Below, piece after piece: positions 1-64,000 of a stretch of 64,000 bases of DNA. How positions within the stretch are numbered: the first letter of the stretch is position 1; the number at the start of each line of letters is the position of its first letter. This DNA is from Candidatus Spongiisociaceae bacterium. GTDB taxonomy: Bacteria; Actinomycetota; Acidimicrobiia; Spongiisociales; Spongiisociaceae. The DNA is taken from NCBI GenBank assembly GCA_965219685.1, contig CBDCOH010000002.1, positions 1,024,001 through 1,088,000 of the forward strand. The letters run 5' to 3'. The notes under the pieces were generated by a model, which saw only the letters and a program-made list of their open reading frames with translations, did not search any database and had not been told where the DNA came from. Position numbers and translations under genes: made by a program.

Positions 1-287
1 CCGACGGGTTGATGCGGGTGCGCTACCGCGAGGGTTTCGACAAAGGGAGGTTGCTGACCCTCGGGCAGGTGGTCAAGGTCGAGTTCCAGCTATACCCCAC
101 CAGCAACCGTTTCGTCGCCGGCCATCGCCTGCGGGTCCTGGTGTCGTCATCGTCGTTCCCCCGCTTCGACGTCAACCCCAATACCGGCGAACCGCTCGGG
201 CGTCACACACGGACTCAGCCCGCCACGAACACCATCCACCACTCAGAGGCGCACCCATCAAGCATCAACCTGCCGGTGGTTGGTTAG
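1..287 (+). CDS. CocE/NonD family hydrolase, C-terminal fragment (5' end outside window)
   Basis: GHRLRVLVSSSSFPRFDVNPNTGEP motif typical of the CocE/PepX C-terminal domain. Confidence 0.85.
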   Translation, partial: DGLMRVRYREGFDKGRLLTLGQVVKVEFQLYPTSNRFVAGHRLRVLVSSSSFPRFDVNPNTGEPLGRHTRTQPATNTIHHSEAHPSSINLPVVG

Positions 288-292
288 AGCTC

Positions 293-323
293 CACCACTC
301 ACCACTCACCACTCACCACTCAC
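293..323 (-). repeat. Heptamer tandem array (TGAGTGG)~4.4 starting at the stop codon of 323..976
   Basis: + strand caccact x4 plus cac. Confidence 0.9.
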
Positions 324-976
324 TACACCCGGCTGCTGGGTGCGGCCAGCACTCCGCGGGCGGCCTGGCTCTCTATCTCCCGCAGCGCTGCTCGGACCTC
401 CAGGGCGCGCGTGAGAAGCAGGCCCACCGCTGCGTCGTGGGATGTGCCGCATCCGAAGCGGACCCGATCACTGGTGTCCGGGACCGCCTCCATGTCTCCC
501 AGCTTTACGAGGCCGAGGACGGCTACCGCGGCCCTGCGGTCATGGGCGCCGACGTTCCCTTCGGTCCTGGCCAGGTACTCGCCCCGTCCCAGGCTCGTGA
601 CCTGGATGGTCTTCCGCTTCTTCCTGTCCCATACCTCCAGCGGCCTTGCCTCGAGTGGCGCACCCGTGGGCAGCTTGGCCGACTCCAGGAAGATCCGTCG
701 GCAGGCGACACAATGGGGCAGCCCGCAGGGGAACCGTACCCGCGTGTCCACGCCCCGATCGATCTGCATTCCGCCCAGGACCGCCATCGCCTCTGCAACG
801 TAGCGCACTCGCTCCGCGGCGCCCTCGCGGGAGCTGTACGTGTGTACCTGGAAGGAGGTTCCGTCGGCAGAGGCCTGTTCGTACAGACCGAGGGTGATGT
901 CGTGGCAGTGCCCGTCCATCGCCACCAGCTCGATACGTCGACCGATCGACTTGAGACGCCCCGTCGCTACAGCCAT
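323..976 (-). CDS. Hypothetical protein with duplicated RVRFxCGxxH motif
   Basis: 217-aa ORF with GGAG RBS; RVRFPCGLPH and RVRFGCGTSH repeats. Confidence 0.75.
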   Translation of the reverse strand: MAVATGRLKSIGRRIELVAMDGHCHDITLGLYEQASADGTSFQVHTYSSREGAAERVRYVAEAMAVLGGMQIDRGVDTRVRFPCGLPHCVACRRIFLESAKLPTGAPLEARPLEVWDRKKRKTIQVTSLGRGEYLARTEGNVGAHDRRAAVAVLGLVKLGDMEAVPDTSDRVRFGCGTSHDAAVGLLLTRALEVRAALREIESQAARGVLAAPSSRV

Positions 977-1083
977 GTCACTCCTATGAGGCCGGAATGG
1001 TCACGCGCCGATGCTATCAGCCGGTGTGCCATGCCGCAGCCGAGCCAAGCGCCCGATCGATCCGGGATCGTGATCACTATCCG

Positions 1084-1665
1084 CTATCCGCTGACGACCG
1101 GCCGGTATGTGACGGCGAGCCGCTGGTAGGCCTCGACCCCGTGGCGCTGGCGTTCGATTTCAGTCTCGGTGAGTTCCCTGATCGGCTTGGCGGGAATGCC
1201 CATCGCCAGCGTCCACGGCGGCACCGTGCGTCCTTCGGGGAGGATGGCTCCCGAAGCCAGCCAGGCGCCGTCGCCGAGCACCGAGCCGTTGAGGGCGCGG
1301 GCGCCGATTCCCACCAGGCAGTGGTCCCCTATGGCGGCGCCGTGGAGGACGACGCTGTGGCCGACGGTGGAGTGGTCGCCGACCGTGCACGCGAACCCTT
1401 CGTCGACGTGCATCACCACGTTGTCCTGGATGTTGGAGTAGGCGCCCACCACGACCCGGTCGAACTCGGCTCTGATGACCACCCCGAACATGACCACCGC
1501 GTGGGCGCGGATCTCGGCGTCGCCGTAGATGTGGACACCTGGCGCGACGAAGGCTGAGGGGTCGATATTGGGGCTGCCCATCGGTATCGGGTCGGACCGG
1601 TACACCTCTGCTCCTTCGTTCCCGGCGTCGGGCGCACTGTACTCGTGGTCCGACCCGGTTCCCAT
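1084..1665 (-). CDS. Gamma carbonic anhydrase family (YrdA/PaaY-like hexapeptide repeat) protein
   Basis: SNIQDNVVMH, TVGHSVVLHG, LVGIGA left-handed beta-helix motifs. Confidence 0.92.
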   Translation of the reverse strand: MGTGSDHEYSAPDAGNEGAEVYRSDPIPMGSPNIDPSAFVAPGVHIYGDAEIRAHAVVMFGVVIRAEFDRVVVGAYSNIQDNVVMHVDEGFACTVGDHSTVGHSVVLHGAAIGDHCLVGIGARALNGSVLGDGAWLASGAILPEGRTVPPWTLAMGIPAKPIRELTETEIERQRHGVEAYQRLAVTYRPVVSG

Positions 1666-1775
1666 GCCGGATTGTCCTCCACCGTTGACACCCTGTCCGG
1701 CCTCGGCGTACGCTGCAAGCAGGTCGGAAGCCGGGCGGCGCCGGATCGTCGCTCTCTTGGTGCAGGGAGGCCATC

Positions 1776-2552
1776 ATGATGCGTTTCAAGGATCGGGTCG
1801 CGATAGTGACCGGCGGGGCCTCGGGCATCGGCGGCGCCACCGCCCGTGAGTTCCTGAGAGAAGGCGCCCGCGTGGTGGTGATCGATCTGCAGCCCGTGGA
1901 TCACGGGTACCTGACCCGCGGCCTCGACTGCGCCCCCGACAATCTCCGGTCCATCCGGGGCAGCGTGGCGGAGATCGACGACTGCCGCCGTACCGTGGCC
2001 GAAGCGGTGGGAACATTCGGCCGGCTCGACTGCATCGTCAACAACGCCGCGAGCTTCGTGGTCGAAGCACTCGATGCGGCCAAGGAGGATTGGGACGCCA
2101 GTTGGTCCACCAACGTCCTCGGCCCGAACAACATGGTCAGGGCCGGGTTCGAGCCCCTCAAGGCGGCAGGCAACGGGGCCGTGGTGAACGTGGCCAGCGT
2201 GGTCGCGGTGGTGGCCAAGCCGGGTGCCTGGACGTACCACGGGACAAAGGGGGCGTTGCTCTCGCTCACCATGTGCATGGCTCTCGATCTCGGTGTTCAC
2301 GGGATCAGGGTCAACACCGTCAGCCCGGGCTGGACTTGGACCGAAGCTACCGCCGCCATCATCGACCGTCAGGCCTACGAGGACTACATCGTCCCCCACA
2401 TGATGCTGGACCGGTGTGGTGAGACCATCGACGTGGCCCGGGCGATTCTGTTCCTGTGCAGCGACGACGCCTCGTTCATAACCGGGACCGACCTCAAAGT
2501 GGACGGTGGTTACAGCGCTATGGGCCCGGAAGGCAAGACCAACCCGGTCTGA
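1776..2552 (+). CDS. SDR family oxidoreductase
   Basis: TGGASGIG, NNA, YHGTK, VDGG motifs. Confidence 0.95.
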   Translation: MMRFKDRVAIVTGGASGIGGATAREFLREGARVVVIDLQPVDHGYLTRGLDCAPDNLRSIRGSVAEIDDCRRTVAEAVGTFGRLDCIVNNAASFVVEALDAAKEDWDASWSTNVLGPNNMVRAGFEPLKAAGNGAVVNVASVVAVVAKPGAWTYHGTKGALLSLTMCMALDLGVHGIRVNTVSPGWTWTEATAAIIDRQAYEDYIVPHMMLDRCGETIDVARAILFLCSDDASFITGTDLKVDGGYSAMGPEGKTNPV

Positions 2553-2572
2553 TACCGCGACCAGGTCCGGAA

Positions 2573-3760
2573 TCAACCTCCTTGCCGGGCGATCGCGTCG
2601 TAGAGGGCGGCCGAGAGGGCGCGGGGGCGGCGGTCGGTGCCCACCTCCATGTGGGTCTGGTTCATGGCGTAGCCGAAGCCCACCTCTGCGGCCGGGTCGG
2701 CGTAGCCCACGGATCCCCCTATTCCCTGCATGCCGAACGCCTCGTCGTTTGGTCCGAGCGACAGGCCACCGGGGGTGGAGCGGCCGTATCCGAGGGCGAC
2801 ACGGGTCTCGCCCCCGAAGATGGCATCGGTTCCCCGGGCCTGCTCGGCCGAGTGGGCAACGACCGACTCCTTGGACACGATCCGCACGCCGTCGAGTTCG
2901 CCACCTGCGGCCAGCATGGCGTACATGCGCGCAACGCTGCGGGCATCCCCGATTCCGTTGACCGCCGGCGCCTCCGCTCTCCAGAACTCGGGGTCGTTGG
3001 CCAGGTCGATGAAGCTGCCCTGCTCCGGGCCGATGAACAGGGCGGCGCCCCCGGGGTTCTCGGGTCCCCAGAGCACCTTCAAGAGATCGAATGCCGGGTC
3101 TGGATCGTGCAGGAGTCTCGCCACCCTCGCGTGTTGCTCGACGGGAAGCCCGATCCAGAAGTCCAGGCCGAGTGGGCGGGCCACGTCGTCCGCGAAGAAT
3201 GCGCCTAGAGTGCGGCCGTCGATCCGACGCACCAGTTCTCCTACGAACCACCCGTAGGTGATCGAGTGGTATCCGACTCGGGTTCCTGGTTCCCAGATGA
3301 GCGGCGCGGCGGCCAGCCGTGCCGCGATCTCCTCGGTGCGGTGCCAGCCCTCCGCTTGGTCGAAGCTGACCAGATCCCAGTACTCGGGGAACGAGGGGAG
3401 TCCGACTGTGTGGTTCAGGAGTTGCCTGATCCGCACGCGTTCCTTGCCCTGAGCGGCGAACTCGGGCCAGTAGGCGGTCACGGGGGCGTCCAGGTCCATC
3501 AGCCCGCGGTCGGCCAGGATCTGGGCGGCCAGGGCCGTCGGTCCCTTCGTCACCGAGAACACGAATACGAGCGTGTCCCGACTCCAGGGGCGGTCAGGCG
3601 TGGCCATCCCCGCCCAGATGTTGACCACGCACTCGCCCCCGACGTAAGCGCAGAACTCTGCGCCCACCTCACCCCGTTTGGCGAAGTTCTCGTCGAACGC
3701 GTCGGCGACCCGTTCGAAACCCCCCGCTACGTACCCTCTGATATCGGTCACTTTCCTCAT
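2573..3760 (-). CDS. Serine hydrolase, beta-lactamase/esterase family VIII
   Basis: FSVTK (SxxK), LLNHTVG, WEPGTRVGYH. Confidence 0.92.
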   Translation of the reverse strand: MRKVTDIRGYVAGGFERVADAFDENFAKRGEVGAEFCAYVGGECVVNIWAGMATPDRPWSRDTLVFVFSVTKGPTALAAQILADRGLMDLDAPVTAYWPEFAAQGKERVRIRQLLNHTVGLPSFPEYWDLVSFDQAEGWHRTEEIAARLAAAPLIWEPGTRVGYHSITYGWFVGELVRRIDGRTLGAFFADDVARPLGLDFWIGLPVEQHARVARLLHDPDPAFDLLKVLWGPENPGGAALFIGPEQGSFIDLANDPEFWRAEAPAVNGIGDARSVARMYAMLAAGGELDGVRIVSKESVVAHSAEQARGTDAIFGGETRVALGYGRSTPGGLSLGPNDEAFGMQGIGGSVGYADPAAEVGFGYAMNQTHMEVGTDRRPRALSAALYDAIARQGG

Positions 3761-3785
3761 CTCCCCTTCAGCGGCCCGATGCGCG

Positions 3786-3818
3786 GAGCAGGCCCCGGAC
3801 CGGAGCCGGGGCCTGCTC
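3786..3818 (-). terminator. 13-bp stem-loop after the substrate-binding protein gene (terminator or mRNA stabiliser)
   Basis: gagcaggccccgg-N7-ccggggcctgctc perfect inverted repeat. Confidence 0.65.
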
Positions 3819-3832
3819 TCGGTTGGCTGTTG

Positions 3833-5191
3833 CTAGAGCGGCTTCATGATCCAGGCGACGAGATCCTCCCGGGCCTGGAGCTTGGCGAACCAATCCTTCT
3901 CGACCTCGAACACCCGCCAGTCGGAGTCGGCCGCGACGGTACCCGCCTCCACCGCGTTCTTGTGCGAGTGGGCGATGGACAGGTCCATGTTGGTCGGCGA
4001 ACCGTCGGCGAAGTAGTGATCCCATGCGTCCTGGAAGCGCACGTAGTCCTCGATGTTGAACAACTCGGCCTTTAGGGTCTCGTCGTCCACTAGGACACCA
4101 CCGGCCCGGCGCACCGCCTCGTGCATGGGCGGGAGCACGTCGTCGGTGCGGTTGTGCAGGTAGCGGGTGGTCCGGTACCAGATGGCGATCAGGCGCAGGG
4201 CCGTCTCCTCGTTGGCAGCCAGCCAGTCCTCGGTGGAGGCGAAGGTGCTGTACCACAACCCGGTCGCTCCGAACGCCTGGAACGGGGCGGCCGAGGTGAA
4301 CTTGTCCCTCAGGTCCGGGTCGGTGAGCATCCGGTGCATCTGGATGCTGTCACCCATGTGGTAGTCGCCCTCGCCGGCGATGAACGACGTGGAGGCCACA
4401 TTGATGTCGGCGAAGCCGATGATCTCGACGTCGTCGAGCGTCAGCCCGCCCTGCTCGAGCAGGGCCTTGAGGGTCGGAATGCTGCCCGGATCCCAGATGG
4501 CGAAGCTCCTACCGGCCAGCGAGGCGGAGAATTCCTGGTTGGCCACCTCGAGGTCTCCCCCGGCATCGACGAAGAAGTCGATCCACGGCTTGTGGACCGC
4601 GGCGCCGGTCTCCGGGTCGGAACGGCCGATGACCTGGAAACCCCTCCACTGGTAGGAGGTGATCCAGTTCCGGAACTCCGGAATGCTCTCGTACACGCCG
4701 AATGCGCAGGCCGGGCAGGAGGCGATCACGTCGAACTCGCCCCGCTTAAGCGCGGCGGTAGGGAAGAACCCCTGGCTCGAGATGTCCAACTCGATGTTCA
4801 GTTCATCGGCGATGCCCAGTTCCTTGGACGCGGCCCACAGGTTGAACGGATAGAAGGGCCCTCCGTTGATCCGCACCGTCACGAGCGGCGCATCCGGGAT
4901 CATCGGACCCATTTCCTCTTCCTCGGGCTCCACGAGCACCTCGCGAACCACCTCACGGATCACCGTCGTGGGCGGAGCGGTGGTGGTCGGCGCCGGGGCC
5001 GTTGTGGTTGGCGCCGCGGTGGTGGTTGGCGCGGCCGTTGTGGTTGGCGCCGCGGTGGTGGTTGGCGCGGCCGTTGTGGTTGGCGCGGCCGTGGTGGCCG
5101 CCGGCTCGTCTTCGGCCCCGCACGCGATGGCCACCAAGGCCAACGCAGCAAGGATCGCCGTAAACCGCCATCTCTTCCGTAGGTATCTCAC
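3833..5191 (-). CDS. ABC transporter substrate-binding lipoprotein (SsuA/TauA/NMT1-like) with PTTTAA linker
   Basis: Lipobox AIAC, Thr/Pro linker, GLTLDDVEII motif, adjacent SsuC-like permeases. Confidence 0.8.
   Translation of the reverse strand: MRYLRKRWRFTAILAALALVAIACGAEDEPAATTAAPTTTAAPTTTAAPTTTAAPTTTAAPTTTAPAPTTTAPPTTVIREVVREVLVEPEEEEMGPMIPDAPLVTVRINGGPFYPFNLWAASKELGIADELNIELDISSQGFFPTAALKRGEFDVIASCPACAFGVYESIPEFRNWITSYQWRGFQVIGRSDPETGAAVHKPWIDFFVDAGGDLEVANQEFSASLAGRSFAIWDPGSIPTLKALLEQGGLTLDDVEIIGFADINVASTSFIAGEGDYHMGDSIQMHRMLTDPDLRDKFTSAAPFQAFGATGLWYSTFASTEDWLAANEETALRLIAIWYRTTRYLHNRTDDVLPPMHEAVRRAGGVLVDDETLKAELFNIEDYVRFQDAWDHYFADGSPTNMDLSIAHSHKNAVEAGTVAADSDWRVFEVEKDWFAKLQAREDLVAWIMKPL
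4998..5099 (-). repeat. 18-bp coding tandem repeat (~5.5 units, 36-bp higher-order period) encoding PTTTAA
   Basis: gccgttgtggttggcgcc alternating with gcggtggtggttggcgcg. Confidence 0.9.
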
Positions 5192-5270
5192 TCTTTCCCT
5201 CCCGTCTCAAGTGTTCCTGGGGCCTGTCTCAGCGGTTTTTGCCTCCTTGTGTAGTTCTCGCTTCTTGGCG

Positions 5271-6140
5271 TCAATTGCCGAGCATGCTACCGACCAGTCC
5301 CCTGTCGGTGCGTGGGCTCCAGCGGGTTACTTTCGCCGCGATGAAGCGAACCGCCTGGTCGAAGATGATCGCCATCGTGCAGAAGACGAACACGATCATC
5401 ATCATTCCGGCCGGATCGAGGTACTGGTTCCGTACCAGCAGGATGAAGCCCAGACCGGTCCGGGAACCGCCTATGAGTTCCACGGCGGCATCGAGTCCCC
5501 ACGCTGACGCCGCGGCCAGGCGGAGAGAACCCACCAGATGGGGGAGGATCGCCGGCACGACCACGGTCCGGTAGATGTGGAAGCGGCTCGCTCCGGTGGT
5601 GAGTGCGGCCTGTATGTAGATATGCGGGACGTTGCGGATGGCCTCCAGGGTCACGAGCGTCCACAGGAGGAACATGGCCAGTGCAACCAAGGACACCTGG
5701 GGCGCGTACCCGACCCCGAACCAGAGGATGAAGAACGGAATCAGCGCGAACAACGGGACGGGACGGACCAGGTTGTCGAGGGTCGCCTCGAAGAAGCGGC
5801 GGATGAACGAGCTGTAACCGAAGATGATGCCTGTGGCCAATCCGGCGACGCTTCCCACCGCCATTCCCAGCAACACCATCCGCAGCGATACCCACGTAGC
5901 GGCCGGTATCAGGTCGATGATCTCCAGGAGGGAGTCGAGCACCCTGTCCGGGCCGGGGAGAATGGCGGGATCGAGGATGCTCCGCGTGAGCGCGTACCAG
6001 ACCGCCAGCGAGATGAGCGGCACCACCGACGCCTCGGCCAGCCGGCGCGCCGGCCCTGCGGTCACCGGTTGGATCTGGAGCTGGGCTCCCCTTCTTCCTC
6101 TTCTTCCCCTTCTGGAGGGCAGAACGCGCGACCTCCTCAT
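5271..6140 (-). CDS. ABC transporter permease (SsuC/TauC-like)
   Basis: EAA-loop-like IQAALTTGASRFHIYRTVVVPAILP; start reassigned to ATG at 6140. Confidence 0.88.
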   Translation of the reverse strand: MRRSRVLPSRRGRRGRRGAQLQIQPVTAGPARRLAEASVVPLISLAVWYALTRSILDPAILPGPDRVLDSLLEIIDLIPAATWVSLRMVLLGMAVGSVAGLATGIIFGYSSFIRRFFEATLDNLVRPVPLFALIPFFILWFGVGYAPQVSLVALAMFLLWTLVTLEAIRNVPHIYIQAALTTGASRFHIYRTVVVPAILPHLVGSLRLAAASAWGLDAAVELIGGSRTGLGFILLVRNQYLDPAGMMMIVFVFCTMAIIFDQAVRFIAAKVTRWSPRTDRGLVGSMLGN

Positions 6141-6145
6141 TCCGG

Positions 6146-7054
6146 TCAATTCCCCAGCATGTGGCCGACCATTCCTCTTCTCGCCCGGGGGCTCCACCTG
6201 GTCAGCCGACCGGCGGCGAACCGCACCGTCTGGTCGAAAACCACCGCGAGAGAGCAGAAGATGAACACGATGAGTACCGCCGAAGAAGTGTCCAGGTAGT
6301 AGTTGACGCGGCTGATCAGGATGTAGCCGAGCCCCTGCTGGCTGCCGGCTAGCTCGGCCGCGACGAGGAGTCCCCAGGCGTAGGCGGCGCCCAACCGCAC
6401 GGATGCGATGAGGTGGGGCGTGATCGCCGGTATGACAACAGTCCGGTAGATACGGAACCGTTCGGCTCCGGCGGTCAGGGCGGCCTTGACGTAGATCTGG
6501 GGGACATTCCGCACGGCCTCGAGAGTGGTCAGGCTCAGGAGCAGGAAGATTCCGATGGCCACCAGCACGACCAGGCGAACCGCCTCGACCCTGAACCAGA
6601 GGATGAACAAGTAGATGAACGCGATGAACGGAACCGGGCGCACCAGGTTGTCGAGGGTGGCCTCGAAGTACCGCCGGATCGTGGGGCTGTAGCCGAGGAT
6701 CAAACCTGTGGCGATCCCGGCTACGCCTCCGATCGCCAGGCCCATGAGCACGATCCGCATCGAGATCCACAGGGCGCCCAGGAGAACGTCGGAGAGTTCG
6801 ATCGCGCTGTTGTAGACAGATTCGGGTGGGGGCAGGTATACCGGGTCGATCCGGGTAAGACCGGAACTTCCCGTGGTGAAGAACAGGCGCAAGGACTGCG
6901 GAAGGCTCATCGGGTCCAGCCGGGTCTCCCTGGTGAGAACGAACCAGACGATTGCCAGGATCACCGGGACCACAGTGGCTTGGGCGATGAGCAGGGATTG
7001 CTTAGGAGGTCGCGCCGGAGGTCGAATAGTTCGCCGTCGACTACCTCTGACCAT
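6146..7054 (-). CDS. ABC transporter permease (SsuC/TauC-like)
   Basis: YVKAALTAGAERFRIYRTVVIPA, LVAAELAGSQQGLG. Confidence 0.88.
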   Translation of the reverse strand: MVRGSRRRTIRPPARPPKQSLLIAQATVVPVILAIVWFVLTRETRLDPMSLPQSLRLFFTTGSSGLTRIDPVYLPPPESVYNSAIELSDVLLGALWISMRIVLMGLAIGGVAGIATGLILGYSPTIRRYFEATLDNLVRPVPFIAFIYLFILWFRVEAVRLVVLVAIGIFLLLSLTTLEAVRNVPQIYVKAALTAGAERFRIYRTVVIPAITPHLIASVRLGAAYAWGLLVAAELAGSQQGLGYILISRVNYYLDTSSAVLIVFIFCSLAVVFDQTVRFAAGRLTRWSPRARRGMVGHMLGN

Positions 7055-7186
7055 CCGGATCCTCTTCAGACGCAGGGGATGCTACCCACTGCCCTGCGAT
7101 CCGTCACCTGCCACCACCCGACTCCGCTCTCGTCCGGGCGTTAGGATCACCGGCAGACGGATCGAAATCGGGTGGCTGGAGGGTAT

Positions 7187-7627
7187 ATGAAACGCGCAGT
7201 GATTCCGGCGATGGCCCTCCTGGTCTTCACAGCGTGTGGCGGCGACTCCAGTCCGGACACAACCGCCACGACATCCGCACCCACCACCACTCGGTCGGCG
7301 CCCAGCACGACGCTGCCGCCCACGACCGTGGTGGCGCCCACCGACGGACTTCCGGATGAGTATCCGCCCGAGTTGGTTCCGCCCGGCGTGATATCCGTCT
7401 ACTGGGAGCCCACCGGAGCGGGAACCGACGTCTTCTTCGAAACCTCGGCCGGTTTCGAGGAGCTGATCGACTTCTACACCAATGCCCTGGAGCCGCCGCT
7501 GGATGTGCGGACGGAAGACGGAGTGGACCGGGCCATCTGGGTCTACAAGCCGGGCGTGGAGCACATCACGGTGATCCTGGAGTCAGACTCGGAAGGCATC
7601 AGCCTCAAGGTATCGGGCCTGTTTTGA
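7187..7627 (+). CDS. Hypothetical lipoprotein
   Basis: GGAGG RBS, MKR...FTAC lipobox, Thr/Pro linker. Confidence 0.8.
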   Translation: MKRAVIPAMALLVFTACGGDSSPDTTATTSAPTTTRSAPSTTLPPTTVVAPTDGLPDEYPPELVPPGVISVYWEPTGAGTDVFFETSAGFEELIDFYTNALEPPLDVRTEDGVDRAIWVYKPGVEHITVILESDSEGISLKVSGLF

Positions 7628-7628
7628 G

Positions 7629-7668
7629 TGGTGAATGGTGAATGGTGAATGGTGAATGGTGAATGGTG
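7629..7668 (+). repeat. Heptamer tandem array (TGGTGAA)~5.7 directly after a stop codon
   Basis: Direct reading of sequence. Confidence 0.97.
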
Positions 7669-7673
7669 GTAAG

Positions 7674-7741
7674 TCTTGAGGGTATCCGACTACTGAGCTA
7701 GGACAGGACCACGGTGAGCCAGGTGGTAGCCGTTCACTGGC
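7674..7741 (+). repeat. 68-bp dispersed repeat core, copy A
   Basis: 55/68 identical, ungapped, to 33050..33117; both follow a TGGTGAA array. Confidence 0.9.
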
Positions 7742-7820
7742 GCCTCGTGAAGATCTGGTCGGGTACCGCGGGCAGCCCCCTCGCTGTCTGCGGCGGTCCG
7801 GTTATACTCGGGCGCCGCCC

Positions 7821-7905
7821 GTCGGAGTGGCGGAATTGGTAGACGCGCTAGGTTGAGGGCCTAGTGCCCTAAAAGGGCGTGGAGGTTCGAGTCCTCTCTC
7901 CGACA
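7821..7905 (+). tRNA. tRNA-Leu (GAG)
   Basis: Acceptor gtcggag/ctccgac, anticodon arm ctagg-ttGAGgg-cctag, long variable arm, GGTTCGAGT T-loop; TATACT -10-like hexamer at 7803. Confidence 0.97.
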
Positions 7906-7910
7906 CCTCA

Positions 7911-7940
7911 TTCAGGTGCCAGGTGTTCAGGTGCCAGGTG
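7911..7940. repeat. 15-bp direct repeat x2 (ttcaggtgccaggtg) built from CAGGTG(C) units
   Basis: Direct reading; lies between the tRNA 3' end and a convergent gene. Confidence 0.8.
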
Positions 7941-7959
7941 CTGTCACATTCCGGCCGAC

Positions 7960-8589
7960 TCAGGTCACTCCCAGATCCGCTATCCGGTCGAGCACGCCTT
8001 GGCGCTCGGCCCCGATGGTGGTGCTGGCGCCATGGCCGGTGTGGACGACGGTCTCGTCGGGCAGCGTCAGCAGAAAGTCCCGGATGCTGCGCAGAATGGT
8101 GGGCTTGTCGCTGAAGCTGCGTCCGGTTGCCCCCGGACCTCCGTTGAACAGGGTGTCACCCGAGAACACCAGACCGCTCGCCTCGTCGAGGAAACAGCAC
8201 GAACCCGGAGAGTGACCAGGAGTGTGGATCACCCCTAGTTCGTGCCCCGCCACTTTCAGGGTGGTCCCGTTCGCCAGGTCTCGGTCCGGCTCGGTGTCGG
8301 AGTAGACCATGTCCCATAGCATCCGGTCGTCCGGGTGCAGCATGATCGGCGCGTCCACGACATCGCGCAGCGGCACCGCCGAGTCGATGTGGTCGTTGTG
8401 GCCGTGGGTGAGCACGATGGCTTCCACCCTGCGGCCGGCGACCGCCTCGACGATGGGGGCGTGGTCGTGACCCGCGTCGAACACGAGCACCTCCCGGTCG
8501 TCACCCACTAGCCAGACGTTGTTGGTCACCGCCCACTCGCCTCCGTCGAGGCGAAAGAACCCCTCGGTCGTCACCAGTTCCAGCGGCAT
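7960..8589 (-). CDS. MBL-fold metallo-hydrolase (probable S-formylmycothiol hydrolase partner of MscR)
   Basis: THGHNDH, HTPGHSPGS, SGDTLF, TGHG; directly downstream of mscR. Confidence 0.88.
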   Translation of the reverse strand: MPLELVTTEGFFRLDGGEWAVTNNVWLVGDDREVLVFDAGHDHAPIVEAVAGRRVEAIVLTHGHNDHIDSAVPLRDVVDAPIMLHPDDRMLWDMVYSDTEPDRDLANGTTLKVAGHELGVIHTPGHSPGSCCFLDEASGLVFSGDTLFNGGPGATGRSFSDKPTILRSIRDFLLTLPDETVVHTGHGASTTIGAERQGVLDRIADLGVT

Positions 8590-8604
8590 GAGCCCGTCCC
8601 CCGA

Positions 8605-9690
8605 TCAGATGACGACCACGGAACGGAGCACCTCGCCCCGCTCCATCTTGTGGAAGGCTTCCTCAACATCTCCGAGCCCGATCGTCTCCGAGACGAAACG
8701 GTCGAGATCGAGCCGGCCCTGCAGGTACAGGTCGATCAGCATCGGGAAGTCCCGCGAGGGCAGGCAGTCGCCGTACCAACTCGACTTGAGGGCGCCGCCG
8801 CGCCCGAAGACCTCGAGGAAGGGAAGCTCGATGGTCATGTCGGGGGTGGGCACGCCGACCAGCACGACGGTTCCGGCCAGGTCCCGGGCCTCGAAGGCCT
8901 GGCGGTAGACATGCGGCAGGCCGATCGCCTCGATGGCCACGTCCACGCCGTTGCCACCGGTCAGGCTCTTGATCTTCTCCACGGGGTCCTCGTCGTTGGA
9001 GTTGATCGTGTGGGTGGCGCCGAAGTCACGGGCCCACTCCAGCTTGCGGTCGTCGATGTCCACGCCGATGATCGTGGTCGCGCCGGCCAGTTTCGACCCG
9101 ACGATGGCGCCGTCGCCGACGCCACCGCATCCGAACACGGCAACGCTGTCCCCGCGACCCACTCCCCCGGTGTTGACCGCCGATCCGATCCCGGCCATCA
9201 CACCGCATCCCAGCAGCCCGGCCACCGTCGCGGAAGCGGCCGGATCCACCTTCGTGCACTGGCCTGCGGCCACCAGGGTCGCCTCGGCGAAGGCTCCGAT
9301 CCCCAGGGCGGCCGACAGTTCGGTGCCGTCCTCCAAGGTCATCTTCTGGGCGGCGTTGTGGGTGCTGAAGCAGATGTTCGGCTTGCCCTTGAGGCACGAA
9401 CGGCATTGGCCGCACACGGCTCTCCAGTTGAGGATCACGAAGTCGCCGGGAGCCACCTCGGTGACGCCCGGACCCACCGCGTCCACTACACCGGCGGCCT
9501 CGTGGCCGAGGAAGAAGGGATAGTCGTTGCTGATCCCCCCCTCCCGGTAGTGGAGGTCCGTGTGACAAACTCCGCAGGCTTGGATCGCCACCACCGCCTC
9601 ACCCGGTCCGGGATCGGGGATGACGATATTCTCCATCGTGACGGGCTCACCCACCGCCATTGACACCACACCCTGTACGGTCCGCGACAT
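8605..9690 (-). CDS. mscR: S-(hydroxymethyl)mycothiol dehydrogenase
   Basis: [49 protein letters not shown]; start at ATG 9690 after RBS. Confidence 0.93.
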
Positions 9691-9760
9691 CTCCATCTCC
9701 TGTTGTCGCTGTCTGAAGTGCGCCGCCGAGATCGATCCGGGCGGCGTACACAAGAATAGT

Positions 9761-10204
9761 TCAGTGGTCAGGCCGGTCGCTAAGGGAGACCGGAAAAGCC
9801 GCGGCGAGGAGGTCGCTGTCCGGTCGTACTGGGCGGAGTCCTCCCCTGAGGCTGACCGTCGGCTGCCTCATCAGAGTCTGCTTTAGGGGGTCGACTTCGA
9901 TGCCCATCGACTCCAGAGCGGTCACGCCGAGAAGAGGTTCGGCGTCCGCATCGCCGAAGATGATCGTCGCTCCGACGAATATGTCCATGAGTTCGACGCG
10001 GCCGACCGTGACATCCATCGTGATGCTGGTGCCGTCGGCGAGACTGTAGACCCGCTGTCCTTCGGGCTTCAGGCCGATAGCCTCGAGATGGCGACGCGGG
10101 ACGAGGCAGTCGATGGCGCCGGTGTCGACGAGGAAAGTTCCCTCCCAGACCTGATCGGGTTCGGCCGGATTCCGTATCGCGGCGATGGTGCGGATGAGTC
10201 CCAT
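9761..10204 (-). CDS. Clan AA (retropepsin-like) aspartic protease
   Basis: FLVDTGA catalytic motif, [13 protein letters not shown]. Confidence 0.88.
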
Positions 10205-10311
10205 CAGGGTCCCCTTAGATCGTAGATAAGATATTCTACACTAGTCAGCATGTGTTGCTGTGCAAACACAGCGATCGTGTCCAAGAGACGAGCAGACGAT
10301 CCAACCGGAGG

Positions 10312-10402
10312 GGAACGGTCAGTGGTCAGTGGACGACGATCCTGTCACCATTCACCATTCACCATTCACCATTCACCATTCACCATTCACCATTCACCAT
10401 TC
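10312..10402 (-). repeat. Heptamer array (TGGTGAA)~8 after the livF stop, 12-nt spacer, then counter-oriented CCACTGA/CCGTTCC units
   Basis: + strand ggaacgg tcagtgg tcagtgg ... (ttcacca)n at 10345..10402. Confidence 0.92.
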
Positions 10403-11146
10403 TCAGCGGGTTCCCAGGAATGCTCGCCTGACCTCGGGGTCGGCGAGGAGTTCTTCGGCGGGACCCTCGTAGCTGTTTCGGCCCATCTCCAGCACGTAGC
10501 CACGGTGGCTGGCTTGGAGTCCCTGGCGGGCGTTCTGCTCGATCATCAGCACCGTCAGGCCGGTTTCGTGGTTCAACTGCCGGATGGCCTCGAAGACCTG
10601 GCGCGTGACGATCGGCGCCAGACCCGCCGAGGGTTCGTCCATCAGGACTATGCGGGGATCGTGCATCAGGGAGCGGCCGATCTCGAGCATGCGCTGCTCC
10701 CCTCCCGACATGGTTCCGGCGACCTGCCGGTTGCGCCGGGCGAGCCGCGGGAACAGGCCGTACACGTAGTCGATCCGCTCTCGGATCCTGGCCTTGTCGC
10801 GTTCCAGGTACATCCCGAGTTCCAGATTCTCGTGGACCGTCATCTGAGGGAAGACGCTGCGGAGCTGGGGAACCATGGCCATCCGCGCCGTGCGCAACGC
10901 ATCCTGGGGAGCGATGTTGGTGATGTCCACGCCGTCGCAGAGCACTCGTCCCGAGCGCACCTCCGCCAGACCGTAAACGGCTCTGAACACCGTGGACTTG
11001 CCGGCGCCGTTGGGTCCGATGACACAGACGATCTCTCCTTCGGCCACTTCGAGGTCGATTTGGTGGACGACGTTGTGGCCCGTGTAGTAGCCGGCGCTCA
11101 TGTCGAGGACCTCGAGAAGCGGCCGCTCAGTTCCGGTGAGCGCCAC
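10403..11146 (-). CDS. livF: Branched-chain amino acid type ABC transporter ATP-binding protein (LivF-like)
   Basis: GPNGAGKST, MSGGEQRML, MDEPSAGLAP, IEQN; GTG start overlaps the upstream stop. Confidence 0.9.
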   Translation of the reverse strand: MALTGTERPLLEVLDMSAGYYTGHNVVHQIDLEVAEGEIVCVIGPNGAGKSTVFRAVYGLAEVRSGRVLCDGVDITNIAPQDALRTARMAMVPQLRSVFPQMTVHENLELGMYLERDKARIRERIDYVYGLFPRLARRNRQVAGTMSGGEQRMLEIGRSLMHDPRIVLMDEPSAGLAPIVTRQVFEAIRQLNHETGLTVLMIEQNARQGLQASHRGYVLEMGRNSYEGPAEELLADPEVRRAFLGTR

Positions 11147-11892
11147 TACTCCCCCTCCGCCCCGAAGTAGGCCTCGATCACGGCCGGGTCCTCCATGACC
11201 TGGCGCGGGGTACCCTCGGCCAGCTTGGCGCCGCGATCGAGAACCACCACTCGGTGGCACAACTCCGCCACGAACTGCACGTTGTGCTCCACGAGAAGAA
11301 TGGCCACTCCTTTCGAGTTGACCTCCCGCAGGCGATCGGCGATCTCGACGACCAGGGCAGGATTGACACCCGACGTGGCCTCGTCCAGTAGCACCAACTT
11401 CGGTTCGCTCATCAGGGCCATCCCGATCTCCAGGAGGCGGCGCTGGCCTCCTGACAGGGCGCCGGCGCGCTCGTGCCGGAGCCCGGCGAGCAACAGGAAC
11501 TCCAGCAGGGAGTCGACCCGCCGGCGGGCTGCCGGGTCCGTCCGGCCGAACAGGCCTGCCGGACCCACCCGCGCCCACTGGATGCTCAACTCCAGATTCT
11601 CGGTGACGGTCAGTTCTCGGTACACCCGTATCAGCTGGAAGGTGCGGGCCAGGCCCAGCCGGGCCACCTGGTGGGGCCGGTGCCCGGTGATGTCGACACC
11701 GTCGAACCTGATCGAACCGGAGTCGATGCTCGACACCCGGCTCAGGCAGTCGAACAGGGTGGTCTTCCCGCTGCCGTTGGGACCGATGAGCCCCACCATC
11801 TCGGCGGACCCGACGCTGATGTCCACCCGGTCCACCGCCGTCAGACCGCCGAACCGCTTCACGACGCCGCGGGCATCCAGCAACGCGGTCAT
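11146..11892 (-). CDS. livG: ABC transporter ATP-binding protein (LivG-like)
   Basis: GPNGSGKTT, ARTFQ, LSGGQRRLLE, VEHN. Confidence 0.9.
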   Translation of the reverse strand: MTALLDARGVVKRFGGLTAVDRVDISVGSAEMVGLIGPNGSGKTTLFDCLSRVSSIDSGSIRFDGVDITGHRPHQVARLGLARTFQLIRVYRELTVTENLELSIQWARVGPAGLFGRTDPAARRRVDSLLEFLLLAGLRHERAGALSGGQRRLLEIGMALMSEPKLVLLDEATSGVNPALVVEIADRLREVNSKGVAILLVEHNVQFVAELCHRVVVLDRGAKLAEGTPRQVMEDPAVIEAYFGAEGE

Positions 11893-12959
11893 GGTTCCTC
11901 TTCCCCCTCATCCGGTTGCCCCTCATCCGGCTGGTTGCCCCGCCCGAGCCATCGCCGCCACATGGCGGTCACCGACGTGCCCCGCGGATCGAGGATCCCG
12001 ACCAGGCCCCTGGGGAGGAACAGGACTATTCCGACCAGCAACACTCCCTGCGCGATCAGGTGGTAGTCGAGCAGATGCGCCCATAGCAGTTCGCGCAGCC
12101 AGAACAGCGCGATGGTTCCCACCACCGGTCCGGCCACGGTACCGAGCCCTCCCAGCATGGTGCCCATCACCGCGTCGACCGTCCGGAGCTCGACGAAGGC
12201 GATGTCGGGGTCGACGAAGGTGTTCTGGTAGGCCCACAGTCCCCCGAACAACCCGGTTGAGAAGCCGGCGAAACTGAACACGGTCACCTTGAGGCGCGTC
12301 GTGTCGATCCCGCGCGTCTCCGCCCCGACCTCGTCCTCCCTGATTGCCACCAGGGCAGCCCCGAATCGCGTGCTCCGCAGCCACCAGGTGAATGCGACCA
12401 GCCCGGCCACGAGCGCCAACTCGACGTAGTAGAAGAGCGGCCGGTTGAGGTAGGGAGGCAGCGTCAGCCCCACCCCTCCTCCGGTCAGGCCGCCGGATAC
12501 CCGCACTATCTCCCGGACCGCCACAAAGGTACCGAGCATGGCGATCGAGAAGTACGGCCCCTTGAGGCGCATGGTCGCCCTCCCGATGGCCGCGGCCAGA
12601 GCGCCGGCCACCACCGCACCGATGACGATGGCGGGCGGAGCCGCCCAGCCGATCTGCGGGCCGTTGGTCTGCAGCGACATGAGCATTGCGGTGGTGTAAG
12701 CGCCGATCCCGAACCAGGCGGCGTGCCCGAAGTCGACGTAGCCCGTGAACCCGCCGGTGAGATTCCAGTTCACGGCCACGGCGACCGAGGTGAGCATCAG
12801 GGTCAGGGTGAACAGTGTCGCGTCGCCGACACCCGGCAGGGTCGGCAACAACGCGAGCACGACGAGTAACCCGAGCGAGACCCTGACGAGGAAGCGTCGG
12901 GGACGAGGGCCTTGGAGCCGGGATGCGCGGGAAGGCCTGTCGGCGGTTACGGGTCTCAT
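11889..12959 (-). CDS. livM: ABC transporter permease (LivM-like)
   Basis: GFTGYVDFGHAAWFGIGAY, LKGPYFSIAML, AIREDEVGA. Confidence 0.9.
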   Translation of the reverse strand: MRPVTADRPSRASRLQGPRPRRFLVRVSLGLLVVLALLPTLPGVGDATLFTLTLMLTSVAVAVNWNLTGGFTGYVDFGHAAWFGIGAYTTAMLMSLQTNGPQIGWAAPPAIVIGAVVAGALAAAIGRATMRLKGPYFSIAMLGTFVAVREIVRVSGGLTGGGVGLTLPPYLNRPLFYYVELALVAGLVAFTWWLRSTRFGAALVAIREDEVGAETRGIDTTRLKVTVFSFAGFSTGLFGGLWAYQNTFVDPDIAFVELRTVDAVMGTMLGGLGTVAGPVVGTIALFWLRELLWAHLLDYHLIAQGVLLVGIVLFLPRGLVGILDPRGTSVTAMWRRWLGRGNQPDEGQPDEGEEEP

Positions 12960-13020
12960 GAACTCTCTGCGCGGCTGCCGGACGCGAGGCGTGAGGGGCC
13001 GTTAGGACGGCAGTTCCTGA

Positions 13021-15207
13021 TCATGTCGCGGTCGCGTCCACGGGCCGGAGGCCTTTGAAGAGGCCCTGGGGCCGGACCACCAGCGCAACGACGAGCAGCA
13101 CGAACGAAGCCACGACCGCCAGGTTTGTGCCTATCTGGGGGATGTAGAGGGCCAGTCCCGCCTCGACGAGGCCGAGCACCATGGCGCCGCCGAGGGCGCC
13201 CCTGACCGAGCCGAGTCCCGCCATGGCGGTTATGGCGAAGGCCTTGAGCGTCAGGGGCGGACCCTGGAAGGGTTGTACAGCCAGCACCGGGCTTATGAGA
13301 GCACCGGCCACGCCGGTGATGCCGATGCAGATGGCGAACGTCGCCGCGTATACCTTGGCGACGTCGATGCCGACGATCCGTGCCGCCTCCCGGTTCTGGG
13401 CGGCGGCCCGGATACTCTTCCCCAGCCTGCTCCGAGAAAGGAACAGGCTCAGGCCACCCGCCACCGCCAGCGCCACGACCAGGATCCAGAAGCGGGTGAC
13501 GGGCACCGTCACCTCTCCTGCGACGGGCCAGACGCCGTCGAGGACCGTGTCGGCACGCCGGAAGTCCGCCGAGAACACAACCTTCATGACGTTCTGCAGG
13601 ATGATCGCCACCGCGAACATGACTAGCAGCGAGACGAGGTGGGGCCGGTCGATCACGCGGTTGACGAGCAGGCGTTGCGTCCCGAAACCGAGCAGCATCA
13701 TCAGCAGGAACACCGCGGGGACGGTCACGAACGGGTCCACTCCCCAGACGTCGTTGGCGAGCCAGGCCATGTAGGCGCCGATCATCACGAACTCGCCGTG
13801 GGCGAAGTTGATGACCCCCATCACCCCCCAGATGATCGAGAATCCCAGCACGAGAAGGGTGTACATACCGCCGAGGGCGATGCCGTTGACGAGCATCTGC
13901 GCGGCCTTCTTGCCGGTGGAGGCTGGCCCTCCCCCGCTGGAACCGGCAAGGGGATAGATCAGATCGGCTACTGCCGCCTCGTCGGGCGCCACCACTCGGA
14001 TCAGCCCGTCCTGCACCTGGACGGTGCCCATCGGCTTGGCCGCGTTGACGCCGCGCCGGTCGAACGAGATAGGCCCGTAGAACGTGTCTTTCTCCAGTGC
14101 GTAGAGGGCTTCGCGGACCGCGTCGGTGTCGGTGGTCCCGGCGGTCTCGATAGCCAGGTGAAGCGCGAGGGCCGAGGCAGTGGCGCTGGCGGCCTGGTAC
14201 ACGGGCGGATCTCCCCAGAGGCTCTCGTAGTAGGCCGCGTAGTCCGACGCGGTACCGAAGTACGGTCCCTCGTAGGCCATCACCGGTTCCCACTGGGTGG
14301 GACCCAGGACACCGTCCACGTCCTCGCCGAGTTCGTCGATCAGCTTGGGGTTGGACGGTCCCACCGTGATGAGCATCCCGTCCGGAGCGAATCCGAGTTC
14401 CTTGGCTGCGTTGACGAACAGGACCGCATCGTTGTAGTGGCCGCCGCCCACGAAGATGTCGGGGTCCAGGTCGCGGAACTTGGTCATGATCGCCGAGGCA
14501 TCCTGGATGTCCTTGGGGTAGGTCTCCATCGACAAGACCTCGATGCCGGCGGCTTCCATGTGCCGTCGGGCCCCGTTGGCGACCGCGGTTGGGAAGGAGG
14601 TGTCCTCGTAGGCGATCACCGCGGTGCGCGCACCCCGGACAGCTAGGGCCTCGACGGCTGACTTGGTGTAGTCGCTGGCGATGGTGGCTACCAGGAAGAG
14701 GTTGCGGAAGCCGCGCTCGAACATCGTGTCGGAGGTTCCGTTTCCTTCCACCATGATTACGTTGTTGGCCTCGGCGATGGCGCTGGCGCCGGTGGTCAGA
14801 CCGCTCGAGTAGGGGCCGAGCAGGAAGTCGACCCCGTCCTCGTCGATCAGCTTCTGCACCAGGTTGGCAGCCGTGTCGGCGTCGGACTCGTCGTCGTAGT
14901 AGACGATCTCGGCGGCGAACCGGCGGCCGCCGATGTCGATGCCGCCGTACTCCTCGTTGACCCACCGAACCCAGGTGTCGTAGCCCTGGCGGGAGTCCCG
15001 TCCCTCCACGGCGAACTTCCCGGTCTCGCTGAGCGCGGCGCCCAAGCGCACCGTGCCCGCGAAGCCTTGGTCTCCTCCGGCCACGCCCGCGTCGTCAGGC
15101 CTGGTATCAGATTGCCTATCGCTCCCGGCACAACCCACAAGGATCAGCGACAGCACGGCTAACGCGGCCCACCGGCTCAGCATCGGTCCTGGTCGAAATG
15201 AATCCAT
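13021..15207 (-). CDS. Fused LivJ/K-type substrate-binding lipoprotein + LivH-type permease
   Basis: Lipobox LVGC, YDDES, LLGPYSS, then GVINFAHGEFVMIGAY and IRAAAQNREAARIVGI in one ORF. Confidence 0.88.
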   Translation of the reverse strand: MDSFRPGPMLSRWAALAVLSLILVGCAGSDRQSDTRPDDAGVAGGDQGFAGTVRLGAALSETGKFAVEGRDSRQGYDTWVRWVNEEYGGIDIGGRRFAAEIVYYDDESDADTAANLVQKLIDEDGVDFLLGPYSSGLTTGASAIAEANNVIMVEGNGTSDTMFERGFRNLFLVATIASDYTKSAVEALAVRGARTAVIAYEDTSFPTAVANGARRHMEAAGIEVLSMETYPKDIQDASAIMTKFRDLDPDIFVGGGHYNDAVLFVNAAKELGFAPDGMLITVGPSNPKLIDELGEDVDGVLGPTQWEPVMAYEGPYFGTASDYAAYYESLWGDPPVYQAASATASALALHLAIETAGTTDTDAVREALYALEKDTFYGPISFDRRGVNAAKPMGTVQVQDGLIRVVAPDEAAVADLIYPLAGSSGGGPASTGKKAAQMLVNGIALGGMYTLLVLGFSIIWGVMGVINFAHGEFVMIGAYMAWLANDVWGVDPFVTVPAVFLLMMLLGFGTQRLLVNRVIDRPHLVSLLVMFAVAIILQNVMKVVFSADFRRADTVLDGVWPVAGEVTVPVTRFWILVVALAVAGGLSLFLSRSRLGKSIRAAAQNREAARIVGIDVAKVYAATFAICIGITGVAGALISPVLAVQPFQGPPLTLKAFAITAMAGLGSVRGALGGAMVLGLVEAGLALYIPQIGTNLAVVASFVLLVVALVVRPQGLFKGLRPVDATAT

Positions 15208-15291
15208 CGCAGAGAGAGAATTCCCGGGGATAACTCGGCGCCCACGGTAGTCGCTAGCTGCGCGAGGGATGGTCCGCGCCCATCCGGACGG

Positions 15292-16851
15292 TCACGCCCC
15301 GGTGAGTCTCCAGACTTCGGTTCGGGGATGGAACTGGCTCCATGCGAACCAGAAAGCCTCGTGGGAGGGTATCTCGACGCCGTCCGGTCCCCAGGAACGC
15401 AGGCCGCCGCCGTCCCTGGTCACCACGATGCCCGCATGTTCGACCGGTTCACCTCGCTGCAGGGTCGCGTGGGTCTCGCCGACGGGGAAGGCAACCACGG
15501 TGGGCGTCGCTCCTCCCTCGAACAGGACGCCCAGCACCTTCTCCTGGATCGGGAGGCGGTCATCCCAGGGCCCTATCGGGAAGATCGGCCCCTGGTCGTC
15601 CCTACCCCTGAGCGGATCCGCCGGGTAGGACCGACCGATCCCGCCGTCCTCGGCAACGATGAGAGTGTGAGGGTTGGCCTCCTTCCAATCGCCCCACCGG
15701 GAGGCCACCATGGTGGTCTGGGGTAGCCGGACACCAGCCTCGCGCAGGGGCCCGCTGACCGCCTGGCCGGTGAAGGTGTCGAACATGGAACGCGTGTGGT
15801 ATTCGTACATCATCTTGTTGGAGCGCGACAGGAGCCCGGAGGTGCGGAGCTCGAAGGTCTCGGCCTCTCCTAGCCGGTCGAGGACCGGATCGGGCACCTC
15901 GTCTGTGAAGTAGGCCTGGGCGGAGCCGCACAGGGTGCAGTAAGGGATGCCCAGCCGCCTGCCTCCGATGGTGATGTTGACCATCTCGTGGACTTCCATC
16001 ATGTTCTTGGGGAAGGCAACCGCCTCCCCGTTGACGGTCACCGCGAACACGTACGCGTCGTCGGGGTAGTAATCCCCCTCCGAGGCGGGCACGAGGCGGG
16101 GATCGTCGAGGGCCGGAATGCAGCCGCGGGGACAGGGTAGATGAACCTCGTCGAGCGGGCGGTCGTCGATGAGCACCCCACCCCATGTGACGTGACGCCA
16201 GTCGATGAGAGAGTCCTCGTCGGCGAAGAACGGCGCCCAGCCCGGCTCGATCAGGGTGTACATTCCACCCTTCCACTCGGCAAAACCGGGCGGTGCAGGC
16301 GTGTCCCACGTGATCAGCTGGTTGGTGGCGTCGAGCCACGGGTTCCAGCCGAGATCGATGCCTGTGAGGTCGGTGAAGGCGAAGCGGAGGCCCGACGCGT
16401 CGGGGTTGATGAAGCGCATGAGATCCGCGATCACCCAGCCGAGCCGCAGGTCACCGGACCGGCTGAGCCGGGCGACCGCATCGGTGTCCAGGCCGGTCGT
16501 AAGGGAGTCGAGCACGGCTTGGAGATCGGCTTCGATGTCCACCGCCGCAGGATCCTCCGCCCGGGTGGCAGGCGGTTGCTCGCTGGAGGTCGTGGGTGGC
16601 GAAGCGGCGCCGGCGGGGGTGTCGTCCGGCGCAGTGGTGGTCGGGCGGTCATCGGCCGGTTCCGTCGGGCCGGTCGTTTCGGAAGCTGCCGGCGGTTCGG
16701 CATCCGTTGCCGCCTCTGTTTCGTCACGCGGTGACTCCGCGGACAGGAAGGCGACCAGAACGGCGAAGCCCACCAGCATCGCGAGGCCGATCAGGAGCGC
16801 TCGCCGGCGTCCTCCTCCCCCGCCGGCGGATTCTTCATGCGGATCGGTCAT
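15292..16851 (-). CDS. DUF3179 domain protein with N-terminal TM and Pro/Thr linker
   Basis: IPALDDP, HEMVN, YCTLCGS, TSGLL, AFWFAWSQFHP. Confidence 0.85.
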   Translation of the reverse strand: MTDPHEESAGGGGGRRRALLIGLAMLVGFAVLVAFLSAESPRDETEAATDAEPPAASETTGPTEPADDRPTTTAPDDTPAGAASPPTTSSEQPPATRAEDPAAVDIEADLQAVLDSLTTGLDTDAVARLSRSGDLRLGWVIADLMRFINPDASGLRFAFTDLTGIDLGWNPWLDATNQLITWDTPAPPGFAEWKGGMYTLIEPGWAPFFADEDSLIDWRHVTWGGVLIDDRPLDEVHLPCPRGCIPALDDPRLVPASEGDYYPDDAYVFAVTVNGEAVAFPKNMMEVHEMVNITIGGRRLGIPYCTLCGSAQAYFTDEVPDPVLDRLGEAETFELRTSGLLSRSNKMMYEYHTRSMFDTFTGQAVSGPLREAGVRLPQTTMVASRWGDWKEANPHTLIVAEDGGIGRSYPADPLRGRDDQGPIFPIGPWDDRLPIQEKVLGVLFEGGATPTVVAFPVGETHATLQRGEPVEHAGIVVTRDGGGLRSWGPDGVEIPSHEAFWFAWSQFHPRTEVWRLTGA

Positions 16852-16899
16852 CCGCCGGTCCGCCGACCCGTTCCCACCTGGCGCCGGTGGATCCGAGGT

Positions 16900-17139
16900 T
16901 CAGCGGCCAAGCAGTATGGCGAGGCTGATCGTCGTCAGACCGAACAGAACCGCCACGACCACAGTTATGCGGTCGAGATTCCGCTCGGCCAGGGTCGATC
17001 CCCCCATCCCGCCGGCCTGCATGCCCCCGCCGAACATGTCCCCGAGCCCCCCCTTGCCGGAGTGCAGCAGGATCAGGAAGATCAGGGCGACGGCCATGAT
17101 CAGATGGACGATCGTAAGGATCGCGGTTGCGATAGTCAT
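16900..17139 (-). CDS. secG: Preprotein translocase subunit SecG
   Basis: ILLHSGKGGLGDMFGGG, AERNLDRIT; downstream of tpiA. Confidence 0.95.
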   Translation of the reverse strand: MTIATAILTIVHLIMAVALIFLILLHSGKGGLGDMFGGGMQAGGMGGSTLAERNLDRITVVVAVLFGLTTISLAILLGR

Positions 17140-17143
17140 TGAG

Positions 17144-17174
17144 TAGTTCCTAGTTGGTAGTTGGTAGTTGGTAG
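17144..17174 (-). repeat. Heptamer array (CCAACTA)3 GGAACTA between four-helix gene stop and secG start
   Basis: + strand tagttcc (tagttgg)3 tag. Confidence 0.93.
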
Positions 17175-17525
17175 TCAGCGAAGTGCTCGCTTGAGCCCGG
17201 TCAGCATCTTACCAACCTCGTCGCTACAGACCAGGGCATGCTCGATCTCCTCGTCCTTAGCCATTCCCAGACGGACCGCCAGGATCAGAAAGGTTTCGGT
17301 CTCCGCTAGCGATCCGCTTGCGATCCCTAGAAACTGCCGGAACTCCCTGGTACCGCGCCGTGCCGCCCCTTCGGCGATGTTCGCCGCGATCGAGCACGCA
17401 GACCGGCGCACCTGCACCGTCATCCCGTACTCCTCCGAAGATGGGAACCGGGCCGAAAGCTGATACACCATCTCAGCAAGATCGAGCGACTTCCGCCAGA
17501 CCGCCAAATCCTGATAACTACCCAT
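17175..17525 (-). CDS. Four helix bundle protein (23S rRNA IVP family)
   Basis: SYQDLAVWRKS, FPSSEEYGMTVQVRRSACSIAANIAEG, FLGIASGSLAE; TATAGT hexamer 7 nt before ATG. Confidence 0.95.
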   Translation of the reverse strand: MGSYQDLAVWRKSLDLAEMVYQLSARFPSSEEYGMTVQVRRSACSIAANIAEGAARRGTREFRQFLGIASGSLAETETFLILAVRLGMAKDEEIEHALVCSDEVGKMLTGLKRALR

Positions 17526-17562
17526 GTCTGAGACTATAGGCATATGTAGATATTAGTTTGCA

Positions 17563-17597
17563 TCAGCTAGCAACCACCAACTAGCAACTACCAACTA
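17563..17597 (-). repeat. Heptamer array TAGTTGG/TAGTTGC x5 starting at the gpmA stop codon
   Basis: + strand tcagcta gcaacca ccaacta gcaacta ccaacta. Confidence 0.9.
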
Positions 17598-18335
17598 TCC
17601 CGCTTGGGCGGCTACGGCTGCGGCCGCGGCTTCGGCAGCCGCTTGGTCGCCCAGGTATCGATCGGAGCGGTGGTTCCAGTCTTCGTCGAGTTCTACGACC
17701 AGGGGGATACCGGTCGGGATGTTCAGTCGGGTTATGTCCTCGTCGCTTATCCCCTTCAGGTACTTGAGAAGGGCCCGGATGCTGTTGCCGTGGGCGACCA
17801 CCACGACCCGCAGCCCTGCGCGGAGATCGGGAACGATTCCCTGTGTCCAGTAGGGCACCGCTCTTGCTACGACATCAGCCAGGCACTCGCTTGCCGGCAA
17901 CTCGTCCGTGGGCACGGATGCGTACCGGGCGTCGAACCGGGGATGCCGCGGATCGTCCGAGTCGAGTGGCGGTGGCGGGATCGAGTAGCTCCTTCGCCAC
18001 TGGAAGACCTGCTCCGCCCCGTGGATGGCTGCGGTCTCCTTCTTCTCCAAGCCTTGCAGAGCGCCGTAATGACGCTCGTTGATCCGCCAACTGCGCTTCA
18101 CCGGGATCCAGTGGAGGTCCATGCGGTCGAGGGCGATGTCGGCAGTACGGATAGCTCGCCTCAGCACCGAGGTGTGAACGACATCGAAGGACAGGCCTTC
18201 GGACGCCATCAGTTCGCCGGCCGATGTCGCCTCATCGATGCCCGCCTCGGTCAGCGGCACGTCGGTCCATCCGGTGAAGCGGTTCTCGAGGTTCCACACA
18301 CTCTGGCCGTGCCTTACGAGTACTACCCTGCTCAC
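17595..18335 (-). CDS. gpmA: 2,3-bisphosphoglycerate-dependent phosphoglycerate mutase
   Basis: [37 protein letters not shown]. Confidence 0.97.
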
Positions 18336-18378
18336 TCGGTCACTCCTTTGTAGAGGGGCTGCACAGAACTACCACCGC

Positions 18379-18642
18379 TAGCTGATTAGTTCCTAGTCGG
18401 TAGTCTATCGTTGATAGTTGGGGCTTGGTGGTTAACGTTAGAGCGGGTCATTTTCCATCCCTATTGTACTGTTTGGGTCTCGCGTTTACGCCGCAGGCGG
18501 CTCTTCGCAAAATGGCAGCTCCAGGGTTCCAAGTCCAGGAACAGACACGCGCGAGTTACAGATGTGTTGTTCAGCGATGTGTAGCGATCGTAGCGTACGG
18601 TCGCTTCCGGTCAGATCCTTGGAACTACTCGTCTACCTGCCA
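18379..18642. repeat. Non-coding insert bounded by degenerate inverted heptamer arrays (18379..18435 and 18621..18642)
   Basis: tagctga/tagttcc/tagtcgg/tagttgg on the left; ggaacta/tcgtcta/cctgcca on the right, abutting the tpiA stop. Confidence 0.6.
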
Positions 18643-19419
18643 TTACCTCCAGTAGCGGACGCATGCGGCGAACGTCTCCGGGTCGAGCGAGGCGCCTCCG
18701 ATCAGGCCCCCGTCGATGTCGGACTTCGCCATCAGGGCCGCCACGTTACCGGGGTTCATCGATCCGCCGTAGAGGATACGGACCTGATCGGCGGCTGACC
18801 CGTGCCGCCCTCGGATCTGCTCACGGATCCCGGCGATGGCCTCCTGTGCATCGGCCGGAGCCGCGTGGCGGCCGGTTCCGATGGCCCACACCGGTTCGTA
18901 AGCGATGACCAGCCTTCCAATGGCCTCGGTCGGGATCCTGGCCAGAGAACCGGAGACTTGCCGGCGGACCACTTGGGTGGTCTTACCCCCTTCGCGTTGT
19001 TCGAGGGTCTCGCCCACGGCCACTACGGGCGTGACCCCGGCCCGCATCGCCGCCTTGGCCTTGCGGTTGACGGAGCGGTCGTCCTCGCCGAAGCACTGGC
19101 GGCGTTCCGAGTGGCCGACGATCGCGTACGACACCGACAGCTTGGCGAGCATCGATGCCGATATCTCGCCCGTGTAGGCGCCCCGGTCCTCCCAGTGCAG
19201 GTTCTGTGCCACGATCCTGATCCGCAGATCGTCCATCTGCACGACCGTCTGAACCGACCGGAGGGAGGTGAAAGGAGGCGCCACGCCCACCTCCACCCGG
19301 TCGTAGTCGGCCGGGTCGAGCAGGTAGCTCAGTTTCTGCACCCGCTGGATGGCTTCGAGGTGGGAGCCGTGCATCTTCCAGTTGCCGACCATGAGCGGTT
19401 TCCGTGTCACCGCGACCAC
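18643..19419 (-). CDS. tpiA: Triosephosphate isomerase
   Basis: GNWKM, GHSERR, AYEPVWAIGTG, LYGGS, LIGGASL. Confidence 0.98.
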   Translation of the reverse strand: MVAVTRKPLMVGNWKMHGSHLEAIQRVQKLSYLLDPADYDRVEVGVAPPFTSLRSVQTVVQMDDLRIRIVAQNLHWEDRGAYTGEISASMLAKLSVSYAIVGHSERRQCFGEDDRSVNRKAKAAMRAGVTPVVAVGETLEQREGGKTTQVVRRQVSGSLARIPTEAIGRLVIAYEPVWAIGTGRHAAPADAQEAIAGIREQIRGRHGSAADQVRILYGGSMNPGNVAALMAKSDIDGGLIGGASLDPETFAACVRYWR

Positions 19420-20591
19420 CGTTCCAGCGCCTTCACACCAGGAAGGACCCGGCCTTGCAACAACTCGAGGCCCGCGCCTCCTCCCGTGGACAGATGGTCG
19501 AGGTCGCTCTCCCGCCCGACCATGCGCAGCGCGGCGACGGAGTCACCCCCTCCTGCCACGGTGAAGGCGTTGGAGTCCGCGACAGCCTCGGCCAGAGCGG
19601 CGGTTCCCAACCGGAAGGACTCCCACTCGAAGACCCCCATCGGGCCGTTCCAGAACACGGCCGCGGACCCAGCGATCACCTCGGCGAACCGCTCGGCTGT
19701 TCGGGGGCCGATGTCGAGGCCCATCGAGTCCTCATCCAACGACGACGCGTCGAGCGTGGTGGAACTGGCGTCAGGGGCGAATCGATCTGCCGCCACGATG
19801 TCGACCGGGAGCACCAACCGGTCACCCAACTCTCCTCGGAGTATCTCGGCCAGGGAGTCGAAGTAGTCGGGTTCGACCAGTGAGTCCCCCACCTCGTAGC
19901 CATCGGCGGCCAGGAGGCTGAAACACATACCTCCGCCGACCAGCATGGTGTCCACGGCGGGAAGCAGGGCCTGGATGAGGGGGAGCTTGTCGGATACCTT
20001 GGCTCCTCCCAAGAGGACCGTGAACGGTCGCGGAGGGTGGTCCGTCAGGGTACGGAAAGCCTCGAGTTCGCGGACGAGCAGGGGTCCCGCCGCCGATCTC
20101 AGGTGATCGGTCACTCCCGCGGTGGATGCATGGGCACGGTGGGCCGATCCGAAGGCATCGAGGACGAAGAGGTCCGCCAGTTCGGCCAGTGCGGCAGCGA
20201 GACCGGCCTCGTTGGTCGTTTCACCGGGGTGGAAGCGGGTGTTCTCGAGGAGAACCACGTCCCCGGGCCCGGCCCGCGCGACGAGGTCCCTGGCGTCCGG
20301 CCCGACCGTGTCGCGGGCCGAGGCCACCGCGAACCCGCCGATACCGGACAGGGCGGCTGCCACAGGCGCCATTCGCAGTTGCTCGTCGACCCGCCCTCCT
20401 GGACGTCCCAGGTGACTGCACACGACCACCGCGGCGCCCGCGTCCCTCAGCCGGGCGATGGTCGGCGAGGTTGCCCGCAGGCGGAAGTCGTCGTCGACCC
20501 TGCCGTTCTCGATCGGTACGTTCAGATCCGATCTGAGAAGCACCGTGCGATCCTCGACCTCGAGGTCGGCGAGGGTCAGGAACGACCGCAT
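19407..20591 (-). CDS. pgk: Phosphoglycerate kinase
   Basis: RSDLNVP, SHLGRP, GGAKVSDK, WNGPMGVFE, STGGGA. Confidence 0.98.
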   Translation of the reverse strand: MRSFLTLADLEVEDRTVLLRSDLNVPIENGRVDDDFRLRATSPTIARLRDAGAAVVVCSHLGRPGGRVDEQLRMAPVAAALSGIGGFAVASARDTVGPDARDLVARAGPGDVVLLENTRFHPGETTNEAGLAAALAELADLFVLDAFGSAHRAHASTAGVTDHLRSAAGPLLVRELEAFRTLTDHPPRPFTVLLGGAKVSDKLPLIQALLPAVDTMLVGGGMCFSLLAADGYEVGDSLVEPDYFDSLAEILRGELGDRLVLPVDIVAADRFAPDASSTTLDASSLDEDSMGLDIGPRTAERFAEVIAGSAAVFWNGPMGVFEWESFRLGTAALAEAVADSNAFTVAGGGDSVAALRMVGRESDLDHLSTGGGAGLELLQGRVLPGVKALERWSR

Positions 20592-20628
20592 AGCTCCTCT
20601 CCTTCTTCCATGGGCTTCCCGGCGGGCG

Positions 20629-21522
20629 TTACTCGTCGATGTCGCGGTGGCGGACGGTTGCGTGGTACCCGCGTCCCACCAGCCAACTGGCCAGTTCTTC
20701 GGCCATGGCGACTGAGCGATGGCGCCCCCCCGTGCAGCCTATCCCGATGCTCACGTACGACTTCCCCTCCTCCCTGTAACGGGGAACCAGGAATGAGAGA
20801 AGGTCGCGGAGCCTGTCGAGGAATCCGGCGGCATCGCCGTTGGACAGCACGTGTCGCAGAACCTCGGGGTCTCTTCCGGTGAGAGGCCGCAGTTCGGTCT
20901 TCCAATGCGGGTTGGGCAGGAACCGCACGTCGAACATCAGGTCGACATCCCGTGGCGTGCCGTTCTTGAACCCGAACGAGGTGACAACCAGACGCATCGG
21001 GTGGTTGTCCACCAAGGCGGACAAGTGATGGGCGAACCAACTCCGGAGCTGGTGGACGTTGGTCTCGCTGGTGTTGACGTACATGTCGGCCCGCAGCCGC
21101 AGGTCGGCCATCATCGCCCGCTCCGCGGCGATCGAATCGGCGAGGGTCTCCAGGCCGAGGGGGTGGGGGCGACGGTGCTCCTCGTAGCGGCGGATCAGGA
21201 TGTCGTCGTCGGCGTCGAGGAATACCAGGGTCACCTGGATGCCGGCCTGCTCCAGTTCGCGGAAGTGGTCCTCGAGTTCGTTGAGGGGGAAGCCACCCCG
21301 GCTGTCCACCACTACGGCAAGGTGCCGGCTGCCGTCCCGCAGGTTGTTGAGTTCCACCGCCTGGCGGAGCAGATCCGGTGGGAGGTTGTCGATGACGTAG
21401 AAGCCGAGATCCTCGAGGACCTTGGCGCCGCTCGAACGCCCGGCGCCCGAGAGGCCGGTGAGCACCAGGAGTCGGGGGCTCGCACCCTCTGACCCACTCC
21501 GATCGTTCTCAACTGTTGCCAT
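20629..21522 (-). CDS. rapZ: RNase adapter RapZ (YvcJ)
   Basis: TGLSGAG, DNLPP, SFGFKNG, DVRFLPNPHW, GCTGGRHRSV. Confidence 0.95.
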   Translation of the reverse strand: MATVENDRSGSEGASPRLLVLTGLSGAGRSSGAKVLEDLGFYVIDNLPPDLLRQAVELNNLRDGSRHLAVVVDSRGGFPLNELEDHFRELEQAGIQVTLVFLDADDDILIRRYEEHRRPHPLGLETLADSIAAERAMMADLRLRADMYVNTSETNVHQLRSWFAHHLSALVDNHPMRLVVTSFGFKNGTPRDVDLMFDVRFLPNPHWKTELRPLTGRDPEVLRHVLSNGDAAGFLDRLRDLLSFLVPRYREEGKSYVSIGIGCTGGRHRSVAMAEELASWLVGRGYHATVRHRDIDE

Positions 21523-23341
21523 GCAGCGTAGCGTAGAGGTTCTCGGCGACATTCAGCGGTACCACCCGGGCCAGGCGCTCCAGATCGGCGTTCCTCATCT
21601 GCTTCACTGATCCGAACTCGCGGATCAGGGCCTTCTTGCGAGCCGGGCCGATCCCGTAGACGTCATCGAGGATGGAGTCGATCATGCGCTTGCCCCGGAG
21701 TTGGCGGTGGTACATGAGCGCGAAGCGGTGGGCTTCGTCCCTTACCCGCTGCAGGAGGTGAAGCGCCGACTGGTCCCTAGGGATGATGATGGGTTCGGGC
21801 TGTCCCGGTACGTAGACCTCCTCCATCCGCTTGGCCAGGCCTGCCACCGGTATCTGGAGGTCGAAACGGTCGATGACCTCGACGGCGCGCCCGATCTGTC
21901 CGGGCCCGCCGTCGATCAGCACCAGGGAGGGGGGGTAGGCGAACTTCCCCCGTTCGGAGACGGGCTTTTCCAGATCCTGCATGTACGCCGCGAATCGACG
22001 ACGGATCACCTCCTCCATCGAGGAGAAGTCATCCTGGCCCTGGACCGTGCGGATGCGGAATCGCCGGTAGTGGCCCCGGCGCGGGAGCCCGTCCTCGAGA
22101 ACCACCATGGATCCGACCGTGTGGCGCCCTTGGATGGTGGATATGTCGTAGGCCTCTATCCGCAGCGGGGGCTCGGGGAGGGTAAGCACCGTCTGGAGAC
22201 TTCTCAGGTCCTTGGCTCGGGCGTTGTGGTCGGATTGGCGCCGGAGCCGGTGTCGCAGGAACGCATCGGAGGCATTGGTCTTGGCAGTCTGCATGAGCCG
22301 GCGTTTGGCCCCCCGCTGGGGAACCCTGAGCGTCACCCGGGATCCCCGCCGCCTGGACAGCAGATCCGACCAGGGCTCGTCTGCGGGAGGGAGAGCCTCC
22401 ATCAGGATCAGGCGGGGCGGCGGAGAGGATTCGTCGTAAAGATCACGGAGCACCGTTGCCATGATCTGCGCCGGCGTGACGTCCTCGACCTTGTCGATGA
22501 TGGAACCCAGCCGGCCTACGATCCGCCCGCTCCGTATCTTCAGCACCTGCACCGATACTTCGAGGTCGTCTCCTTCAGTGGCGATCAGGTCGAACTCCTC
22601 GGGACGATCGGTCACCACCTCCTGGCGGGCCACCGCCCGGCGGACATCGCGGACCTGGTCCCTGATGCGGGCGGCCCGTTCGTACTCGAGCCGGTCAGAG
22701 GCGGCGAGCATGCGGCGTTCTAGGCGCACCAACAACTCCTCGGCGCTTCCGGTCAGTACCTGGGTGAGGCCGTCCACGTACTCGGCGTAGGTATCCGGAT
22801 CGACGAAACCGACGCACGGCGCCGAGCAGCGTTCGATCTCGTACTCGATGCACGGTCGGTCCTTCAGCTGGTGGCGGCGGAACACGGTGTCCGAGCAGGT
22901 GCGTATTGGTAGGGACTTGAGAAGCAGGTCGAGCGTGTTGCGGATGGCGTAGGCGTGAGCGAAGGGTCCGAAGTACTGAGTGCCCTTCTTCTTGGAGCCG
23001 CGCATGACCCTGGCGCGGGGCCACCGGTCGGAGCGGGTGATGGCCAGGTAGGGGTAGCTCTTGTCGTCCCTAAGCCGGATGTTGAACCGGGGAAGGTGCT
23101 CCTTGATCAGGGAGTACTCGAGAAATAGCGCCGCCACTTCGCTATCCACCACTATCCACTCGACGCGGCTGGAGGATTCGATCATCGCCCGGGTACGCGG
23201 CGCGAGGTCTCTCGAGAAGTAGGACGCCACGCGCTTGCGGAGCGACTTGGCCTTGCCGACGTAGGTCACCTGCCCATAGGTGTCCCGGAACAGGTAGGCG
23301 CCTGGTGCGTCGGGAATCTCGGCTGATGAAGGTCGCTTCAC
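21509..23341 (-). CDS. uvrC: Excinuclease ABC subunit C
   Basis: GIY-YIG (YVGKAKSLRKRV), DDKSYPY, RIEAYDIS, IDGG, RDEAHRFA, HhH. Confidence 0.98.
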   Translation of the reverse strand: MKRPSSAEIPDAPGAYLFRDTYGQVTYVGKAKSLRKRVASYFSRDLAPRTRAMIESSSRVEWIVVDSEVAALFLEYSLIKEHLPRFNIRLRDDKSYPYLAITRSDRWPRARVMRGSKKKGTQYFGPFAHAYAIRNTLDLLLKSLPIRTCSDTVFRRHQLKDRPCIEYEIERCSAPCVGFVDPDTYAEYVDGLTQVLTGSAEELLVRLERRMLAASDRLEYERAARIRDQVRDVRRAVARQEVVTDRPEEFDLIATEGDDLEVSVQVLKIRSGRIVGRLGSIIDKVEDVTPAQIMATVLRDLYDESSPPPRLILMEALPPADEPWSDLLSRRRGSRVTLRVPQRGAKRRLMQTAKTNASDAFLRHRLRRQSDHNARAKDLRSLQTVLTLPEPPLRIEAYDISTIQGRHTVGSMVVLEDGLPRRGHYRRFRIRTVQGQDDFSSMEEVIRRRFAAYMQDLEKPVSERGKFAYPPSLVLIDGGPGQIGRAVEVIDRFDLQIPVAGLAKRMEEVYVPGQPEPIIIPRDQSALHLLQRVRDEAHRFALMYHRQLRGKRMIDSILDDVYGIGPARKKALIREFGSVKQMRNADLERLARVVPLNVAENLYATLHGNS

Positions 23342-23370
23342 GGGGTGGCTCCTGTCACCTGCAAGGCTAG

Positions 23371-23412
23371 TGCCCGTTGTCGGTGGCCCGTTGTGGGTTG
23401 CCGGCTGTCGGA
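23371..23412 (-). repeat. Degenerate heptamer/14-mer array upstream of a uvrC -10-like hexamer
   Basis: + strand tgcccgt tgtcggt ggcccgt tgtgggt tgccggc tgtcgga. Confidence 0.6.
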
Positions 23413-23514
23413 GTGACTCCGGCGACGAGGGGGACTACCTGAAGTGCCGAACCATGCTCGTGGACCCTGCGGAGCGTCTTGAGGGTGTCCTATTCGGGTC
23501 GGGCGCCGGGCCGG

Positions 23515-25599
23515 TCAGCCGAAGGCGCCGAACCATCGCTCGTGGACTTGGCGGTAGAGGCCGCTCTCGATCAGCTCGAGCAAGGCCAGGTTGACTCGCT
23601 CGCGTAGTTCGGGATCCGCCTCGCTGAGCATGAGGGCGTACTGGACCCTCTCGAAGAGCGGTCCCACCGTGGTGATCGCGCCGGCTCCTTCGTGGGCGGT
23701 GTGGAATTGCAGGACCGGGGCGTCGAACACGATGGCTTCGACGTCCCCTTCCTCCAGGAGCCGGTACGCCTCGTCGATGTCGTCGACCAGGACCGGGCCG
23801 ACGCCGACCGCCACCAGATAGGCGTCGCCAGCTGACCCGGAGACTGTGGCCACCCGGTGCCCCGGAAGATCCCCAGGTCCTGATATGTCACCGCGCAGTT
23901 CGTTCACGGCCAGCGACGACGCGATAGAGGCCGTGAAGCTGGCGAAGACCAGGGTGCCCAGCGCGATCCAGACAAGCGCGAAACCCCGACCCAGCCCGCC
24001 TCGCGCAACCTTGTCACCGTACCCGACCGTGCTCATGGTGACCACCGACCAGTAGAAGGAGTCCCATATGCCGCGTCGGTAAGGGACGGCGAAGTCGGGG
24101 TTGTGATGGCGTTCCAGCCACCAGATCAGGTGGGCGGAAACCAGTACGACTATCGCGAACACCACCATCAACCACGGCAGGTCCGACGAGGCGATAGCAC
24201 GGAAGAAGGTCACGATCCGCTGTCCCAGTCCCGGTGAGGCGTGGGTGGGAGCCATCACCGTGAGACCGGTGTCGAGGACCGGCAGCGAGAAGTCCACCCT
24301 CTCCTCCCGGGATCCGGTCACGGCTACGCCTCCCAGTCCCACCTGGGCGATGCCCCGAGTTATGTCGTCCATCTGCTTGGCGACGGTGTCGACCGCGTAG
24401 ATCTCGACCTGCATGCCCAGGTGAGCTGCGATAAGGCGGATGAGCGCCACCTCGAACCCGCTGTAGGCACGGTTCTCGTAGATGACGAAGGGCGGAAGGG
24501 CGCGCGCCGCCACCCGGAGTACGCCTCCCGTAACCGGGGTGGCCTGTTGCTGAGCGGCGAGCACCAGGGCATCGGGGTCGGCCCGGTGTATCCACTCTGA
24601 GACCAGGGCCTCGTTGGCGAGAGCCCAGTCCTCCGCATGGCGACGGAAGTCCTCCGGATCTCCCTCGTCAGCGACCATCAGGGCGTTCTGCGCCGAGATG
24701 TCCTCCATGGGGATCACCACCTGTTCCAGGAGCTTCCGTACGGCGGGGTTGTGCTTCAGGAAGCCGGAGTTCGCCACCGCCCTGATGTCGTTGGGAGGCC
24801 AACCGACCTGGCACGGATCGTTCGCGCATCCGGGAATCCCGGGGATGGAGGTCCGGTCGACGAAGGCTTCCTGGTCAGGTGGGAGGGAGGGGAACGGGGT
24901 TTCCAGCCACACCACATCCCGGCCGGGAACTAGTTCTCCTACCGTCCAGTTGGGGGTCCATGTGTAGTAGAGCACGGGCTCTCCGGCCCGGTGGCGAGCG
25001 ATGGTCTCGGAGATGAGCGGCGAATAGTCCCCCTGGATCTGCTCGATGGTGCCGGATAATCGATAAGTGCTCAGGTGGTGGTCGATGACGTCGGCGCAAG
25101 CCCAGCCGGCGTCGCAGCCGATGAGGTCCGCCTTCCCATTGCCGTCGAGGTCGAACAGGGCTGCCAGTGACGGGTCGGCCAGATCGCCGAGGTTCGTAAT
25201 TCCGTGCTCCGAGGCAGTGGCCGAATCGACGAAGTAACCCTGCAAAGCCCCCGCGTCGACCTGAGTACCCACCGTCTCGACGACTTCCTGCTCGAGTTGA
25301 CGATCGTGGCTCGGGAACCACCCGTTGACCCAGAGGTCGACGTTGCCCGCTGCCACCGAATGGTAGAACTCGTCGTTCTCCATCGTTACCGGACCATCGA
25401 CACGGTACCCGAGGCGTTCGAGAAGAAGCTTGTACACCTCCGCCTGGAACCATCCGGTGTCCCAAGTCGCCCGGGCCATCCGGACCCGCGGATCGTCCGG
25501 CGTCTCGTGATCCGGTTGTCCGGCCCCAGGCCCGGTCCCAACCCACAGGAGCAGAACTGTCACCAGGACTCCCAGAACAGCTAGCGGTGTTCGGCGCAT
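23515..25599 (-). CDS. ProX-type glycine-betaine-binding domain fused to a GluR0-like ligand-gated K+ channel
   Basis: NGWFPSH, GCDAGWAC, YTWTPNW; S1 lobe (PPFV, VTGSREERVDFS), M1, pore TMSTVGYGD, M2 ASFTASIASSL, S2 lobe. Confidence 0.88.
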   Translation of the reverse strand: MRRTPLAVLGVLVTVLLLWVGTGPGAGQPDHETPDDPRVRMARATWDTGWFQAEVYKLLLERLGYRVDGPVTMENDEFYHSVAAGNVDLWVNGWFPSHDRQLEQEVVETVGTQVDAGALQGYFVDSATASEHGITNLGDLADPSLAALFDLDGNGKADLIGCDAGWACADVIDHHLSTYRLSGTIEQIQGDYSPLISETIARHRAGEPVLYYTWTPNWTVGELVPGRDVVWLETPFPSLPPDQEAFVDRTSIPGIPGCANDPCQVGWPPNDIRAVANSGFLKHNPAVRKLLEQVVIPMEDISAQNALMVADEGDPEDFRRHAEDWALANEALVSEWIHRADPDALVLAAQQQATPVTGGVLRVAARALPPFVIYENRAYSGFEVALIRLIAAHLGMQVEIYAVDTVAKQMDDITRGIAQVGLGGVAVTGSREERVDFSLPVLDTGLTVMAPTHASPGLGQRIVTFFRAIASSDLPWLMVVFAIVVLVSAHLIWWLERHHNPDFAVPYRRGIWDSFYWSVVTMSTVGYGDKVARGGLGRGFALVWIALGTLVFASFTASIASSLAVNELRGDISGPGDLPGHRVATVSGSAGDAYLVAVGVGPVLVDDIDEAYRLLEEGDVEAIVFDAPVLQFHTAHEGAGAITTVGPLFERVQYALMLSEADPELRERVNLALLELIESGLYRQVHERWFGAFG

Positions 25600-25816
25600 C
25601 GATTCATCCGGTTAGGGGAGCCGAAGCGTAGCGAGACGGCAGCACATCTGTACGAGAGATAAAGAAAACTGCTCTAAAGATGAAGAAAACGAATAGTTTC
25701 CCGACACCCAAAGCACACTGATATGTAGGGTCACATAACCGGGAGAGGACTGGGTCCGCCCGGTGGCGTCTAGAGAGAGGAGCGATAGATGGTTTGGTAC
25801 GACGTGGGACAACGCC

Positions 25817-27586
25817 ATGGCTGACCACGACCAGGACCTAGACCTCACAAGTATCTCGGAGGCCTATGACGACTGGGAGCGGGACGAAGAACGCCGCCGA
25901 GAGGCAGCCATCCGGGATCGTGGGCACTTTGAGGGTCTTCAGATCGATCCGGACATCGACTTCTATCCCGAGGTAGCCGACCGGGAACCCGGTGACAAGA
26001 ACATCGTCAAGTGGGGATTCGACATCCATCCCCAGGTGACGTTCTACGCTGCAGGCTTCCTGCTGGTCTTCATCGCGGCCACTCTGATCTTCCCTGATGC
26101 AGCGGGCGGCGTGTTCAGCGCCATCCTCAACTTCATCAACGAGAAGGTGGGCTGGCTGTACATAATCTCGTTCAACATCTTTATCGGGGCGGCGCTCTAC
26201 TTCGCCTTGGGCAGGTACGGCAAGATCCGACTAGGCGGTCCGGGGGCCCTTCCGGAGTTCTCCACCGCCGCTTGGTACGCCATGCTGATCTCGGCCGGTC
26301 TCGGAATCGGGCTGATGTTCTGGGGTGTGGCAGAGCCGATCTTCCACCTGACGGCACCGCCTCCCCTGTTCGATGTAGAACCGTTGTCGACGGGCGCAGC
26401 TAGGGCCTCCCTGGCGACCTCCTACCTCCACTGGGGGATCCATGGATGGGCGCTGTACGGCCTGGTAGCCCTCGCATTGGGGTTCTTCGCCTACAACCGG
26501 GGATTGCCCCTTACCTTCCGTTCGGTCTTCTACCCGATTCTCGGGCCGAGGATCTACGGCGGATGGGGCAACGCCATCGACATCCTCACCGTTGTGGCCA
26601 CCCTCTTCGGTTTGGCCACCTCGCTGGGATTCGGCGCCTCACAGGCTGCCGCGGGACTGAACAAGGTCTTCGGTGTACCGGATACCCTGTTGACCCAGAT
26701 ACTGCTGATTGCCGGTATCACGGGGCTGGCCACCATCTCGGTGGTGGCGGGCTTGGACGCCGGAGTCAAGAGGCTGAGCGCGCTCAACGTATGGCTGGCC
26801 GCGGCCTTCCTCGTCTTCGTGCTTCTGGTGGGTCCCACCCTGCTGGTCCTCTCGTTGTACGTGGAGAGCATCGGGGTCTACATCCAGATCCTGCCCGAGT
26901 TCTCGTTCTGGAACGCCGCGCTGCTCGACACGCAGTGGCAGCAGTGGTGGACCATCTTCTACTGGGGATGGTGGATCTCCTGGTCCCCCTTCGTCGGTAT
27001 GTTCATCGCGCGAATCTCGAAGGGCCGCTCGGTGCGGGAGATGATCATCGGTGTGATCGTCCTTCCCTGCCTGCTGTGCTTCCTGTGGTTCGCGGTGTTC
27101 GGTGGAGCGGCCATGGATCTCCAGATGCGAGGTACGCTGGACGTGGCCACTGCCGTCAACGAGAACGTGGCGACCGCATTGTTCGTGATGCTGGAGGCCT
27201 TCCCATGGACCTTCTTCGTCTCGATAGTCGGCATCCTGCTGCTGGTCTCCTTCTTCGTCACTTCGTCGGACTCGGGATCGCTGGTGGTGGACCACCTGAC
27301 CTCGGGTGGCAAGCTTGACTCGCCCAAGCCGCAGCGCGTGTTCTGGGCGATCATGGAAGGCTTCGTGGCCATCGTGCTGCTGATCGGAGGCGGCCTGTCG
27401 GCTCTCCAGACGGCTGCCGTGGCTACCGGACTGCCATTCCTCTTCGTGCTCCTGATCATGCTGTGGAGCCTGAAGAAGGCCTTCGACGAGGAGCTCGACC
27501 TGCTCGAGAGCCACTATGACGAGGCCATCTTCCAAGCCCAGCACAGCGGTCTGATCGAGCGACTGGGAAGAGGAGGTGAACAGTGA
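25817..27586 (+). CDS. BCCT family (betaine/choline/carnitine) transporter
   Basis: AGLGIGLMFWG, HWGIHGW, WTIFYWGWWISWSPFVGMFIARISKGR, FFVTSSDS. Confidence 0.96.
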   Translation: MADHDQDLDLTSISEAYDDWERDEERRREAAIRDRGHFEGLQIDPDIDFYPEVADREPGDKNIVKWGFDIHPQVTFYAAGFLLVFIAATLIFPDAAGGVFSAILNFINEKVGWLYIISFNIFIGAALYFALGRYGKIRLGGPGALPEFSTAAWYAMLISAGLGIGLMFWGVAEPIFHLTAPPPLFDVEPLSTGAARASLATSYLHWGIHGWALYGLVALALGFFAYNRGLPLTFRSVFYPILGPRIYGGWGNAIDILTVVATLFGLATSLGFGASQAAAGLNKVFGVPDTLLTQILLIAGITGLATISVVAGLDAGVKRLSALNVWLAAAFLVFVLLVGPTLLVLSLYVESIGVYIQILPEFSFWNAALLDTQWQQWWTIFYWGWWISWSPFVGMFIARISKGRSVREMIIGVIVLPCLLCFLWFAVFGGAAMDLQMRGTLDVATAVNENVATALFVMLEAFPWTFFVSIVGILLLVSFFVTSSDSGSLVVDHLTSGGKLDSPKPQRVFWAIMEGFVAIVLLIGGGLSALQTAAVATGLPFLFVLLIMLWSLKKAFDEELDLLESHYDEAIFQAQHSGLIERLGRGGEQ

Positions 27587-28524
27587 TCAAGAGATCGAGC
27601 ACACTGATCGCCGCTCTAGCGGCTTTCGTGCTGATGCTTTCGGCGTGCGGCGTGCAGGACGAAGGTGGTCCCGTGTCCATGGCCCGGGCGAACTGGAGTT
27701 CCGGCTACATGCAGGCTGCCATCTACGCGCAACTGATCGAGGAGCTCGGGCACGAGGTCACCGATCCGGCGGCCGCGACCCTCAGCCCCTACTCGTTCTA
27801 TCCGGCCCTGGCTGCCGGACAGTACGACCTGTGGGCCAACGGGTGGTTCCCTCTCCACGACATCTACCTCGAGGGAGAGAACGTCACGGGCCAGGCGGTG
27901 GATCTGCCGATCGAAGCGGTTGGATGGCAAGTCGCCGACGGCGCCACTGACGGCCTGATGATCGACAAGGCCACGGCTGACAGCTACGGCATCAACTCGA
28001 TGGACGGCGTAGCCGCCAATGCCGGTCTCTTCGACGGCGACGGCGACGGCAAGGCCGACTTGTTCGGATGCAACGTCGGATGGGGTTGCGAAACCGCCAT
28101 CAACGAGCAGATCGCCGATGAGAGTTGGGGCTCCAGAGTGGAGCAGATCTCAGGCACCTATGACGATCTGGCCGCGGGGGTCGTGGGCAAGGTGAACGCC
28201 GGTGAACCGGCGCTCTTCTACGCCTGGACGCCGAACTGGACCAACACCGTCCTGGTGGCCGGGGACAACGCGGTCTGGCTGCAGTCGGCGGTCAACGACA
28301 TCCGCGCGGTGGCCAACACCGACTTCCTGGACGCAAACCCCGACATTGCCCGCCTTCTCGAGGTGGTAGCGATCCCGCTGAGCGACATCGCCGCTCAGAA
28401 CGCCAAGATGGCGGCAGCCGACGAGTACTCCGAGGCTGATGTCGCGGCCGACGCCGAGGCCTGGATCGCCTCCAACCGCGACAAGGTCGACAGTTGGCTG
28501 GAATCGGCACGAGCCGCCGGCTGA
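27583..28524 (+). CDS. ProX-like glycine betaine substrate-binding lipoprotein
   Basis: Lipobox LSAC, NGWFPLH, GCNVGWGC, YAWTPNW; GTGA overlap with the BCCT stop. Confidence 0.88.
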   Translation: MIKRSSTLIAALAAFVLMLSACGVQDEGGPVSMARANWSSGYMQAAIYAQLIEELGHEVTDPAAATLSPYSFYPALAAGQYDLWANGWFPLHDIYLEGENVTGQAVDLPIEAVGWQVADGATDGLMIDKATADSYGINSMDGVAANAGLFDGDGDGKADLFGCNVGWGCETAINEQIADESWGSRVEQISGTYDDLAAGVVGKVNAGEPALFYAWTPNWTNTVLVAGDNAVWLQSAVNDIRAVANTDFLDANPDIARLLEVVAIPLSDIAAQNAKMAAADEYSEADVAADAEAWIASNRDKVDSWLESARAAG

Positions 28525-28559
28525 TAGCTCTAGAACCGAGCTAGCAAGCAGCAGAGAAC

Positions 28560-28619
28560 AAGACCCGGCTCCCCATCTCAAGGGGAGCCGGGTCTTCGCG
28601 AGGTCCGCTTTTTTGGACC
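28560..28619. terminator. 15-bp hairpin plus a second short hairpin between convergent genes
   Basis: aagacccggctcccc-N7-ggggagccgggtctt; ggtcc-gctttttt-ggacc. Confidence 0.75.
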
Positions 28620-28624
28620 CTGGA

Positions 28625-29320
28625 TCATCGCCGCCATCGCAGTGCCATGAGGTGTGGGATCCCCCGATGTTTCGCCAGGATTGGGTCTCTGGTGGCCGCG
28701 CCCGAACCTACGCCCCGCTCACGCACCTCTTCCAGCATCCATCCCGATGCAGCCGCCCCGGTTAGCAGCGTCCCGATCGGTCGGTGGATGAACTCGACGA
28801 AACGGTCTCCGGCCGGGTCCCTCGTGCGGCCCGTTTTCAAGTAGTCCCCGAACCTCCAGAAGAGTTCCCCGTCAGTCGGGTCGAGCACCGGCCCCGAGTG
28901 TGGTGCGGTGTAGACCGGATGGTTGATAACCGCAGTCAGCGTTCCCCCGGGCCGGGTCACTCTCGCGGTCTCGGCGAAGAACCCTTCGGCGTTCTCGAAA
29001 TGTTCGAGCGCCAGCACCACGTACGCCCCGTCGACCGCCGCATCCCTCACGCAGGCCAGGTCCGGCAGGCGGTGGAGGAAGACCGGGTGACTACGCGCGG
29101 CGATCCCGGCCAGATCGATGTTGATGTCCACGCCGATCGCAATGGCGCCCCGCTCTGCCGTCACGTCCTGCATACGGCCGTCCCCGCATCCGAGGTCGAG
29201 CAGGACCTCGCCCGGTAGCGGCCGGAACACCTTGAGGAAGAGCGGCACCACCTCCTCCCGGTAGGCAGGATCATCGGCTTCCACCAGCCACCAGTCGGCT
29301 AGTCCGTTCCAGTCGTCCAC
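28625..29320 (-). CDS. Class I SAM-dependent methyltransferase
   Basis: LLDLGCGDG, GVDI, RVTRPGG. Confidence 0.88.
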   Translation of the reverse strand: MDDWNGLADWWLVEADDPAYREEVVPLFLKVFRPLPGEVLLDLGCGDGRMQDVTAERGAIAIGVDINIDLAGIAARSHPVFLHRLPDLACVRDAAVDGAYVVLALEHFENAEGFFAETARVTRPGGTLTAVINHPVYTAPHSGPVLDPTDGELFWRFGDYLKTGRTRDPAGDRFVEFIHRPIGTLLTGAAASGWMLEEVRERGVGSGAATRDPILAKHRGIPHLMALRWRR

Positions 29321-29372
29321 ATCGATCCCCGACTGAAGAGAGGTCGGGAACGGGATTCCGCCGGTTGCTCCT

Positions 29373-29921
29373 TCACCGTCCGAGCTCCCACTGCTTCACC
29401 ATCCGATGTTGCGCTGCTGTCTGGGGAGTCGCCATGTAACCGCCCTTCCTGTCACCCTGAAGGCGCAGTCTTTGCACCAGTTCGATCGCGGCGCCGGCCC
29501 CTGCGTAACCATGCCTCCGCAGCCAGCACCCCACCACGGTGCCCGTCCGTCCGCTCCCACCCCAGCAGTGAACGTAGACACTGCATCCGTGCTCGAGGTG
29601 CCGGTCGATCACATGGAGTGTGGTCACCATCTCCGCTGCGGCGGTCACCCCCATGTCCGGGATCTGGCGGCGAACCACCAGCGCGTGGCGGTCAGTCGCG
29701 GGGATGTCGTAGCGGTTCATGTGAGCGTCGGTGCCACCGGGATAGTCCTGGGTAAGGTTCACGAATACGTTGACACCGGCATCCAGCAATTGGGTCAGCT
29801 TGCTGCGTGACCCGACCGGGTTGGGATATGCGCCGGCAGCGAAGCGCCCGGGGACCACCCAGTAGGACCGATCGGTCGGACCGATCTCCCCTCTCCCGGC
29901 CAGCTCCAGGTCCAAGAACAT
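29373..29921 (-). CDS. Protein-tyrosine/dual-specificity phosphatase family protein
   Basis: VHCWGGSGRTG (CX5R), IPDMG, PQTAAQ; start uncertain. Confidence 0.85.
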   Translation of the reverse strand: MFLDLELAGRGEIGPTDRSYWVVPGRFAAGAYPNPVGSRSKLTQLLDAGVNVFVNLTQDYPGGTDAHMNRYDIPATDRHALVVRRQIPDMGVTAAAEMVTTLHVIDRHLEHGCSVYVHCWGGSGRTGTVVGCWLRRHGYAGAGAAIELVQRLRLQGDRKGGYMATPQTAAQHRMVKQWELGR

Positions 29922-29995
29922 CCGGTGACTCCCCTTCGCTCCCGCTACCGATGCGGTTGAGGCTAGAGGATCTGTTCCAAGGCTATTCCGTCCCC

Positions 29996-30027
29996 CCATT
30001 CACCATTCACCATTCACCATTCACCAT
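29996..30027 (-). repeat. Heptamer array (TGAATGG)~4.5 directly after the uvrA stop
   Basis: + strand ccattca x4 ccat. Confidence 0.95.
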
Positions 30028-32844
30028 CTAAAGGACGTCGCGTAGGAACTTACCCGTGTACGACAGCGGCACCTGGGCCACCTGCTCCGGTGTTCCGAGG
30101 GCGATCACGCGACCTCCCTCGTCGCCTCCTTCGGGTCCCATGTCGATCAGCCAGTCGGCGGAACGTACCACGTCGAGGTTGTGCTCGATGATGACGACCG
30201 TGTTGCCTCCGTCTACGAGCCGATGCAGGACCTGCAGCAGCTTGCGGGTGTCCTCGAAGTGGAGGCCGGTGGTGGGCTCGTCGAGGATGTACAGGGTGTT
30301 TCCAGTGGCTCGCTTGCCAAGTTCGGAAGCCAGCTTGACCCGTTGTGCCTCGCCGCCCGACAGCGTGGGAGCCGGTTGTCCGAGGCGTATGTAACCCAGT
30401 CCTACGTCGTAGATGGTCTGGAGGATGCGAGCGATGGGCGCCTGCGCTTCGAAGAAGGTGAGGGCCTCCTCCGCCGGCATGTTCAGGACGTCGGCGATGG
30501 ACATCCCTTTCCAGAGCACTTCGAGCGTGTCCCGGTTGTAGCGCCGACCCTCGCACACCTCGCACGGGACGTAGACATCGGGAAGGAAATGCATCTCGAT
30601 CTTGATGTTCCCGTCACCCCGGCAGGCCTCGCAGCGGCCGCCCCGGACGTTGAAGGAGAAGCGGCCCGGAAGGTAGCCGCGGGCCCTTGCCTCCGGGGTC
30701 GACGAGAAGAGCTTTCTGATCCGGTCGAACACTTTCGTGTAGGTAGCGGCGTTGGACCTGGGGGTTCGGCCGATCGGCGATTGGTCGATGTTGATCGCCT
30801 TGTCCAGTTGCTCCGCGCCTTCGATACGGCGGTGGCGGCCGGGGACGGCCCTCGACCGGTAGAGCTTGTGGTGGAGGGCCTTCGAGAGGATCTCCTGGAC
30901 AAGGGTGGACTTCCCGCTCCCCGACACTCCGGTCACGGCGATGAGCTTCCCCAGCGGGAAGGTGACGTCCAAGTGGCGTAGATTGTTCTCGGCCGCGCCG
31001 ACCACGGTCAGGGTACGCCCGTCTCCCTCTCGCCGACGGTCCGGTGTGGGGATGCGGCGGCGGCCGGCCAGGTAGTCGCCGGTTATCGACGTCGGCTCGG
31101 CGACGATGCCTGCCACGTCCCCTTCCGCGACGACATGGCCGCCATGTTCCCCGGCTCCCGGTCCCAGGTCGACCACGTAGTCTGCGGTACGAATGGTCTC
31201 CTCGTCGTGCTCCACCACGATCAGCGTGTTGCCCAGGTCCCGGAGCCGGAGCAGGGTCTCCAGGAGGCGCCGGTTGTCGCGCTGGTGGAGTCCTATCGAG
31301 GGTTCGTCCAAGACATAGAGCACTCCCACCAGGCCCGAGCCGATCTGTGTCGCCAGCCTGATCCGCTGGGCCTCTCCGCCGGATAGGGTGGCCGCTCCCC
31401 GGTACAGGGTCAGGTAGTCGAGGCCCACGTCGAGGAGGAACCGGAGGCGGGCGCGGATCTCCTTGATCACCGGCTCGGCGATCGTGGCGTCGCGGCGGTT
31501 CAACTCCAGGCTCTCCAGGACGTCGAGGGTCTTGCGGATCGAGCGCCGGCACAACTCGAATATGTTGAGGCCGTTGACGGTCACCGCCATCGACACCGGA
31601 TTCAGGCGGGCGCCACCGCACGCCGGGCACGGGACCTCTCGCATGTATTCCTCGTAATGCGCCCGGGCATTCTCGGACTCGGTCTGTTCGTGACGCCGCC
31701 GCAGCACGGGGATCACCCCTTCATATTTTGCCCTGTAGCGCCTGCGCCGACCGAATCGGTTGGTGAACGACACCCGGATGGACAGATCCCCGGTGCCGTA
31801 CAGCACCGCCTGCTGATCCTCCTCGTCGAGCGCGTGGAAGGGTGTGTTCACGTCGAATCCGAGTTCGTCGGCCAGGCCCCTGAGAAGGTGATGGAAGTAA
31901 CGGTTACGGTTGTCGGACCAGGGGGCGATCACCCCCTCGGCAATGGAGAGTTCGTCGTCCGGGATCACCAGCAGGGGGTCCACCTCGAACTTGGTTCCCA
32001 GCCCCGAACAGGTCTGGCAGGCACCGTAAGGGCTGTTGAATGAAAAGGAGCGCGGCTCTAGTTCATCGAACGACAGGCCGCAGTCGGTACAGGCCAGGTG
32101 CTGGCTGAAGGTCAGTTCGTCACCGCCGATGATGTCCACCACCGCGATGCCCCCGGTGAGGTTCAGGGCGGTCTCCAGCGACTCGGTGAGCCTGCGCAGT
32201 CCTCCCCGTCCAGCGATCAACCGGTCCACTACCACCTCGATCGTGTGGGTGTAGTAGCGGTCGAGCCTGATCCGCTCCCCCAGGTACATGATCTCCCCGT
32301 CCACCCGTGCCCGGCTGAAACCCTGCCGAGACAGGTCTTTGAACAGTTCCTCGTACTCCCCCTTCCGTCCCCTGACGATGGGAGCGAGAACCTGGAATCG
32401 GGTTCCCTCTTCGAGGTCCGAGATCTGGTCGACGATCTGCTGGGGGGTCTGGCGCGCCACCATGCGTCCGCACTCCGGGCAGTGGGGCCGGCCGATCCGC
32501 GCATACAGCAGGCGGAGGTAGTCGTGTATCTCGGTGATGGTGCCGACTGTCGATCTCGGATTGCGGCTGGCGGTCTTCTGGTCGATCGAGATGGCGGGCG
32601 AGAGGCCTTCTATGAAGTCCACATCGGGCTTGTCCATCTGGCCTAGGAATTGGCGTGCGTATGCCGACAGGCTCTCGACGTAGCGCCGCTGTCCCTCGGC
32701 GTAGATCGTGTCGAACGCCAGGCTGGACTTGCCCGAGCCCGACAGCCCCGTGAACACGATCAACTGATCGCGGGGCAACTCGATCGAGATGTCCTGGAGG
32801 TTGTGCTCGCGCGCTCCGCGAACGATCAGCTTGTCTCTCGTCAT
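30028..32844 (-). CDS. uvrA: Excinuclease ABC subunit A
   Basis: [18 protein letters not shown], two ABC ATPase domains, Zn fingers; likely start MTRDK at 32844. Confidence 0.98.
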
Positions 32845-32903
32845 CGTGCCCGGGTGGTTTGCTGGGGGAAGCGGTGGTGGCGACGCCATGGTAGTGGCTG
32901 GTG

Positions 32904-33043
32904 GAATGGTGAATGGTGAATGGTGAATGGTGAATGGTGAATGGTGAATGGTGAATGGTGAATGGTGAATGGTGAATGGTGAATGGTGAATGGTGAATGG
33001 TGAATGGTGAATGGTGAATGGTGAATGGTGAATGGTGAATGGT
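32904..33043 (+). repeat. Perfect heptamer array (GAATGGT)20
   Basis: 140 nt of perfect repeat. Confidence 0.98.
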
Positions 33044-33049
33044 ACCAAC

Positions 33050-33117
33050 TCTTGACGGTACTCGACTACCGAGCTAGGACCCGGCTGCGACGAGCCAGGT
33101 GGTCGCCGTTCACCGGC
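33050..33117 (+). repeat. 68-bp dispersed repeat core, copy B, ending in and followed by ccgttca/ccggcaa/ctggcaa heptamers
   Basis: 55/68 identity to 7674..7741. Confidence 0.9.
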
Positions 33118-33158
33118 AACTGGCAACTGGCTGGCTGACCGCTGCTCACTGGAACACT

Positions 33159-33164
33159 TAGAAT
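33159..33164 (+). promoter_or_regulatory. Putative -10 element (TAGAAT), short-leader transcript for the helicase fusion
   Basis: TAnnnT hexamer 9 nt before GTG, no SD sequence. Confidence 0.5.
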
Positions 33165-33173
33165 CGCCGGTCT

Positions 33174-36100
33174 GTGAACGGTTCGGATCAGTATGTGGTC
33201 TTCGACTTGGAGACGAACGCGGACCGGCCCGAGGCGGCCGAGCACGAAATCATCCAGATCGGCGCGGTTGCGGCGTCGGCAGCCGGTGAGTTGGATTCGT
33301 TCGAGAGTTTGGTCCGGTCGCAGCGGAGGCTGCCGCCGAGAATCACCGAGCTGACCGGATTGGAGTACGGGGACCTTGCCGGTGCACCCTCCCTCGAGCA
33401 GGTACTGAGCAGCTTCTTCGGCTGGGTGGGTGATCGGCCGTTGATCGCTCACAACGGTTTCGGCTACGACTTCGAGGTCCTCGACGCGGCCGCGGCTCGG
33501 ATCGGGCTCGCTCCACCGGCCGGGCCTCGTCTCGACACCCTGGAGTTGGCGCACCTCGTGTTTCCCAGGGCCGGATCGGCGATCCCGGGCGTGGACGGCA
33601 GCACCCCGCCGGCGGGTAGGAGCCTCGATCAGCTGGCTCACCTGTACGGGGTTGCGGGCCGGGACCGCCATGACGCATTGAACGACTCGCGGATGACCCG
33701 GTCGGTCATGGTCGGACTGCTGGAGGACATGGACCGGGCCACGCCGGCGCGGCGCCTGCAGCGATGGATCCTCCGAGTGGCGGGTCATCCGTGGTCCCGG
33801 TTCCTGGCTCCGGAAGCGGAGCCGCCCTCTCTCGCAGAGGTGGTTCCCCCAGCGGCCGCGGGCGCCCGCTCGCCGCCCACGGGGCGTTTCGACATCGGGA
33901 CGGTGGTCCGGTCCTTTCAAGCGGGTGGCCGCCTGATGACCGGCGCCAGGACGCCTCGCCCCCAGCAGGCCGAGATGGCCGGACTGGTGGCAAGAGCCTT
34001 GTCGAGTTCCGGCTCGCGCTGGATGATCGAGGCGCCGACCGGTACCGGCAAGACTCTCGCCTACCTGGTCCCCGCGATCGAGATGGCAAGAGCGTCCGGC
34101 CGTACGTCGGTTATCACCCCGCACTCCCGGGTGCTGCAGGACCAGATCCTGGCAACCTTGGAGGAACTGAAGGAGGAGATCGGTCCGTTCTCGACGGTGG
34201 TGCTGAAGGGACGGCAGAACTACGTCAGTCTCAAGGCGCTCGATGCCGAACTCGCCGGCCTGGAAGGTGAGTCGCGGCGGAATCCCGCCCTGAGCCCCGT
34301 TGCGCTATCCCTGGCCATGATTAGCGGTTGGGTGTCGGAAACCCCGACCGGTGATTGGGCCGACCTGCGAACGGCAGCGGTTGCTGCCCGGTTGCGTCCC
34401 CTGCGGTTCTTCCGGTGGAAGCTCCGGGTCAACACCCGCCCGGGCCTGATTCTGACCCCCCTCGACGCACTCGACTTCCATCGCCGGGCTTTGCAGGCCG
34501 TCAAGACGGCCCACGTGGCGGTCCTGAACCATGCGCTGCTGGCCACGGGTCCGGAATTGGAGGAGAACCGCTTCAACCTCGTGATTGACGAGGCCCACGG
34601 CCTCGAGGACTCGGCCACCGCGGCGGCCACGCTGGAGGTGAGTAGAGAACAACTCGAGCAGTTGTGCGACGCCTTATGGGACGGCCGGGTCCGGCGCGGT
34701 CTCGCGGTGAGGCTGGCGACCGCCACCGGAGCGGGACTCAGGGACCCGAGGATCGACAGGATCCGGACCGCGACGGCCGCAGCCCGGGTTGCCGTCGAGC
34801 GCTTCTCGAACCCCCTCACCGACTACCTGCGTGACCGGACCGGGGTGTCACGGGAACAGGCGGTCCGTTACGGCGCCGCGTACCGCATCCGCCGGGGAGT
34901 GGACACCCGCCACCCCGCATACCGGGAGGTCCTCAGGACGGGTGGCGCCCTGAGGAACGCGTTGCGCCAGGTGGTCGGAGCCCTCGATGGGATCACGGTG
35001 CCGGAGAAGCCGGCCGGCCGCTACCGCCGCGACGCGTTGGAGGACGAGATATACCGTCTCGTCCGCGAAGTCCGGGATGCGGACCGCCTCGTCGACTCGG
35101 TTCTGCGGGCTGCCGGCCAGCTGCGTCTCTTCGACGACCACCTGGCCGAGCATGAGTTGGTCGAGTGGATCAACGTAGCCGAGGTCTCCTTCGAGGCCAC
35201 CGAGGGCGGAGTTCCTGAGGAGGATCTCGATAGCGCTGCGGCGAAGATCCCGCCGGGACGATGGCGGTGGGCGCTGCGGCGCGCTCCCCTCTCGGTGGCG
35301 GGGCTGCTGGCTGATCTTTGGGATCGGGCTCACGCGGTGTTGCTGACCTCCGCCACCCTGCGTTCCGGTGACGACTTCGGCTACCTGGTCGGTCGGCTCG
35401 GACTCGGCAGTGCGGAGTCCAGGGTGATCGGCACACCCTTCGAGAGGCTCTCCGAGCAGCACCTGCTTCTGCTGACCGATTACCTGCCGGCTCCCCGCGG
35501 TGGGCTGATGGACCGCTTCACGGAGATTGAAGCCACGGAGATCCCTCGACTCTTCGTTGCAGCAGATGGCGGGGGGATGGCTCTGATGACGGCGCGCAAC
35601 CGGCTCGACTACGTTCGGGACCACTCCCGTCCCCACCTGGCCCCGCTGGGAATCGAGTTGCTGGCGCAGGGAGACGCATCGTCGCCGGTTCTGGTCGAGC
35701 GGATGCGAGACAACCAGCCGGCATGCCTCCTGGGACTCAGATCCTTCTGGGAGGGCGTTGACATTCCGGGGAACGCCCTCAGGCTGCTGCTGATCGAGAA
35801 GGTGCCGTTCGACTCGATCGGCGATCCTGTCGTGAGCGCCCGGACGGAGTTTCTCGAGCTGGCGGGGCGGGATCCCTTCGCCGAATACATGGTGCCGAGG
35901 GCGGCCATCGCCTTCGCACAGGGTGTGGGACGGCTAATCCGTAGGGAGGACGATCGGGGAGCGACCGTTGTGCTCGACAACCGGCTGCGCCGCCCGGTTC
36001 CCTACCGCGACGTTCTGCTCCGCAGCCTCTCCGGGCCACCTGCCCGGAGGGACATCGATACTCCCGGCGAGGCGTACGCGGCGATTACTGACCATCTGGA

Positions 36101-38294
36101 CATCGCCCTCGACTCGGATCGGTGGGAACGGATCGGGCGGATCCCGGGTGTCGAGACGCTGTCCCGTGCTGCACTCGAGGTGGATGGGGACGACCTTTCC
36201 GACGGGGAAGCCATCGACCGGGTCTTGGAGACAGCCCGGGAGTGGCTGGGATTCGACAGGTGGCGCCCCGGCCAGCGGAGGATCATGATCCGTTTCATGC
36301 GCGGCGAGGACACGGTGGCTGTTCTCCCGACCGGCTCCGGGAAGTCCGTGACCTACCAGATACCCGCCCTGGTGTCGCCGGGCGTGACGTTGGTGGTGTC
36401 GCCGCTCATCGCGCTGATGCGGGACCAGGTCGACAACCTGCGCGCCCGTGGGGTCACCGAAGCCGCCGCCATATATGCGGGGGTAGGTCAGGCGGAGCAG
36501 GAGGCGATCCTGCGGGCGGCGGCGGCCGGACACATCAAGCTGCTGTACGTGAGTCCGGAGCGGCTCTGGTCTCCGGTGTTCCGGTCGTGGCTGGCGGGTG
36601 TCGACGTGGCCCGCGTGGCGGTGGACGAGGCCCACTGCATATCGATGTGGGGTCACTCCTTCCGGCCGGAGTACGCGATGATCCCGAGGGCCATCGCCGA
36701 AGTGACCGGCGGCCGCTTGCCCGTTCTCGCCGTGACCGCGACCGCTACCTCCGAGGTGCTGGAGGACATCCGTGAGTTGCTGGGAGTGTCGGCGGAGCCG
36801 CTGGTCGGTTCGGTCAACCGACCGGAAATCCGCTACTACGTGGAGCGGTGTAGCAACAGGCGGGACCGGGAGCTCCGGGTGGCGCAGGTGGTGGAGGCCT
36901 TTCGCCGGAAGAGCGCCATCGTCTACGTCCCGAGGGTCAGGGACACCACCCTCCTGTCGGGCTTGTTGAGGACCTTCGGTCATCGGGTCCGGCCATACAA
37001 CGGCGAGATGGAGTACCCGGAGCGCCAGCACACCGAGGACGCCTTCCGCCACGGAGAGATCGACGTGGTGGTGGCCACCAAGGCATTCGGCCTCGGCATA
37101 GACAAGCCTGACATCGCCCTCATCGTGCATCTGGAGATGCCTGCCTCGATCGAGGAGTACGTCCAGGAGACGGGACGGGTGGCTCGTGGCGCAGCCGATG
37201 GCAGCGGGCCCGAGACCGGAGCGGCCGTGCTGCTGGTGACCCCGAGGGATTGCGGCATCCACGACTTCTTCGTGAAGTCGTCGGTTCCCAGACTCGACGA
37301 CATCCGGCGCGAATGGAACAGGCTCGACGTCGGGATGAACTACATCGATCCCGGGAGCGAGGCATCCCCGGCCGGGGACGCGGGCGGCGACCGGGATCAG
37401 GCCAGGGCGCTGGCCCTCCACTACCTTGACCAGGTGGGAGCGCTGCGGCGGCATCGCGACTTCGTCCTCCGCGGGCGGATATCCGTCCTGGAGGATACGG
37501 AGGGACGGATGAGCGATCTCCGGCTCCGGCGGCCGGATCTGGCGCGCCGAGCCGAGTCGATCGTCGGCGATAAGGTGGCGGGTTCCCGCGACTACCACGG
37601 CCTCCGGGCGAGCGAGAGGCTCGACATGGACCCTCCCGAGATCGAAGCTGTCCTGTTCGAACTCCAGAAGAGAAGTGTCTGCGGTTTCACCGGCTGGAGG
37701 TACGGGTGGAGTTTCGAGCGTCGGGCCGGAATCGAACCCGACTGGCACCTTCTGCGGAGCCTGATCCGCCAGCGGCGCGAGACGATGGAGGAGAGGGCTC
37801 GCCGCGCACGCCGGCTGGCACATGGTTTCCGGGGGTGCCGCCGCCGCGAGATGTTGCGTTACCTGGGCGAGCCTGATCCGGCCTTCGGGGTGTGTGGCGG
37901 GTGCGATGCCTGCACGCCTGACCTGCCCCGCCCCTGGGAGCGGATCGATATCCGGGCCTCCGACGTGCGGGACGCGATCCAGGAGACCGCGCTGGTCACG
38001 ATCCTGCTGCTAGTCGACGATGTGGAGCGGGGCCGGTTCTCCCGGTCGAATCTGGTCCGGGCGTTGCGGGGCGATGGCGGAGGGCCTCACCCGCTCCCCC
38101 GCCAACTCCTGCTGCACGGTTGCTTCGATCGCCTGGGGATGCTTGAACGGCAACAGGTGGATGAGTTGGTGGACGACGCGATCCGCGACTGCCGCATCGA
38201 AGAGGTCGAGGTGGCATACGACGGTCGCGTCTACACGAGCCTGTGCTTGACCGCCGACGGCCGGGAGCTCCTCAGGGGCCGCTACGCGGGTTAG
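33174..38294 (+). CDS. DEDDh 3'-5' exonuclease - DinG-like SF2 helicase - RecQ helicase fusion
   Basis: FDLET/HNGFGYD/HDALND; [30 protein letters not shown]; [37 protein letters not shown]...CGGCDAC. Confidence 0.92.
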
Positions 38295-38387
38295 GAGGGG
38301 GCTGGTCTCGGTTGGAGGCCGTATAGGCTTCTAACCTGGCCTTTTGACTGCGGAGAGAGGGTGTCTGTTAGGTAGTATGCCCCGCTG

Positions 38388-40202
38388 ATGGCGTTCCTGA
38401 TACCCGAGAACATACCGAGCCTGTCCACGGTGCCGGAGAGGCTTAGTCAGGTGGCGAGGGCGTTGAGGGATTTCACGCCCCACGACACGACTGTCTGGCT
38501 CAGGGACCAGGACGCGGGTGCCCCGTACCTGGAACTGCTCGATCCCGGGGCGGGGATCCTCGTAGTCCAGGCCCCGCGTATCAGGACCGTGACGCGCAGG
38601 CGCCGCCCCGGGTGGCGCACGTTCGACGAGGAGGAAGTCGTCCGGATACGGGACGACGTGGCTGAGCGTGCCGAGTACCTACGCAAGGGCGTCGACAGGG
38701 CTCTGGTCAGGTCACTGCCGGTGGAGCCGGTCCTGGCAGTCCCGGACCACGACGAGGTGACGGTTCCCGCCGTGGGTCCGAAGGATGCCAAGTTGCCCAT
38801 CCTGGCCCGTTCCGATCTGGCAGAGAGCAGTCTGCAGCCCGCGATCCGCCGGATTCTGGGGGCCACGGACCGCCCGGGGCTGAGTGCGCAGGAGGAGAGC
38901 CGGGCCCGGGCGGTGATGAACCCGGAGGTGGTCATCTCCCCGGTCGTCGTCGGATCCGGAGCCGAGGGGTTCGAGACCTTGCCTCTCTTCCAGGATCCCG
39001 ACATCGCGCCCGAGGATCTGATCCGGGTGATGGATCGCCAGCAGGAGCGGGTCTCGGAGCACCTCGGTTGGGGATACCGGATCCTGCGAGGAGTGGCGGG
39101 AAGCGGCAAGACGCTGGTGCTCACCCACCGGGTACGCCACCTGCACCGGTTCTTTCCCAACTACCGGATCCTGCTGCTCTGCTACAACCGCCTGCTCGCC
39201 AATGCGCTGCAGTTGATGGTTGATCCGAGCGAGCGAATAACGGTCACCAACATCGACCGGCTCGCCTACGATCTGGCCGGAACCGGGCGGCGCCCGTCCG
39301 ACTTCGGGGAGTTGCGGAGGTTGGCAGCGGAGAAGGCGGCCCGGCTCCCGGAGTCCCGGCGGTACGACGTGGTGCTGGTCGACGAGGCGCAGGATTTCGA
39401 TCACCCCGGCTTGGACCTTGCGTACTCGATGCTGAAACCGTCGCGCCGCGATCTGCGGGCCTCCGGACAGGGGATACGGTCCTACCGCGCCGGCCACTTC
39501 GTCATGGCGCTGGACAGTGCCCAGAACGTGTACCGGAGGAGCATGACGTGGAACCCTCCGGGGGTGACCGGCAGGGGACGCACCACGGTTTTCCGGCGCA
39601 ACTACCGCAACACGCGGGAGATACTGTCGTTGGCGTGGAGACTCCTCGAGGGAGCGCCAGCATGGTCGTCGGAGTCCCGCGCCTCGGAAGACGTGCGCGG
39701 GAGGATCTCGCCGGAGGCCGCCCCGCGGAGCGGCCCGATGCCCAAGTTGCTCGACTGTCCGCACCTACGGGGCGAGGCCGGAGCAATCGCGGACGAGGTC
39801 GAGCGCCTCCTCGACGACGGAGTGGACGTTGGGGAGATCGCCGTCATGTACGGCCATCACGATCTCGAGAACCGGCTGGAGCAGGAGTTCAGGCGGCGGC
39901 ACCTTCCCTACTTCCACGTCCAGGAGAGGGACAAGAGAGGTTACAAACCCAACCGCGACAAGGCTGTCAGCGTACGGGACAAGGTTCGGGTGTCCACCCT
40001 CCAGGGTCTCAAGGGTCTCGAGTTCAGCCGGGTCCTGATCGGAGGCGTCAACCAGGTCTACGTTCGTGACGTTCCCGAAGATGAGCAGGAGACCGCGGTC
40101 AAGCGATTGCTCTACGTGGCTATGACCAGGGCGATGGACGAACTCGTGATCACTGTCTCGGGTGACGGCGCGATGGGAAGCGCTCTGCGAGGAGTGCGCT
40201 GA
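38388..40202 (+). CDS. UvrD-like SF1 helicase/ATPase with degenerate NERD-like N-terminus
   Basis: GVAGSGKT, VDEAQDF, DSAQNVY, NYRNT, KGLEF, LLYVAMTRA. Confidence 0.87.
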   Translation: MAFLIPENIPSLSTVPERLSQVARALRDFTPHDTTVWLRDQDAGAPYLELLDPGAGILVVQAPRIRTVTRRRRPGWRTFDEEEVVRIRDDVAERAEYLRKGVDRALVRSLPVEPVLAVPDHDEVTVPAVGPKDAKLPILARSDLAESSLQPAIRRILGATDRPGLSAQEESRARAVMNPEVVISPVVVGSGAEGFETLPLFQDPDIAPEDLIRVMDRQQERVSEHLGWGYRILRGVAGSGKTLVLTHRVRHLHRFFPNYRILLLCYNRLLANALQLMVDPSERITVTNIDRLAYDLAGTGRRPSDFGELRRLAAEKAARLPESRRYDVVLVDEAQDFDHPGLDLAYSMLKPSRRDLRASGQGIRSYRAGHFVMALDSAQNVYRRSMTWNPPGVTGRGRTTVFRRNYRNTREILSLAWRLLEGAPAWSSESRASEDVRGRISPEAAPRSGPMPKLLDCPHLRGEAGAIADEVERLLDDGVDVGEIAVMYGHHDLENRLEQEFRRRHLPYFHVQERDKRGYKPNRDKAVSVRDKVRVSTLQGLKGLEFSRVLIGGVNQVYVRDVPEDEQETAVKRLLYVAMTRAMDELVITVSGDGAMGSALRGVR

Positions 40203-40242
40203 GCATTCGGGTTACTCCGGTCGCCGGGAGAAGGCAGGTCTC

Positions 40243-41010
40243 TCAGCTGGGCTCGAAGATGGTGAAGGTTCCCTTCTGGTCGTCGTTCACCACCGCGAAG
40301 CGGCCGACCATGATGTCGGTCACCGGGACGCAGACATCGCCACCCAGGCTCGTCACCTTGGCGGCGGTGGCGTCAGCGTCCTCCACCTGGATGTAGACCA
40401 TCCAGTGGGGCGGTATCTCTCCCCAGTTCTCGTCCATCTCCAGCATCCCGCACACCGGAAACTCGCCGATCGAGGCGAGGTGGTAGTCGCCGCCCTGAGG
40501 TATGGGCATGCTGCTCCAACTCCAGTTGAACAGGCTCGTGTAGAAGTTCTTGGATGTGGCGAGGTCACGGGTGTAGACCTCGTTCCAGGCCAGTGAACCA
40601 GGACTGCGGATGATCTCCGCCCCTCCGAACTCGAGGGCCTGCCAGAGAAACACCGAAGCGCCGGCGGGATCCTGCATCAACGCAACTCGCCCGTTGCCCA
40701 CATCGGCGGGTCCCATCATGAACGTCGCCCCCAGGGAGCGCGCGTGTTCGGCCGTGGCGTCGAGGTCATCGACGGCGAGGTAGGAGAACCAGTGGGGTGG
40801 GACCCCCTCGGGCAGCATTCCCGGCATTGCCGGTCCGAGCGCCCCTACCGCATTGCCTTCCAGGTTGAACACTGTGTACAGCATGCCCGAATCGCCCATG
40901 GGGGTGTCCGTCCAATCCCAACCGAAGAGACTGCCATAGAAAGCCTTTCCCCGATCCGGATCGGGAAGGTAGATGTCCATCCAGCAGAAGGTGCCGTGCG
41001 GATGCTTCAC
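40243..41010 (-). CDS. VOC family (glyoxalase/bleomycin resistance, CFP32-like) protein
   Basis: GTFCWMD, FYGSLFGW, PPHWFSY, duplicated VOC domains. Confidence 0.9.
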   Translation of the reverse strand: MKHPHGTFCWMDIYLPDPDRGKAFYGSLFGWDWTDTPMGDSGMLYTVFNLEGNAVGALGPAMPGMLPEGVPPHWFSYLAVDDLDATAEHARSLGATFMMGPADVGNGRVALMQDPAGASVFLWQALEFGGAEIIRSPGSLAWNEVYTRDLATSKNFYTSLFNWSWSSMPIPQGGDYHLASIGEFPVCGMLEMDENWGEIPPHWMVYIQVEDADATAAKVTSLGGDVCVPVTDIMVGRFAVVNDDQKGTFTIFEPS

Positions 41011-41147
41011 GTTGACTCCTTGTCGGTAGAAGTTACGCGCGCGGCGACCGGGGTCGCTGCGGCTCGTTCATCCTAAGCGGATTCGTGGGTTAGGTTGCCG
41101 GCCGCTCGGAGCGTCGGGTGCCCGGCCGCGTCTACTCCGAACCACGC

Positions 41148-42551
41148 TCATAGGTTCAGCGTCGCATCCCAGGCAGCCTGTCGTTCGCGGAGTTCGGCGT
41201 ACCGTTCGACCGCGGATCGGTCAGGTTCCAGTGGATCGCTCGCAGGAGGGGTAGGGACCCTCACGCCCAGGCGCTCCAGCACGAATACCGCGGCGCCGCG
41301 CAGAGAGGCTTCCGGGTCCGTGGCGGCCCGGACGGGGCGGCCCAGGACGTTTGCCAACCGCTCCAGTTCGGAACGCGAGCGGCACCCTCCGCCCGACACC
41401 ACGATATCCACATTCCCGCGGCCGACTACCAGGTCGGCGATCTCGGCGATGCGGCAGTAAGTCGCCTCGGTGATCGCCTGGTAGATGTCGAGGGCGGTGG
41501 TGGACTGGCGAATCCCGGTGATTGCTCCCGTGACGGACCCTCTCCAGCGCGGTGCCCGTTCACCACTCCAGTAGGGCAGCACCGTGAGTCCGTGCTCGGG
41601 AAGCGGGCGCGCTGCCATGGCGGCATCCAGCGCGTCTCTGTCCGGTAGCTGCAACTCGCGCATGCACCATGCCCGGACGTTTCCTGCGTTGGACGTCGCC
41701 CCCCCGATGACGAACCGCTCAAGGTCGAGGCGATACGTGAACAGACCGAACGGAGGGTCCGGGCCGGCTCGATCCGACACCACACGGAAGGCAGCCGAAG
41801 TGCCGAGGTTGATGGTTGCCCGAGGGTGGTGGCCGGCACCGCTCCCCAGGTTCGAAGCTGCTCCGTCCCCGATGGCCGGGAACCACCCGGCCGATCCGAT
41901 CGGGCCCTCCGCGGGATGATCAGATACGCGAGGCAGTTGGTCCTGCAAGATCCCGCACCGATCGAGGAGCGATCCGTGCCAGGTCGGTCTCCCGGTCTCG
42001 AAGAGCCCTGTGCCCGAGGCCATGGACACGGAGCAGGCGTTTCCGGCCCCCAACTGCCACCAGAGCCACTCCGCGGCGCCCAACCAGTGTCTGCTGGAGG
42101 AGAACTCCCGTGGATGGGTTCGGGCCAGCCACCGTAGCTTGGCCGGCCAGTACGAAGGACGGAGCATGCACCCGGTCCTGGCATGGACCCGACGCTCGTC
42201 GATCTCGGTCCTGAGAGCGGCTGCGTCCGGGGTCGAGCGGGTATCGGCCCAGGTGAGGATCGGTGTGGATGCCCTTCCGTCGCGGTCCGCCCCGACCAGC
42301 GAATGCCACATGCAGGATGCTCCAACCGCCCGGATCCGCGATACGTCCACCCGGCGCGTGCAGCGTTCGATGATCAGACCGACCGACTCGAGTAGTGCCT
42401 CGGGATCCAGGATCGCCCCGCCGTCTGACCCGGTGGCCAGACCGGTCGGAACGGAAGCCACGGACCAGTGCAGTGGGTTGGCGGCTTCGTCGAACAGAGC
42501 GGATCTAAGCCGCGAGGTTCCTATGTCCAGGGCGAGAATCAGATCACCCAT
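41148..42551 (-). CDS. FGGY family carbohydrate kinase (gluconokinase-like)
   Basis: ALDIGTS, MWHSL, TWADTRS, GDGAASNLGSG, GERAP. Confidence 0.88.
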   Translation of the reverse strand: MGDLILALDIGTSRLRSALFDEAANPLHWSVASVPTGLATGSDGGAILDPEALLESVGLIIERCTRRVDVSRIRAVGASCMWHSLVGADRDGRASTPILTWADTRSTPDAAALRTEIDERRVHARTGCMLRPSYWPAKLRWLARTHPREFSSSRHWLGAAEWLWWQLGAGNACSVSMASGTGLFETGRPTWHGSLLDRCGILQDQLPRVSDHPAEGPIGSAGWFPAIGDGAASNLGSGAGHHPRATINLGTSAAFRVVSDRAGPDPPFGLFTYRLDLERFVIGGATSNAGNVRAWCMRELQLPDRDALDAAMAARPLPEHGLTVLPYWSGERAPRWRGSVTGAITGIRQSTTALDIYQAITEATYCRIAEIADLVVGRGNVDIVVSGGGCRSRSELERLANVLGRPVRAATDPEASLRGAAVFVLERLGVRVPTPPASDPLEPDRSAVERYAELRERQAAWDATLNL

Positions 42552-42660
42552 CCGAGGCCCTCGTCATCGTTCAGGCTCGCCGATGGCGACGACGGAGCCA
42601 GAGTCCGGTTTCGTTGGCCGGCTGGACGCGACCGACACCGCGGCTCCCTGTCAGACGGAG

Positions 42661-43614
42661 CTAACCGCGCGGACCGCTGGCGGCTCTTGCCACCAGGGCT
42701 TCCTTGACCTGCGCGCCGGCCTCCATGTCGGAGGATCTCACCACAATGGAGTCCACTCCCAACGCCACCAGCCGTTCGAAGCCGGCCGCCACTTCGGCCA
42801 GCGACCCTACCTGCATGTACGGCGACGCCCTTACCTGTTCAGGGGGCACGGCATGCGCGGCGGCGACTGAGTCGACCAGTCCGGACGACCGGTCGTCCAC
42901 CGCGACCCGGAACAGGAGCATGTCGATGGCCGCGCTCCGACGGCTCTCCCGCCGAGCGGTCCGGACCTTGCGTTCCACCTCCTCGAATGTGGCCGCGGCG
43001 TTCGTGGCCGGCATGTCGGCGCGCCGGCCGCTGGCGAGGGAGATTCCGATGGACACCACATCCGCCAGTTCGGCGGCCGCTCGGAGCAGCTTCGGGCCTC
43101 CCCCGCCCACGATGATGGGCGGGTGCGGTCTCTGTACCGTCCGGAACATCGGTTTGAGGCGGGCCCGGTACCACTCGCCTTGATGGTCGACCTCCTCGCC
43201 GGTCCAGCATGCCCTCACGAGCTCCACCGCCTCGCGGAGCCTGGAGATTCGAGCTCCAGGGCGGTCCATGTCGAGACCCACCGCGCGGTAGTCGGCGGGC
43301 CACCAGCCGGCGCCCATCCCCAACTCGACCCGACCCTCCGACAGGACATCCAACGCGGCGAAGTCTCGGGCTACCAACGCGGGGTGCCGGAGGTCGTTGG
43401 CCAGCATGTATGCGCCGACGCGGAGGGATGTGGAGGTCGCGACCGAGGCCAGAGTGGGAACAGGAGATATCACCTCGTTGAAGTGGTCTGCAACGTAGAA
43501 CGCATCGAATCCCAGAGCCTCGGCCCGCTTTGCGACCTTGACCACCGGTTCCGGCCCGATCGGGGGCGCGAAGAGAACTCCGAACTTGGGAACCCTCCCG
43601 TCCAGCGTGCTCAC
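42661..43614 (-). CDS. LLM class (probably F420-dependent) oxidoreductase
   Basis: AEALGFD, ADHF, LANDLRHPA, LSEGRVELGMGAGW, QRPHPPIIVGGGG; start uncertain. Confidence 0.87.
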   Translation of the reverse strand: MSTLDGRVPKFGVLFAPPIGPEPVVKVAKRAEALGFDAFYVADHFNEVISPVPTLASVATSTSLRVGAYMLANDLRHPALVARDFAALDVLSEGRVELGMGAGWWPADYRAVGLDMDRPGARISRLREAVELVRACWTGEEVDHQGEWYRARLKPMFRTVQRPHPPIIVGGGGPKLLRAAAELADVVSIGISLASGRRADMPATNAAATFEEVERKVRTARRESRRSAAIDMLLFRVAVDDRSSGLVDSVAAAHAVPPEQVRASPYMQVGSLAEVAAGFERLVALGVDSIVVRSSDMEAGAQVKEALVARAASGPRG

Positions 43615-43864
43615 CACAGGTTCGATACAGCGTGTTGCGGCGGCTCCGCCGACCCGCACGGGGTCGGCCGCTCGACGCGTGTTTCCACCGTCTTCGTGGT
43701 AAGCCCGTGGACCTGGTCGACCTGCTCCAAGGCACGGAAGGTACCACGCCTCGCGAACCGCAGTCCCGTTCTCCGCCTGCCCGAGGAGGGTGCAGGGCCT
43801 CCCTTTGCGCCGATGCTCGCCCGGAGGGTCTCGCGGTCGGTGTCTTTCCACACGGGATCGAGGC

Positions 43865-45877
43865 TCAGCCCGTGACCTCGCTGAGTTCGCGCATCTCGCG
43901 TCGCAGTTCTGCTACCTCGTCCCTCAGGCGAGCCGCGTACTCGAAGCGGAGTTCCTTGGCAGCTTGGCGCATCTCGTCTTCCAGGCTCTGGATGAGGCGG
44001 CCCAGGTCCTCCCCGGCTAGTTCGACCGGGGCCCGGATCTCCGTGTCGTAGCGTCGCCTGTCGCGCTGGGCCGATCCGCCCGATGAGACCAACTCCAGGA
44101 TGTCGGACACCTTCTTGCGTATCGTCTGGGGATCGATCCCATGTTCCTCGTTGTAGCGCAGTTGCAGGTGGCGCCTCCGGTTGGTCTCGCCGATGGCTGA
44201 CCTCATCGAGTCGGTCACGTCGTCCGCGTACATGATGACCCGACCCGACACGTTGCGGGCTGCCCGGCCGATGATCTGGATCAGGCTGGTCTCCGAACGG
44301 AGGAATCCCTCCTTGTCGGCGTCGAGAATCGCCACCAGCGACACCTCCGGGAGATCGAGGCCCTCGCGGAGGAGGTTGATGCCCACCAGGACGTCGTAAT
44401 CGCCGAGGCGCAGATCCCGCAGCAACTGGATGCGTTCGAGCGTGTCGATCTCCGAGTGGAGGTAGCGGGCCCTCACGCCCATCTCCAGCAGGTAGTCGGT
44501 GAGATCCTCGGACATCTTCTTGGTGAGGGTCGTGACCAGGACCCGCTCGTTTGCCACCGCCTGGGCGCGGATCTCGTGCAGCAGGTCGTCGATCTGGCCC
44601 TTGGCGGGACGCACCATGACTTCGGGATCCACCAGACCGGTTGGTCGCACTATCTGCTCGACGATGTTGGCGGAGTGCCGGCGTTCGAAGGGGCCGGGGG
44701 TGGCGGACATGAAGACCACTTGGCCGGTCTTGTCCAGCCACTCGTCGAAGCGGAGCGGACGGTTGTCTACGGCCGATGGAAGCCGGAACCCGTGGTCCAC
44801 CAGCACGTCCTTGCGGCTGCGATCTCCCTCGTACTGGCCGTGTAGTTGCGGTATGGCGACGTGGCTCTCGTCGATGATCGTGATGAAGTCGTCCGGGAAG
44901 TAGTCGAGCAGCGTGTATGGCGCCTCGCCGGGGGCCCGGCCGTCTATGTGGCGGCTGTAGTTCTCGATCCCGGAGCAGAAGCCGACTTCCCGCATCATCT
45001 CCAGGTCGTAGGTGGTACGCATGCGGAGGCGCTGTGCCTCCAGGAGCTTCCCCTTGTGCTCGAGTTCGGACAGTCGTTCCGCCAGTTCCAGCTCGATTCC
45101 CACCATGGCCTTCTCCATACGCTCCCTCGTGGCGGCATAGTGGGTGGCGGGGTATACCCACAGTTCCTTCATCTGCTCGATGATCTCGCCGGTCAAGGGG
45201 TTCATGCGCACGATCCGTTCGACTTCGTCACCGAAGTACTCCACCCTGGCAACGGTCTCCTCGTAGGCTGGGAAGACCTCGAGCGTGTCACCCCTAACCC
45301 GGAACCGTCCCCGGACGAGGTTCACCTCGTTCCGCTCGTACTGGATGTCGACCAGCCTCCGGATGGCCTCGTGGAGGGGGTACTCCACCCCGGTCACCAG
45401 ACGCAGGACCTGTCCGGCGTACTCCTCGGGACTCCCCAACCCGTATATGCACGACACGCTGGCCACGATCACCACATCGTCCCGGAAGAGCAGCGACGAG
45501 GTGGCGGCGTGGCGGAGCCTGTCGATCTCGTCGTTGATGGTCGCATCCTTCTCGATATAGGTGTCGGTCTGCGGTATGTAGGCCTCGGGCTGGTAGTAGT
45601 CGTAGTAGGAGACGAAGTACTCGACCCGGTTCTCGGGGAAGAACTGGCGGAACTCGGAAGCCAACTGGGCGGCCAGGGCCTTGTTGGGGGCTATCACCAG
45701 CGCCGGTCTCTGGGCACCTTCGATTGCCCACGCGATGGTCGCCGACTTGCCCGATCCGGTTATGCCGAGAAGGGTCTGGAAGTCGTCTCCCCTTTCCACG
45801 CCTTCGACCAACGATGCGATGGCGGCGGGTTGGTCCCCCGCCGGCCGGAACTCGGAGTGGACGCGGAACTCGGCCAT
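43865..45877 (-). CDS. uvrB: Excinuclease ABC subunit B
   Basis: [40 protein letters not shown] domain. Confidence 0.98.
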
Positions 45878-45889
45878 GGCATGAGAGTA

Positions 45890-45993
45890 GTGAATGGTGA
45901 ATGGTGAATGGTGAATGGTGAATGGTGAATGGTGAATGGTGAATGGTGAATGGTGAATGGTGAATGGTGAATGGTGAATGGTGAATGGTGAAT
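45890..45993 (-). repeat. Heptamer array (TTCACCA)~15 immediately upstream of the uvrB -10-like hexamer
   Basis: + strand (tgaatgg)n; TACTCT at 45884..45889, 6 nt from ATG. Confidence 0.97.
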
Positions 45994-45997
45994 TATG

Positions 45998-46579
45998 CTA
46001 GCAACTAGCAACTAAACACGCGATCAGTCTATCTACTTCGGTGGCGAGAGAGGGCTTGGTGCCGCTGTTGTCGAGCACCAGGTCTGCTCGCGAGAGCCAC
46101 TCCTCCCGGCTCGGCTGGGCGGCCATGCGTGCGTCGATGTCTCGGTCCGACATGCCGCGGTGTCTGAGCCGGCGCCTCCTCGATTCGGCGGGAGCGTCCA
46201 CCGCGACCCGTACCCAACTCGGATCGGCCAGTTCCTTGAGAAGCGGGATCTGCACGGCCGCCGGACGTGCGCCCACTTCAGTGGCCCAGTGTTCGACGAG
46301 ACGGCGGATCGCGGGGTGGGTGAGAGCTTCGAGGTCCGCCAAGGCAGACGGATCATCGAAGACGATGCGTCCCAGCAAACCCCGGTCCACCCTGCCGTCG
46401 ACAACAGCCTCGGGCCAGCGCTCCGCTACTTGTGCCGCCACCGGATGTCCGGCTGCCAGGACTTCGTGTCCCAGGTGGTCGGTGTCCAAGACCGAGAACC
46501 CCCTCTCGGCCAGCATCCGGCCGACCTCAGACTTGCCCGAACCGATGCCGCCGATAATAACGACGCGCAGCGGTCTCAT
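45998..46579 (-). CDS. coaE: Dephospho-CoA kinase
   Basis: GGIGSGKS, DRGLLGRIVF, LEALTHP, RMAAQ; located between rpsA and uvrB. Confidence 0.95.
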   Translation of the reverse strand: MRPLRVVIIGGIGSGKSEVGRMLAERGFSVLDTDHLGHEVLAAGHPVAAQVAERWPEAVVDGRVDRGLLGRIVFDDPSALADLEALTHPAIRRLVEHWATEVGARPAAVQIPLLKELADPSWVRVAVDAPAESRRRRLRHRGMSDRDIDARMAAQPSREEWLSRADLVLDNSGTKPSLATEVDRLIACLVASC

Positions 46580-46640
46580 GAAAGCTCCCTAAGTCAGGCC
46601 TAGCAGCCGATGCACCGGACCTTCCGATGGCAAGCCGGTG

Positions 46641-48062
46641 TCAGCGCCGCCCGATTCCCCGTTCCTTGAGTTCCTGCAGGATGGCCTCGAGTGACGCATC
46701 CACGTCGAAACTGCGAGGTTCCTCCCGCTTGTCCGCCCGTTCGAATTCGGAGACGGTGGGTCGGCGACGTCTCGGTGGGCGGTGGCCCGCCTGACGGGCC
46801 GTGAACTCCGGCAGGGCCTGCTTGATGGAGAAACTCACCCGGCGTCTACCCTCGTCCATCTCGGTCAGCTTCACCCGTACGTTCTGGCCGATTGACAACT
46901 CCAACTCCGGGGACTCGACGCGGTGCATGGCGATTTCGGAGACGTGCACCAAGCCCTCCACCCCGTTGCCGACGGCCACGAATGCACCGAACGGGACCGT
47001 CTTTATCACCGTGCCCTCGATGATCGACCCGACCTCGTGCTCGGAACTGAACGCCTGCCACGGATCGGGGGTCGTCTGCTTGATGGACAGCGATATCCGT
47101 TCCCGGTTGCGGTCGATGTCGAGAACCCTTATCTCGACTTTCTGTCCGACCCGCACGACCTCGGAAGGGTGGTTCACATGTTGCCAACTGAGTTCGGACA
47201 CGTGTACCAGTCCGTCCATCCCGCCGAGGTCGACGAACGCGCCGAAGTTGACCACGGACGACACGACTCCGGTCCGTACCTCACCCTCCGTCAAGGCGTT
47301 GAGGAAGGCGCTCCGCTGTTCGGCCTGGGCTTCCTCGAGGTAGGCCCTTCGGGAGAGAACCACGTTGTTGCGGTTCCGGTCCAGTTCTATGACCTTGGCC
47401 TCTATCTCCTGTCCGACGAACGGCTCGAGATCGCGGACCCGGCGCAGGTCGACGAGCGAGGCAGGTAGGAATCCACGTAGCCCGATGTCAACAATGAGAC
47501 CACCTTTGACCACCTCGATCACGGTTCCCCGAACCGTGCCCCCTTGTTCCCGGACAGCTTCGATCTGGCCCCAGACGCGTTCGTAGAGTGCCCGTTTCTT
47601 GGAGAGGATCAACCGGCCCTGTTCATCTTCCTTCTCGAGGACCAGGACCTCGATCTGGTCTCCGATGGACACGATCTCGCCGGGCGCCACATTCTTACGG
47701 ATGGATAGTTCCTTCAGCGGTACCACGCCTTCGGACTTGTATCCGATGTCGACCAGGACTTCGTCCTGCTCGATGTTCACCACCGATCCCTCGATGATGT
47801 CGCCCTCTTTGAACTCAAGGACGGTTTCGGCGATAGCTGCTTCGAAGTCCTCCGGACCGAGGTCGTCGGGCAGCGAACTGACGCTACGGGCCTTGATCGC
47901 CGGTGGACCTAGACCGGGCTGTGTTCCTGGACTTATCGCTACTGCCAGAGACGGAGCGACCGAGGGTGGGTTCGGGTTGTTCTCAGCCTTCGGTTCCTGG
48001 GCGGGAACCGGCCGCGGAGGGACGCTTCCCGTTGATCTGGGCGGGTTTGTCGACGGTGACAT
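46641..48062 (-). CDS. rpsA: 30S ribosomal protein S1
   Basis: Four S1 domains (DIGYKSEG, RGFLPAS, FGAFVDLGGMDGLVHVSELSW); start uncertain. Confidence 0.96.
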   Translation of the reverse strand: MSPSTNPPRSTGSVPPRPVPAQEPKAENNPNPPSVAPSLAVAISPGTQPGLGPPAIKARSVSSLPDDLGPEDFEAAIAETVLEFKEGDIIEGSVVNIEQDEVLVDIGYKSEGVVPLKELSIRKNVAPGEIVSIGDQIEVLVLEKEDEQGRLILSKKRALYERVWGQIEAVREQGGTVRGTVIEVVKGGLIVDIGLRGFLPASLVDLRRVRDLEPFVGQEIEAKVIELDRNRNNVVLSRRAYLEEAQAEQRSAFLNALTEGEVRTGVVSSVVNFGAFVDLGGMDGLVHVSELSWQHVNHPSEVVRVGQKVEIRVLDIDRNRERISLSIKQTTPDPWQAFSSEHEVGSIIEGTVIKTVPFGAFVAVGNGVEGLVHVSEIAMHRVESPELELSIGQNVRVKLTEMDEGRRRVSFSIKQALPEFTARQAGHRPPRRRRPTVSEFERADKREEPRSFDVDASLEAILQELKERGIGRR

Positions 48063-48285
48063 CTAGTGCTCTGCGCTACGGAGGGCCGGGGCTTCGGTAA
48101 TGCCGGACCTTTCGATGGATACTCGGGCCGGTTCAACGGCAATTTCAGATTCGAACATTAGTGGGTATGGACCTCCAGGCAGGAACGACCGCGCAGCTTT
48201 ACGCAAGGCCGGTGTCGGCAGGTTACCACCTTGGGCACGTCCTCTGCATCTCGTTTGAGAGCGGCGCTCCGAGTGATGCGCAGTT

Positions 48286-50955
48286 TCATCCTTTGACAGA
48301 AGCGAGATCGGACCCGATCGCAACCTCGACGGTAAGCGGTACGTCGAGTTCGACGACCCCTTCCATGACTCTTTTGACGAGCCGGGTGGTGTCTTCCACC
48401 GCCTCGTGCGCGGCCTCGAGAACCAACTCGTCGTGGATCTGGAGGAGCATCCTGGCCGCTCCCTCCGCAAGCCTGCGGTCTAGGTCGATCATCGCCATCT
48501 TGATCACGTCCGCAGCCGATCCCTGGACCGGAGCGTTGAGAGCCATCCGTTCCCCCATCTGGCGTATGCGGTAGTTGTCCGAGGAGAGCTCCGGGAGGTA
48601 GCGGCGCCGGCCGAACAGGGTGGTCGTGTAGCCGTCCCGCCGGGCCGCCCTGACTACCGACCGCAGGTAGTCGCGGACGGCGGGGAACTGGCGGAAGTAG
48701 GTGTCCATGTGCTCCCGGGCTTCCTCACGGCTGATCTTCAGGCGATCAGCCAGCCCGAACGCCTCCATCCCGTAGAGGAGGCCGAAGTTGATCGCCTTGG
48801 CGCGTCTCCTCAGATCGGGGGTAACACCGTCCGTGGGGAATCCGAACACCCGGGCGGCTGTCGCGGTGTGGATGTCCTCTCCTGCCGCGAAGGCCTCCAG
48901 CAGCCCAGGGTCCTTGGACAGGTGAGCAAGGATCCGCAACTCGATCTGCGAGTAGTCGGCCACGATGAAGTCGTAGCCCGGCGACGCGACGAAGGCCCGC
49001 CGCAAGGTACGCCCGGTTTCCGAACGCACCGGTATGTTCTGGAGGTTGGGACGGTCGGAGGACAGCCTTCCCGTTGCCGCACCCGTCTGGTTGAAGTGGG
49101 CATGGATACGTCCGTCCTGGCTGACGAGGGGCATGTATCCGTCGATGTAGGTACTGCGGAGCTTCTCGATCTCGCGGTAGCGGAGGAGGCGCGCGACGAT
49201 CGGGTGAGAACCCTCGAGCTTGGCCAGAACCGAGGCGTCGGTGCTCGGCGCGCCCTTGGGTGTTTTCTTGATCACGGGCAAGCCGAGCGTGCCGAACAAC
49301 ACTCGGCGCAACTGAAGCGTCGAGTTTATGTTGAAGGTCGCCCCGCCCAGATCGTGTATCTCTCTCTCGAGGGTCGCCAATTCTCCTCGTAGCCTCTCCC
49401 CCATCCCTTCGAGGTATTCCCGATCGACCTTGATGCCTGCCAATTCCATCCGGGCCAGCACAGGAACGAGCGGCAACTCCATCTCGTGGAACAGGTCGAC
49501 CTGGCCCCGTTCCGCGAGCTTGGCCTCCATGGCATGGCGTAATCGGCCGGTTGCGACCGCCCTGCTCCCCGCCGTCTCCAGGTCTGGACCGATCCCGAAG
49601 TCCAGCATTCCCTGACCGCTACCGGCCTCGGCGTCCTCATCGCTGAGGTCTACTCCCAGGTAGCGAGCCGCCAAGTCCTCCAGGGTGTCTGATCGGGCAG
49701 CGGGATCGATGATGTAGCCCGCCAGCATCGGATCGAACCGCAGACCCTCCAAGCGGAAGCCGAGCTGGAACAATTCACGGAACAGCTTCTTCGAGTCGTA
49801 GCAGGAGATGGCGATCTCCGGATCGGACAGAGCAGCCCTCAGGTGTTCGAGTTGAGTGATGGGCACGAAGAACACCTCGTCGACCGCCAGGCTTTCCGAA
49901 TCCGTGCCCGGCCGGTCTTCACCTGCGGGGTGCGCCTCGGGCGCGGTGAGCAAGCCGGCGAGGGTTGCTCCGTCGTGCACGGGCTCGATCACCAGGCCGG
50001 GAACGGCGCCGAGCTCGGCCACCCGCCCGGCCCTCTGGAGGACCTTCACATCCACGTCGATCGGGGTACCCGAAGGTTCGGACACCCCGTCCACCGTTTC
50101 GAGGAGCCGGGTCCAGAGCGTGGAGAACTCGAGGCGGTCGAAGACTTCCTTGGTGGTGTCGCGGTCCGGGACGGACAGGCGAACCTGCTGGTCGTCCAGA
50201 CCCAGATCCAAGCTGTCCACCAGCGCCATCAGGGTCCGGTTCATGAAGACCTGTTCCTTGTGGGAGGCCAGGTTCTGGCGCAGCCGCGGGGTGTGGCGGT
50301 CGATCTGCTCGAATATGCCCTCCAGATTCTCGTAGGTCGACACCAGACGGGCTGCAGTCTTCACGCCGACGCCTGGGACTCCGGGCAGGTTGTCCGAGGT
50401 GTCCCCCCGGAGGGAGGCATAGTCGAGATACTGGTCCGGCCGGACCCCGTACTTCTTCTCCACCCATGCCGGGTCGACGAGGACGGTGTCGCTGATCCCC
50501 CGCCTCGTGTACACCACCTTCACCTGCCGGGTCACCAACTGGAAGCTGTCGCGGTCGCCGGTGACCACCAGCACATCCCAGCCATCGGCCTCGGCCTGGC
50601 GAACCAGGCTGGCAATCACGTCGTCCGCCTCGTAGCCGGGGCTCTCGACTTGGGTGATCTGCATCGCGTCCAGGACTTCACGGATCAGCGGCAACTGGCT
50701 GCGGAAGCGGTCCGGCGTGGAGCGACGCTGGGCCTTGTATTCGGGGTACTGCTCGGTGCGGAAAGTCGTACGACCCACATCCCAGGCCACCACCATCCCT
50801 TCGGGGTCGTGGTCACCCAGCAGCTTGATGAGCATGGAGGTGAAGCCGAAGACAGCATTGGTCACCTGCCCCGACTTGGTGGCCAGATCGGGTGGAAGGG
50901 CGTAGAAGGCCCGGTAGGCCAGGCTATGCCCGTCAAGAAGCGCCAAAGTAGGCAT
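48286..50955 (-). CDS. polA: DNA polymerase I
   Basis: LDGHSLAYRAFYAL, TGRLSS, PNLQNIP, ADYSQIELR, AKAINFGLLYG, QIHDEL; start MPTL at 50955. Confidence 0.98.
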   Translation of the reverse strand: MPTLALLDGHSLAYRAFYALPPDLATKSGQVTNAVFGFTSMLIKLLGDHDPEGMVVAWDVGRTTFRTEQYPEYKAQRRSTPDRFRSQLPLIREVLDAMQITQVESPGYEADDVIASLVRQAEADGWDVLVVTGDRDSFQLVTRQVKVVYTRRGISDTVLVDPAWVEKKYGVRPDQYLDYASLRGDTSDNLPGVPGVGVKTAARLVSTYENLEGIFEQIDRHTPRLRQNLASHKEQVFMNRTLMALVDSLDLGLDDQQVRLSVPDRDTTKEVFDRLEFSTLWTRLLETVDGVSEPSGTPIDVDVKVLQRAGRVAELGAVPGLVIEPVHDGATLAGLLTAPEAHPAGEDRPGTDSESLAVDEVFFVPITQLEHLRAALSDPEIAISCYDSKKLFRELFQLGFRLEGLRFDPMLAGYIIDPAARSDTLEDLAARYLGVDLSDEDAEAGSGQGMLDFGIGPDLETAGSRAVATGRLRHAMEAKLAERGQVDLFHEMELPLVPVLARMELAGIKVDREYLEGMGERLRGELATLEREIHDLGGATFNINSTLQLRRVLFGTLGLPVIKKTPKGAPSTDASVLAKLEGSHPIVARLLRYREIEKLRSTYIDGYMPLVSQDGRIHAHFNQTGAATGRLSSDRPNLQNIPVRSETGRTLRRAFVASPGYDFIVADYSQIELRILAHLSKDPGLLEAFAAGEDIHTATAARVFGFPTDGVTPDLRRRAKAINFGLLYGMEAFGLADRLKISREEAREHMDTYFRQFPAVRDYLRSVVRAARRDGYTTTLFGRRRYLPELSSDNYRIRQMGERMALNAPVQGSAADVIKMAMIDLDRRLAEGAARMLLQIHDELVLEAAHEAVEDTTRLVKRVMEGVVELDVPLTVEVAIGSDLASVKG

Positions 50956-50967
50956 GGAGGAATCGTA

Positions 50968-51064
50968 GCCCGTGGCTGGTGGCTGGTGAGTTGATGGGCT
51001 GATGGCAGTAAGCGAGGTATGAATAACCCATATTAACGAATATAGACGGTCACCGGCCACGGGC
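50968..51064. repeat. Inverted-repeat element with TGGCTGG-type heptamers and an AT-rich core
   Basis: gcccgtggctggt (50968..50980) vs accggccacgggc (51052..51064), 12/13 complementary. Confidence 0.7.
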
Positions 51065-51080
51065 CGGGGCGCGTCGACGT

Positions 51081-51300
51081 GAGCTCTCAAGGGTACGGAT
51101 CAACTTCTTGCCTCTGGCGGAGCCGCGTCAACCTCTCGAATGGGGATTGGTCGCGGCACATGAGCTGGCACACGTGCTCGGGGGCTGTTGGATCTGTATC
51201 TCTCCGACGACTCTCTGCGCGATCATCTCGAGCCGCCCCTGGACAAGAGGTGGGTGGCCAACCAGATCGGCTTGATGGGTCTTGGGCCGACTTGGGTCAG
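51081..51300 (+). pseudogene. Frameshifted fragment of an M6-like zinc metalloprotease
   Basis: AAHELAHVLG in one frame, LLDLY...GLMG in another; shift in the G5 run at 51180..51184. Confidence 0.6.
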
Positions 51301-51631
51301 AGCGTCTGAGTCGGCGGCTACGCCATCACAGTCCGTTCCTCCGACGATCACTCGGGAGCGGGTCAACGTCAGAGGGAGTGATCACATGGCCCACGCGCAT
51401 ACGATCCGCGAACCGGCCCAACAGCCACAACCCCACCTGGCTGCCACCACCCACCTCGACGCTCAACGCCGAGCTGCTGTTAGCCTTCACCGTACGGGTG
51501 CCCTCCTGACTGCGATCACGGACGAATACTCCACCGCCCATAATCGCAGGTCAGAAGGGCATTCGCGTGTCAAACCACCCACCCCACCACCAACCCCATG
51601 AAGAATTGAGGCTAGTAGGAGGAGTTGAGTT

Positions 51632-51880
51632 ATGACGAACGAGCGGGAGTTGCTGGACCGGATCACGGTGCGGCCGGAGGTGTTCTGCGGGAAGCCCATC
51701 ATCAGGGACATGCGTATCGCAGTGGAACACGTCCTGGCGATGCTCGCGGCCGGGGATACACCCGCAACGATCTTGCACGAGTACAAGTACCTCGAACCGG
51801 AAGACATCCAAGCCTGCCTGGTATTTGCCCACCGCTCCCTGGCCGGTGAGCAGGTACATGAGCGTTTGGCGGTCCGGTAG
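51632..51880 (+). CDS. DUF433 family antitoxin
   Basis: RITVRPEVFCGKPIIRDMRIAV, ILHEYKYLEPEDIQACL; AGGAGG RBS. Confidence 0.92.
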   Translation: MTNERELLDRITVRPEVFCGKPIIRDMRIAVEHVLAMLAAGDTPATILHEYKYLEPEDIQACLVFAHRSLAGEQVHERLAVR

Positions 51881-51886
51881 CAGGCG

Positions 51887-52264
51887 ATGAAGTTTCTCCT
51901 CGACGTCTGCGCGTCTTCAGTAACCATGAGGGTCATGCTGATCGGCCTGGGTCACGATGTGTCATCGGTCGCAGAGTGGGACCCGAGAGCTTCTGATGCG
52001 GAAGTTCTGGCGATGGCGTTGGAAGAAGGGCGGATACTGATCACCGAAGATAAGGACTTTGGCGAGTTGGTGTTCGTACGAAGGCTGCCCTACTCGTGCA
52101 TCATCCGGTTCGTTGACATGCGGGTCGAGGAGAAGGTGTCAGCGATGGGAAGTCTTCTCGAGCACCAGGCTGATTCGATGCTTCCAGGAGTCTTGATAGT
52201 GGTGACTCGGAGTCGGGTGCGCGTGCGCCGTGGACGAGTTCGAGAGCGAGGTGGTGCTCGGTGA
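51887..52264 (+). CDS. DUF5615 PIN-like toxin
   Basis: MKFLLD, GHDV, SDAEVL, ILITEDKDFGELVF. Confidence 0.9.
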   Translation: MKFLLDVCASSVTMRVMLIGLGHDVSSVAEWDPRASDAEVLAMALEEGRILITEDKDFGELVFVRRLPYSCIIRFVDMRVEEKVSAMGSLLEHQADSMLPGVLIVVTRSRVRVRRGRVRERGGAR

Positions 52265-52275
52265 AGCCTTGGTAC

Positions 52276-52590
52276 TGGAGTTGCCCCGGTTTTGTGGACA
52301 GTTTTCGGCTTGCGGTCTAGGTCGTGGGTTGGTGGCTCCTTTCGTAGTCGGCGGGTGAGTGGTATCCGATGGTGGAGTGCCGCCGGCGGGTGTTGTAGAA
52401 CCCTTCGATGAACTCGACGATGGCTAGGCGGGCTCGGGTTCGGTTCGGGAAGCGAACCCGGTGGAGGAGTTCGGTCTCGAGGGTGGCGAAGAACGACTCG
52501 GCAACTGCGTTGTCATAAGCGTTGGCTTTCCGTCCCATGGAGGGGATGATCCCGGCCTGGCGGCAGCGGGCGCCGAATGTCGCCGACGCG
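52276..52590 (-). mobile_element. IS3 family 3' remnant (transposase core C-terminus and putative terminal inverted repeat)
   Basis: SMGRKANAYDNAVAESFFATLETE, FYNTRRRHSTIGYHSP; tggagttgccccggttttgtggaca end. Confidence 0.8.
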
Positions 52591-52760
52591 AATGTTGGGA
52601 CACCACCTGCGCGTAGGGTCACCGGGTAGTCACCGTCCAGCGCGGTCTTGCGATAGTCGAACGCTTTGGCCCGTGCTTCGGCCAGGCTTACATAGGGGTA
52701 GCGGCCTAAGCCGAGGTCGTGGCGTTTCCCGTTTACGGTTCCCGCCAGATCCAAGCATTC
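52590..52760 (-). pseudogene. Arm-type DNA-binding domain remnant of a tyrosine integrase
   Basis: GKRHDLGLGRYPYVSLAEARAKA, next to a tRNA 3' end. Confidence 0.78.
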
Positions 52761-53035
52761 GATCCAGACGGCTGGACACGAAGGATCAGGCCGTGGGAGT
52801 CTCCGTACTTGCCTGGCTTGGTAACTGAACGCACCCATGCGGCTGTTCGTCTTGGCACAATTCCGCCATTTCCGTCCCCCTTAGCCTCCCACATTGCGAT
52901 GGAACTACCAGAAACGGGCGGGAATAGCCAGCAACGGAGCGGCTCGCGTGTAACTGTGTACCCAGTTGAGGTGGGGGCTCAGAAATAGCCCTTTACCTGC
53001 GCTTATAGGGTGATCCGAAACGATTAGAAACTCGG

Positions 53036-53119
53036 TACCGGGAATGGGACTCGAACCCATACGCCCTTGCGGGCACCGGATTTTGAGTCCGGCGCGTCTA
53101 CCAATTCCGCCATCCCGGC
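53036..53119 (-). tRNA. tRNA-Leu (CAA)
   Basis: Acceptor gccggga/tcccggt, anticodon arm ccgga-ctCAAaa-tccgg, variable arm, GGTTCGAGT. Confidence 0.97.
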
Positions 53120-53275
53120 GAGGGGACCCGATCTTACCCGGCCGGGCCTGCTGGTCGGAGCAGGTCTCCTTCAGCCTTCCGACACGCTGGTGGGCGCTGG
53201 CCGGTTACCATGTTCAGCAATTCTCGGGGGCACTAACGGTAAGCGTCGATAGTGCCGCAGCTCACTTCCCAGGTC

Positions 53276-55057
53276 ATGGATCAGTCTCGCATACGCAACG
53301 TCGCGATCATCGCCCACATCGACCACGGCAAGTCCACACTGGCCGACCGGTTCCTGGAGTTGTGTGGTGCCGTGACGCCGCGGGAGATGCGGGCGCAGTA
53401 CCTCGACTCGATGGAACTCGAACGGGAGCGCGGGATCACCATCAAGTTGCAGAGCGTCCGCCTGTCCTACGGGCCGTGGTGGATCAACCTCATCGATACG
53501 CCCGGCCACGTCGACTTCGGTTACGAGGTGTCCCGATCCCTGGCGGCGTGCGAGGGGGTGATCCTCCTCGTGGACGCCGCGCAGGGGATCGAGGCCCAGA
53601 CTCTGGCCAACTGCACCATGGCCCTCGAACACGACCTGACCATCGTGGCAGCGCTCAACAAGGTCGACCTGCCGGCCGCCGACCCCGACCGGGTAGCGAC
53701 CGAGATCGAGCAGGTGATCGGGATTCCGGCCGAGGACGTCCTGCGGATCTCGGCGAAGACCGGTGAGGGCGTGCCCGAGTTGCTGGATGCCGTGACCGAG
53801 CAGGTTCCGGCCCCCGCTCACGGCGCGGATGCGGAACTGCAGGCGCTGATCTTCGACTCGCACTTCGACAATTACCGCGGGGTGGTCAGCTCGGTGCGGG
53901 TCATGCAGGGGACCCTCCGGACCGGTTCCCAGGTTCGGTTCATGCAGACGGGAGCCACCCACGGGGTGCAGGAGGTCGGGGTGCGTACCCCGGCTCCCTC
54001 CAAGGTTGGGGAACTGGGTCCGGGTGAGGTCGGATACCTCATCGCGGGGGTCAAGAACACAGCCGAGGCCCGTGCCGGCGAGACGGTGACCGAGGCCCGG
54101 AATCCCGCTTCCGGTCCCCTGCCGGGGTACCGCGTGCCCAAGCCGATGGTGTTCTGCGGGCTTTACCCGGTCGACGGGGACGAGTACCTGAACCTACGGG
54201 ACGCCCTCGATCGGCTCAGGCTCAACGACTCCAGCTTCAGCTACTTTCCGGAGACCTCGACGGCCCTCGGTTTCGGGTATCGATGTGGTTTTCTCGGGCT
54301 GTTGCACATGGAGATCATCACCCAGCGCCTCGAGCGCGAGTTCGCCTTGGACATAATCGCCACCAAGCCCTCCGTGGAGTACCGGGTCAGGACCACCTCG
54401 GGGGAGGTGCTGGCCGTTGACAGCCCCAGCCGCTTGCCACCCGCCGGCGAAGTGGCAGCTATCGCGGAACCCATGCTGCTGCTGAGCATCATCGCCCCGG
54501 CCCGGTACACGGGAAGGCTGATGGACCTGTGCCAGACCCGTCGGGGCCGCCTCGATCGCATGGACTACCTGTCGACGGAGAGGGTGGAGTTACGATACCG
54601 CCTGCCCCTGTCCGAGGTGGTCACCGACTTCTACGACCAGCTGAAGAGCCGGACGCGCGGGTACGCGAGCCTGGACTACGAGGCGGACGGCTACGAGGAT
54701 GCCGACCTGGTCAGGGTCGACATCATGTTGCAGTACGAGCCCGTTGATGCCTTCAGCGCCATCGTCCACCGGAGCGGCGCCTACGCCTACGGCCGGACCA
54801 TGACCGCCAAGCTCAGCGATCTGATCCCGCGCCAGCAGTTCGACGTACCGATCCAGGCCGCCATCGGCAGCCGCGTCATCGCCCGCGAGACCGTCAAGGC
54901 CTACCGCAAGGACGTGACCGCCAAGCTGTACGGCGGTGACGTGACCCGAAAGCGCAAGCTTCTGAGCCGCCAGCGAGCCGGCAAGAAACGCATGAAGGCG
55001 ATCGGCAACGTGGACGTTCCTCCGGAGGCCTTCATCTCGGCGATGCGCATCCAGTAG
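53276..55057 (+). CDS. lepA: Elongation factor 4 (LepA)
   Basis: [50 protein letters not shown]. Confidence 0.98.
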
Positions 55058-55164
55058 GGCTGACGACGAACTCCCGCGCCGTCACCGGAAGGAGCGAAGG
55101 GGACCCTCTCCCATTTCGTGTTCGGCCGGGACCGAGAGGTTCGGGTGCCGCCGTGACTAGACGA

Positions 55165-55201
55165 TCACCAACCAGCAACTAACACTAGTAACTAGCAACT
55201 A
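55165..55201 (-). repeat. Degenerate TAGTTGC heptamer array overlapping the trpA 3' end
   Basis: - strand ttagttgc tagttac tag tgttagttgc tggttgg tga. Confidence 0.75.
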
Positions 55202-55997
55202 ATCCGGGAGAGATGGCCCGGGCGAGGGCTCGGGTGGCGGACGCGATCTCCGGGATGGGGTCGTCCGAGTCGAGCGCCCTCCGCACCAGGGCCGACCCGA
55301 CGATGATGCCGTCGACGTGGGGGGTGAGGGCGGCCGCCTGCTCGGGGGTTCCTATCCCCACTCCCATCACGAGGGGCACATCGGTCACAGCCCTGATCCT
55401 CTCCGCGAGCCGGCGAGGCACATCCGACACCGTGTCGCGCTCTCCGGTGACTCCCATTGCAGCCACCCCGTAGATGAACACCGGGTCGCGGGCAGCGATC
55501 CTTGCCAGCCGGTCGTCGTGGGTGGTGGGCGCGGCGAACAGCACCAGGCCGATACCGGCCCGCTCGCAGGCCTCGATCACGGGTCCGGCTTCCTCCAGCG
55601 GCAGGTCTGCGACGATCAGTCCGGATGCTCCGGCATCGGCGGCCCGCCCAGCGAACTCGTCCGGGCCGACCCGGAACACCGGGTTGGCATAGGACATCGC
55701 GAGTGACGGTCGCGCGGTTGCCTCGACGACCCGGCGAAGGATGTCGAACCCGCCGCTCAGCGTCATACCCTGCTCGATCGCTCTCTCGCTCGCCAACTGG
55801 ATGGTGGGCCCGTCCATTAGGGGGTCGCTGTAGGGAATACCGACCTCGAAGGCGTCCGCCCCGGCCTCGGCCATCGCTACGAAGGTGTCCACCGTCGCTC
55901 CCGGGCTCGGCAGGCCGGCGGTCATGAAGGGCAGGAACGCGGTGCGTCCCTGCCTCCTGACGTCTGCGAACAGCCTGTCCAGGTCCTTCCGGCTCAT
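55185..55997 (-). CDS. trpA: Tryptophan synthase alpha chain
   Basis: EVGIPYSDPLMDGPTIQ, ADLP, GVTG, VGSALV. Confidence 0.97.
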   Translation of the reverse strand: MSRKDLDRLFADVRRQGRTAFLPFMTAGLPSPGATVDTFVAMAEAGADAFEVGIPYSDPLMDGPTIQLASERAIEQGMTLSGGFDILRRVVEATARPSLAMSYANPVFRVGPDEFAGRAADAGASGLIVADLPLEEAGPVIEACERAGIGLVLFAAPTTHDDRLARIAARDPVFIYGVAAMGVTGERDTVSDVPRRLAERIRAVTDVPLVMGVGIGTPEQAAALTPHVDGIIVGSALVRRALDSDDPIPEIASATRALARAISPGLVASY

Positions 55998-56001
55998 CCG
56001 T

Positions 56002-57210
56002 TCACCCTATCCCGGTCTTGGCAGCGATCATCTCGACATCCTTGTCTCCGCGCCCGGAGAGGTTGATCAGCACCGTCCGGTCCCGCAGGGCGTCGGCCTC
56101 CTTGGCCACCCAGGCCACCGCGTGAGCCGACTCGAGGGCGGGGATGATCCCCTCGGTACGGGAGAGCAGGTCGACCCCTCCCAAGGCCTCGTCGTCCGTT
56201 ATGGACACGTACCGGGCCAGTCCGGCGTCTGCGAAGTAGGCGTGCTCCGGTCCCACCCCCGGATAGTCGAGACCTGCCGAGATGGAGTGGGCCTCGAGGA
56301 CCTGGCCCTCGTCGTCCTGGAGCATGTACGTGCGGGCGCCGTGGAGGATCCCCGGTGAACCGGCGCCTATCGAGGCTCCGTGCCGTCCGGTCTCGATCCC
56401 GTGACCGGCCGCTTCCACGCCGATCAACTCCACCGCTTCACGACCCGCGAACGGGTAGAACATGCCTATTGCGTTGGATCCCCCGCCCACGCAGGCCACG
56501 ACCACATCGGGCATCTCCCCGCGGAGTTGGCCGATGCTCTCCTCCCCGATCACCTTCTGGAACTCCCGCACGATCCATGGGAACGGATGGGGTCCCACCA
56601 CCGACCCGATGATGTAGTGGGTCGTTTCCACGGTACGCACCCAGTCGCGCATGGCCTCGTTGACGGCGTCCTTGAGGGTTCCGGCCCCGGAAGTGACCGG
56701 AATCACGTCGGTACCCAGCATGCGCATTCGCTGCACGTTCAGCGCCTGGCGATCGATGTCCTTCTCGCCCATGTAGACCAGGCACTCCAGGCCGGCGTAG
56801 GCCGCGGCGGTAGCTGTAGCGACGCCGTGCTGGCCGGCGCCCGTCTCGGCGATCAGCCGGGACTTGCCCATGCGGGTGGTGAGCAGGGCTTGGCCCAAGG
56901 CGTTGTTTATCTTGTGGGCGCCGGTGTGGGCCAGATCCTCCCGCTTGAGGAGAACGCGGACGCCGATCTCGCTGGACAGATGGTCCGCGCCGTGAAGCGG
57001 GGTGGGTCTGCCCGTGTAGCTGTGCAGCAGATCGTGGAACTCGCTCACGAAGCTCGGGTCGATCCAGGCATCGGCGAACTCCGCGGCCAGTTCCTTCAGG
57101 GCCGGCATGAGGGTCTCGGGTGCGAACATGCCGCCGTAGTCACCGAACCTGCCCCGTTCGTCCGGCCGATCCAGCCTGGGGCCCGGAGCGGTCGCGGGGG
57201 TTACCGTCAT
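56002..57210 (-). CDS. trpB: Tryptophan synthase beta chain
   Basis: [40 protein letters not shown]. Confidence 0.98.
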
Positions 57211-57821
57211 GAACCTTCCTCCACCCGTTTGGCGTTCCTTACAAAGCTGTGGATCCTGGCAGGATCCTTCACTCCCGGGGCAGACTCTAGGCCGGACGAG
57301 GCGTCGACACCCCATGGACGGTGACGGGCCACGGCCTCGGCCACGTTCGCGGGGTCAAGACCCCCGGCCAGCACGTAGTGGCTTCCGGGCGGGGGGAGCC
57401 ACTCCAGATCCACTCGCTTGCCGGTTCCGCCCAGCCCTTCCGGTGAGTAGCCGTCGAGAAGGGCGGTCTGTCCGGGAGGGATCGTCCGGAGGTCCACCGG
57501 ACCCCGCACCCGGTGCGGCCGCAGTACGAAGGCCCCCGCCCCGGCTGCGGCGTGGGCGGCTTCGGATGCGTGGTCACCGTAGGGTTGCACGCCGGCGGCT
57601 CCCACGCGGTCCAGCAGCGCCACCAACTCCTCGGGGCGGGTGTCGAGCGTGAGGATCACCGCAGGTACCCGGGACTGGGAGGCCAGCCGGGCCGCCTCGT
57701 CGATCTCCACGTATCGGGTCGTTCCTTCGATCAGGTTCAGGCCCACAGTGTCCGCACCCGCTTCTGCAGCGGCCTCGAGGTCGACGACGGTTCGCATCCC
57801 GCAGACCTTCACCCAGGTCAT
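57207..57821 (-). CDS. trpF: Phosphoribosylanthranilate isomerase
   Basis: [28 protein letters not shown]. Confidence 0.95.
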
Positions 57822-57822
57822 G

Positions 57823-58584
57823 TCACCCCCTGAGACCCGCGATGGCCTCGGCGGGATCCGCCGACCTGGACAGGTACTCCCCCACCAGCAGCGCGTCGTA
57901 TCCCGCGTCTCTGAGGCGGGTAGCGTCCTCCGGGCCCTTCACCCCGCTCTCGGCGACGCGTATGTCGACCCCTTCCAGCAGCGGTGAGATCTCCTCCGAG
58001 GTGGCCAGATCCACGTTGAAGGTCCGAAGGTCCCGGTTGTTGACGCCCACGATCCTGGCCCCCGCATCCAATGCCCTGATCGCCTCCTCGCGGCTATGGA
58101 CCTCCACCAGGGCTGCCAACCCGGCTTCTTCGGCTGCCCGCAGCAGCTTGGCGAGGAGAGGGTCGTCGAGGATCGCCACGATGAGCAGCACCGCGTCGGC
58201 TCCCATCGCCCTAGTTTCCCAGACCTGTGACGTGTCGAGCGTGAAGTCCTTGCGCAGCGCCGGCAGCGACGTGGCCGACCGGGCCGAGCGGAGGTCTTCG
58301 GGGCCTCCCATGAAATGGTCCGGCTCGGTCAGGACCGACATCGCGGATGCTCCGCCCGATTCGAAGGCAGCGGCCCGTTCGGAGGGATCCATCCCGGCGT
58401 TGATCACCCCTTTCGAGGGTGAAGCTCGTTTGAACTCGGCGATGATCGACAGTCCGGGCCCGGCAAGTGCACCGGCGAAGTCCCGTGGCGGCGGCAGGCT
58501 CGCCGCCGACTCACGTAGTTGCATCTCGCGTGCCTGTATCGAGGGGAGTCGGCTGCGAACCGATCCGAGAATATTGTCGAGCAT
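57823..58584 (-). CDS. trpC: Indole-3-glycerol phosphate synthase
   Basis: IAEFKRASPSKG, SVLTE, LRKDF, GVNNRDL, VAESG. Confidence 0.97.
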   Translation of the reverse strand: MLDNILGSVRSRLPSIQAREMQLRESAASLPPPRDFAGALAGPGLSIIAEFKRASPSKGVINAGMDPSERAAAFESGGASAMSVLTEPDHFMGGPEDLRSARSATSLPALRKDFTLDTSQVWETRAMGADAVLLIVAILDDPLLAKLLRAAEEAGLAALVEVHSREEAIRALDAGARIVGVNNRDLRTFNVDLATSEEISPLLEGVDIRVAESGVKGPEDATRLRDAGYDALLVGEYLSRSADPAEAIAGLRG

Positions 58585-58645
58585 GGTCGTGAAGGCTACT
58601 CGGCCCCGACCTGATCGCTGTGCGCTCGGAGGGGAGCGGGTCCTC

Positions 58646-59581
58646 TCAATGGGTGAGCAGTGGCAGCTGCTCGACCGTCCCCCTCGCGCTCCCCTCTTCC
58701 CAGGACACCGTTACCTGCGTCCCCGGCGGGGCCTCCCGCCGGATCAGGGCCAGGGCGACCGGGACTCCGGTTGACGGGCTCTCCCCCACCGATGTGAGTG
58801 TTCCTACCACCTTGCCCGCATGTGTGACCTTTGCCCCGGAGGGCGGGGCCGGCCCTTCGAGCATCCGCACCCCCCTGAGGTTCCGGTTCACGCGCCCCCG
58901 GCTGTCGATGCGCGCCACCAGTTCCTGGCCGAGGAAGCACCCCTTGGTGAACGACACGGCCTCGGGGACCAGACCGGACTCCTGGGGGATGGTCTTGTGA
59001 TCGATGTCGAGGCCGAAGCGGGGTTCTCCGGTCTCGATTCGCAGCGTGGTATGGGCATGCCGGCCGATGGGCTGCAGACCGCGGTGCTCCAGGTCGGAGA
59101 CTCCGAGACCGGCGACCAGGCGATGACGGAGCGGCTTTCCGCTCACCTCCGCCACCAGGATCCCGTCCTCGTCGGTCCAGCCGCCGGCGACGTCGAGCAT
59201 GGACGGGGCCGGACCCCATACATCGAACACCTCGCGGGCATCCGGCACCAGATCGACATCCACCCGCAGGCGCCAGCGTGACAGGGTCCGGATGGTCTCC
59301 TCCCGGCGGGCGGCTCCGGTCACGATTCCCACCCGGTCCTCTCCCCGCAGCAACCACAGCAGCGCCTCCAGTTTTCCGCGGGGCTGGAGAAGGAACGACC
59401 GCGCCACACGTCCCGGCGGCAGGGCCTCGACGTCCTGGCTGAGGATGTTCTGGAGGAAGGCGACCGTGTCTGGTCCCACGGCCCAGAACAGTCCGCTCAC
59501 TCCCCCCACGAACCCGGCGTCGTGGCGGCCTACCGCGTACTCGACGGCGGGGTCGCCGAACGACTCGGGCCACGGGCTCAC
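58646..59581 (-). CDS. ygfZ: Folate-binding protein, YgfZ/GcvT family
   Basis: KGCFLGQE signature; GTG start overlaps the trpE stop. Confidence 0.9.
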   Translation of the reverse strand: MSPWPESFGDPAVEYAVGRHDAGFVGGVSGLFWAVGPDTVAFLQNILSQDVEALPPGRVARSFLLQPRGKLEALLWLLRGEDRVGIVTGAARREETIRTLSRWRLRVDVDLVPDAREVFDVWGPAPSMLDVAGGWTDEDGILVAEVSGKPLRHRLVAGLGVSDLEHRGLQPIGRHAHTTLRIETGEPRFGLDIDHKTIPQESGLVPEAVSFTKGCFLGQELVARIDSRGRVNRNLRGVRMLEGPAPPSGAKVTHAGKVVGTLTSVGESPSTGVPVALALIRREAPPGTQVTVSWEEGSARGTVEQLPLLTH

Positions 59582-61056
59582 ACCGACTCCGCGCCCACGA
59601 TCGCCGCCAGAGCCGCGGCGGCCTTGGCCTCGGTCTCCCGGTACTCGGTCGTCGGGTCCGAGTCGGCTACCAGGCCCGCCCCCGCCTGGATCCAAGCGGT
59701 GCCATCTGCGATTACCACCGTTCTCAGACAGATCGCCGTGTCGACGTTCCCGCTGAAGTCCAGGTATCCGGCTGCGCCCGCGTACGGTCCCCGTGTCACG
59801 GGCTCCAACTCGTCGATGATCTCCATGGCCCGGACCTTGGGAGCACCGGACACGGTGCCGTGCGGGAACACCGCACGGATCACGTCGACGGGCCCGTGGC
59901 CGTCTCCCAGGCGTCCCGAGACGCCCGACACGATGTGCATCACGTGGGAGTACCTTTCCACCACCATCAGGTCGTCCACCTTGACCGAGCCGAAGTTGCA
60001 CACCCTGCCGAGGTCGTTACGGGCCAGGTCGATGAGCATGACATGTTCCGCCCTCTCCTTCGGGTCGGCCAGCATCTCCTTCTCCAGCGCAAGGTCCTCC
60101 TCCTCGGTGGCGCCGCGGGGTCGGGTCCCGGCGATGGGCCGGGAGTAGACGGTTCCGTCCCGGACCCGGGTCATGAGCTCGGGTGACGAACCGGCCACGG
60201 TGACCTCCGGATGGTGGAGGTAGAAGAGGAACGGGGAGGGGTTTATCAGGCGCAGCGCCCGGTAGATGTTGAAGGGGTCGCCTTCGAAGGGGGTGGCGAG
60301 GCGCTGGCTCAGCACTACCTGGTAGGCGTCACCGGCCCTTATGTAGTCCTTCACCACCCTGACGGCGTCCTCGAAGACATCCCGGGTCATCGTCGACGTG
60401 AACGACGGCCGGCTGGAGGTGGACCGGTGGAAGGGCCCGGCCGGCCGGTAGCGAAGGGCCATGCCGAGGCGGTCGGCCGCGGCGCGAAGGCGGTCGGCCG
60501 CGTTCTCGTAGGCGGCGTCGAGATCCTCCTCGAGGTCCGTGAAGACATTCCGGACGAGAGTGATGGTCTGGCCGAAGTGGTCGAGCGCGGCCAGACTGCC
60601 GACGAACTGCCACATCATCTCTGGCAGGCCCCGGTCGTCGGCGGGCTGGTCGGGTAGGTGCTCGACGTAGCGGACCATGTCGTAGGAGAGGTATCCCACC
60701 GCTCCCGAGTGCAGCGGTGGAAGGCCGGCGATCGGGCCCGTGTCGTAGCGGGCCAGCAACTGTTCCAGAACCGTGAGCGGGTCGCCGCCGGGGAGTTCGA
60801 GGCGAGGATCGTCCACGCGGGTGACCCCGTGGTAGCTGGTGACCGTGAACACCGGATCCCATCCGAGGAACGACCACTGCGCCCACCTCTCGCCCCCCTC
60901 GAGGGATTCGAGCAGGAATCCGGGCCGGTCGCCGACCAGTTTGCCGTAGACACTGACCGGGGTCTCCCGGTCGGACAGCAACGACATGGTCACCGGAACC
61001 ACGGGTAAAGACTCCGCCATACGGCGGAACCCGGCAAGGTCGGGGCTTATCTCCAT
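59578..61056 (-). CDS. trpE: Anthranilate synthase component I
   Basis: LLES, YQVVLSQR, SSPE, PIAGTRPRG, EHVMLIDLARND, GAPKVRAMEII. Confidence 0.96.
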   Translation of the reverse strand: MEISPDLAGFRRMAESLPVVPVTMSLLSDRETPVSVYGKLVGDRPGFLLESLEGGERWAQWSFLGWDPVFTVTSYHGVTRVDDPRLELPGGDPLTVLEQLLARYDTGPIAGLPPLHSGAVGYLSYDMVRYVEHLPDQPADDRGLPEMMWQFVGSLAALDHFGQTITLVRNVFTDLEEDLDAAYENAADRLRAAADRLGMALRYRPAGPFHRSTSSRPSFTSTMTRDVFEDAVRVVKDYIRAGDAYQVVLSQRLATPFEGDPFNIYRALRLINPSPFLFYLHHPEVTVAGSSPELMTRVRDGTVYSRPIAGTRPRGATEEEDLALEKEMLADPKERAEHVMLIDLARNDLGRVCNFGSVKVDDLMVVERYSHVMHIVSGVSGRLGDGHGPVDVIRAVFPHGTVSGAPKVRAMEIIDELEPVTRGPYAGAAGYLDFSGNVDTAICLRTVVIADGTAWIQAGAGLVADSDPTTEYRETEAKAAAALAAIVGAESV

Positions 61057-61155
61057 GGCCACACGTTACCGACGAGCAGAGCCGATCCAGAACCGGACCA
61101 ATCCCGACGGTGAGTCTCAGGCCGCGTCTGTGGACACGGCTTCCTCTGACGATCC

Positions 61156-61590
61156 CTACTCCTGGCGGTCAAGCCAGGTTTGCAGGGTCTGGGTGGTCCA
61201 AGTGGGAACGCCGGTGCCCAAGAAGTCGTTGTCGTTCGTCCAGATCGCTCCGTCCAGTGCCAGGGCACAGGCCACAGCCGGCCAGTCGGACTGATCGCGT
61301 TGTGATCGGGCCAGTGCCTCGTCCCTGAACGGGTAGTAGATCTCGGTGGCGACAACCGCCAGATTGTTGTCGACCGAATGGAGGCTCACCACTACCAGAT
61401 CATCACGGTCGACGGTGCTCAGACCTCGAGAGGATGCAAAGGCGCCTATACGTCGGGGTAATTCCACGTGCACCTCGGCCAGCATGTGTTCGGGGATGAA
61501 CAGTTCCAATCGGGGGTCCCCAAGCCTTTGCCTCCCCTTTGCCCGTAGAAGGTCCCCCACCAGCACGCTGGTGTCGACCACGAGCAGCAT
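61156..61590 (-). CDS. PIN domain toxin
   Basis: VVDTSVL, DQSDWPAVACAL, IWTNDNDF. Confidence 0.88.
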   Translation of the reverse strand: MLLVVDTSVLVGDLLRAKGRQRLGDPRLELFIPEHMLAEVHVELPRRIGAFASSRGLSTVDRDDLVVVSLHSVDNNLAVVATEIYYPFRDEALARSQRDQSDWPAVACALALDGAIWTNDNDFLGTGVPTWTTQTLQTWLDRQE

Positions 61591-61847
61591 CAGGCCTTCT
61601 GGTAGTCGTCGGGCGCCAGAGCGCGAACGAGTTCCTCCTCGCTCAGACCGGTGGTTTCCAGAACCCGTTCGACCACCTCTCCAACGCGATCGAACGACTC
61701 GATGATCTCTGTTCGGTTGTGCTTGGGTGTCGGAACCGGCACGAAGAACCCGACCGGCTTGCCGTTCCGTTCGATCCGGATCGTCTCACCGAGCTTCATC
61801 AAAGTGGTTGCATGATCCCTGAATTGCCTGATCCCGACAGCGCGCAC
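61590..61847 (-). CDS. Phd/YefM-like antitoxin
   Basis: [12 protein letters not shown]...IERNGKPVG; GGAGGT RBS; stop overlaps the PIN start. Confidence 0.82.
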
Positions 61848-61975
61848 GGAAGACCTCCCCGATGTGACCACTAGTGTAGCCACGGCACCCTGGGTGGGTG
61901 TGGTCCCCGAGGTGCTCGCCGCCAGGAACGGCTTGTCTCCCGATCTATCCCGTTCCGTGGCTCTTGGTAGGTTCT

Positions 61976-64000
61976 TCAGCGGAAGTTGCGGGCTTGTAGC
62001 CGGTCGGTCGGGAGGGGGGTGAAGCCTCTGGCCACCAGGTTGGTCACGCCGTCGCGGTATTCGAGGATGCCCCGGATGATCAAGCCGGGGTTGCGGCGGG
62101 CGACCCTGCGGTGTTCCATCCAGATCTCCGGTAGCACCACCACGTTCAGCAGGCCGGTCTCGTCCTCGAGGTTGAAGAAGACGATGCCTCTGGAGGTGGC
62201 CGGACGCTGCCGGTGGGTGACCACTCCTCCTACCTCGATCCGGACGCCGTTGCGGCGTATTTCGAGTGCTTCGGCGACGGGGATACATCCGAGTTCCGCC
62301 AGCCGGGGGCGGGCGAAGTGCATGGGATGCTTGACCGACACTCCGGTGGCCCACAGTGATGCCTGGTGGACCTCCCGGTCCTTCATCGGCGCCAGCCGGG
62401 GCGGGTCCAGTCCGGGTACCAGCGGTAACCGCTCGGGACCGGCCCCGGCCATGGCGCCGGCCATCCACATGCCCTGGCGGGGGGATATCCCGAACGATCC
62501 GAAGGCGCCGGCGGCGGCCAGGCCCTCGAGGGTGTCCACCGCCAGCCCGGTGCGGTGGGCGAATTCGGTGGGATCGGAGAAGGCGCCACCGATCTGGCGG
62601 GCTGCCAGGATCCGTCTCGCCTCGGCTTCTCCCAGGTTGCGGACGTATCCCAGCCCGAGCCGGGCCGCCACCGGCTCCCGGATGGCGTCTTCGACCGGGC
62701 CCCTCCCGCGCCGCCAGCGCATCCCGAAGTGCTCCACGATGTCCTCCTCGGCGCACGCATGCGGTTCGACGGTGCACTCCTCCAGAGAGCGGTTCACGTC
62801 GGGGTCCAGCACCACCACCCCGTGGCGGAGGGCGTCCTGGACCAGGGAGTTCGGGGAGTAGAAGCCCATCGGCTGGGCGTTGAGCAGTCCGACCAGGAAC
62901 TCGGCCGGGTAGTGGTAGCGCAGCCAGGCCGACATGTAGACGATGTAGGCGAACGACACCGAGTGGCTCTCGGGGAAACCGAACGAGGCGAAACCCTGCA
63001 GCTTCTCCCAGATCTCGCGGGCGGCGGCGCCTGTCACTCCCTTGGAGCGCATCCCCTCGAACACCTCCTCCTCGAGTTGTGCCATCGCCTCGTCCGATCG
63101 CTTGTGGGTCATGGCGGAACGGAGCCGGTCGGACTGGCCCCCGTCGAAACCGGCGCACACGCGGGCCAGTTCCATGAGCTGCTCTTGGAAGACCGGCACG
63201 CCGAGGGTGCGCTCCAATATCGGTCGGGCCAGCGGATGGGGGTAGCGGACCGGTTCCTTCCCGTTGCGCCGACGCAGGTATGGATGGACCGAGGCGCCCT
63301 GGATGGGGCCGGGACGGATCAACGCCACCTGCACGGCCAGGTCGTAGAAGGTCCTGGGTTTGAGGCGCGGCAGGGTGGCCATCTGGGCCCTGGACTCGAC
63401 CTGGAACAGTCCCACGGTGTCGGCCCTGGTCAGCATCTCGTACACGGCTGGTTCCTGGGGAACGGTGGCCAGGTCGATCCGGTCGCCGTGGGCATCCTCG
63501 ATGATGTCCACGGTGAGATGCAAGGCATTCAGCATGCCCAGGCCCAGCAGGTCGAACTTGACGATCCCCATGGCGGCGCAGTCGTCCTTGTCCCATTGCA
63601 GCACCGTCCGGTTCTCCATGCGTCCCCACTCGACGGGCACCACCTGCCACAGCGGGCGGTCGGCGATGACCATGCCTCCCGAGTGGATTCCCAGGTGTCT
63701 GGGGAACCCGTCGAGGCGGCGGCAGATGTCGTAGACGAGTTCGGCGGTCAACCCGGCCGGGAGCGGATCCTCCAAGGGCAGTTCCGTGGGAGCGTGAGTG
63801 TCCACGTACCTGGTCATGCCGTCGGCCTGTGCCTGGGTGAAGCCGAAGGCCTTGGCCACGTCCTTGAGCACCGAACGGGCCCGGTAGGTGATCACGTTGG
63901 CGACCATGGCAGCCCGTTCCCGGCCGTACCGCCGGTAGCAATACTGGATGACCTCCTCGCGGCGCTCCGCCTCGAGATCCAGGTCGATGTCGGGGGGGCG
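61976..64000 (-). CDS. dnaE2: Error-prone DNA polymerase DnaE2 (5' part outside window)
   Basis: [63 protein letters not shown]. Confidence 0.95.

Follow-up and report, generated by a model that had tools for sequence, protein, structure and literature searches.

The window analysed here, a 64,000-nucleotide stretch of DNA taken as a whole, contains two similar non-coding segments, each attached to an array of the heptamer TGGTGAA. They raise the question of what this 68-bp core is and how it came to be located in unrelated surroundings. The first-pass annotation had interpreted the pair as a non-autonomous mobile element or a structured RNA with a repeat tail of variable length.

Two similar cores in the window

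Copies A and B of the core (Table 1) align without gaps and are identical at 55 of 68 positions, which is well above chance (BLAST E 1.5e-11). Seven of the 13 mismatches are located in the central 11 nucleotides, at core positions 32–42. The preceding arrays, delimited with TRF, contain five and 19 perfect units, and their overall sizes agree with the approximately six and 20 units initially reported. The contexts are also as first described, with core A upstream of a tRNA-Leu gene and core B between uvrA and a gene encoding an exonuclease-helicase fusion. The fusion protein (33174–38294, 1706 residues) combines a DEDDh exonuclease with two helicase modules that have DinG-like and RecQ-like domains. 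Among 23 loci read, it adjoins uvrA only in the genome of the window (G000) and in its relatives G001, G002, and G007.

Table 1 Positions of the cores, heptamer arms, and associated features within the window.
Feature	Position	Strand	Remark
Left arm of island A, (TGGTGAA)n, 6.3 copies	7625..7668	+	Begins at the stop codon of ORF 7172–7627
Core copy A	7674..7741	+	Leading strand; CCGTTCAC at 7730–7737 may be read as the first degenerate right-arm unit
Segment of about 200 bp: promoter, tRNA-Leu (7821–7907), heptamer array	7747..7945		Inverted relative to 5/5 relatives compared
(CAGGTGC)n array	7911..7941	+	Probably the original right arm of core A, moved off by the inversion
Downstream heptamer arm of IVP cassette	17143..17175	-	Between IVP gene and secG
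Four-helix-bundle (IVP) gene, PF05635, TIGR02436	17175..17543	-	Between gpmA and secG
Upstream heptamer arm of IVP cassette	17567..17597	-
Left arm of island B, (TGGTGAA)n, 20.6 copies	32899..33043	+	Divergent intergenic region of uvrA and the helicase fusion
Core copy B	33050..33117	+	Leading strand; G002 and G001 lack a core at the site
Right arm of island B, (GGCAACT) x2.4	33115..33131	+	Polarity opposite to the left arm

Heptamer islands and the core family

The genome of the window (4.42 Mb, with a main contig of 65% GC) contains 325 exact arrays with a period of seven, compared with eight of period 5, 17 of period 6, and 0–2 of periods 8–12. A looser scan finds 382 heptamer arrays, which form 308 islands, 55 of them with both arms. 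In a heptamer island, which is intergenic, a variable middle separates a T/G-rich 7-mer array from a C/A-rich one. The core is such a middle, located between 7-mer arms of opposite polarity: a T/G-rich array lies upstream of 30 of the 33 cores of G000, and a C/A-rich heptamer-like unit lies downstream of 27 of 33 in a loose motif test. Because of this downstream unit, CCGTTCAC is probably the first degenerate unit of the right-hand heptamer arm. TGGTGAR immediately precedes 26 of the 33 cores, and GTTGWCC-type arrays precede four. Most cores of the relatives have left arms of the GTTG type, which are near-complements of the right arm, or of other types. Most TGGTGAR arrays lack a core.

Arrays without a core are present in the window at 10345–10402, 29996–30027, 45890–45993, 50972–50988, and 55169–55201, and the site of the array at 50972 is occupied by a core in G002. 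Elsewhere in G000, an array of 55 units (C2:647843–648226) consists of a TGGTGAG block followed by a TGGTGAA block, and G002 has a core at this site as well. With the terminus of C2 placed at 1.150 Mb, the T/G strand is the leading one in 61 of 82 TGGTGAG arrays and in only 27 of 102 TGGTGAA arrays, a strand bias in keeping with a G+T drift of the leading strand. Despite the GC content of the genome, the middles of many islands are rich in AT. In or next to several islands and cores (C2:3481170, 2495997; L082; L133; L163), a short element end recurs that contains five consecutive C or G; it is possibly the end of an IS or MITE.

Iterated nhmmer searches of G000, continued to convergence, identify 33 core copies at E ≤ 0.01 and 37 at E ≤ 1, and a sequence-only model also gives 33. 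The pairwise identity of 30 aligned copies has a median of 69% and ranges from 48 to 96%. The 5′ end of the core is fairly constant (AAC-TCT), and GGT at alignment columns 14–16 is retained in 33–35 of 35 rows. LD decay gives a weak hint of patchwork exchange among copies (p 0.05). Half-cores exist in G000 and in relatives. At one orthologous site, the core is reduced to its 5′ half in G000 (C2:3169403) and to its 3′ half in G007 (L217). Two small spacer families within islands, one at C2:70925, 2011919, 2575290, and 2769306 and the other at 3345574, 3667073, and 3703431, resemble the 3′ and 5′ halves of the core.

Core relatives are found in five further genomes of the same family. The core model matched eight of 29 family genomes, and six were left after the removal of matches inside genes (G021, G024, and one in G026): G000, G002, G007, G023, G026, and G027, which are kin and not independent. 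Matches dropped as coding or spurious are L078, L079, L083, L207, L214–L216, and L219, and ten of the weaker matches were examined. A sample of 132 genomes from other families yielded no core. Exact-pattern scans gave 0 and 1 matches in genome contigs and none in metagenomes or viral contigs, with close genomes possibly outside the scan. Of the two array patterns tested, genera g2–g6 have none or almost none, and G001 and G003–G006, which lack cores as well, have few. All genomes with cores are rich in arrays and contain IVP genes or remnants of them, and cores come and go between close relatives.

Orientation relative to replication

The cores are oriented with respect to replication. With the terminus placed at the maximum of the keto skew (1.265 Mb), 31 of the 33 are on the leading strand (p 1e-7), and with the terminus at the maximum of the GC skew (1.150 Mb), 30 of 33 are; dnaA is positioned at the GC-skew minimum. 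The leading strand contains 56% of the genes predicted by a gene caller made for the analysis. The gene downstream of the core is co-oriented with it in 16 cases and opposed in 17 (n = 33); therefore, transcription does not explain the orientation of the core. Copies that are 89–92% alike are found on opposite arms and opposite absolute strands of the genome.

The same polarity recurs in the relatives, where all 15 cores at independent sites are on the leading strand. Independent sites (11 + 4) are those not orthologous to a core of G000, with tandem or shared copies counted once, and five orthologues of G000 cores were left out of the count. The strand was assigned from its own dnaA in G002, whose seven cores are all on one replichore, and by synteny with G000 in the fragmented genomes. 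Two cores on one contig of G007 switch strand across the terminus. The two small spacer families are also on the leading strand (4/4 and 3/3), but these are not independent tests because of their likeness to the halves of the core. A MITE-like family beside arrays is not oriented; its array-side ends are on the leading strand in 15 of 25 cases.

The two wrong-way copies of G000 are old and among the most diverged, with nearest copies 63% and 67% identical. Large inversions were rejected as the cause, because the regions of both copies are collinear with those of relatives. Core similarity has no correlation with replication timing (p 0.25) and a weak one with distance (r 0.13, p 0.02). Sister-fork exchange between copies is therefore unsupported.

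Exchange of island content at orthologous sites

Cores of relatives occupy sites at which G000 has islands. An array is present in G000 at seven of 11 sites of relative cores, against a background of 13.8% (240 of 1736) among intergenic regions at least 100 bp long (p 2e-4). A common site could also reflect the joint arrival of a core with its arms and the later loss of the core. At site B, the orthologous positions of two relatives lack a core (Table 1), and G007 contains a different island. At site A, the contigs of one sample break at the array, and the empty allele is not shown, which proves nothing either way.

Site A has been rearranged. The tRNA-Leu gene and its promoter are reversed relative to all five relatives compared, and one breakpoint lies directly behind core A; BLAST covers the inverted segment at 7747–7925, and its right end is approximate. 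The heptamer array of the segment is located just inside the far end. G007 has an island with a short middle at site A, and for this reason the (CAGGTGC)n array is probably the former right arm of core A.

Island middles are exchanged while the sites persist, and the position orthologous to a core is usually occupied by an island of different content. An IVP gene, an IVP remnant, an AT-rich spacer, a core, or almost nothing may be found between the arms, and the arm units are exchanged too while islands persist at orthologous sites. Middles have also been swapped at both wrong-way core sites. The exchange can be followed between gpmA and secG, where G000 has an IVP cassette with two heptamer arms (Table 1). 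The protein matches PF05635, TIGR02436, and PDB 2GSC, with Avd below the cut-off. Among 28 gpmA-secG loci read, four contain full-length IVP cassettes, some of them damaged, and three contain deleted ones. In G023 and G027, a core in antisense orientation adjoins the decayed 3′ end of the IVP gene, most of which has been replaced, and G024 and G025 have, by eye, what resembles a shorter piece of it. Two loci contain other fillers, which have no match among the remaining sequences compared, seven are empty and free of arrays, and the rest are rearranged or have other insertions.

Arrays are visible by eye at nearly all of 28 IVP loci inspected. A second IVP gene of G000 (C2:3558603–3558894, L002) is frameshifted and also lies between heptamer arms. 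Both IVP genes of G000 and both of G002 are on the lagging strand. We know of no function for the IVP family.

Proposed route of spread

The core is dispersed, has a fixed polarity relative to replication, and occupies island sites of relatives. We read it as a passenger spacer of heptamer islands that is spread by strand-conserving, fork-coupled recombination, an interpretation that we consider about equally likely to be right or wrong. By analogy with oligonucleotide recombination (PMC2920528), the spread may be a single-strand copy-and-replace process that uses array homology at the replication fork and proceeds without a transposase. A single strand containing the core and its arms, either a displaced nascent strand or an excised loop, would anneal through its arrays to another island exposed at the fork, most likely on the lagging-strand template, and the incoming core would take the place of the middle of the target island. 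Donor and target would be on the same replication strand, so that descendants would retain the orientation of the founder. The arrays would then lengthen and shorten through slippage, which is consistent with the differences in array length, and the IVP protein may assist, in a role that is predicted. Because arm units differ between copies and sites, the homology available for annealing would be short.

Several points count against the passenger interpretation. No intermediate or event has been observed, and the two wrong-way copies lie in collinear regions. Both IVP genes of G000 are on the lagging strand, and homology of the core with the IVP gene or its leader was not found. Selection after unbiased insertion would yield the same orientation.

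Marks of mobile elements and their enzymes

The core could instead be the orphan non-autonomous element of a fork-targeted enzyme that has been lost or is unrecognised, by single-strand transposition of the IS200/IS605 or REP type, retrohoming similar to that of group II introns, or recombination of the attC type, possibly with the participation of the IVP protein. Taken jointly, these routes appear unlikely. Routes of this kind produce exactly such an orientation bias, according to the accessible part of PMC5027513, and replication-tied orientation, a trait of IS200/IS605 and REP/RAYT, holds for the core (31/33; 15/15). The constant 5′ end and the restriction of cores to array-rich genomes with IVP genes or remnants also fit an enzyme route. 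Against these routes, neither a subterminal DNA hairpin of the IS200/IS605 or REP/RAYT kind (fold z near 0) nor a consensus fold was found. As to terminal inverted repeats, the consensus fold has no end-to-end pairing and the alignment no complementarity. The attC site of integrons is an imperfect palindrome that folds into a long hairpin, and no such hairpin was found in the consensus or single-copy folds. Words of at least 5 bp are common to the outer ends in six of 30 copies, compared with 4.2 in shuffles (p 0.21), so the target-duplication check gave no support, in a test whose power is low since the core ends are fuzzy.

Y1 HUH transposase (PF01797) is absent from 5/5 genomes searched. 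The only reverse transcriptase (RT) of G000 is split over frames (C2:102982–103497, L193), lies beside a transposase-like fragment, and reads like that of a group II intron; G002, which has cores, has no RT. The original view of the core as a non-autonomous mobile element stands loosely, in that cores are dispersed and present or absent at orthologous sites, but the core bears no mark of a transposase.

A possible directional site

The orientation could also be under selection if the core were a directional DNA site read by a replication, segregation, or repair protein. KOPS, Chi, and Ter are sites of this kind. The strong, transcription-independent polarity that recurs in relatives and the well-kept GGT at columns 14–16 agree with such a role. 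By contrast, after coding matches are dropped, cores are present in only six of 29 family genomes and in none of 132 genomes from other families, copies differ by about 30% and are gained and lost between close relatives, half-cores occur, and Tus (PF05472) is missing from 5/5 genomes. We consider a directional site rather improbable.

Origin of the core sequence

A derivation of the core from the IVP coding region was rejected, because the likeness failed a profile test. Antisense core scores against 28 IVP genes equal those against 60 control genes (p 0.56). Sense scores are slightly higher against the IVP genes (16.5 versus 14.4 bits, p 4e-4), but the matches are scattered, and upstream DNA was included in the IVP set only. 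Comparison of the core with the IVP leader gave three nominal p ≤ 0.05 in 28 tests, in both orientations.

The core contains two TTG-17-TA spacings, and it could be the promoter stub of a deleted cassette gene, with two units of a TTG hexamer, 17 bp, and TA, whose fork-opposed copies were purged. In 16 of 35 rows, a spacing of 17 bp separates TTGACG or TTGAGG from the first TA, and the 3′ TGTGGTA is similar to a motif that other families have just ahead of their IVP start codons. In many IVP leaders of other families (L014–L041), TG-n-TA is seen by eye at approximately -16 to -12 relative to the start codon, and the final T of the -10 element is lacking; these leaders are perhaps weak leaderless promoters. 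However, leaderless promoters of the host need TAnnnT (peak of 59–98 against a background of 1–20; TAnnnV gives no peak), and none of the 35 cores has a TAnnnT -10 element at either unit; an active promoter was rejected on this ground. The leader homology is limited to the scattered nominal matches in both orientations, and the flanking genes are indifferent to the core. A promoter stub is very improbable.

A match to decayed coding sequence had been named at the outset as evidence against a mobile element or structured RNA, and one is possibly present in the 3′ half of the core. This half matches the antisense strand of a dihydroorotase/allantoinase-like cyclic amidohydrolase gene of G021, with 28 identical bases out of 36 (32.0 bits) and an expectation per genome of 7e-4 under a codon-aware null and of 0.03 from a cruder tail fit; about 180 genomes were searched, and the window of comparison was picked after the match was seen. 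The best such score in G000 with cores masked is 19.8. The match includes 15 G/C third positions in succession. All eight mismatches are at codon positions 1–2, which counts against capture. Nine orthologues score 9–27 and eight paralogues below 2, and no orthologue was found in G000, G002, or G007. According to local skew, the amidohydrolase gene is on the lagging strand in four of five genomes; therefore, its antisense would be leading. Judged from these alignments, the 3′ half of the core may equally well be a captured antisense amidohydrolase fragment or a chance likeness. The core is probably functionless junk confined to one family of Acidimicrobiia; that it combines the lack of a function of its own with a 3′ half from a captured gene fragment is less sure.

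RNA structure and array growth

The structured-RNA reading finds no support. RNAalifold predicts no pairs on 35 copies, and an Rfam search gave nothing credible on the window (gathering score) or at ten copy loci (E ≤ 1). RNA sequencing runs contained only 0.06 of the sequence words looked for. With z-scores calculated using RNA energy parameters, cores A and B fold on the plus strand at +1.16 and +0.52 relative to shuffles, and single copies have a mean near 0 on both strands (35 copies), with one and two of 35 below -2 on the two strands. The stem noted earlier in copy B is part of its minimum-energy fold, but folding of the cores is not more stable than that of shuffles. Pairing cells of this stem amount to 70.8% (shuffles, 71.7%), and one of its pairs is disrupted in 31 of the 34 rows. 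An alternative register pairs no better than shuffles, and covariation of three candidate stems is at or below that of shuffles. When folded together with the array, copy A has a z of -3.0, which counts against a reading without RNA, and copy B of -1.55. Adenine-specific mutagenesis similar to that of diversity-generating DGR systems was not detected (A>G 0.118, T>C 0.115; no bias).

The idea that a repeat tail was added from a template is not supported, because the same core follows GTTGWCC-type arrays in four copies and other heptamers in the relatives, and the abundance of coreless TGGTGAR arrays weakens it further; CCGTTCAC is therefore not the template of the array. A retro-element or structured RNA that serves as the template for TGGTGAA addition in the manner of telomerase or DRT10 is hardly credible: CCGTTCAC can pair with the array, TGGTGAR lies directly upstream of 26 of 33 copies, and the z of copy A with its array is low, but consensus structure, covariation, and an intact RT were not found, mean folding of 35 copies is neutral on both strands, other heptamers adjoin the same core, and most arrays are coreless.

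Relation to known systems

Very short dispersed repeats of cyanobacteria without transposase signatures, in genomes rich in heptamers, have reportedly been described by Elhai and colleagues. Many bacteria have an excess of heptamer repeats for which no cause is accepted, according to the accessible part of PMC4692102. The inverted heptamer pairs of Xanthomonas and Nostoc described there (GGGNATC type) are similar to the islands in that they are intergenic 7-mer arrays, often form convergent pairs, occur in the same gene context with changing length, and are not tied to insertion sequences. They differ in that the units here are not of the G-quadruplex type, and the accessible passages of PMC4692102 describe neither a repeated, replication-oriented middle nor an exchange of content between islands. 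In the IVS (intervening sequence) found in Coxiella 23S, heptamers precede the ORF, as stated in the available portion of PMC4990558. The four-helix-bundle cassettes (IVP / S23p) share the arm-middle-arm build, and in G023 and G027 the core lies at a site of the IVP cassette; unlike these cassettes, however, the core has no ORF and no detectable IVP homology, and it is antisense to the IVP remnant.

IS200/IS605 and REP/RAYT elements, as covered by the accessible part of PMC5027513, share the fork-tied orientation and the lack of target duplication, but the core has no subterminal hairpin, its host has no Y1 enzyme, and its targets are heptamer islands. Oligonucleotides directed against the lagging-strand template recombine 3–50-fold better, also without RecA (PMC2920528, accessible part), and the spread of the core would resemble this process in short-homology annealing, lagging-strand bias, and independence of a dedicated enzyme. 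Oligonucleotide recombination, by contrast, is a laboratory process with supplied oligonucleotides, and no natural repeat family spreading in this manner was found in the literature searched. DRT10 (10.1101/2025.10.16.682844), in the portion available, is similar only in having short tandem repeats that adjoin a non-coding element; it requires an RT and a structured non-coding RNA, neither of which was found here.

No description of the core repeat or of oriented island middles was found in a literature search that left out supplements and most subscription papers. Inverted heptamer pairs (PMC4692102) and heptamers beside the IVS ORF (PMC4990558) are already in print, as far as the accessible parts of these papers go. 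As far as we know, the following are new: the orientation at independent sites across genomes, the exchange of content between gpmA and secG, the inverted segment next to copy A, and the possible derivation from a gene.

Implications for heptamer islands

Bare arrays cannot reveal how heptamer islands move. The core is an asymmetric tag within the arrays, and it therefore records the strand and the target of each event. This record consists of the same replication strand, a pre-existing island, and no mark of a transposase, and the spread of heptamer islands becomes testable through a marked cassette. A more general proposal, which we regard as doubtful, is that the islands are a transposase-free, fork-coupled copy-and-replace system, possibly chaperoned by an Avd-like pentamer of the IVP protein, that captures arbitrary DNA between the arms, in this case part of an amidohydrolase gene, and spreads it to further islands in a strand-conservative manner. 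If this is true, copy-and-replace islands would account together for the excess of 7-mers in bacteria, for IVP cassettes that come and go, and for the oriented repeat.

Follow-up and report, generated by a model that had tools for sequence, protein, structure and literature searches.

The window, i.e. the whole stretch of 64,000 nucleotides analysed, contains a gene in which a signal peptide, a full ProX domain, a linker of 18 aa and a GluR0-type channel of the order S1-M1-P(TVGYG)-M2-S2 follow each other within one open reading frame of 694 aa (Table 1). Its neighbours are uvrC and a gene encoding a BCCT transporter. All three domains of the architecture originally predicted were found by Pfam, i.e. 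OpuAC at residues 38-325 (E 7.9e-48), SBP_bac_3 at 362-691 (E 5.4e-23; interrupted by the membrane part) and Ion_trans_2 (PF07885) at 482-563 (E 2.2e-14; 53.5 bits vs a cut-off of 22.5), and Lig_chan is matched at 476-579. Hydropathy suggests that the chain crosses the membrane twice, at about residues 467-497 and 535-565, and reveals no third helix or M4 past S2, the protein ending three residues after S2. As to the proposed signal peptide, a basic start followed by a hydrophobic stretch at residues 2-27 lacking a lipobox Cys makes it probable, as judged by hydropathy only.

Table 1. Features of the fusion locus, with positions in the window, strand and supporting evidence or remarks.
Feature	Positions	Strand	Evidence or remarks
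ProX-GluR0 fusion gene	23515..25599	(-)	694 aa; without internal stop; one copy in genome
Probable cleavable signal peptide, residues 1-27	25519..25599	(-)	sequence and hydropathy
ProX/OpuAC betaine-binding domain, residues 38-340	24580..25488	(-)	Pfam, NCBIfam, PDB sequence match, fold match
Flexible linker, residues 341-358	24526..24579	(-)	AlphaFold2 pLDDT <50
S1 half of ligand-binding domain, residues 359-452	24244..24525	(-)	R431 kept; A426 replaces Ser/Thr
Fusion-specific patch, residues 401-415 (V403, A407, K408, D411, R415)	24355..24399	(-)	predicted ProX docking site
M1 helix, about residues 476-497	24109..24174	(-)	AlphaFold2 model, hydropathy
K+ selectivity filter TVGYG, residues 524-528	24016..24030	(-)	sequence, Ion_trans_2
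M2 inner helix, about residues 536-565	23905..23994	(-)	AlphaFold2 model, hydropathy
S2 half of ligand-binding domain, residues 569-691	23527..23895	(-)	S589 and D626 kept; A590 replaces Thr
163-bp spacer between divergent genes	25600..25762	(.)	presumably both promoters
BCCT transporter, 607 aa	25763..27586	(+)	sole BCCT of genome; GXGXG and both aromatic boxes intact
Free ProX-like lipoprotein, 313 aa, LSAC lipobox	27583..28524	(+)	4-nt overlap with BCCT stop

The fusion is genuine. All 120 of 120 homologues among the matches listed are full length and have the same architecture (69-99% identity), at least 11 further fusion clusters exist at 34-50% identity, and a contig from a separate study spans positions 23300-25990 gap-free and shows 40 differences. 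This rules out the assembly chimera considered with the original prediction as well as a chance read-through of proX into a channel gene, an explanation with nothing in its favour and a negligible probability. The fusion proteins bear the database label 'ProX' only and the channel is therefore hidden in the annotation. Among 34 fusion representatives the mean pairwise identity amounts to 0.52 for ProX, 0.49 for S1, 0.52 for M1-P-M2 and 0.46 for S2, the ProX part thus being conserved at the sequence level to the same degree as the pore part; the linker varies between 16 and 34 aa across the family and its sequence is unconserved. In unrooted trees of the channel parts, FastTree divided these parts into two unresolved clades, and an unrooted IQ-TREE analysis using 50 of 155 rows placed 20/20 fusions together with 8 other rows in one 28-row clade (SH-aLRT 95), trees compatible with a single origin of the fusion. 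A contig profile search with generic channel patterns, containing 3 fusion loci among 80, was used as control set.

The full ProX-like domain with its box of three Trp, as claimed in the original prediction, is borne out by OpuAC, by the NCBIfam ProX equivalog NF008334 (334 bits vs a cut-off of 215) and by the best PDB sequence match, E. coli ProX 1r9l (E 1.4e-64, 37% identity). The fold search against 1r9q resulted in Z 37.8 with an rmsd of 1.9 over 298 aligned residues, the scores of other binders lying well below (OpuAC 25.5, DmpX 25.0, ChoX 24.9, TmoX 23.9). With E. coli ProX, solved with glycine betaine (1r9l) and proline betaine (1r9q), the fused domain has the Trp, His and Cys site positions in common: the motifs NGW94FP, GCDAGW166AC and YTW214TP align with positions 65, 140 and 188 of 1r9l, and H98, C162 and C168 with positions 69, 136 and 142. 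We take these residues to form the ligand site of ProX. Among the 34 fusion representatives W94 is present in 32, W166 in 31, H98 in 29 and W214 in 30, with Phe in the remaining four, and all four ProX Cys are kept in 34/34, so that the betaine-type site outside the membrane looks intact from its sequence. Unlike E. coli ProX, the fused domain sits on a channel, lies outside a proVWX operon and has an additional W46/W50 motif and a second Cys pair in a C258/C263 hairpin. P194 is found in 26/34 fusions vs 3% of 77 other ProX proteins.

For the channel part, the best PDB match is the ligand-binding core of Nostoc GluR0 (2pyy; E 2.7e-35; stretches 361-451 and 569-691) with 37% identity and, by fold, Z 25.6 and an rmsd of 3.5 over 212 aligned residues, supporting together with Pfam and hydropathy the predicted S1-M1-pore(TVGYG)-M2-S2 order. 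This order, the TVGYG filter and the lack of M4 are shared with GluR0 (Synechocystis PCC 6803, PDB 1iiw; Nostoc punctiforme, 2pyy), as would be the probable signal peptide; channels of the GluR0 type are 'Group 1' in Ger et al. 2010 (PMC2950845). GluR0 is described as having no N-terminal domain in PMC6385376, in agreement with the claim that ProX is an extra module. Unlike GluR0, the fusion adds the ProX domain, a fusion-specific patch in S1 and a BCCT neighbour.

In VTGSR, R431 occupies the alignment position of the 2pyy Arg, confirming the claimed retention of the carboxylate-binding residue, which is kept in 33/34 fusion representatives, with Asp at 626 in 28/34. Position 426, five residues before the Arg, holds Ser/Thr in 5/34 fusions vs 109/121 ProX-less channels and is Gly or Ala in 23/34; in the G-S-T motif of S2 the Thr is replaced by Ala in the window protein. 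We assume both the Ser/Thr and the Thr to be glutamate-site residues, whose loss distinguishes most fusions from GluR0. As the Ser/Thr at 426 is mostly lost, a standard glutamate site in S1S2 is unlikely judging from the alignment, glutamate is a doubtful second ligand and the originally proposed two-ligand channel loses support. The original prediction had not recorded A426 in place of the ligand Ser/Thr or A590 in place of the Thr of G-S-T. No conserved aromatic cage was detected in S1S2 among the 34 fusion representatives, position 406 being non-aromatic in 34/34 and 368 being Leu or Phe.

The LBD-TMD fold of the fusion matches AMPA receptors, and eukaryotic iGluRs (AMPA, NMDA, delta, plant GLR) likewise have two stacked clamshells outside an inverted pore. 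Their amino-terminal domain is of the LIVBP/ANF_receptor type; unlike these receptors, the fusion has an N-terminal domain of the OpuAC type, keeps the K+ filter and lacks M4. Pfam returned no ANF_receptor match in the fusion but did so for a LIVBP protein scanned alongside, and the amino-terminal module is indeed unrelated to the LIVBP-type iGluR domain, as had been proposed. In contrast to iGluRs, ProX would dock at the cleft mouth and not on top, as suggested by residue lists. Two class II clamshells per chain are also present in GlnPQ SBD1-SBD2 (6h30) and in the periplasmic domain of BvgS (4q0c), which however feed a transporter or a kinase and superpose on the AlphaFold2 model with about 20 A rmsd over both domains. 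Among the matches listed in sequence and fold searches, no solved structure has both ProX and an LBD of the iGluR type.

The neighbouring BCCT has TmaT 8zw8 as closest solved relative (507 bits), followed by BetT-type transporters (379 and 350), BetP (299) and DddT (239). It keeps GXGXG in TM3 and the positions W146/W151/Y154 and W325/W326/W329, and has Leu at TmaT Met105, where relatives have Leu, Ile or Met (Met in many). Its C-terminal tail is short and acidic, unlike the tail of BetP, which is long, basic and K+-sensing. The choline (Phe154, Asp108) and DMSP (Phe329) markers named in PMC11708041 are absent. The free ProX lipoprotein shows 41% identity to the fused ProX and keeps the three Trp motifs, lacking the C258/C263 hairpin and D47/W50. 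A promoter scan resulted in 0 sigma-70-like sites with 0.9 expected. Counted over related genomes, i.e. non-independent samples, the BCCT gene adjoins the fusion in 27/27 fusion-bearing genomes examined vs 0/55 plain GluR0-like loci, occurs among 41 related genomes in exactly the 20 having the fusion, every time adjacent, and in a class sample all 7 fusion genomes fall among the 12/301 genomes with a BCCT. The proposed location beside betaine uptake genes therefore holds as a tight link to a BCCT-type gene. The free ProX lipoprotein is coupled to the BCCT gene in 26/27 genomes, and the trio of fusion, BCCT and free ProX recurs in divergent, convergent and same-strand arrangement. Among metagenome loci of the fusion that extend at least 3 kb to either side, 3/10 are without BCCT, and one genome has BCCT and free ProX with no channel within the 17 kb examined.

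A conserved patch in S1 (Y374, A407-K408, D411, R415) is present in fusions and absent from ProX-less relatives. After exclusion of rows that were incomplete or frameshifted fusions (3 in the channel set, 11 in the ProX set), K408 is found in 32/34 fusions vs 1% of 118 ProX-less channels, R415 in 31/34 vs 6% and Y374 in 29/34 vs 3%. Four channels without ProX that fall inside the fusion clade (P0175, P0176, P0192, P0199) are devoid of the A-K-x-x-D-x-x-x-R patch, their residue at 426 being Ser/Thr, and the fusions P0125 and P0131 have an altered patch. ProX is half-deleted in P0143 and lost in the nested channels, the module being dispensable in some lineages.

A complex model of ProX (36-343) and the channel part (358-694) scored 0.73, the best of 3 controls scoring 0.01; the mark is reached by 116/157 solved complexes and 2/215 mismatched pairs, counts applying only roughly to our custom-made input alignment. 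Runs share at least 94% of contacts with a partner pLDDT of at least 89, the top predicted contacts including K408-D47, D411-T72, A407-W50 and R415-T72. The modelled ProX uses residues of both lobes, assigned from the secondary structure of the AlphaFold2 model and the general organisation of SBPs, and also touches S2 (G588, D606-D607) and the R431 region. ProX is thereby predicted to dock on the S1 patch at the mouth of the S1S2 cleft. The model supports binding of ProX to S1S2 and is not a proof, the two chains being parts of one polypeptide. Likeness to solved structures could also give rise to such a score. Of the fusion-specific positions, 6/21 in the channel and 4/12 in ProX lie within the modelled interface, numbers not independent of the model since the sequence sets overlap. 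AlphaFold2 single-chain models do not contain this docking (pTM 0.57 for the mature protein), and ProX with linker and S1 reached pTM 0.68, about the value expected of ProX alone, a weak test in which S1 without S2 is an incomplete lobe. Inter-domain mutual information gave noise as top pairs at an effective depth of about 25, having little power, and at this depth the D47-K408 covariation signal stems mostly from one clade. D47, W50 and T72 are also present in about 40% of other ProX proteins, and this ProX face may therefore be kept for transporter docking. The linker being long, variable and disordered is an observation against docking.

These data are compatible with a model, for which we see an even chance, according to which a betaine-type ligand closes ProX, and docking of ProX on S1S2 gates or modulates the K+ pore. 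Four copies of the protein would assemble into a K+ channel oriented like GluR0, with the tethered solute-binding protein as its switch or tuner; the pore is of the K+ type and coupled to the S1S2 clamshell in GluR0 fashion. Because both ProX lobes take part in the interface, docking should depend on the open or closed state of ProX, and bound glycine betaine or proline betaine would therefore alter how far S1S2 closes and, through this, the M2 gate, resulting in opening or inhibition. The S1S2 site would probably still take a carboxylate, such as a small or N-substituted amino acid, or act mainly as a relay. Physiologically, K+ flux may be matched to uptake via the neighbouring Na+-coupled BCCT, with K+ serving as counter-charge for electrogenic uptake or being released once betaine replaces K+; K+ export after solute accumulation belongs to the salt-out response according to PMC5818414. 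Solute-binding proteins are known to stimulate receptors on which they dock (PMC8050422), and bioRxiv 2021.01.27.428399 describes an ectoine-binding protein which, when built in by engineering, is capable of gating the GluR0 pore. In CosB/CosT of Halobacterium, an OpuAC-family protein and a chemoreceptor for betaine, choline and carnitine, the liganded binding protein docks on the sensor, resulting in output (PMC8050422); unlike this system, the fusion has its binding protein covalently tethered and the output would be an ion pore. The term 'ion channel' is absent from the main text of this review. With a chance somewhat short of even, the fusions would represent a class of channels gated by docking solute-binding proteins, in which a repurposed GluR0 clamshell has the betaine-closed tethered ProX as its protein ligand. 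ProX would thereby open a K+ pore that works with the adjacent Na+-coupled BCCT and the free binding lipoprotein.

Three other readings have to be weighed against ligand-dependent gating by ProX. The fused ProX could be a membrane-anchored capture domain passing betaine on to the BCCT or to ABC permeases from other loci, with the S1S2 ligand alone gating the channel. The tight BCCT linkage, the long flexible linker and the attachment of ProX domains of this type to extracellular proteins of many unrelated kinds (VWA, WD40, trypsin, caspase, LRR/SLH) would fit this, as would the ABC permeases beside the genome's other proX genes; no ABC permease and ATPase genes adjoin the fused proX, the closest permease match being about 17 kb off. 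We regard a capture role as unlikely, as it leaves unexplained the S1 patch appearing and vanishing with ProX and the predicted interface, and the BCCT gene already has the free lipoprotein as its coupled partner. Alternatively, ProX might dock constitutively on S1 for assembly, folding or stability, comparable to the AMPA receptor amino-terminal domain, with betaine barely affecting gating. A conserved interface is equally compatible with such a structural role, and channels lacking ProX work in other lineages, but the ProX ligand site itself is strongly conserved and the modelled interface spans both lobes, which move upon ligand binding, rendering this quite improbable.

ProX might also concentrate betaine, dimethylglycine, sarcosine or proline betaine, all of them N-methylated amino acids, and pass the compound to S1S2 as the true gating site, the lost Ser/Thr hydroxyl leaving room for N-methyl groups. 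The retained Arg and Asp, the predominance of Gly/Ala at 426, the contacts predicted between ProX and the surroundings of R431 and the likely catabolic neighbours at distant loci would agree with such a hand-over, whereas the S1S2 cleft lacks a conserved aromatic cage, and we consider it very doubtful. As to ligand-dependent gating by ProX, the original term osmolyte sensing is itself doubtful, since the solute and not osmolarity would be sensed. The solute may be a nutrient, because distant loci sit among likely catabolic genes and the genome carries three MTTB-family methyltransferases.

In the titles and abstract openings retrieved by a full-text literature search, whose scope excludes most subscription papers, no ProX-GluR0 fusion is described. 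The text of Ger et al. 2010 (PMC2950845) and of its four supplements that was searched does not mention betaine, ProX or OpuA; two picture-only supplements, likely a tree and domain diagrams, lie outside this search and may bear on novelty. Our analysis suggests that K+ flow may be linked to the arrival of betaine-like solutes in an undescribed way. If true, bacteria would have equipped the iGluR scaffold with an allosteric amino-terminal domain a second time, independently of eukaryotes and from another class of binding proteins. K+ flux would be coupled directly to the supply and uptake of compatible solutes, and the protein, its interface residues being named, would provide a small testable model for amino-terminal allostery. 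A betaine-gated channel could double as a biosensor scaffold.

The Pfam domains of the fusion protein (table), the score of its N-terminal domain above the NCBIfam ProX cut-off (334 versus 215 bits) and its closest solved structures, i.e. E. coli ProX (1r9l) and the Nostoc GluR0 core (2pyy), bear out the original prediction of a ProX domain preceding an S1/pore/S2 channel. In the ORF, the three Trp motifs, the Arg of VTGSR and TVGYG all lie where they had been placed. An AlphaFold2 model of the whole chain (mean pLDDT 87.8, pTM 0.57) is confident for all domains except the linker 346-358, matching ProX with Z 37.8 and rmsd 1.9 over 298 aligned residues and the 2pyy core with Z 25.6 and rmsd 3.5 over 212; AMPA-receptor LBD-TMD structures match as well.

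Coordinates and sources of the features discussed
Feature	Position	Strand	Source
ProX-GluR0 fusion ORF, intact, 694 aa	23515..25599	(-)	window sequence
OpuAC	residues 38-325		Pfam
SBP_bac_3, split	residues 362-691		Pfam
Ion_trans_2	residues 482-563		Pfam
728-aa fusion of LIVBP-type domain (Peripla_BP_6) and branched-chain amino-acid ABC permease (BPD_transp_2)	13021-15207	(-)	Pfam
7-bp tandem arrays	32899-33043, 45890-45993, 10345-10402, 7625-7668, 29996-30027, 17143-17175, 293-323		window
Small ORF flanked by short repeats	17175-17543	(-)	window

The homologue search yielded 752 proteins among 8000 candidates, and all of the 120 matches listed contain the three families at 90-100% query cover and 69-99% identity. 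A sponge-metagenome contig from a separate study spans 23300-25990 with 40 differences and no gaps, which together with these homologues speaks against an assembly chimera, the objection the original prediction had raised against itself. A search of 50% representatives brought in no fewer than 11 additional clusters of full-length fusions, 34-50% identical, one of which has two ProX domains. Database labels name these proteins only 'ProX', several being from Acidimicrobiia; a 74% identical locus is labelled Candidatus Spongiisocius variivorans. Twenty of 41 relatives carry the fusion (18 intact, one frameshifted, one split across contig ends), i.e. 19/24 within the family, this genome aside, and 0/16 in other families of the order; it occurs in 7/301 genomes sampled from the class and 5/301 from the phylum. 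The trees allow, without proving, a single origin followed by several losses. Frameshifts in the pore region (L092, genome G060) and near the C-terminus (L105, G015) of the fusion gene may reflect decay or assembly error.

The gene for a BCCT transporter starts 163 bp from the fusion gene on the opposite strand, its stop being overlapped by a gene for a free ProX-like lipoprotein, which agrees with the predicted position next to betaine uptake genes. BCCT is present in exactly the 20 of 41 relatives carrying the fusion, as one adjoining copy per genome, and in 12/301 genomes of the class sample, including 7/7 fusion genomes. Among the fusion genomes examined, BCCT adjoins in 27/27 and free ProX in 26/27, in divergent, convergent and same-strand layouts. 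In metagenomes, BCCT is visible at 16/36 full fusion loci, many contigs being short, and at seven of the ten with 3 kb on both sides (none at three), compared to 0/55 plain GluR0-like control loci (42 of them ≥9 kb). Related genomes are not independent samples, but the link persists where gene order has changed and where the BCCT has diverged to 48% identity. The transporter, whose nearest relative among solved structures is TmaT, has GXGXG and the two aromatic boxes intact, and the choline and DMSP markers given in PMC11708041 are absent from it; it therefore probably transports a betaine-like or methylamine substrate by Na+ coupling. Neighbours at distant fusion loci (MR_MLE, AFOR, OCD, DAO with ETF, RACo and proVWX-type genes) and three MTTB-family genes in this genome, which also encodes a single TrkH and two further Ion_trans_2 proteins, suggest that the solute may be a nutrient besides an osmolyte. 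The set of BCCT and free OpuAC-type binding protein (25763-28524) contains no ABC genes and may constitute a binding-protein-assisted BCCT, or the protein may be an orphan serving ABC permeases elsewhere. A single locus (L187, G160) has this pair without the channel in the 17 kb covered, and the free binding protein in distant loci is of a different OpuAC subtype.

Across a non-redundant set of 34 fusions, the known site positions of ProX are conserved: W94 (32/34), H98 (29/34), W166 (31/34), W214 (30/34, Phe in four) and all four Cys (34/34). The ProX part and the pore region are conserved to the same degree. S1S2 retains R431 (33/34), S/T589 (34/34) and D626 (28/34). Positions 426 and 590 correspond by spacing to GluA2 T480, which has a role with the ligand α-amino group, and T655. 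Ser/Thr occupies 426 in 5/34 fusions versus 109/121 plain channels, and 590 is Thr in 10/34 versus Thr/Ser in 97/121; the window fusion has A426 and A590. According to PMC12226733, GluA2 R485 and D705 form ligand salt bridges and T655 favours glutamate. A standard glutamate site is therefore unlikely in most fusions, the window member included.

Set against 118 channels without ProX, a set cleared of three partial fusions, the 34 fusions reveal an S1 patch conserved in them alone (Y374, V403, A407, K408, D411, R415), K408 being present in 32/34 fusions versus 1% of the ProX-less channels. Four ProX-less channels inside the fusion clade carry Ser/Thr at 426 and are devoid of the patch. A two-chain model pairing ProX (residues 36-343) with the channel part (358-694) scored 0.73, the best control 0.01; the score mark was passed by 116/157 solved complexes and 2/215 mismatched pairs, counts that apply only approximately given our self-made alignment. 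Runs agreed in at least 94% of contacts with partner pLDDT of at least 89. The predicted interface comprises S1 367-434 (chiefly 401-415) and S2 588 and 606-607 on the channel side, and 47, 50, 72 and 308-318 of one ProX lobe and 189-204 and 218 of the other; top pairs include K408-D47, D411-T72 and R415-T72. It contains 6/21 fusion-specific channel positions and 4/12 ProX positions, although the sequence sets behind these tests overlap. The modelling supports ProX-S1S2 binding without demonstrating it; the two chains belong to a single polypeptide, and docking within a subunit would look the same in the model as docking between subunits. Against docking count the AlphaFold2 pTM of 0.57 for the full chain and 0.68 for ProX, linker and S1 without confident docking, our underpowered covariation test, a docking face partly common to free ProX proteins and the unconserved linker of 16-34 residues. 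A low-GC (37%) lineage (P0125, L109-L112) with an altered patch and Thr at 426, and P0143 with a half-deleted ProX, offer naturally occurring controls against which to judge the docking model. Over 13 kb, locus L109 shows no BCCT; a Usp-domain Na+/H+ exchanger is encoded upstream.

As both ProX lobes would grip S1S2 at the cleft mouth, closure of ProX around a betaine-type solute would alter clamshell closure and thereby the K+ gate. We consider this mechanism the likeliest, at an even chance: the domain anatomy is established and the docking predicted, while ligand dependence and polarity are inferred. Its purpose would probably be K+ flux matched to BCCT uptake, as counter-charge or K+ release. 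Clearly less probable is the fused ProX being a tethered capture domain for transport, and slightly less so again its being a constitutive structural domain, while ProX handing an N-methylated amino acid to S1S2 is the least likely reading. 

Topology and filter of the fusion are those of GluR0 and Group 1 of Ger et al. (PMC2950845), and a GluR0-like working mode is ascribed to it from sequence and models. GluR0 has no N-terminal domain according to PMC6385376, whereas the fusion has one and lacks glutamate-site residues, making it by sequence a variant of Group 1 and not a plain member. Compared to eukaryotic-type iGluRs, it has no M4 and carries OpuAC in place of ANF_receptor, in line with the prediction of an N-terminal domain unlike the LIVBP-type ATD. 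The nearest functional analogues are SBP-stimulated receptors, e.g. CosB/CosT (PMC8050422). Full-text searches of a largely open-access literature, two picture supplements of PMC2950845 aside, listed no paper describing the fusion.

Two representatives (P0123, with two ProX domains, and P0134) have a G-R-E-G-W-G stretch replacing the TVGYG filter, and another non-TVGYG variant occurs at L149:1226-3385. The pairs P0123/P0134 (29437) and P0127/P0130 (15770) each agree in the length of their longest contig, so that they may be tandem paralogues forming heteromers. The ProX subtype is also a mobile module (P0139, P0144, P0149, P0156, P0159, P0193, P0253, P0266, L007, L008), partnered with VWA, WD40, SBP_bac_3, caspase/PEGA, trypsin, LIVBP, STAND/BTAD and LRR/SLH proteins. 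Elsewhere in the window, the 7-bp arrays reach 20.6 copies and are for the most part related to a single unit; the one at 32899 extends the 5' end of a uvrA-like ORF and is probably non-coding. The small repeat-flanked ORF may encode a four-helix-bundle protein of the intervening-sequence type, which it resembles.
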